Made by a program: the position numbers and the translations under genes. From Eledone cirrhosa (lineage: Eukaryota), in NCBI GenBank assembly GCA_964016885.1, contig OZ024751.1, positions 4,278,001 to 4,342,000 on the forward strand: 64,000 nt of DNA. The letters run 5' to 3'. Positions 1 through 64,000 of the stretch are shown in pieces; positions within the stretch are counted from its first letter, which is position 1; every line of letters starts with the position of its first letter. The notes beneath the pieces were generated by a model. The model searched no databases. It was not told the DNA's origin and was given only the letters and a program-made list of their open reading frames with translations.

Positions 1-123
1 GCACGTATCAGTTTAGCGGCGCTAACGTCGCTTTGTTCGTTTGTAAACAAACTGAACAGCCTGAATTTATGCCATACGGTGTTAAGGCAACCACGTCACC
101 TTTTTGTTCAACACTGACACAGG

Positions 124-168
124 AACGATGTACTAGTTTCAAGCTTGTTAGCTATCATCAGCACCGTT
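124..168 (-). ncRNA. Minimal type I hammerhead ribozyme, first of about 40 copies (one per satellite unit)
   Basis: Minus strand reads AACGGTG CTGATGA T-AGCT-AACA-AGCT-T GAAAC TA GTA CATCGTT. Stem I AACGGUG/CAUCGUU (7 bp, one G-U), core CUGAUGA and GAAA, palindromic stem III ACUAGU, GUA triplet. Predicted cut between 131 and 130. Confidence 0.85.
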
Positions 169-241
169 TACCCATCTGCCAGATAGTTGAACGTTCGAAA
201 GTATATACTTTCCTTATGAAAATTAACGGCTGAGCAGCCTA

Positions 242-249
242 ATTTGCAT
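242..249 (-). promoter_or_regulatory. Octamer motif ATGCAAAT, one per satellite unit
   Basis: Exact ATTTGCAT on + strand, ~75 nt upstream of the hammerhead on the ribozyme strand. Function is inferred only. Confidence 0.4.
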
Positions 250-2278
250 ATTGAGTGAGTTAAATCGGTCAGGCATACCGAAAACGATAAATTGAAACAA
301 AATGAAAACGAAATTTCATTTCTCACTCTTAGTATGGCACTTACTTAAATGTAAGTATGCATGTATACGTACATACATATATGTATACAGACGTACAGTA
401 GCATGCACATATATATATATATATGTATACACATATATATACATATGCATACAGGTACACATACATATATGCACGTATCAGTTTAGCGGCGCTAACGTCG
501 CTTTGTTCGTTTGTAAACAAACTGAACAGCCTGAATTTATGCCATACGGTGTTAAGGCAACCACGTCACCTTTTTGTTCAACACTGACACAGGAACGATG
601 TACTAGTTTCAAGCTTGTTAGCTATCATCAGCACCGTTTACCCATCTGCCAGATAGTTGAACGTTCGAAAGTATATACTTTCCTTATGAAAATTAACGGC
701 TGAGCAGCCTAATTTGCATATTGAGTGAGTTAAATCGGTCAGGCATACCGAAAACGATAAATTGAAACAAAATGAAAACGAAATTTCATTTCTCACTCTT
801 AGTATGGCACTTACTTAAATGTAAGTATGCATGTATACGTACATACATATATGTATACAGACGTACAGTAGCATGCACATATATATATATATACACATAT
901 ATATACATATGCATACAGGTACACATACATATATGCACGTATCAGTTTAGCGGCGCTAACGTCGCTTTGTTCGTTTGTAAACAAACTGAACAGCCTGAAT
1001 TTATGCCATACGGTGTTAAGGCAACCACGTCACCTTTTTGTTCAACACTGACACAGGAACGATGTACTAGTTTCAAGCTTGTTAGCTATCATCAGCACCG
1101 TTTACCCATCTGCCAGATAGTTGAACGTTCGAAAGTATATACTTTCCTTATGAAAATTAACGGCTGAGCAGCCTAATTTGCATATTGATTGAGTTAAATC
1201 GGTCAGGCATACCGAAAACGATAAATTGAAACAAAATGAAAACGAAATTTCATTTCTCACTCTTAGTATGGCACTTACTTAAATGTAAGTATGCATGTAT
1301 ACGTACATACATATATGTATACAGACGTACAGTAGCATGCACATATATATATATATATATATACACATATATATACATATGCATACAGGTACACATACAT
1401 ATATGCACGTATCAGTTTAGCGGCGCTAACGTCGCTTTGTTCGTTTGTAAACAAACTGAACAGCCTGAATTTATGCCATACGGTTTTAAGGCAACCACGT
1501 CACCTTTTTGTTCAACACTGACACAGGAACGATGTACTAGTTTCAAGCTTGTTAGCTATCATCAGCACCGTTTACCCATCTGCCAGATAGTTGAACGTTC
1601 GAAAGTATATACTTTCCTTATGAAAATTAACGGCTGAGCAGCCTAATTTGCATATTGAGTGAGTTAAATCGGTCAGGCATACCGAAAACGATAAATTGAA
1701 ACAAAATGAAAACGAAATTTCATTTCTCACTCTTAGTATGGCACTTACTTAAATGTAAGTATGCATGTATACGTACATACATATATGTATACAGACGTAC
1801 AGTAGCATGCACATATATATATATATATATATACACATATATATACATATGCATACAGGTACACATACATATATGCACGTATCAGTTTAGCGGCGCTAAC
1901 GTCGCTTTGTTCGTTTGTAAACAAACTGAACAGCCTGAATTTATGCCATACGGTGTTAAGGCAACCACGTCACCTTTTTGTTCAACACTGACACAGGAAC
2001 GATGTACTAGTTTCAAGCTTGTTAGCTATCATCAGCACCGTTTACCCATCTGCCAGATAGTTGAACGTTCGAAAGTATATACTTTCCTTATGAAAATTAA
2101 CGGCTGAGCAGCCTAATTTGCATATTGAGTGAGTTAAATCGGTCAGGCATACCGAAAACGATAAAATGAAACAAAATGAAAACGAAATTTCATTTCTCAC
2201 TCTTAGTATGGCACTTACTTAAATGTAAGTATGCATGTATACGTACATACATATATGTATACAGACGTACAGTAGCAT

Positions 2279-2317
<39 letters not shown>

Positions 2318-5300
2318 TATACATATGCATACAGGTACACATACATATATGCACGTATCAGTTTAGCGGCGCTAACGTCGCTTTGTTCGTTTGTAAACAA
2401 ACTGAACAGCCTGAATTTATGCCATACGGTGTTAAGGCAACCACGTCACCTTTTTGTTCAACACTGACACAGGAACGATGTACTAGTTTCAAGCTTGTTA
2501 GCTATCATCAGCACCGTTTACCCATCTGCCAGATAGTTGAACGTTCGAAAGTATATACTTTCCTTATGAAAATTAACGGCTGAGCAGCCTAATTTGCATA
2601 TTGAGTGAGTTAAATCGGTCAGGCATACCGAAAACGATAAATTGAAACAAAATGAAAACGAAATTTCATTTCTCACTCTTAGTATGGCACTTACTTAAAT
2701 GTAAGTATGCATGTATACGTACATACGTATATGTATACAGACGTACAGTAGCATGCACATATATATATATATATATATACACATATATATACATATGCAT
2801 ACAGGTACACATACATATATGCACGTATCAGTTTAGCGGCGCTAACGTCGCTTTGTTCGTTTGTAAACAAACTGAACAGCCTGAATTTATGCCATACGGT
2901 GTTAAGGCAACCACGTCACCTTTTTGTTCAACACTGACACAGGAACGATGTACTAGTTTCAAGCTTGTTAGCTATCATCAGCACCGTTTACCCATCTGCC
3001 AGATAGTTGAACGTTCGAAAGTATATACTTTCCTTATGAAAATTAACGGCTGAGCAGCCTAATTTGCATATTGAGTGAGTTAAATCGGTCAGGCATACCG
3101 AAAACGATAAATTGAAACAAAATGAAAACGAAATTTCATTTCTCACTCTTAGTATGGCACTTACTTAAATGTAAGTATGCATGTATACGTACATACATAT
3201 ATGTATACAGACGTACAGTAGCATGCACATATATATATATATATGTATACACATATATATACATATGCATACAGGTACACATACATATATGCACGTATCA
3301 GTTTAGCGGCGCTAACGTCGCTTTGTTCGTTTGTAAACAAACTGAACAGCCTGAATTTATGCCATACGGTGTTAAGGCAACCACGTCACCTTTTTGTTCA
3401 ACACTGACACAGGAACGATGTACTAGTTTCAAGTTTGTTAGCTATCATCAGCACCGTTTACCCATCTGCCAGATAGTTGAACGTTCGAAAGTATATACTT
3501 TCCTTATGAAAATTAACGGCTGAGCAGCCTAATTTGCATATTGAGTGAGTTAAATCGGTCAGGCATACCGAAAACGATAAATTGAAACAAAATGAAAACG
3601 AAATTTCATTTCTCACTCTTAGTATGGCACTTACTTAAATGTAAGTATGCATGTATACGTACATACATATATGTATACAGACGTACAGTAGCATGCACAT
3701 ATATATATATATACACATATATATACATATGCATACAGGTACACATACATATATGCACGTATCAGTTTAGCGGCGCTAACGTCGCTTTGTTCGTTTGTAA
3801 ACAAACTGAACAGCCTGAATTTATGCCATACGGTGTTAAGGCAACCACGTCACCTTTTTGTTCAACACTGACACAGGAACGATGTACTAGTTTCAAGCTT
3901 GTTAGCTATCATCAGCACCGTTTACCCATCTGCCAGATAGTTGAACGTTCGAAAGTATATACTTTCCTTATGAAAATTAACGGCTGAGCAGCCTAATTTG
4001 CATATTGATTGAGTTAAATCGGTCAGGCATACCGAAAACGATAAATTGAAACAAAATGAAAACGAAATTTCATTTCTCACTCTTAGTATGGCACTTACTT
4101 AAATGTAAGTATGCATGTATACGTACATACATATATGTATACAGACGTACAGTAGCATGCACATATATATATATATATATATACACATATATATACATAT
4201 GCATACAGGTACACATACATATATGCACGTATCAGTTTAGCGGCGCTAACGTCGCTTTGTTCGTTTGTAAACAAACTGAACAGCCTGAATTTATGCCATA
4301 CGGTGTTAAGGCAACCACGTCACCTTTTTGTTCAACACTGACACAGGAACGATGTACTAGTTTCAAGCTTGTTAGCTATCATCAGCACCGTTTACCCATC
4401 TGCCAGATAGTTGAACGTTCGAAAGTATATACTTTCCTTATGAAAATTAACGGCTGAGCAGCCTAATTTGCATATTGAGTGAGTTAAATCGGTCAGGCAT
4501 ACCGAAAACGATAAATTGAAACAAAATGAAAACGAAATTTCATTTCTCACTCTTAGTATGGCACTTACTTAAATGTAAGTATGCATGTATACGTACATAC
4601 ATATATGTATACAGACGTACAGTAGCATGCACATATATATATATATATGTATACACATATATATACATATGCATACAGGTACACATACATATATGCACGT
4701 ATCAGTTTAGCGGCGCTAACGTCGCTTTGTTCGTTTGTAAACAAACTGAACAGCCTGAATTTATGCCATACGGTGTTAAGGCAACCACGTCACCTTTTTG
4801 TTCAACACTGACACAGGAACGATGTACTAGTTTCAAGCTTGTTAGCTATCATCAGCACCGTTTACCCATCTGCCAGATAGTTGAACGTTCGAAAGTATAT
4901 ACTTTCCTTATGAAAATTAACGGCTGAGCAGCCTAATTTGCATATTGAGTGAGTTAAATCGGTCAGGCATACCGAAAACGATAAATTGAAACAAAATGAA
5001 AACGAAATTTCATTTCTCACTCTTAGTATGGCACTTACTTAAATGTAAGTATGCATGTATACGTACATACATATATGTATACAGACGTACAGTAGCATGC
5101 ACATATATATATATATATATATACACATATATATACATATGCATACAGGTACACATACATATATGCACGTATCAGTTTAGCGGCGCTAACGTCGCTTTGT
5201 TCGTTTGTAAACAAACTGAACAGCCTGAATTTATGCCATACGGTGTTAAGGCAACCACGTCACCTTTTTGTTCAACACTGACACAGGAACGATGTACTAG

Positions 5301-8300
5301 TTTCAAGCTTGTTAGCTATCATCAGCACCGTTTACCCATCTGCCAGATAGTTGAACGTTCGAAAGTATATACTTTCCTTATGAAAATTAACGGCTGAGCA
5401 GCCTAATTTGCATATTGAGTGAGTTAAATCGGTCAGGCATACCGAAAACGATAAATTGAAACAAAATGAAAACGAAATTTCATTTCTCACTCTTAGTATG
5501 GCACTTACTTAAATGTAAGTATGCATGTATACGTACATACATATATGTATACAGACGTACAGTAGCATGCACATATATATATATATATGTATACACATAT
5601 ATATACATATGCATACAGGTACACATACATATATGCACGTATCAGTTTAGCGGCGCTAACGTCGCTTTGTTCGTTTGTAAACAAACTGAACAGCCTGAAT
5701 TTATGCCATACGGTGTTAAGGCAACCACGTCACCTTTTTGTTCAACACTGACACAGGAACGATGTACTAGTTTCAAGCTTGTTAGCTATCATCAGCACCG
5801 TTTACCCATCTGCCAGATAGTTGAACGTTCGAAAGTATATACTTTCCTTATGAAAATTAACGGCTGAGCAGCCTAATTTGCATATTGAGTGAGTTAAATC
5901 GGTCAGGCATACCGAAAACGATAAATTGAAACAAAATGAAAACGAAATTTCATTTCTCACTCTTAGTATGGCACTTACTTAAATGTAAGTATGCATGTAT
6001 ACGTACATACATATATGTATACAGACGTACAGTAGCATGCACATATATATATATATACACATATATATACATATGCATACAGGTACACATACATATATGC
6101 ACGTATCAGTTTAGCGGCGCTAACGTCGCTTTGTTCGTTTGTAAACAAACTGAACAGCCTGAATTTATGCCATACGGTGTTAAGGCAACCACGTCACCTT
6201 TTTGTTCAACACTGACACAGGAACGATGTACTAGTTTCAAGCTTGTTAGCTATCATCAGCACCGTTTACCCATCTGCCAGATAGTTGAACGTTCGAAAGT
6301 ATATACTTTCCTTATGAAAATTAACGGCTGAGCAGCCTAATTTGCATATTGATTGAGTTAAATCGGTCAGGCATACCGAAAACGATAAATTGAAACAAAA
6401 TGAAAACGAAATTTCATTTCTCACTCTTAGTATGGCACTTACTTAAATGTAAGTATGCATGTATACGTACATACATATATGTATACAGACGTACAGTAGC
6501 ATGCACATATATATATATATATATATACACATATATATACATATGCATACAGGTACACATACATATATGCACGTATCAGTTTAGCGGCGCTAACGTCGCT
6601 TTGTTCGTTTGTAAACAAACTGAACAGCCTGAATTTATGCCATACGGTTTTAAGGCAACCACGTCACCTTTTTGTTCAACACTGACACAGGAACGATGTA
6701 CTAGTTTCAAGCTTGTTAGCTATCATCAGCACCGTTTACCCATCTGCCAGATAGTTGAACGTTCGAAAGTATATACTTTCCTTATGAAAATTAACGGCTG
6801 AGCAGCCTAATTTGCATATTGAGTGAGTTAAATCGGTCAGGCATACCGAAAACGATAAATTGAAACAAAATGAAAACGAAATTTCATTTCTCACTCTTAG
6901 TATGGCACTTACTTAAATGTAAGTATGCATGTATACGTACATACATATATGTATACAGACGTACAGTAGCATGCACATATATATATATATACACATATAT
7001 ATACATATGCATACAGGTACACATACATATATGCACGTATCAGTTTAGCGGCGCTAACGTCGCTTTGTTCGTTTGTAAACAAACTGAACAGCCTGAATTT
7101 ATGCCATACGGTGTTAAGGCAACCACGTCACCTTTTTGTTCAACACTGACACAGGAACGATGTACTAGTTTCAAGCTTGTTAGCTATCATCAGCACCGTT
7201 TACCCATCTGCCAGATAGTTGAACGTTCGAAAGTATATACTTTCCTTATGAAAATTAACGGCTGAGCAGCCTAATTTGCATATTGAGTGAGTTAAATCGG
7301 TCAGGCATACCGAAAACGATAAATTGAAACAAAATGAAAACGAAATTTCATTTCTCACTCTTAGTATGGCACTTACTTAAATGTAAGTATGCATGTATAC
7401 GTACATACATATATGTATACAGACGTACAGTAGCATGCACATATATATATATATATATATACACATATATATACATATGCATACAGGTACACATACATAT
7501 ATGCACGTATCAGTTTAGCGGCGCTAACGTCGCTTTGTTCGTTTGTAAACAAACTGAACAGCCTGAATTTATGCCATACGGTGTTAAGGCAACCACGTCA
7601 CCTTTTTGTTCAACACTGACACAGGAACGATGTACTAGTTTCAAGCTTGTTAGCTATCATCAGCACCGTTTACCCATCTGCCAGATAGTTGAACGTTCGA
7701 AAGTATATACTTTCCTTATGAAAATTAACGGCTGAGCAGCCTAATTTGCATATTGAGTGAGTTAAATCGGTCAGGCATACCGAAAACGATAAATTGAAAC
7801 AAAATGAAAACGAAATTTCATTTCTCACTCTTAGTATGGCACTTACTTAAATGTAAGTATGCATGTATACGTACATACATATATGTATACAGACGTACAG
7901 TAGCATGCACATATATATATATATATGTATACACATATATATACATATGCATACAGGTACACATACATATATGCACGTATCAGTTTAGCGGCGCTAACGT
8001 CGCTTTGTTCGTTTGTAAACAAACTGAACAGCCTGAATTTATGCCATACGGTGTTAAGGCAACCACGTCACCTTTTTGTTCAACACTGACACAGGAACGA
8101 TGTACTAGTTTCAAGCTTGTTAGCTATCATCAGCACCGTTTACCCATCTGCCAGATAGTTGAACGTTCGAAAGTATATACTTTCCTTATGAAAATTAACG
8201 GCTGAGCAGCCTAATTTGCATATTGAGTGAGTTAAATCGGTCAGGCATACCGAAAACGATAAATTGAAACAAAATGAAAACGAAATTTCATTTCTCACTC

Positions 8301-8844
8301 TTAGTATGGCACTTACTTAAATGTAAGTATGCATGTATACGTACATACATATATGTATACAGACGTACAGTAGCATGCACATATATATATATATACACAT
8401 ATATATACATATGCATACAGGTACACATACATATATGCACGTATCAGTTTAGCGGCGCTAACGTCGCTTTGTTCGTTTGTAAACAAACTGAACAGCCTGA
8501 ATTTATGCCATACGGTGTTAAGGCAACCACGTCACCTTTTTGTTCAACACTGACACAGGAACGATGTACTAGTTTCAAGCTTGTTAGCTATCATCAGCAC
8601 CGTTTACCCATCTGCCAGATAGTTGAACGTTCGAAAGTATATACTTTCCTTATGAAAATTAACGGCTGAGCAGCCTAATTTGCATATTGAGTGAGTTAAA
8701 TCGGTCAGGCATACCGAAAATGATAAATTGAAACAAAATGAAAACGAAATTTCATTTCTCACTCTTAGTATGGCACTTACTTAAATGTAAGTATGCATGT
8801 ATACGTACATACATATATGTATACAGACGTACAGTAGCATGCAC

Positions 8845-8875
<31 letters not shown>

Positions 8876-9316
8876 TATACATATGCATACAGGTACACAT
8901 ACATATATGCACGTATCAGTTTAGCGGCGCTAACGTCGCTTTGTTCGTTTGTAAACAAACTGAACAGCCTGAATTTATGCCATACGGTGTTAAGGCAACC
9001 ACGCCACCTTTTTGTTCAACACTGACACAGGAACGATGTACTAGTTTCAAGCTTGTTAGCTATCATCAGCACCGTTTACCCATCTGCCAGATAGTTGAAC
9101 GTTCGAAAGTATATACTTTCCTTATGAAAATTAACGGCTGAGCAGCCTAATTTGCATATTGAGTGAGTTAAATCGGTCAGGCATACCGAAAACGATAAAT
9201 TGAAACAAAATGAAAACGAAATTTCATTTCTCACTCTTAGTATGGCACTTACTTAAATGTAAGTATGCATGTATACGTACATACATATATGTATACAGAC
9301 GTACAGTAGCATGCAC

Positions 9317-9349
<33 letters not shown>

Positions 9350-12300
9350 TATACATATGCATACAGGTACACATACATATATGCACGTATCAGTTTAGCG
9401 GCGCTAACGTCGCTTTGTTCGTTTGTAAACAAACTGAACAGCCTGAATTTATGCCATACGGTGTTAAGGCAACCACGTCACCTTTTTGTTCAACACTGAC
9501 ACAGGAACGATGTACTAGTTTCAAGCTTGTTAGCTATCATCAGCACCGTTTACCCATCTGCCAGATAGTTGAACGTTCGAAAGTATATACTTTCCTTATG
9601 AAAATTAACGGCTGAGCAGCCTAATTTGCATATTGAGTGAGTTAAATCGGTCAGGCATACCGAAAACGATAAATTGAAACAAAATGAAAACGAAATTTCA
9701 TTTCTCACTCTTAGTATGGCACTTACTTAAATGTAAGTATGCATGTATACGTACATACATATATGTATACAGACGTACAGTAGCATGCACATATATATAT
9801 ATATATGTATACACATATATATACATATGCATACAGGTACACATACATATATGCACGTATCAGTTTAGCGGCGCTAACGTCGCTTTGTTCGTTTGTAAAC
9901 AAACTGAACAGCCTGAATTTATGCCATACGGTGTTAAGGCAACCACGTCACCTTTTTGTTCAACACTGACACAGGAACGATGTACTAGTTTCAAGCTTGT
10001 TAGCTATCATCAGCACCGTTTACCCATCTGCCAGATAGTTGAACGTTCGAAAGTATATACTTTCCTTATGAAAATTAACGGCTGAGCAGCCTAATTTGCA
10101 TATTGAGTGAGTTAAATCGGTCAGGCATACCGAAAACGATAAATTGAAACAAAATGAAAACGAAATTTCATTTCTCACTCTTAGTATGGCACTTACTTAA
10201 ATGTAAGTATGCATGTATACGTACATACATATATGTATACAGACGTACAGTAGCATGCACATATATATATATATACACATATATATACATATGCATACAG
10301 GTACACATACATATATGCACGTATCAGTTTAGCGGCGCTAACGTCGCTTTGTTCGTTTGTAAACAAACTGAACAGCCTGAATTTATGCCATACGGTGTTA
10401 AGGCAACCACGTCACCTTTTTGTTCAACACTGACACAGGAACGATGTACTAGTTTCAAGCTTGTTAGCTATCATCAGCACCGTTTACCCATCTGCCAGAT
10501 AGTTGAACGTTCGAAAGTATATACTTTCCTTATGAAAATTAACGGCTGAGCAGCCTAATTTGCATATTGAGTGAGTTAAATCGGTCAGGCATACCGAAAA
10601 CGATAAATTGAAACAAAATGAAAACGAAATTTCATTTCTCACTCTTAGTATGGCACTTACTTAAATGTAAGTATGCATGTATACGTACATACATATATGT
10701 ATACAGACGTACAGTAGCATGCACATATATATATATATATGTATACACATATATATACATATGCATACAGGTACACATACATATATGCACGTATCAGTTT
10801 AGCGGCGCTAACGTCGCTTTGTTCGTTTGTAAACAAACTGAACAGCCTGAATTTATGCCATACGGTGTTAAGGCAACCACGTCACCTTTTTGTTCAACAC
10901 TGACACAGGAACGATGTACTAGTTTCAAGCTTGTTAGCTATCATCAGCACCGTTTACCCATCTGCCAGATAGTTGAACGTTCGAAAGTATATACTTTCCT
11001 TATGAAAATTAACGGCTGAGCAGCCTAATTTGCATATTGAGTGAGTTAAATCGGTCAGGCATACCGAAAACGATAAATTGAAACAAAATGAAAACGAAAT
11101 TTCATTTCTCACTCTTAGTATGGCACTTACTTAAATGTAAGTATGCATGTATACGTACATACATATATGTATACAGACGTACAGTAGCATGCACATATAT
11201 ATATATATATGTATACACATATATATACATATGCATACAGGTACACATACATATATGCACGTATCAGTTTAGCGGCGCTAACGTCGCTTTGTTCGTTTGT
11301 AAACAAACTGAACAGCCTGAATTTATGCCATACGGTGTTAAGGCAACCACGTCACCTTTTTGTTCAACACTGACACAGGAACGATGTACTAGTTTCAAGC
11401 TTGTTAGCTATCATCAGCACCGTTTACCCATCTGCCAGATAGTTGAACGTTCGAAAGTATATACTTTCCTTATGAAAATTAACGGCTGAGCAGCCTAATT
11501 TGCATATTGAGTGAGTTAAATCGGTCAGGCATACCGAAAACGATAAATTGAAACAAAATGAAAACGAAATTTCATTTCTCACTCTTAGTATGGCACTTAC
11601 TTAAATGTAAGTATGCATGTATACGTACATACATATATGTATACAGACGTACAGTAGCATGCACATATATATATATATATATATACACATATATATACAT
11701 ATGCATACAGGTACACATACATATATGCACGTATCAGTTTAGCGGCGCTAACGTCGCTTTGTTCGTTTGTAAACAAACTGAACAGCCTGAATTTATGCCA
11801 TACGGTGTTAAGGCAACCACGTCACCTTTTTGTTCAACACTGACACAGGAACGATGTACTAGTTTCAAGCTTGTTAGCTATCATCAGCACCGTTTACCCA
11901 TCTGCCAGATAGTTGAACGTTCGAAAGTATATACTTTCCTTATGAAAATTAACGGCTGAGCAGCCTAATTTGCATATTGAGTGAGTTAAATCGGTCAGGC
12001 ATACCGAAAACGATAAATTGAAACAAAATGAAAACGAAATTTCATTTCTCACTCTTAGTATGGCACTTACTTAAATGTAAGTATGCATGTATACGTACAT
12101 ACACATATGTATACAGACGTACAGTAGCATGCACATATATATATATATACACATATATATACATATGCATACAGGTACACATACATATATGCACGTATCA
12201 GTTTAGCGGCGCTAACGTCGCTTTGTTCGTTTGTAAACAAACTGAACAGCCTGAATTTATGCCATACGGTGTTAAGGCAACCACGTCACCTTTTTGTTCA

Positions 12301-14472
12301 ACACTGACACAGGAACGATGTACTAGTTTCAAGCTTGTTAGCTATCATCAGCACCGTTTACCCATCTGCCAGATATTTGAACGTTCGAAAGTATATACTT
12401 TCCTTATGAAAATTAACGGCTGAGCAGCCTAATTTGCATATTGAGTGAGTTAAATCGGTCAGGCATACCGAAAACGATAAATTGAAACAAAATGAAAACG
12501 AAATTTCATTTCTCACTCTTAGTATGGCACTTACTTAAATGTAAGTATGCATGTATACGTACATACATATATGTATACAGACGTACAGTAGCATGCACAT
12601 ATATATATATATATATATACACATATATATACATATGCATACAGGTACACATACATATATGCACGTATCAGTTTAGCGGCGCTAACGTCGCTTTGTTCGT
12701 TTGTAAACAAACTGAACAGCCTGAATTTATGCCATACGGTGTTAAGGCAACCACGTCACCTTTTTGTTCAACACTGACACAGGAACGATGTACTAGTTTC
12801 AAGCTTGTTAGCTATCATCAGCACCGTTTACCCATCTGCCAGATAGTTGAACGTTCGAAAGTATATACTTTCCTTATGAAAATTAACGGCTGAGCAGCCT
12901 AATTTGCATATTGAGTGAGTTAAATCGGTCAGGCATACCGAAAACGATAAATTGAAACAAAATGAAAACGAAATTTCATTTCTCACTCTTAGTATGGCAC
13001 TTACTTAAATGTAAGTATGCATGTATACGTACATACATATATGTATACAGACGTACAGTAGCATGCACATATATATATATATATGTATACACATATATAT
13101 ACATATGCATACAGGTACACATACATATATGCACGTATCAGTTTAGCGGCGCTAACGTCGCTTTGTTCGTTTGTAAACAAACTGAACAGCCTGAATTTAT
13201 GCCATACGGTGTTAAGGCAACCACGTCACCTTTTTGTTCAACACTGACACAGGAACGATGTACTAGTTTCAAGCTTGTTAGCTATCATCAGCACCGTTTA
13301 CCCATCTGCCAGATAGTTGAACGTTCGAAAGTATATACTTTCCTTATGAAAATTAACGGCTGAGCAGCCTAATTTGCATATTGAGTGAGTTAAATCGGTC
13401 AGGCATACCGAAAACGATAAATTGAAACAAAATGAAAACGAAATTTCATTTCTCACTCTTAGTATGGCACTTACTTAAATATAAGTATGCATGTATACGT
13501 ACATACATATATGTATACAGACGTACAGTAGCATGCACATATATATATATATACACATATATATACATATGCATACAGGTACACATACATATATGCACGT
13601 ATCAGTTTAGCGGCGCTAACGTCGCTTTGTTCGTTTGTAAACAAACTGAACAGCCTGAATTTATGCCATACGGTGTTAAGGCAACCACGTCACCTTTTTG
13701 TTCAACACTGACACAGGAACGATGTACTAGTTTCAAGCTTGTTAGCTATCATCAGCACCGTTTACCCATCTGCCAGATAGTTGAACGTTCGAAAGTATAT
13801 ACTTTCCTTATGAAAATTAACGGCTGAGCAGCCTAATTTGCATATTGAGTGAGTTAAATCGGTCAGGCATACCGAAAATGATAAATTGAAACAAAATGAA
13901 AACGAAATTTCATTTCTCACTCTTAGTATGGCACTTACTTAAATGTAAGTATGCATGTATACGTACATACATATATGTATACAGACGTACAGTAGCATGC
14001 ACATATATATATATATATATATACACATATATATACATATGCATACAGGTACACATACATATATGCACGTATCAGTTTAGCGGCGCTAACGTCGCTTTGT
14101 TCGTTTGTAAACAAACTGAACAGCCTGAATTTATGCCATACGGTGTTAAGGCAACCACGTCACCTTTTTGTTCAACACTGACACAGGAACGATGTACTAG
14201 TTTCAAGCTTGTTAGCTATCATCAGCACCGTTTACCCATCTGCCAGATAGTTGAACGTTCGAAAGTATATACTTTCCTTATGAAAATTAACGGCTGAGCA
14301 GCCTAATTTGCATATTGAGTGAGTTAAATCGGTCAGGCATACCGAAAACGATAAATTGAAACAAAATGAAAACGAAATTTCATTTCTCACTCTTAGTATG
14401 GCACTTACTTAAATGTAAGTATGCATGTATACGTACATACATATATGTATACAGACGTACAGTAGCATGCAC

Positions 14473-14503
<31 letters not shown>

Positions 14504-14941
14504 TATACATATGCATACAGGTACACATACATATATGCACGTATCAGTTTAGCGGCGCTAACGTCGCTTTGTTCGTTTGTAAACAAACTGAACAGCCTGA
14601 ATTTATGCCATACGGTGTTAAGGCAACCACGTCACCTTTTTGTTCAACACTGACACAGGAACGATGTACTAGTTTCAAGCTTGTTAGCTATCATCAGCAC
14701 CGTTTACCCATCTGCCAGATAGTTGAACGTTCGAAAGTATATACTTTCCTTATGAAAATTAACGGCTGAGCAGCCTAATTTGCATATTGAGTGAGTTAAA
14801 TCGGTCAGGCATACCGAAAACGATAAATTGAAACAAAATGAAAACGAAATTTCATTTCTCACTCTTAGTATGGCACTTACTTAAATGTAAGTATGCATGT
14901 ATACGTACATACATATATGTATACAGACGTACAGTAGCATG

Positions 14942-14981
<40 letters not shown>

Positions 14982-26997: not shown

Positions 26998-28762
26998 GGC
27001 CATACCAAAAGATTGGTGCAGTAGCATCATTGTCAACTGCTACAAAGGTAAAGGCGATGCACTAGATAGAGGAAACTATAGAGGTATAAAGTTGATGGAC
27101 CAGGTCATGAAAGTAACAGAAAGAGTTATAGCACAGCTGATTAGGGACCGGGTGAATATAGACGAGATGCAATTTGGGTTTGTACCAGGGAAAGGCACCA
27201 CTGATGCGCTCTTCCTTGTGAGGCAATTACAGGAAAAGTACCTAGCTAAAAGTAAGCCACTCTACTTGGCATTTGTCGACCTTGAGAAAGCCTTTGACAG
27301 AGTTCCACGTGCAGTAATCTGGTGGGCTCTTAGAAAACTAGGAGTAGATGAATGGCTTGTGAAAGCGGTACAAGCCATGTATAGGGGAGCAGTCAGCAAA
27401 GTTAGGATTGGCAATGAGTATAGCGAGGAATTTAGCGTACAGGTTGGGGTCCACCAGGGCTCTGTTCTTAGCCCTCTCCTGTTCATCATAGTCCTGCAGG
27501 CAATAACGGAGGAGTTTAAGACCGGATGCCCATGGGAACTCCTGTATGCTGATGACCTCGCACTCATAGCTGAATCTATGGTAGAACTAGAGAATAAATT
27601 CCAAACCTGGAAGCAGGGACTAGAGAGAAAGGGCCTCAAAGTCAACATGACAAAGACTAAGGTCCTTATAAGTAGACGAGAAAACAGAACCCAGATCCCC
27701 TCAGGGAAATGGCCTTGCTCAGTATGTAGGAAAGGTGTAGGTAGGAACTCCATTCTTTGCCCCAAATGCAAACAATGGGTACACAAGAGATGTAGCGGGA
27801 TCTCAGGAAGCTTAATTAAGAATGTAGGATTCACATGCAGCAGCTGTGCTGAAACAGCAAGCAAACAGCCACAGGAAACAAGTACCACCAATCTCTGGGA
27901 GGGCCCTGTAGAAACAGTAGACAGCTTCTGCTACCTAGGTGACCGAATTAGCAACGGAGGTGGGTGCTCAGAAAGTACAATAAGTAGGGTAAGAACGGGA
28001 TGGAAGAAGTTTAGGGAACTACTACCACTGCTAGCTGCAAAAGGCTTCTCCCTCAGAATGAAAGGCAGACTGTATGATGCGTGTATCCGAACAGCGATGT
28101 TGCATGGTAGTGAGACCTGGGCGCTGAAGGTGGAAGACTTACGTAGATTAGAGAGAAACGAAGCCTGCATGCTCCGATGGATGTGTAACATACGTGAACG
28201 ACAAAGCATAAATGAATTGAGAGAGAGACTGAGCATAAGAGCATAAGAGGAATCAAATGCTGCGTGCAGGAGAGGCGGTTACGCTGGTATGGACATGTGA
28301 TGCGTATGAAGGATGACAGGATGACAGACCCAAGATGACTTGGGATGAGGTGATAAAAGCCGACCTTACCCAACTACACCTCTCAAAGTCAATGACACAC
28401 GACCGTGACTTCTGGCGTCACGCAGTAATACAGGGTACCCGACCTCCCATGGGTACATGCTGAAGCATATAAACAATATGCCCCCCCCCCCACCGCAAGG
28501 TGGTCGTGGAGGTGCCACGGCAAAAAAGCACCCGGCCCACACTGTAAAGTGGACGTGTAGGCGCCACGAAAAAGCACCCAGCACTCACTGTAAATGAGGT
28601 TGGTGTTAGGAAGGGCATCCAGCTGTAGAAATCAAGCCAGATCAGTTCCTGTATGAGCAAGGCATGGTCAGCCGACCAGACACTGCCCACAACAGGACAA
28701 CCCGTCTAACCCATGCTAGCGTGGAAGAACGGACGTAAAACGGTGATGATGATGATGATGAT
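26998..28762 (+). mobile_element. Second copy of the same RTE LINE family, more 5'-truncated, with indels
   Basis: ORF 26960..28246 is nearly identical to the RT part of 20869..23538. It has an 8-bp duplication/frameshift near 28235, an internal deletion near 28325, and the same 3' UTR and (ATG)n tail. Confidence 0.93.
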
Positions 28763-28951
28763 ATGTATATATATGTATATATATATGTATATATATGTAT
28801 ATATATATGTATATATATGTATATATATATGTGTATATATATGTATATATATATGTATATATGTGTATATATATGTATATATATATGTATATATATATGT
28901 GTATATATATGTATATATATATGTATATATATATATGTATATATATGTATA

Positions 28952-29017
<66 letters not shown>

Positions 29018-29577
29018 CATACATATATATATACCCCTTAGCCTTTGTCAAGGCAGAATTCTAGGAGAAAGAAATCTCTGATATAACACCTGCAACTCTG
29101 ATGGTATCCAATGATGTTGACTTGTTCTTCTTTTTGGTAAATATCATCTTGGTTAAGAGAGTGGGACTAGCTTTGTGCAGTGCCTTTGCTCACTATAAAA
29201 GCTTCACGGCACAGGCATTGCTTTATATCTGGAGATCTCTCTGCCCTTGTCGTTAGATGGTACCATGGGCCCAGCACTGTGTCAATAATTGTCACAAGTG
29301 TAGTGTTTGTACCAGAGTTTTCAAGTCGCTGGCTTGACTAAAAAGTCACACTCGTTCAGCGCATCAGTGGGAGTTCTCCTACATGGATATAAAGTAGTGG
29401 CCGTACTCGAAAAGGAGTTGGCAGCCACCATATATATATGTATATATATATATATATGTATATATATATGTATATATATATATATATGTATATATATATG
29501 TATATATATATATATATATGTATATATATTATATATATATATATGTATATATATATGTATATGTATATGTATATATG

Positions 29578-29623
<46 letters not shown>

Positions 29624-30038
29624 CATGTATATATATATCTATGTATATCATCATCATCATCATCATTTTACGTCCGCTTTTCCCCGCTTGCAAGGGTGGG
29701 ACGGGAACTGATACTGGCTTGATTTCTACAGCTGGATGCCCTTCTTAACACCAACCTCATTTACAGTGAGTGCTGGGTGCTTTTTTGCCGTGGCACCTCC
29801 ACGACCACTTTGCAGTGGAATGATAGGGACCCCTGTCCCTATCATCTCATTTATACAGCTGAGTAAACTGGAGCAATTTGAAATAAAGTCTCTTGCTCAA
29901 GGAAACAACACATCACCCGGTCCAAGAATTGAACTCACAACCTTTCGATTGCAAGGCGAATTCTCTAACCACTAAGCTATATGCCTCCAATATATATATG
30001 TATATATGTATATATATATGTATATATATATATATCTG

Positions 30039-30069
<31 letters not shown>

Positions 30070-30084
30070 GTATATATATATATG

Positions 30085-30133
<49 letters not shown>

Positions 30134-30306
30134 GTATATATATATGTGTGTATATATGTATATATATATATATGTATATATATATGTGTGTATATATGTA
30201 TATATATATGTGTGTATATATGTATATATATATGTATATATATATGTATATATATATGTATATATATATGTATATATATATGTATATATATATGTATATA
30301 TATATG

Positions 30307-30337
<31 letters not shown>

Positions 30338-30374
30338 GTATATATATATATGTATATATATATATGTATATATG

Positions 30375-30473
<99 letters not shown>

Positions 30474-30486
30474 GTATATATATATG

Positions 30487-30517
<31 letters not shown>

Positions 30518-30532
30518 GTATATATATATATG

Positions 30533-30679
<147 letters not shown>

Positions 30680-30789
30680 GTATATATATATGTATATATA
30701 TATGTGTATATGTATATATATATGTGTATATGTATATATGTATATATATATGTGTATATATATATATGTATATATATATGTATGTGTAT

Positions 30790-31324
30790 ATAAGGATTAG
30801 AATACTGGAGCATGTTTGAGTCAAACACCCTCTTCGTATTATAGAAATGACAGTAAAAGGTATAGCTCAATGCAGTTAAACAGAGCCAACAAATTAAGAG
30901 AGTAAAACAAAGAATCCTTTAATACATCAAAAGTTTTTATTAGCCGACAATGTTTCGTCCTATTAAGGACTCATCAGGGCAATCAAAACAACAATAGGTA
31001 ATATCGGCAGATTTAAGCCAGAAACTCTGAAGAATATGGAGTGTACATACACTAATGTCTTATCAAAATATATGATAATAAAAATGAAAATAAAGATAAA
31101 AATAATAAAAATATATAATAAGAATAACTAAGGATGTAGATAACATTAAGAACCATATTACAATTATAGTCCAAAGCAACCAACCTAAATCTAAACAAAT
31201 TTGGTTATATAGAGCAGGAATTATATATAACACAATATAATACATTATAATAATAATATACTTTTACCAACATTAAAATTCCAAATTAAAAATCAAAAGG
31301 TACAATATATACATGTATATATGT

Positions 31325-31364
<40 letters not shown>

Positions 31365-31800
31365 CTATATAACAACACACATCTATATTCGACTACACAA
31401 AAATTAGAAGTTTGAATATTAAAAATAAGCATGATAAGAGTGAAAATAATACTAATACATCTACCCAATATACATGAGGCAATAATATGATATAATTACA
31501 AGAAACACATATAACAAATAATAAACAACAAAATTATATAATTCAATATAATATAATAAAATAGATAATCCCCGGTTAATTTACAGAAACAATATAGATG
31601 TCACAATAAAATACAATGATAAAACGTTAACAGTGTATTAACATGTACCATAAACAATATATACAGATTGATTCATACTGGGTTACAGAGTAAATGAGGA
31701 AAAATAAATTATATAATACTCAAAAAAAGTATTATATAATTTATATTTCAAAAAAAGTATTATATAATTTATATTTCCTCATTTATTCTGTAACCCGTAA
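30790..31800 (-). mobile_element. AT-rich hammerhead-bearing repeat (fragment B), Penelope pLTR-like; diverged second copy ~40436-41680
   Basis: Two alignable copies, each starting at a (TA)n tract and carrying the same hammerhead. Confidence 0.6.
30943..30980 (-). ncRNA. Canonical-core type I hammerhead ribozyme
   Basis: GCC CTGATGA GTCCT TAAT AGGAC GAAAC ATT GTC GGC, with stem I extendable (ttttgatt/aataaaa). Confidence 0.9.
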
Positions 31801-31808
31801 CCCAGTAT

Positions 31809-34754
31809 TGTGACGGCTATGACGGAATCCATGGAGGCTATGGGTTCGGTACTAGAAATGAGGAAGGCTCCAGAATCCTGGAATTCTGCGACGCAAATAA
31901 CTTAACTATCTGTAACACTAACTTCAAAAAACGAGACAATCACTTGATCACCTATAGATCGGGGGAACACACAAGCCAGGTAGATTATATCCTTACCAGA
32001 AGACGTGACAGAGTGTCTGTTGTTAACACTAAATCCCTCCCCCATGAAGAATTCACCTCCCAACATAGACTGATAATTAGCGACATCATAGTCAGGACGA
32101 GACGTACTAGACAGCGGAAGAGGACTATCCTCAGGAGAAAAATATGGAAGCTAAAGGACCCCATAGCCAGAAATAAATTTCAAAGCATATTACTTGACGC
32201 TTTCGACAGTAAGGAAGAGCAATTAGAGTCGTATAATATAGAGGAACAGTGGGAATTCCTGAGAGCAAACCTGCTGACGGCGGCAGACGAAGTCTGTGGC
32301 TGGAGCAGGCCTGTAGGTAGGAGGAGAGTAACATGGTGGTGGAACAGTAAGGTGGAGGAGTCAATTAAGGCCAAAAAGCAGGCTTGGAAAGCATGGCGGG
32401 ATGGGGGAAGTAGAGAAGACTATCAGGTAGCCAGGAGGGAAGCTAGGAGACAAGTGTACTTCGCAAGAAGGGAAGCAGAGGAAAGAAAGTTCAAGCATGT
32501 TCTACAACGTGAGGTGTTCAGGATTGCCAGGCAATGTGTCAAGGAAAACCGTGATATTGTCGGGGAGAAGTGTGTGCTTAACGATGATGGCATACTTGCC
32601 ATCACCGACGCTGATAAGAAGGTAGCTTGGAAGTGTCACTACGAAAGGCTTCTAAATGAGGAGAACAAATGGGAGAAAGACAGTCTCCCCCACATCGACC
32701 CAATAGAGGTGTTAGTCCAGCAGTGTTAGTCCAGGGTAGTACAATAAGCAAGGCAATCAAAGATATGAAGACGGGTAAGGCGGCTGGTCCTTCGGAAATA
32801 GTTGCTGAGATGCTGAAGGCCTCTGGTTCGGTGGGACACACCATGGTCACCCGGATAGTTAACCAAGTCGTACAGAATGGGGTTGTTCCGAAGGACTGGC
32901 GTAGCAGCATCATCGTTAACTGCTATAAGGGAAAAGGAGATGCCCTAGATAGGAGTAACTATAGAGGCATTAAATTAATCGACCAGGTCATGAAGGTCAC
33001 GGAAAAAGTAATAGCGCAACTAATCAGAGAGAGAATTGACCTAGATGAAATGCAGTTCGGGTTTGTGTCAGGCAAAAGTACCACAGACGCTCTTTTCATA
33101 GTACGACAACTACAGGAGAAGTTCCTAGCTAAAGGTAAACCCCTCTACTTAGCTTTTGTCGACTTGGAGAAAGCCTTCGACAGAGTCCCCCGCTCCATTA
33201 TCTGGTGGGCTCTTAGAAAACTAGGCATTGACGAATGGCTTGTGAGGGCTATACAAGCCATGTATAAAGAAACAGTCAGCAAGGTTAGAATTAACAACGA
33301 ATATAGTGAAGAGTTTAGCGTAAAAGTTGGCGTCCATCAGGGCTCTGTTCTCAGCCCCCTACTATTTATTATTGCCCTTCAGGCTATAACAGAGGAGTTC
33401 AAGACAGGCTGCCCATGGGAACTCCTATACGCAGACGACCTGACACTCATAGCGGAATCAATGGCCGAGCTAGAGAAGAAATTCCAAACATGGAAGCACG
33501 GCCTAGAGTCATAAGGACTTAAAATTAACCTGGCTAAGACCAAAGTTCTAGTTTGTAGAAAAGGAAACAAGGCGGCGGTCCCTTCTGGGAAATGGCCATG
33601 CTCGGTGTGTAGGAAAGGCGTAGGTAGAAACTCCATTTTATGTCCTAAATGCAAAGTATGGGTGCATAAAAGATGTAGTGGGATCACAGGTAAGCTAACT
33701 AAGAACATAGATTTTACATGTGGCCGGTGTTCTGGTGCAATAAGTAGCAGCAAGTGCCCACAAAATACTAGCTCTTTCAATTGCGCAGAGGGTTCTATAG
33801 AAATAGTGGACAGCTTCCGTTACCTGGGCGATAAAATCAGCAGTGGGGGAGGGTGCTCTGAAAGTACTGTAGCTAGAGTCAGAACTGGTTGGAAAAAGTT
33901 CAGAGAGCTTATACCACTATTAGCTGCTAAAGGGTTCTCCCTAAAAATGAAAGGCAGGTTGTACGATGCCTGCATACGAACAGCAATGTTGCATGGCAGT
34001 GATACCTGGGCATTGTGTGCAGAGGATATACGCAGACTAGAGAGGAACGAAGCTTGCATGCTCCGCTGGATGTGTAACAGTAATATACGTGAACGGCAAA
34101 GCATAAATGAACTAAGGAAAAAATTAGAGATAAGAGGGATCAGATGTTGTTTACTCGAGAGAAGGCTACGTTGGTATGGACACGTGATGCGCATGAAAGT
34201 CGATAGCTGTATAACAAAGTGCAGAGGGCAATAAAGATAGACGGTAGCCACGGAATAGGCAGACCTAGAAAAACCTGGGACGAGCTGATAAACTCCGACC
34301 TCACACACTTACACCTCTCCAAGACAATGTCACTGGACCGAGACCTTTGGCGGTACTCAGTAACAGAGAAGACCCGCCTTGCCAGTAGGCATCTCTAACA
34401 AAATACACCCCGTCCCGCCACCACCCCCACCCCATCCACAACACGCCGTTCTATGTAAAGTTATGTTGGTGCCGCGCCATCCAGGCCGAAACAAATGAGA
34501 TCGTGTAGGTGTCACGACAAAAAAACACACAGTCCACGCTGTAATGTGGCCGTGTAGGCAACACGGTAAAAACCTCCCAGACCCACACTGTAAATGTGGT
34601 TGGTGTTAGGAAGGGCATCCAACTGTAGAAAACCTGCCAGACAGTCCTATGCGAGCAAGACAATCACTCTTGCCTCAAGTGGGACTACCCCCGTCCAAAC
34701 CCATGCAAGCGTGGAACACGGACGTTAAACGTTGATGATGATGATGATGATGAT
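31809..34754 (+). mobile_element. Second RTE-clade LINE family, 5'-truncated, disrupted (frameshift ~32715, stop ~33512); 3' tail copy at ~42085-42332
   Basis: ORFs 31944..32729, 32669..33514 and 33605..34234 are colinear homologues of the 889-aa RTE ORF; (ATG)n tail. Confidence 0.92.
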
Positions 34755-34755
34755 A

Positions 34756-34795
<40 letters not shown>

Positions 34796-34931
34796 GTATA
34801 GGATTATCCAAGATGTAGTAATGGTTAATTACTACACTGGATATGGTTGACGTACGGTAAGAGGTTACTCTACGAGTTATGGAAGAATTGTCAAAGAAAC
34901 TTAGTTCCTGATCCTTCTGTATTCCGGACTG

Positions 34932-35258
34932 TATATAAAGAATGAATAATAACAGGCAGACATCATAAAAAGGTAATTTATTCCGTGTGCTTACAAGTGT
35001 TTCCACGGTGGTACTACAGCCTAGTTATGCTATGTGCAAATTCATAAGTACTTGCAGAACTCAAATATCCAAAGCTGTGACCACTGTTTCCTCAGAGCAG
35101 CTGAGGAAACAGTGGTCACAGCATTGGATATTTGAGTTCTGCAAGTACTTGTGAATTTGCACATAGCATAACTAGGCTGTAGTACCACCGTGGAAACACT
35201 TGTAAGCACACGGAATAAATTACCTTTTTATGATGTCTACCTGTTATTATTCATTCTT

Positions 35259-35264
<6 letters not shown>
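34932..35264. repeat. Near-perfect palindrome, ~164-bp arms with a 5-nt spacer
   Basis: ...gtttcctcag AGCAG ctgaggaaac...; three mismatches seen between the arms. Confidence 0.95.
34988..35099 (-). ncRNA. Type I hammerhead ribozyme candidate
   Basis: TGCT CTGAGGA aacagtggtcacagc...gctgtagtaccaccgtg GAAAC ACTT GTA AGCA, followed by AATAAA. Confidence 0.62.
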
Positions 35265-35298
<34 letters not shown>

Positions 35299-35304
35299 TA
35301 TATG

Positions 35305-36094
35305 TACATTATGAAGAGAGAAGAAACATTTAGATATAATTAGTAATAAAATGTATCATACCTAAACTGTTCCTAAGTTCCTCGACTACGTAGTTTCGTG
35401 GCATAAACAAAAACAATATTTCAAAGATATAGAGTCCTTGCGAGGTCTGCCGACTTATCAAGAGGATACCTCATTTTACTAGTCTCAAGAACGCGTCTAC
35501 ACGACGTGAGAAAGAATCCCAAAAGGCGGAGGGGGAGATAGTCACGCGATATAACGGTCGAGAAACAGAGCTAAGCCTCTTATAACCATGAAGAAAATAC
35601 CACGGAGGCGGAGGGGGTATTCATATCGAGGCCGAAGAAGAGGTAGTGAAGAAGGCGAGAAGTATGAGTAATGGAAGCTTTCCAGTTGTCCCCACACTTC
35701 AAAGATTGCTCGACCAGAGGGAGTTATTAATATATTTAGAAACACACAGATACATGCGGACACACACATATATACATGAATGCATCCGCACCCAACTGTG
35801 AGTTAAGGGTGCCAACTTCACCGATGTTGCTCAATGAATGACCGGGACAGACCAATTCAGTTTGAACCAGACTGAACCAGTATCAGAGTTAAAAATACAT
35901 TATGAAGAGAGAAGAAACATTTAGATATAATTAGTAATAAAATGTATCATACCTAAACTGTTCCTAAGTTCCTCGACTACGTAGTTTCGTGGCATAAACA
36001 AAAACAATATTTCAAAGATATAGAGTCCTTGCGAGGTCTGCCGACTTATCAAGAGGATACCTCATTTTACTAGTCTCAAGAACGCGTCTACACG
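35305..36094 (-). mobile_element. pLTR-like direct repeats (~35305-35503 and ~35897-36094) flanking ~390 bp
   Basis: Apparently identical ~198-bp repeats, each containing a hammerhead variant; embedded in (TA)n. Confidence 0.7.
35380..35465 (-). ncRNA. Hammerhead ribozyme with U3-A8 core variant; second copy 35971-36056
   Basis: CCTC TTGATAA GTCGGCA...TGCCAC GAAAC TACGTA GTC GAGG; perfect palindromic stem III ACTACGTAGT. Confidence 0.72.
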
Positions 36095-36098
36095 TATG

Positions 36099-36169
<71 letters not shown>

Positions 36170-36176
36170 GTATATA

Positions 36177-36271
<95 letters not shown>

Positions 36272-36272
36272 G

Positions 36273-36319
<47 letters not shown>

Positions 36320-36388
36320 GTATATATATATGTATATATATATATGTATATATATATATGTATATATATATATTTATATATATATATG

Positions 36389-36451
<63 letters not shown>

Positions 36452-36746
36452 GTATATATATATATGTATATATATATATGTACATATATATATATATGTC
36501 TATATATATATGTATATATATATGTATATGTATATATATATGTATATGTATATATATATATGTATATATATATATGTATATATATATATGTATGTATATA
36601 TGTATATATATATATGTATATATATATATATGTATATATATATATGTATATATATATATGTATATATATATATGTATATATATATATGTATATATATATA
36701 TGTATATATATATATGTATATATATATATATGTATATATATATATG

Positions 36747-36812
<66 letters not shown>

Positions 36813-37014
36813 TATGTATATATTTATATGTATGTATATATATATGTATATATATGTATATATATATGTATATATATGTATATATATATATGTATATATA
36901 TATATATGTATATATATATATGTATATGTATATATTTATATGTATGTATATATATATGTATATATTTATATGTATGTATATATATATGTATATATATGTA
37001 TGTATGTATATATG

Positions 37015-37543
37015 TTATTTTTCTCTTTCTCTTAATTTTGAGTATATTTTTTGACCGGCCACCTTCCTGGTGGCAAGGTTGTAAAAGAAAAGAAATTGTC
37101 ATCCCTTGAATCGCAAGAATGTTTTGCAAATTTTGAAGGTGCCAGCTATCGCAGCCATTTGTAGACTATGAATTAGGGAGCTGCGCTTTTTGTCCGCAAA
37201 TCCAAGTTCAGTCATACTTTGGTCCAAGCGGGTTGGTATATAACCCGTAGCACCAATAATGATGGGTATGAAGCTAAAGGTGTATCTTGGATACTGGATT
37301 TGTAAACTCCTCATCAATGGTCCGTAGATGTCCTCCTTCTCCTGTATTTTTCTGACAACGTTTACATCAAGTGGGCAGCTGATCTCCACAACAGAACACG
37401 TTTTCAATGTGTGGTCCCAAACTACAATATCAGGCCGGTTGTGCTTTAATTTGGTGGCAGTTTTTATTTTCAGGTTCCACCAGTATTCCTTAGTGCCATC
37501 TGTCTCAATATATTCTTCCTCGTTTGTTGTTGATTTTGTTTTA
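37015..37543 (-). mobile_element. 3' fragment of an RLE-type (R4/Dong-like) non-LTR retrotransposon
   Basis: Minus frame reads [55 protein letters not shown]...IPIIIGATG, a PD-(D/E)xK restriction-like endonuclease; stop at 37099. Confidence 0.82.
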
Positions 37544-37561
37544 TGTATGTATATATATATG

Positions 37562-37592
<31 letters not shown>

Positions 37593-37730
37593 GTATATAT
37601 ATATGTATATATATATGTATATATATATGTATATATATATATGTATGTATATATATATATGTATATATATATATGTATATATATATATGTATATATATAT
37701 ATGTATATATATATGTATATATATATGTAT

Positions 37731-37770
<40 letters not shown>

Positions 37771-37923
37771 GTATATATATATATGTATATATATATGTAT
37801 ATATATATGTATATATATATGTATATATATATGTATATATATATATATATGTATATATATATGTATGTATATATGTATCTATATATGTATCTATATATGT
37901 ATCTATATATGTATATATATATG

Positions 37924-37974
<51 letters not shown>

Positions 37975-38318
37975 GTATGTATATATATGGTATCCAATGA
38001 TGTTGACTTGTTCTTCTTTTTGGTAAATATCATCTTGGTTAAGAGAGTGGGACTGGCTTTGTGCAGTGCCTTTGCTCACTATAAAAGCTTCACGGCACAG
38101 GCATTGCTTTATATCTGGATATCTCTCTGCACTTGTCGTCACATGGTACCATGGGCCCAGCACTAAGTGTCAATAATTGTCACAAGTGTAGTGTTTGTAC
38201 CAGAGTTTTCATGTCGCTGGCTGGACTAAAAAGTCACACTCGTTCAGCGCATCGGTAGGGGTTCTCCTACATGGATATAAAGTAGTAGTCATACTCGAAA
38301 ACGAGTTGGCAGCCACCA

Positions 38319-40439
<2,121 letters not shown>

Positions 40440-40586
40440 ATTAGAATACTGGAGCGTGTTTGAGTCAAACTCCCTCTTCGTATTATAGAAATGACAGTAA
40501 AAGGTATAGCTCAATGCAGTTAAACAGAGCCAAAAAATTAAGAGAGTAAAACGAAGAATCCTTTAATACATCAAAAGTTTTTATTA

Positions 40587-40624
40587 GCCGACAATGTTTC
40601 GTCCTATTAAGGACTCATCAGGGC
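40587..40624 (-). ncRNA. Hammerhead ribozyme, copy of 30943-30980
   Basis: + strand gccgacaatgtttcgtcctattaaggactcatcagggc, identical to the 30.9-kb copy. Confidence 0.9.
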
Positions 40625-41678
40625 AATCAAAACCAGAAGAGGTAATTTCGGCAGATACAAGCCAGAAACTCTGAAGAATATGGAGTGTACATACACTAAT
40701 GTCTTACAAAGATATACGATAATAAAAATGAAGATAAAAATAATAAAATTATAAAATTATAATAACTAAGGATGTAGATAACATTAAGAACCATATTACA
40801 AATATAGTCCAAAGCCACCAACTTAAATCTAAACAAATTTGGTTATATAGAGCAGGAATTATATATAACACAGTATAATACATTATAATAATAATATATT
40901 TATACCAACACTAAAATTCCAAATTAAAAATCAAAAGGTACAATATATACATGTATATATGTGCGCGCACACACACACACATATTACAATACACATATCT
41001 ATTTTCTATTACACAGAAATTAAGCCCTATTGGAAGTTTGAATATTAAAAATATTAAAAATAAGCATGGTAATAGTGAAAATAATGCTAATACATCTACC
41101 CAATATACATGAGGCAATAATATGATATAATTACAAGAAACACTTATAACAAATAATAAACAACAAAATTATATAATTCAATACAATATAATAAAGTAGA
41201 ATAGATAATCCCTGGTTAATTTACAGAAACAATATAGATGTCACAGTGAAATACAATGATAAAATGTTAACATTATATTAACAATTACCATAAACAATAT
41301 GTACAACATGATTCATACCGGGTTACATAATAAATGAGGAAATATCAATCATATAATATAATACAATAATACTCAAAAAACTATATTGGTACAGGGAACA
41401 ATTATGATGTTACAGAAAAAATATGTTGTTACAGAAAAAATATACAGACATCTAACATGATATGTAAAGTCTAAATATCATAATGTTACATATTACAATA
41501 TTAAAATATTAAAAAATATTAAAAAATCCAGACATCTTATATGATATATAAAGTTTAAATATCATAATGTTATATATAAGAAACGGTAAGTAATAAGGAT
41601 CAATATCATAATGTAATATATTTTAAAAATTGGCATAAAATATATAAATAAATACTTATAATTTCAAGGTTAGTAGAC

Positions 41679-41808
<130 letters not shown>

Positions 41809-41830
41809 GTATATGTATATGTATATATAT

Positions 41831-41960
<130 letters not shown>

Positions 41961-41988
41961 GTATATGTATATATATATATGTATATGT

Positions 41989-42080
<92 letters not shown>

Positions 42081-42406
42081 ATATGTGTCACGACAAAAAA
42101 CACACAGTCCACGCTGTAAATGTGGCCGTGTAGGCAACACGGTAAAAACCTCCCAGCCCCACACTGTAAATGTGGTTGGTGTTAGGAAGGGCATCCAGCT
42201 GTAGAAAACCCGCCAGACAGTCCTATGCGAGCAAGACAACCACTCTTGCCTCAAGTGGGAAAACCCCCGTCCAAACCCATGCAAGCGTGGAACACGGACG
42301 CTAAACCTGATGATGATGATGATGATGATGATATGTATATATATATATGTATATAATAATGAAATGACAGGAGGCTGGATTTGTGTAAATCCTTGAAAGG
42401 TTTATT

Positions 42407-42464
42407 ATACTATGATCATTTCAATGACCGGGTTCCGTATGAATCCGGTGATATCATCAGGTAT
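42407..42464 (-). ncRNA. Type I hammerhead ribozyme (left arm copy)
   Basis: Reverse complement of 44986-45043. Confidence 0.75.
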
Positions 42465-61604: not shown

Positions 61605-62232
61605 CATACATAGAAGTGGTTGATAGCTTTTGCAATCTAGGTGACTTAATTAGCAGTGGAAGAGGCTGCTCTGAAAGATGAATAGCTAGAATAAGGATAG
61701 GATGGAAAAAGTTTAGAGAGCTACTGCAACAGTTGACCACAAAAGGTTTCTCTCTCTGTACAAAAGGACAACTGTATGACACGTGTGGGTGATGTGCAAT
61801 GATGTATGGTTACGAAACAAGGGCTGTGACTGTATAGGATATGTACACTGGAGAGAAATGGAACAACCATGTTTTGTAGGATATGTTGTGTAAATGTGAG
61901 AGAAAGGCAGAGCTTGGATGAGTTCAAGAAGAGTGATCTGAAGTGGTGTGTAAGAGAGAAGACTGTGTTTGTATGGATATGTGACGCACAAGGATAACGA
62001 CCACTGGGTTATGAAGTGCCAGGAAATCCCAGTAGAAGGAAGCCATAGTAGAGGTAGACCAAGAAAGACCTGGACAGAGGCTGTGTGAACTGACTGCAAA
62101 TAACTGGCTCTCACAGAGGCCATGACAAAGGAGCACGACGAGTTGAAAGATGCCATGTTGAGAAGGACCTGTCCAACCAAGCAAGCATGGAAAAACGGGC
62201 ATAAAAACAGTGATGATGTTGATGAAGATGAC
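61605..62232 (+). mobile_element. Old degenerate RTE LINE 3' portion
   Basis: Reads IEVVDSFCNLGDLISSGRGCSE..ARIRIGWKKFRELL..GRPRKTW with stops; (ATG)n-like tail. Confidence 0.75.
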
Positions 62233-63220
62233 ATACATGTACACACATACATACACAAATAAATCAAACACAGATATCATTTTTCATCATCATTTCATTT
62301 TACGCCCGCTTTTTCCTTGCTTGCAAGGGTGGGACGGGAACTGATTCTGGCTTGATTTCTACAGCTGGATGCCCTTCCTAACACCAACCTCATTTACAGT
62401 GAGTGCTGGGTGCTTTTTTTGCCGTGGCACCTCCACGACCACTTTGCAGTGGAATGATATGGACCCTAGTCCTATCATCTCATTTCTACAGCTGAGTAAA
62501 CTGGAGCAATGTGAAATAAAGTGTCTTGCTCAAGGAAACAACACATCACCCGGTCTGAGAATTGAACTCACAACATTTCGATTGCAAGGCCAATGCTCTA
62601 ACCACGAAGCCATGTGCCTCCATATGCACATACTTATATACAAACATATACACACATTTCTACATACATACATACATTCACATATATATAGCGTATGTAA
62701 ATTCTGAACAATACAGTTTTGTCAGCACAAGTCTTGGTAACAACTTCTACAAATAAAATGAAAGGAGAAGAATTTCTTAGTAAAACAGTTTTATTCAAAA
62801 TATTAACATTGGTGGGACTATTTTGGGTGAGTGATATGGTTTTTATCTTGTCTAATTATGTTGCATTAAGTAATCTTTTCAAGAGAACGATTTATCACAG
62901 ACATCACAGTGATATAGTTCAACTCCTGTAGATGTTAGTGTCTAGTGAAGCCACAACATTTAGTGAAGCATTTACCACAGACATCACAGTGATATGGTTC
63001 CTCTCCTGTATATGTTAGTGTCTAGTGAAGCCACAATATTTAGAAAATGATTTACCAAATATATCAAAGTGATATGGCTTCCCAGCTGTATGTATATGTT
63101 TGTGTGTAGTTAATGTAACATTCAAAGAGAATGATTTCCCTCAGATGTCACAATGATATGTATTTGTATTCCCATTAATTCACAAATTTGAGGGAATGAT
63201 TTGTCACTGATGTCAATCCG

Positions 63221-64000
63221 TTATGATTGCTCTTCTGCATGTATAAGTTTGTGAGTAGTTAGGCTACTTTTTCCAGAGAATGATATACCACAAATATCAC
63301 AGTGATATAGCTGGTCTCCTGTATGTATACGTTTATGCTTAATTAAGGAACTACTTTCAGAGAATGATTTACCACAGATATCACAGTGATATGGCTTGTC
63401 TCCTGTATGGGTACGTTTGTGGCTAGTTAAGTGACTAATTTGAGAGAATGATTTACCACAGATATCACAGTGGTATGGCTTGTCTCCTGTATGGGTACGT
63501 TTGTGCTTAGTTAAGTGACTAATTTGGAAGAATGATTTACCACAGATATCACAGTGATGTTGCTTTTCTCCAGTATGTATACGTTTGTGCTTAATTAAGG
63601 TACTACTTAAAGAGAATGATTTGCCACAGATATCACAGTGATATGGCTTGTCTCCTGTATGTATACGTTTGTGCTTAATTAAGGTACTTCTTACAGAGAA
63701 TGATTTACCACAGATTTCACAGTGATATGGCTTATCTCCTGTATGGGTACGTATGTGAATATTTAAGTGACTACTTCGAGAGAATGATTTACCACAGATA
63801 TCACAGTGATATGGCTTATCTCCTGTATGGGTACGTATGTGAGAAGTTAAGTTACTACTTCGAGAGAATGATTTACCACAGATATCACAGTGATATGGCT
63901 TGTCTCCTGTATGTATACGTTTGTGCTTAATTAAGGTACTACTTACAGAGAATGATTTACCACAGATATCGCACTGATATGGTTTCTCACCTGTATGGGT
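63221..64000 (-). CDS. 3' end of a tandem C2H2 zinc-finger protein gene (9 intact fingers in window; start lies beyond the right edge)
   Basis: Open minus frame [58 protein letters not shown]...[17 protein letters not shown], 84-bp period, stop at 63221-63223. Absent from the ORF track because there is no start in the window. Confidence 0.92.

What the first reader, a model, noticed from the sequence alone, without database searches (positions are those of the whole stretch)
131..155. Satellite hammerhead is built to work as a dimer, with a non-canonical U-U at the base of stem II
Seen: stem III is only AC-UA-GU, a palindrome (ACUAGU) whose 2-nt loop can hardly close within one copy, and positions 10.1/11.1 are U/U instead of G-C. 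Established: minimal Penelope-associated hammerheads and the newt ribozyme cleave as double hammerheads by pairing palindromic stem III between two copies. Inference: adjacent units in one transcript supply each other's partner, so tandem organisation would be functionally required. The same U-U occurs in the unrelated 44986-45043 ribozyme.
Basis: partly seen in the sequence, partly recalled or inferred. Interest (0 to 1): 0.72.

Follow-up and report, generated by a model that had tools for sequence, protein, structure and literature searches.

The report
Retrozyme hammerhead, likely paired cleavage
This is a copy of a known kind of self-cutting RNA motif in a very numerous jumping repeat; it likely cuts best when two copies pair, and its odd U·U mismatch is already in print and is replaced by ordinary pairs in sister repeats that spread just as well, so the finding is mostly ordinary.

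Summary
Bases 131-161 (minus strand) form a type I hammerhead with U10.1·U11.1 and a palindromic helix III (ACUAGU). It sits once per 470-bp unit of a non-LTR retrozyme with 24,587 near-identical cores in this genome.

Pairing of two copies is likely. Across sister lineages the two central helix III bases change together (UA to GC). They are adjacent, so they can pair only between copies.

"Tandem required" is not shown. This is a canonical extended hammerhead, not the minimal Penelope type, and newt hammerheads of that build are reported to cut as monomers too. Folding energies do not decide it. 33 of 55 insertions carry one ribozyme per strand. The 88-copy arm is one Penelope-type insertion, later expanded locally.

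U·U is neither new nor tied to pairing. It is published for axolotl HHR_Amex2. A homologous sister family with the same palindrome has G-C (9,325 copies), and a 99%-identical pair of families differs U·U versus A-U.

No cleavage or expression was tested. This scan has already noted this family and the Penelope ends on other DNA.

The parts
131..161 (-). Hammerhead core of the first copy: C3-A9 (161-155), U10.1 (154), stem II and loop (153-142), U11.1 (141), G12-A14 (140-138), helix III (137-132), A17 (131); predicted cut between 131 and 130
   Evidence: sequence; covariation
132..137 (-). Palindromic helix III ACUAGU, predicted to form a 6-bp duplex between two copies
124..169 (-). Stem I (167-162 with 130-125) and U1.7 (124), invariant in 10 of 10 related cores
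106..192 (-). Internally looped extension of helix I enclosing the ribozyme (arms 175-192 and 106-119)
   Evidence: fold of 100-200, z = -2.7, 3 of 200 shuffles as good
131..600 (-). One 470-nt unit from cut site to cut site, 36% GC, the predicted monomer or circle
287..349 (-). About 59-62-nt 'tail' between the two fixed 3' ends of insertions (unit nt about 252-255 and 314)
1..18738 (-). Main arm of the array: 40 ribozymes in the window, 88 in all; it continues 22.8 kb upstream of the window and ends at unit nt 314 in (TA)n
18738..20037 (+). Inverted arm, 3 ribozymes, ending at unit nt about 255 in (TA)n
44986..45043 (+). Second U·U hammerhead (family B; 2.3-2.4-kb non-coding unit; helix III AUGAUCAU)
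42407..42464 (-).

Best explanation
This is a canonical type I hammerhead motif, present once per unit of a non-coding 470-bp repeat of the non-LTR retrozyme kind, and it likely cuts mainly as a double hammerhead in multimeric transcripts, with U·U as a tolerated, likely weakening variant that pairing does not need. Inferred mechanism: two consecutive ribozymes swap their stem I partners and pair their ACUAGU palindromes into a 6-bp helix III, a nested fold whose inner stem I is the same pairing the monomer or circle would have. A lone copy has at best a one-pair helix III and is predicted to rest with its CUG core paired to the UAG of the palindrome, so it would cut slowly but not necessarily never. 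Cut monomers would be ligated to circles. A Penelope-type enzyme likely copies uncut multimers or circles from two fixed start sites into (TA)n, giving back-to-back tandem arms; long arrays then grow locally. The tandem layout is therefore likely a product of copying and does not prove that pairing in cis is required.
For: Shown: motif and covariation of stems I and II across three lineages. Central helix III bases covary UA/GC although adjacent. 60 of 91 hammerheads in 600 kb of evenly spaced genome stretches have a perfectly palindromic helix III; the reversed control gave 1 hit. Computed: the double fold beats two single active folds by 4.4-11.1 kcal/mol in 6 of 6 units; the core is predicted paired (P about 0.9) in the 4 ACUAGU units. 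U·U is dispensable for spread: G-C sister 9,325 copies, homologous to this unit outside the ribozyme at 67-78% over stretches; the 310-bp family has about 15,200 U·U and 3,944 A-U copies at 99% identity. Insertion ends: 22 of 55 insertions have one end at 255 and the other at 314; 43 ends at 314 and 31 at 255, mostly in TA-rich flanks (36 of 43, 27 of 31). The predicted 314 end of this array was found upstream. Papers: PMC7229834 (U·U axolotl ribozyme, dimers much more efficient); PMC11167929 (tail = two reverse-transcription start sites).
Against: No cleavage, transcript or circle was observed. For this unit the double fold costs +15.5 kcal/mol against +9.9 for one single active fold, so it wins only if each formed core adds more than 5.6 kcal/mol that the model ignores; the result depends on construct ends. 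Within this family no amplified compensatory change of the palindrome appears in the first 100 of 427 C15.2 variants, so the covariation rests on few lineages. One 6-nt lineage (AGAACU) is not palindromic. Within the clan U·U is kept: 176 copies differ at 10.1 and 153 at 11.1 against 24,587, which would also fit selection. Eight of nine Xenopus retrozyme dimers showed no cleavage in vitro (bioRxiv 10.64898/2026.07.22.740005, section 15). The partner Penelope element was not identified.
Confidence: 0.62

Rival explanations
1. The extended hammerhead cuts well as a monomer: a one-pair helix III with a CUAG tetraloop is held by loop II-helix I tertiary contacts, and pairing is only an extra mode.
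For: Extended, internally looped helix I; invariant U1.7 and loop II frame UAAnnA in 10 of 10 cores; newt and salamander motifs can cut as monomers given such extensions (PMC6155905, passage); one single active fold is cheaper than the double fold for this unit; the double fold needs a long stem I to swap strands, while the local stem forms first (inference).
Against: It does not explain why adjacent loop bases stay complementary across lineages. PMC7229834 reports only 6% cleavage in 1 h for the axolotl monomer with a one-pair helix III.
Confidence: 0.2
2. The motif rarely cuts on its own. It needs a protein, or serves mainly as a structure on the RNA that the Penelope-type enzyme copies.
For: Genomic copies run through the cut site: of 30 loci examined among 72 copies lacking A17, 28 are point variants, 1 is a one-base insertion and 1 is a junction at the site (read by eye). 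The anole Penelope hammerhead needs protein and is dispensable for insertion in vitro (PMC11167929).
Against: Read-through copies are equally expected from re-ligated circles. Core and stems are conserved with compensatory changes, and units are precise monomer repeats.
Confidence: 0.1
3. A mismatch at 10.1·11.1 is positively selected as a brake that keeps the monomeric circle closed, and it arose repeatedly for that reason.
For: U·U occurs in at least 8 lineages by eye and in axolotl. 10 of the first 100 listed 10.1 variants are a C·A double change, another mismatch, and none is G-C.
Against: G-C and A-U sisters multiplied to thousands of copies. In the evenly spaced sample A-U (32) and G-C (18) outnumber U·U (16, of which 13 are this clan) among 91 hits. 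AT-biased mutation may favour U·U (inference).
Confidence: 0.08

Closest known systems
Metazoan non-LTR retrozymes, especially axolotl HHR_Amex1/HHR_Amex2 (Cervera and de la Peña 2020, PMC7229834; parts 2-4 of 6 read, supplement not readable)
   Same: Tandem non-coding units below 50% GC with one type I hammerhead each. Amex1 has a one-pair helix III with a palindromic tetraloop; Amex2 has a U·U mismatch at the base of helix II; dimers cut much better than monomers.
   Different: This ribozyme combines the weak Amex1-type helix III with the Amex2-type U·U. The unit (470 bp) is slightly above their 150-450 bp range. No RNA evidence here.
Newt satellite 2 hammerhead (known only through passages of PMC6155905, PMC7229834 and PMC4209133; the original papers were not held)
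   Same: Satellite-like array, palindromic weak helix III, double-hammerhead mode, extended helix I.
   Different: Newt motifs also cut as monomers through the extended helix I, which weakens 'dimer required'. Their 10.1-11.1 pair was not checked here.
Minimal hammerheads of Penelope-like elements (Cervera and de la Peña 2014, PMC4209133; parts 1-2 of 4 read; Lünse et al. 2017 not held)
   Same: Type I topology, palindromic 15.2-16.2 and loop 3, proposed dimer cleavage.
   Different: Those have a short helix I, a long helix II, an extra base between 9 and 10.1 and a conserved G10.1-C11.1; this motif has none of these.
Penelope-like element insertions and non-autonomous derivatives (PMC11167929 parts 1-2 of 4; PMC8557442 passages; bioRxiv 10.64898/2026.07.22.740005 abstract, section 11 part 1, sections 15 and 16)
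   Same: Partial tandems, an inverted 5' arm, two fixed ends a 'tail' apart, (TA)n targets; retrozymes proposed to be non-autonomous Penelope derivatives.
   Different: The tail is about 59-62 nt (about 143 nt in family B) against 30-40 bp described. No coding partner was identified.

Membership tests
Type I hammerhead ribozyme | Core CUGANGA...GAAA...UH with three helices, helix I open | tested here: met
   94.4% of cells paired, 12 of 16 pairs with two-sided changes
Type I hammerhead ribozyme | G10.1-C11.1 pair typical of canonical hammerheads (PMC4209133) | tested here: not met
   U·U; a published exception exists in axolotl HHR_Amex2, so this is typical, not defining
Type I hammerhead ribozyme | Match to an Rfam hammerhead model at gathering score | tested here: not met
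   0 matches in the whole window, including the G-C motifs at 30943 and 40587, so the models miss these motifs generally
Type I hammerhead ribozyme | Self-cleavage 3' of H17 | not testable with these tools
   needs in vitro assay or raw RNA reads of this organism
Canonical (extended) metazoan type I hammerhead | Helix I 6 bp with looped extension, helix II 4 positions, helix III 1-2 bp with palindromic loop | tested here: met
   against the description in PMC4209133
Canonical (extended) metazoan type I hammerhead | Loop 1-loop 2 tertiary contacts | tested here: inconclusive
   U1.7 and the loop II frame are invariant in 10 of 10 cores; the contacts themselves were not modelled; U1.7 role from passages of PMC11875169
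Minimal Penelope hammerhead (min-HHR) | Short helix I, 7-8-bp helix II, extra base between 9 and 10.1, G10.1-C11.1 | tested here: not met
   an extra-base register gives a worse stem II by inspection
Non-LTR retrozyme | Tandem unit of a few hundred bp, one type I hammerhead per unit, GC below 50% | tested here: met
   470 bp, 36% GC; within the 51-972 bp range of the 2026 preprint
Non-LTR retrozyme | Non-coding, dispersed in many copies | tested here: met
   24,587 cores; longest ATG frame 133 aa, antisense and absent from sister units
Non-LTR retrozyme | Expressed as monomeric linear and circular RNA | not testable with these tools
   no RNA holder listed
Non-LTR retrozyme | Target-site duplications longer than 4 bp | tested here: inconclusive
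   flanks are (TA)n, so a duplication cannot be told
Penelope-type insertion | Two fixed 3' ends (tail), inverted 5' arm, AT-rich target | tested here: met
   family B ends at 58-63 (19 hits) and 204-206 (19 hits)
Penelope-type insertion | Homology to the terminal repeat of an autonomous Penelope element | not tested

The most novel reading that the evidence does not exclude
The palindrome is a two-state switch. In a multimer it pairs with the next copy and the RNA is cut; in the monomeric circle it folds back onto the ribozyme's own CUG core and keeps the circle closed, so it can serve as a Penelope template. That would answer the open point of how animal retrozyme circles avoid re-cutting. 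The genome's natural U·U, A-U, G-C and C·A sisters give a ready-made series for testing it.
Probability: 0.25. Interest if true: 0.6.

Novelty: new member of a known kind. Interest (0 to 1): 0.27.

Why it matters
Each element of the finding is in print: double hammerheads with a palindromic helix III, and U·U at the base of helix II. What this genome adds is natural controls. Sister retrozymes differ at 10.1·11.1 with the palindrome held constant, and lineages differ in the palindrome with U·U held constant. The second comparison is sequence evidence for pairing between copies. The first shows that U·U is not needed for spread. The fixed insertion ends support Penelope-driven copying of retrozymes, but this scan has reported that repeatedly on other DNA and a 2026 preprint argues the Penelope link.

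Tried and rejected
DNA similarity search of the own genome returned nothing because very common words are skipped; exact patterns were used instead. Rfam gave 0 matches. Expression: no RNA holder listed; the one raw RNA run laid 0 reads, which is no test; six contig runs of unrecorded kind hold the unit and its subfamily variants but say nothing on expression. Idea that U·U goes with A17 or with A10.2-U11.2: rejected, since U·U lineages have A, U or C at 17 and other 10.2 pairs. Idea that U10.1 is an extra unpaired base above an A-U pair: rejected by inspection, the register breaks stem II. Idea that two different RNAs paired in trans are copied together: not supported; arms of one insertion differ by a median 1 of 125 bases against 7 between insertions, and the own arm is the best or tied match in 16 of 19. 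5' ends piling up at the cut site: not seen, 1 of 30 (the script labelled 9 as 'other', and 7 of these are intact older-subfamily cores by eye; truncations preceded by A are not captured). The 88-copy arm as pure rolling-circle product: not fully, shared variants recur at spacings of 11, 14 and 3 units, which points to later local duplication. Pfam did not recognise the Penelope-like frame at 52167-53168. Papers not held: Lünse 2017, Epstein 1991, Pabón-Peña 1991, Cremisi 1992, Garrett 1996. Searches for a cephalopod retrozyme paper, for 10.1/11.1 mismatches, for retrozyme tails and for the newt promoter listed nothing on this family; listings only. The unread Lünse paper and the PMC7229834 supplement may hold further U·U variants.

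Full report
1. What is there. The finding's coordinates lie on the minus strand of a 470-bp repeat (40.0 copies at 98% match over 1-18739). Reading 161 down to 131 gives CUGAUGA, U, AGC-UAACAA-GCU, U, GAA, ACUAGU, A. So 10.1·11.1 is U·U, helix III is the palindrome ACUAGU, and the predicted cut falls between 131 and 130. Stem I has 6 pairs, then an internal loop opposite U1.7 and a long distal extension (fold of 100-200: -28.9 kcal/mol, z = -2.7). The motif at 44986-45043 also has U·U, with helix III AUGAUCAU, and has an inverted twin at 42407-42464. Two G-C hammerheads of a third family lie at 30943-30980 and 40587-40624. Rfam matched none of them.

2. The 'satellite' is a mobile element. The exact 31-nt core occurs 10,718 times in the 3.0-Gb genome (control 0), and 24,587 times when positions 7 and the fourth loop base may vary. 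I examined 55 insertions from the first listed hits on one contig plus this array; the sample is biased to intact cores. 33 have at most one ribozyme per strand, 12 have two, and 10 have three or more. Their 3' ends are fixed: 43 at unit nt 314 and 31 at about 255, mostly in TA-rich flanks; 22 of 55 have one of each, back to back. From this I predicted that the window's minus arm ends at 314 upstream. It does, 22.8 kb before the window, in (TA)n, with the 3-copy inverted arm ending at 255. The array is young (33 differences in 36,312 unique bases) and shows block duplications at spacings of 11, 14 and 3 units, so it grew locally after insertion. Family B (1,937 exact copies) is a 2.3-2.4-kb non-coding unit with the same layout and ends at 58-63 and 204. 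Two fixed ends a 'tail' apart, inverted 5' arms and AT-rich targets are the Penelope signature (PMC11167929; PMC8557442).

3. Evidence on pairing between copies. Ten cores from three related lineages align without gaps. Stems I and II show two-sided changes, and so does the central pair of helix III: UA in 7 rows, GC in 3. These two bases are neighbours and cannot pair within one strand, so their covariation points to an antiparallel duplex between copies. It is one event between lineages, not many. In the wider census 4 of 5 lineages with a 6-nt helix III have a self-complementary centre (ACUAGU, ACGCGU, ACCGGU, AGUACU; exception AGAACU; p = 0.016 if independent). In 60 evenly spaced 10-kb stretches, 60 of 91 hits had a perfect palindrome (copies, not lineages; control 1 hit). 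Nearest-neighbour energies: duplex -4.8 kcal/mol, forced single pair +6.0. In a tandem transcript the double hammerhead is nested and needs stem I to swap partners. It beats two single active folds in all 6 units tested (4.4-11.1 kcal/mol). For this unit it costs +15.5 against +9.9 for one single active fold, so the model does not decide which path cuts first. The resting fold pairs the CUG core with the UAG of the palindrome (P 0.88-0.98 here; 0.82-0.92 in the three other ACUAGU units; lower in the ACGCGU units).

4. Evidence against 'tandem required'. The build is canonical and extended, not minimal (PMC4209133). A review states that newt and salamander motifs also cut as monomers when helix I has internally looped extensions matched to loop II (PMC6155905, passage); this motif has that extension and an invariant U1.7. 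The axolotl U·U ribozyme cuts 22% in 1 h as a monomer and much better as a dimer; the one with a one-pair helix III cuts 6% (PMC7229834). Pairing could also occur in trans. Most insertions are single per strand, though these may be dead ends, so this weakens the argument from layout without refuting it. Both arms of an insertion come from one template sequence, and copies run through the cut site, which fits circles or uncut multimers.

5. The U·U. It is published (axolotl HHR_Amex2). Within this clan it is stable: 176 copies differ at 10.1 (0.7%) and 153 at 11.1 (0.6%), against 427 at C15.2 (1.7%), while position 7 and the fourth loop base have several amplified states. Among the first 100 listed 10.1 variants none is G-C and 10 are C·A. 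But a 466-467-bp sister family, homologous outside the ribozyme, has G10.1-C11.1 with the same ACUAGU and 9,325 copies. A 310-bp family exists as U·U (15,272 hits, 45 in the control; first 100 all this family) and as A-U (3,944) at 99% identity. U·U appears in at least 8 lineages by eye, with A, C or U at position 17. It is recurrent and tolerated, and not coupled to the palindrome. Whether it slows cleavage is inferred from the axolotl case, not shown.

6. Mechanism, steps marked. Shown: motif, covariation, copy numbers, fixed ends, single template per insertion. Inferred: transcription of multimers; double-hammerhead cleavage by stem I swap; weak monomer activity; ligation to circles; Penelope-type reverse transcription from two internal starts. 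Confidence in the whole 0.62.

7. Comparison and verdict. It works like the axolotl and newt retrozyme hammerheads and meets every testable structural criterion of a non-LTR retrozyme; RNA expression could not be tested. It fails the minimal-Penelope-hammerhead criteria. The Penelope link is argued in a 2026 preprint. Earlier notes of this scan describe this 470-bp family, the U·U and the fixed ends on other DNA of the same genome; they are not independent support. The organism label 'cephalopod/octopus' comes from those notes and was not tested. New member of a known kind; interest 0.27.

Noticed in passing
window 42351-45875: The family B ribozyme is part of a two-armed insertion of a 2.3-2.4-kb non-coding unit: inverted arm ending at unit nt 60, plus arm running into the N gap near 45,880; 1,937 exact cores genome-wide, rarely in same-strand tandem.
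   Followed up: partly
window 242-249 (each unit): An octamer motif (ATGCAAAT on the ribozyme strand) is kept at the same place in the G-C sister family but not in the older U·U subfamily or the 310-bp family. An snRNA-type promoter as recalled for newt satellite 2 is a lead only; the papers were not held.
   Followed up: partly
window 131-165: The predicted resting fold pairs G2.3-G5 with the 3' half of the palindrome plus A17 and C1.1, masking the catalytic core, in linear and circular folds.
   Followed up: partly
G000 genome-wide: A small amplified sublineage has C10.1·A11.1 (10 of the first 100 listed variants); other families in the census also have C·A, A·A, A·C or A·G there.
   Followed up: no
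window 30943-30980 and 40587-40624 (minus): Two identical G-C hammerheads with helix III ACAUUGU, a palindrome interrupted by a central U·U in the dimer.
   Followed up: no
window 52167-53171 (+): Reading frame that looks like a Penelope-type reverse transcriptase with a C-terminal GIY-YIG start (by recalled motifs; no Pfam hit); 92-93% identical copies in L006, L012, L025.
   Followed up: partly
window 20869-23550 (-), 26936-28246 (+), 31794-34234 (+): LINE-like reverse transcriptase frames; the first has RVT_1 and a PHD finger by Pfam. The first two are near-identical and inverted.
   Followed up: no
L103-L162 (60 evenly spaced 10-kb stretches): About one hammerhead motif per 6.6 kb (91 in 600 kb, control 1), including U3-A8 core variants; this genome is unusually rich in them.
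   Followed up: partly
window 18570-18740: The 5'-most piece of the main arm carries an internal deletion of about 30 bp next to the inversion junction.
   Followed up: no
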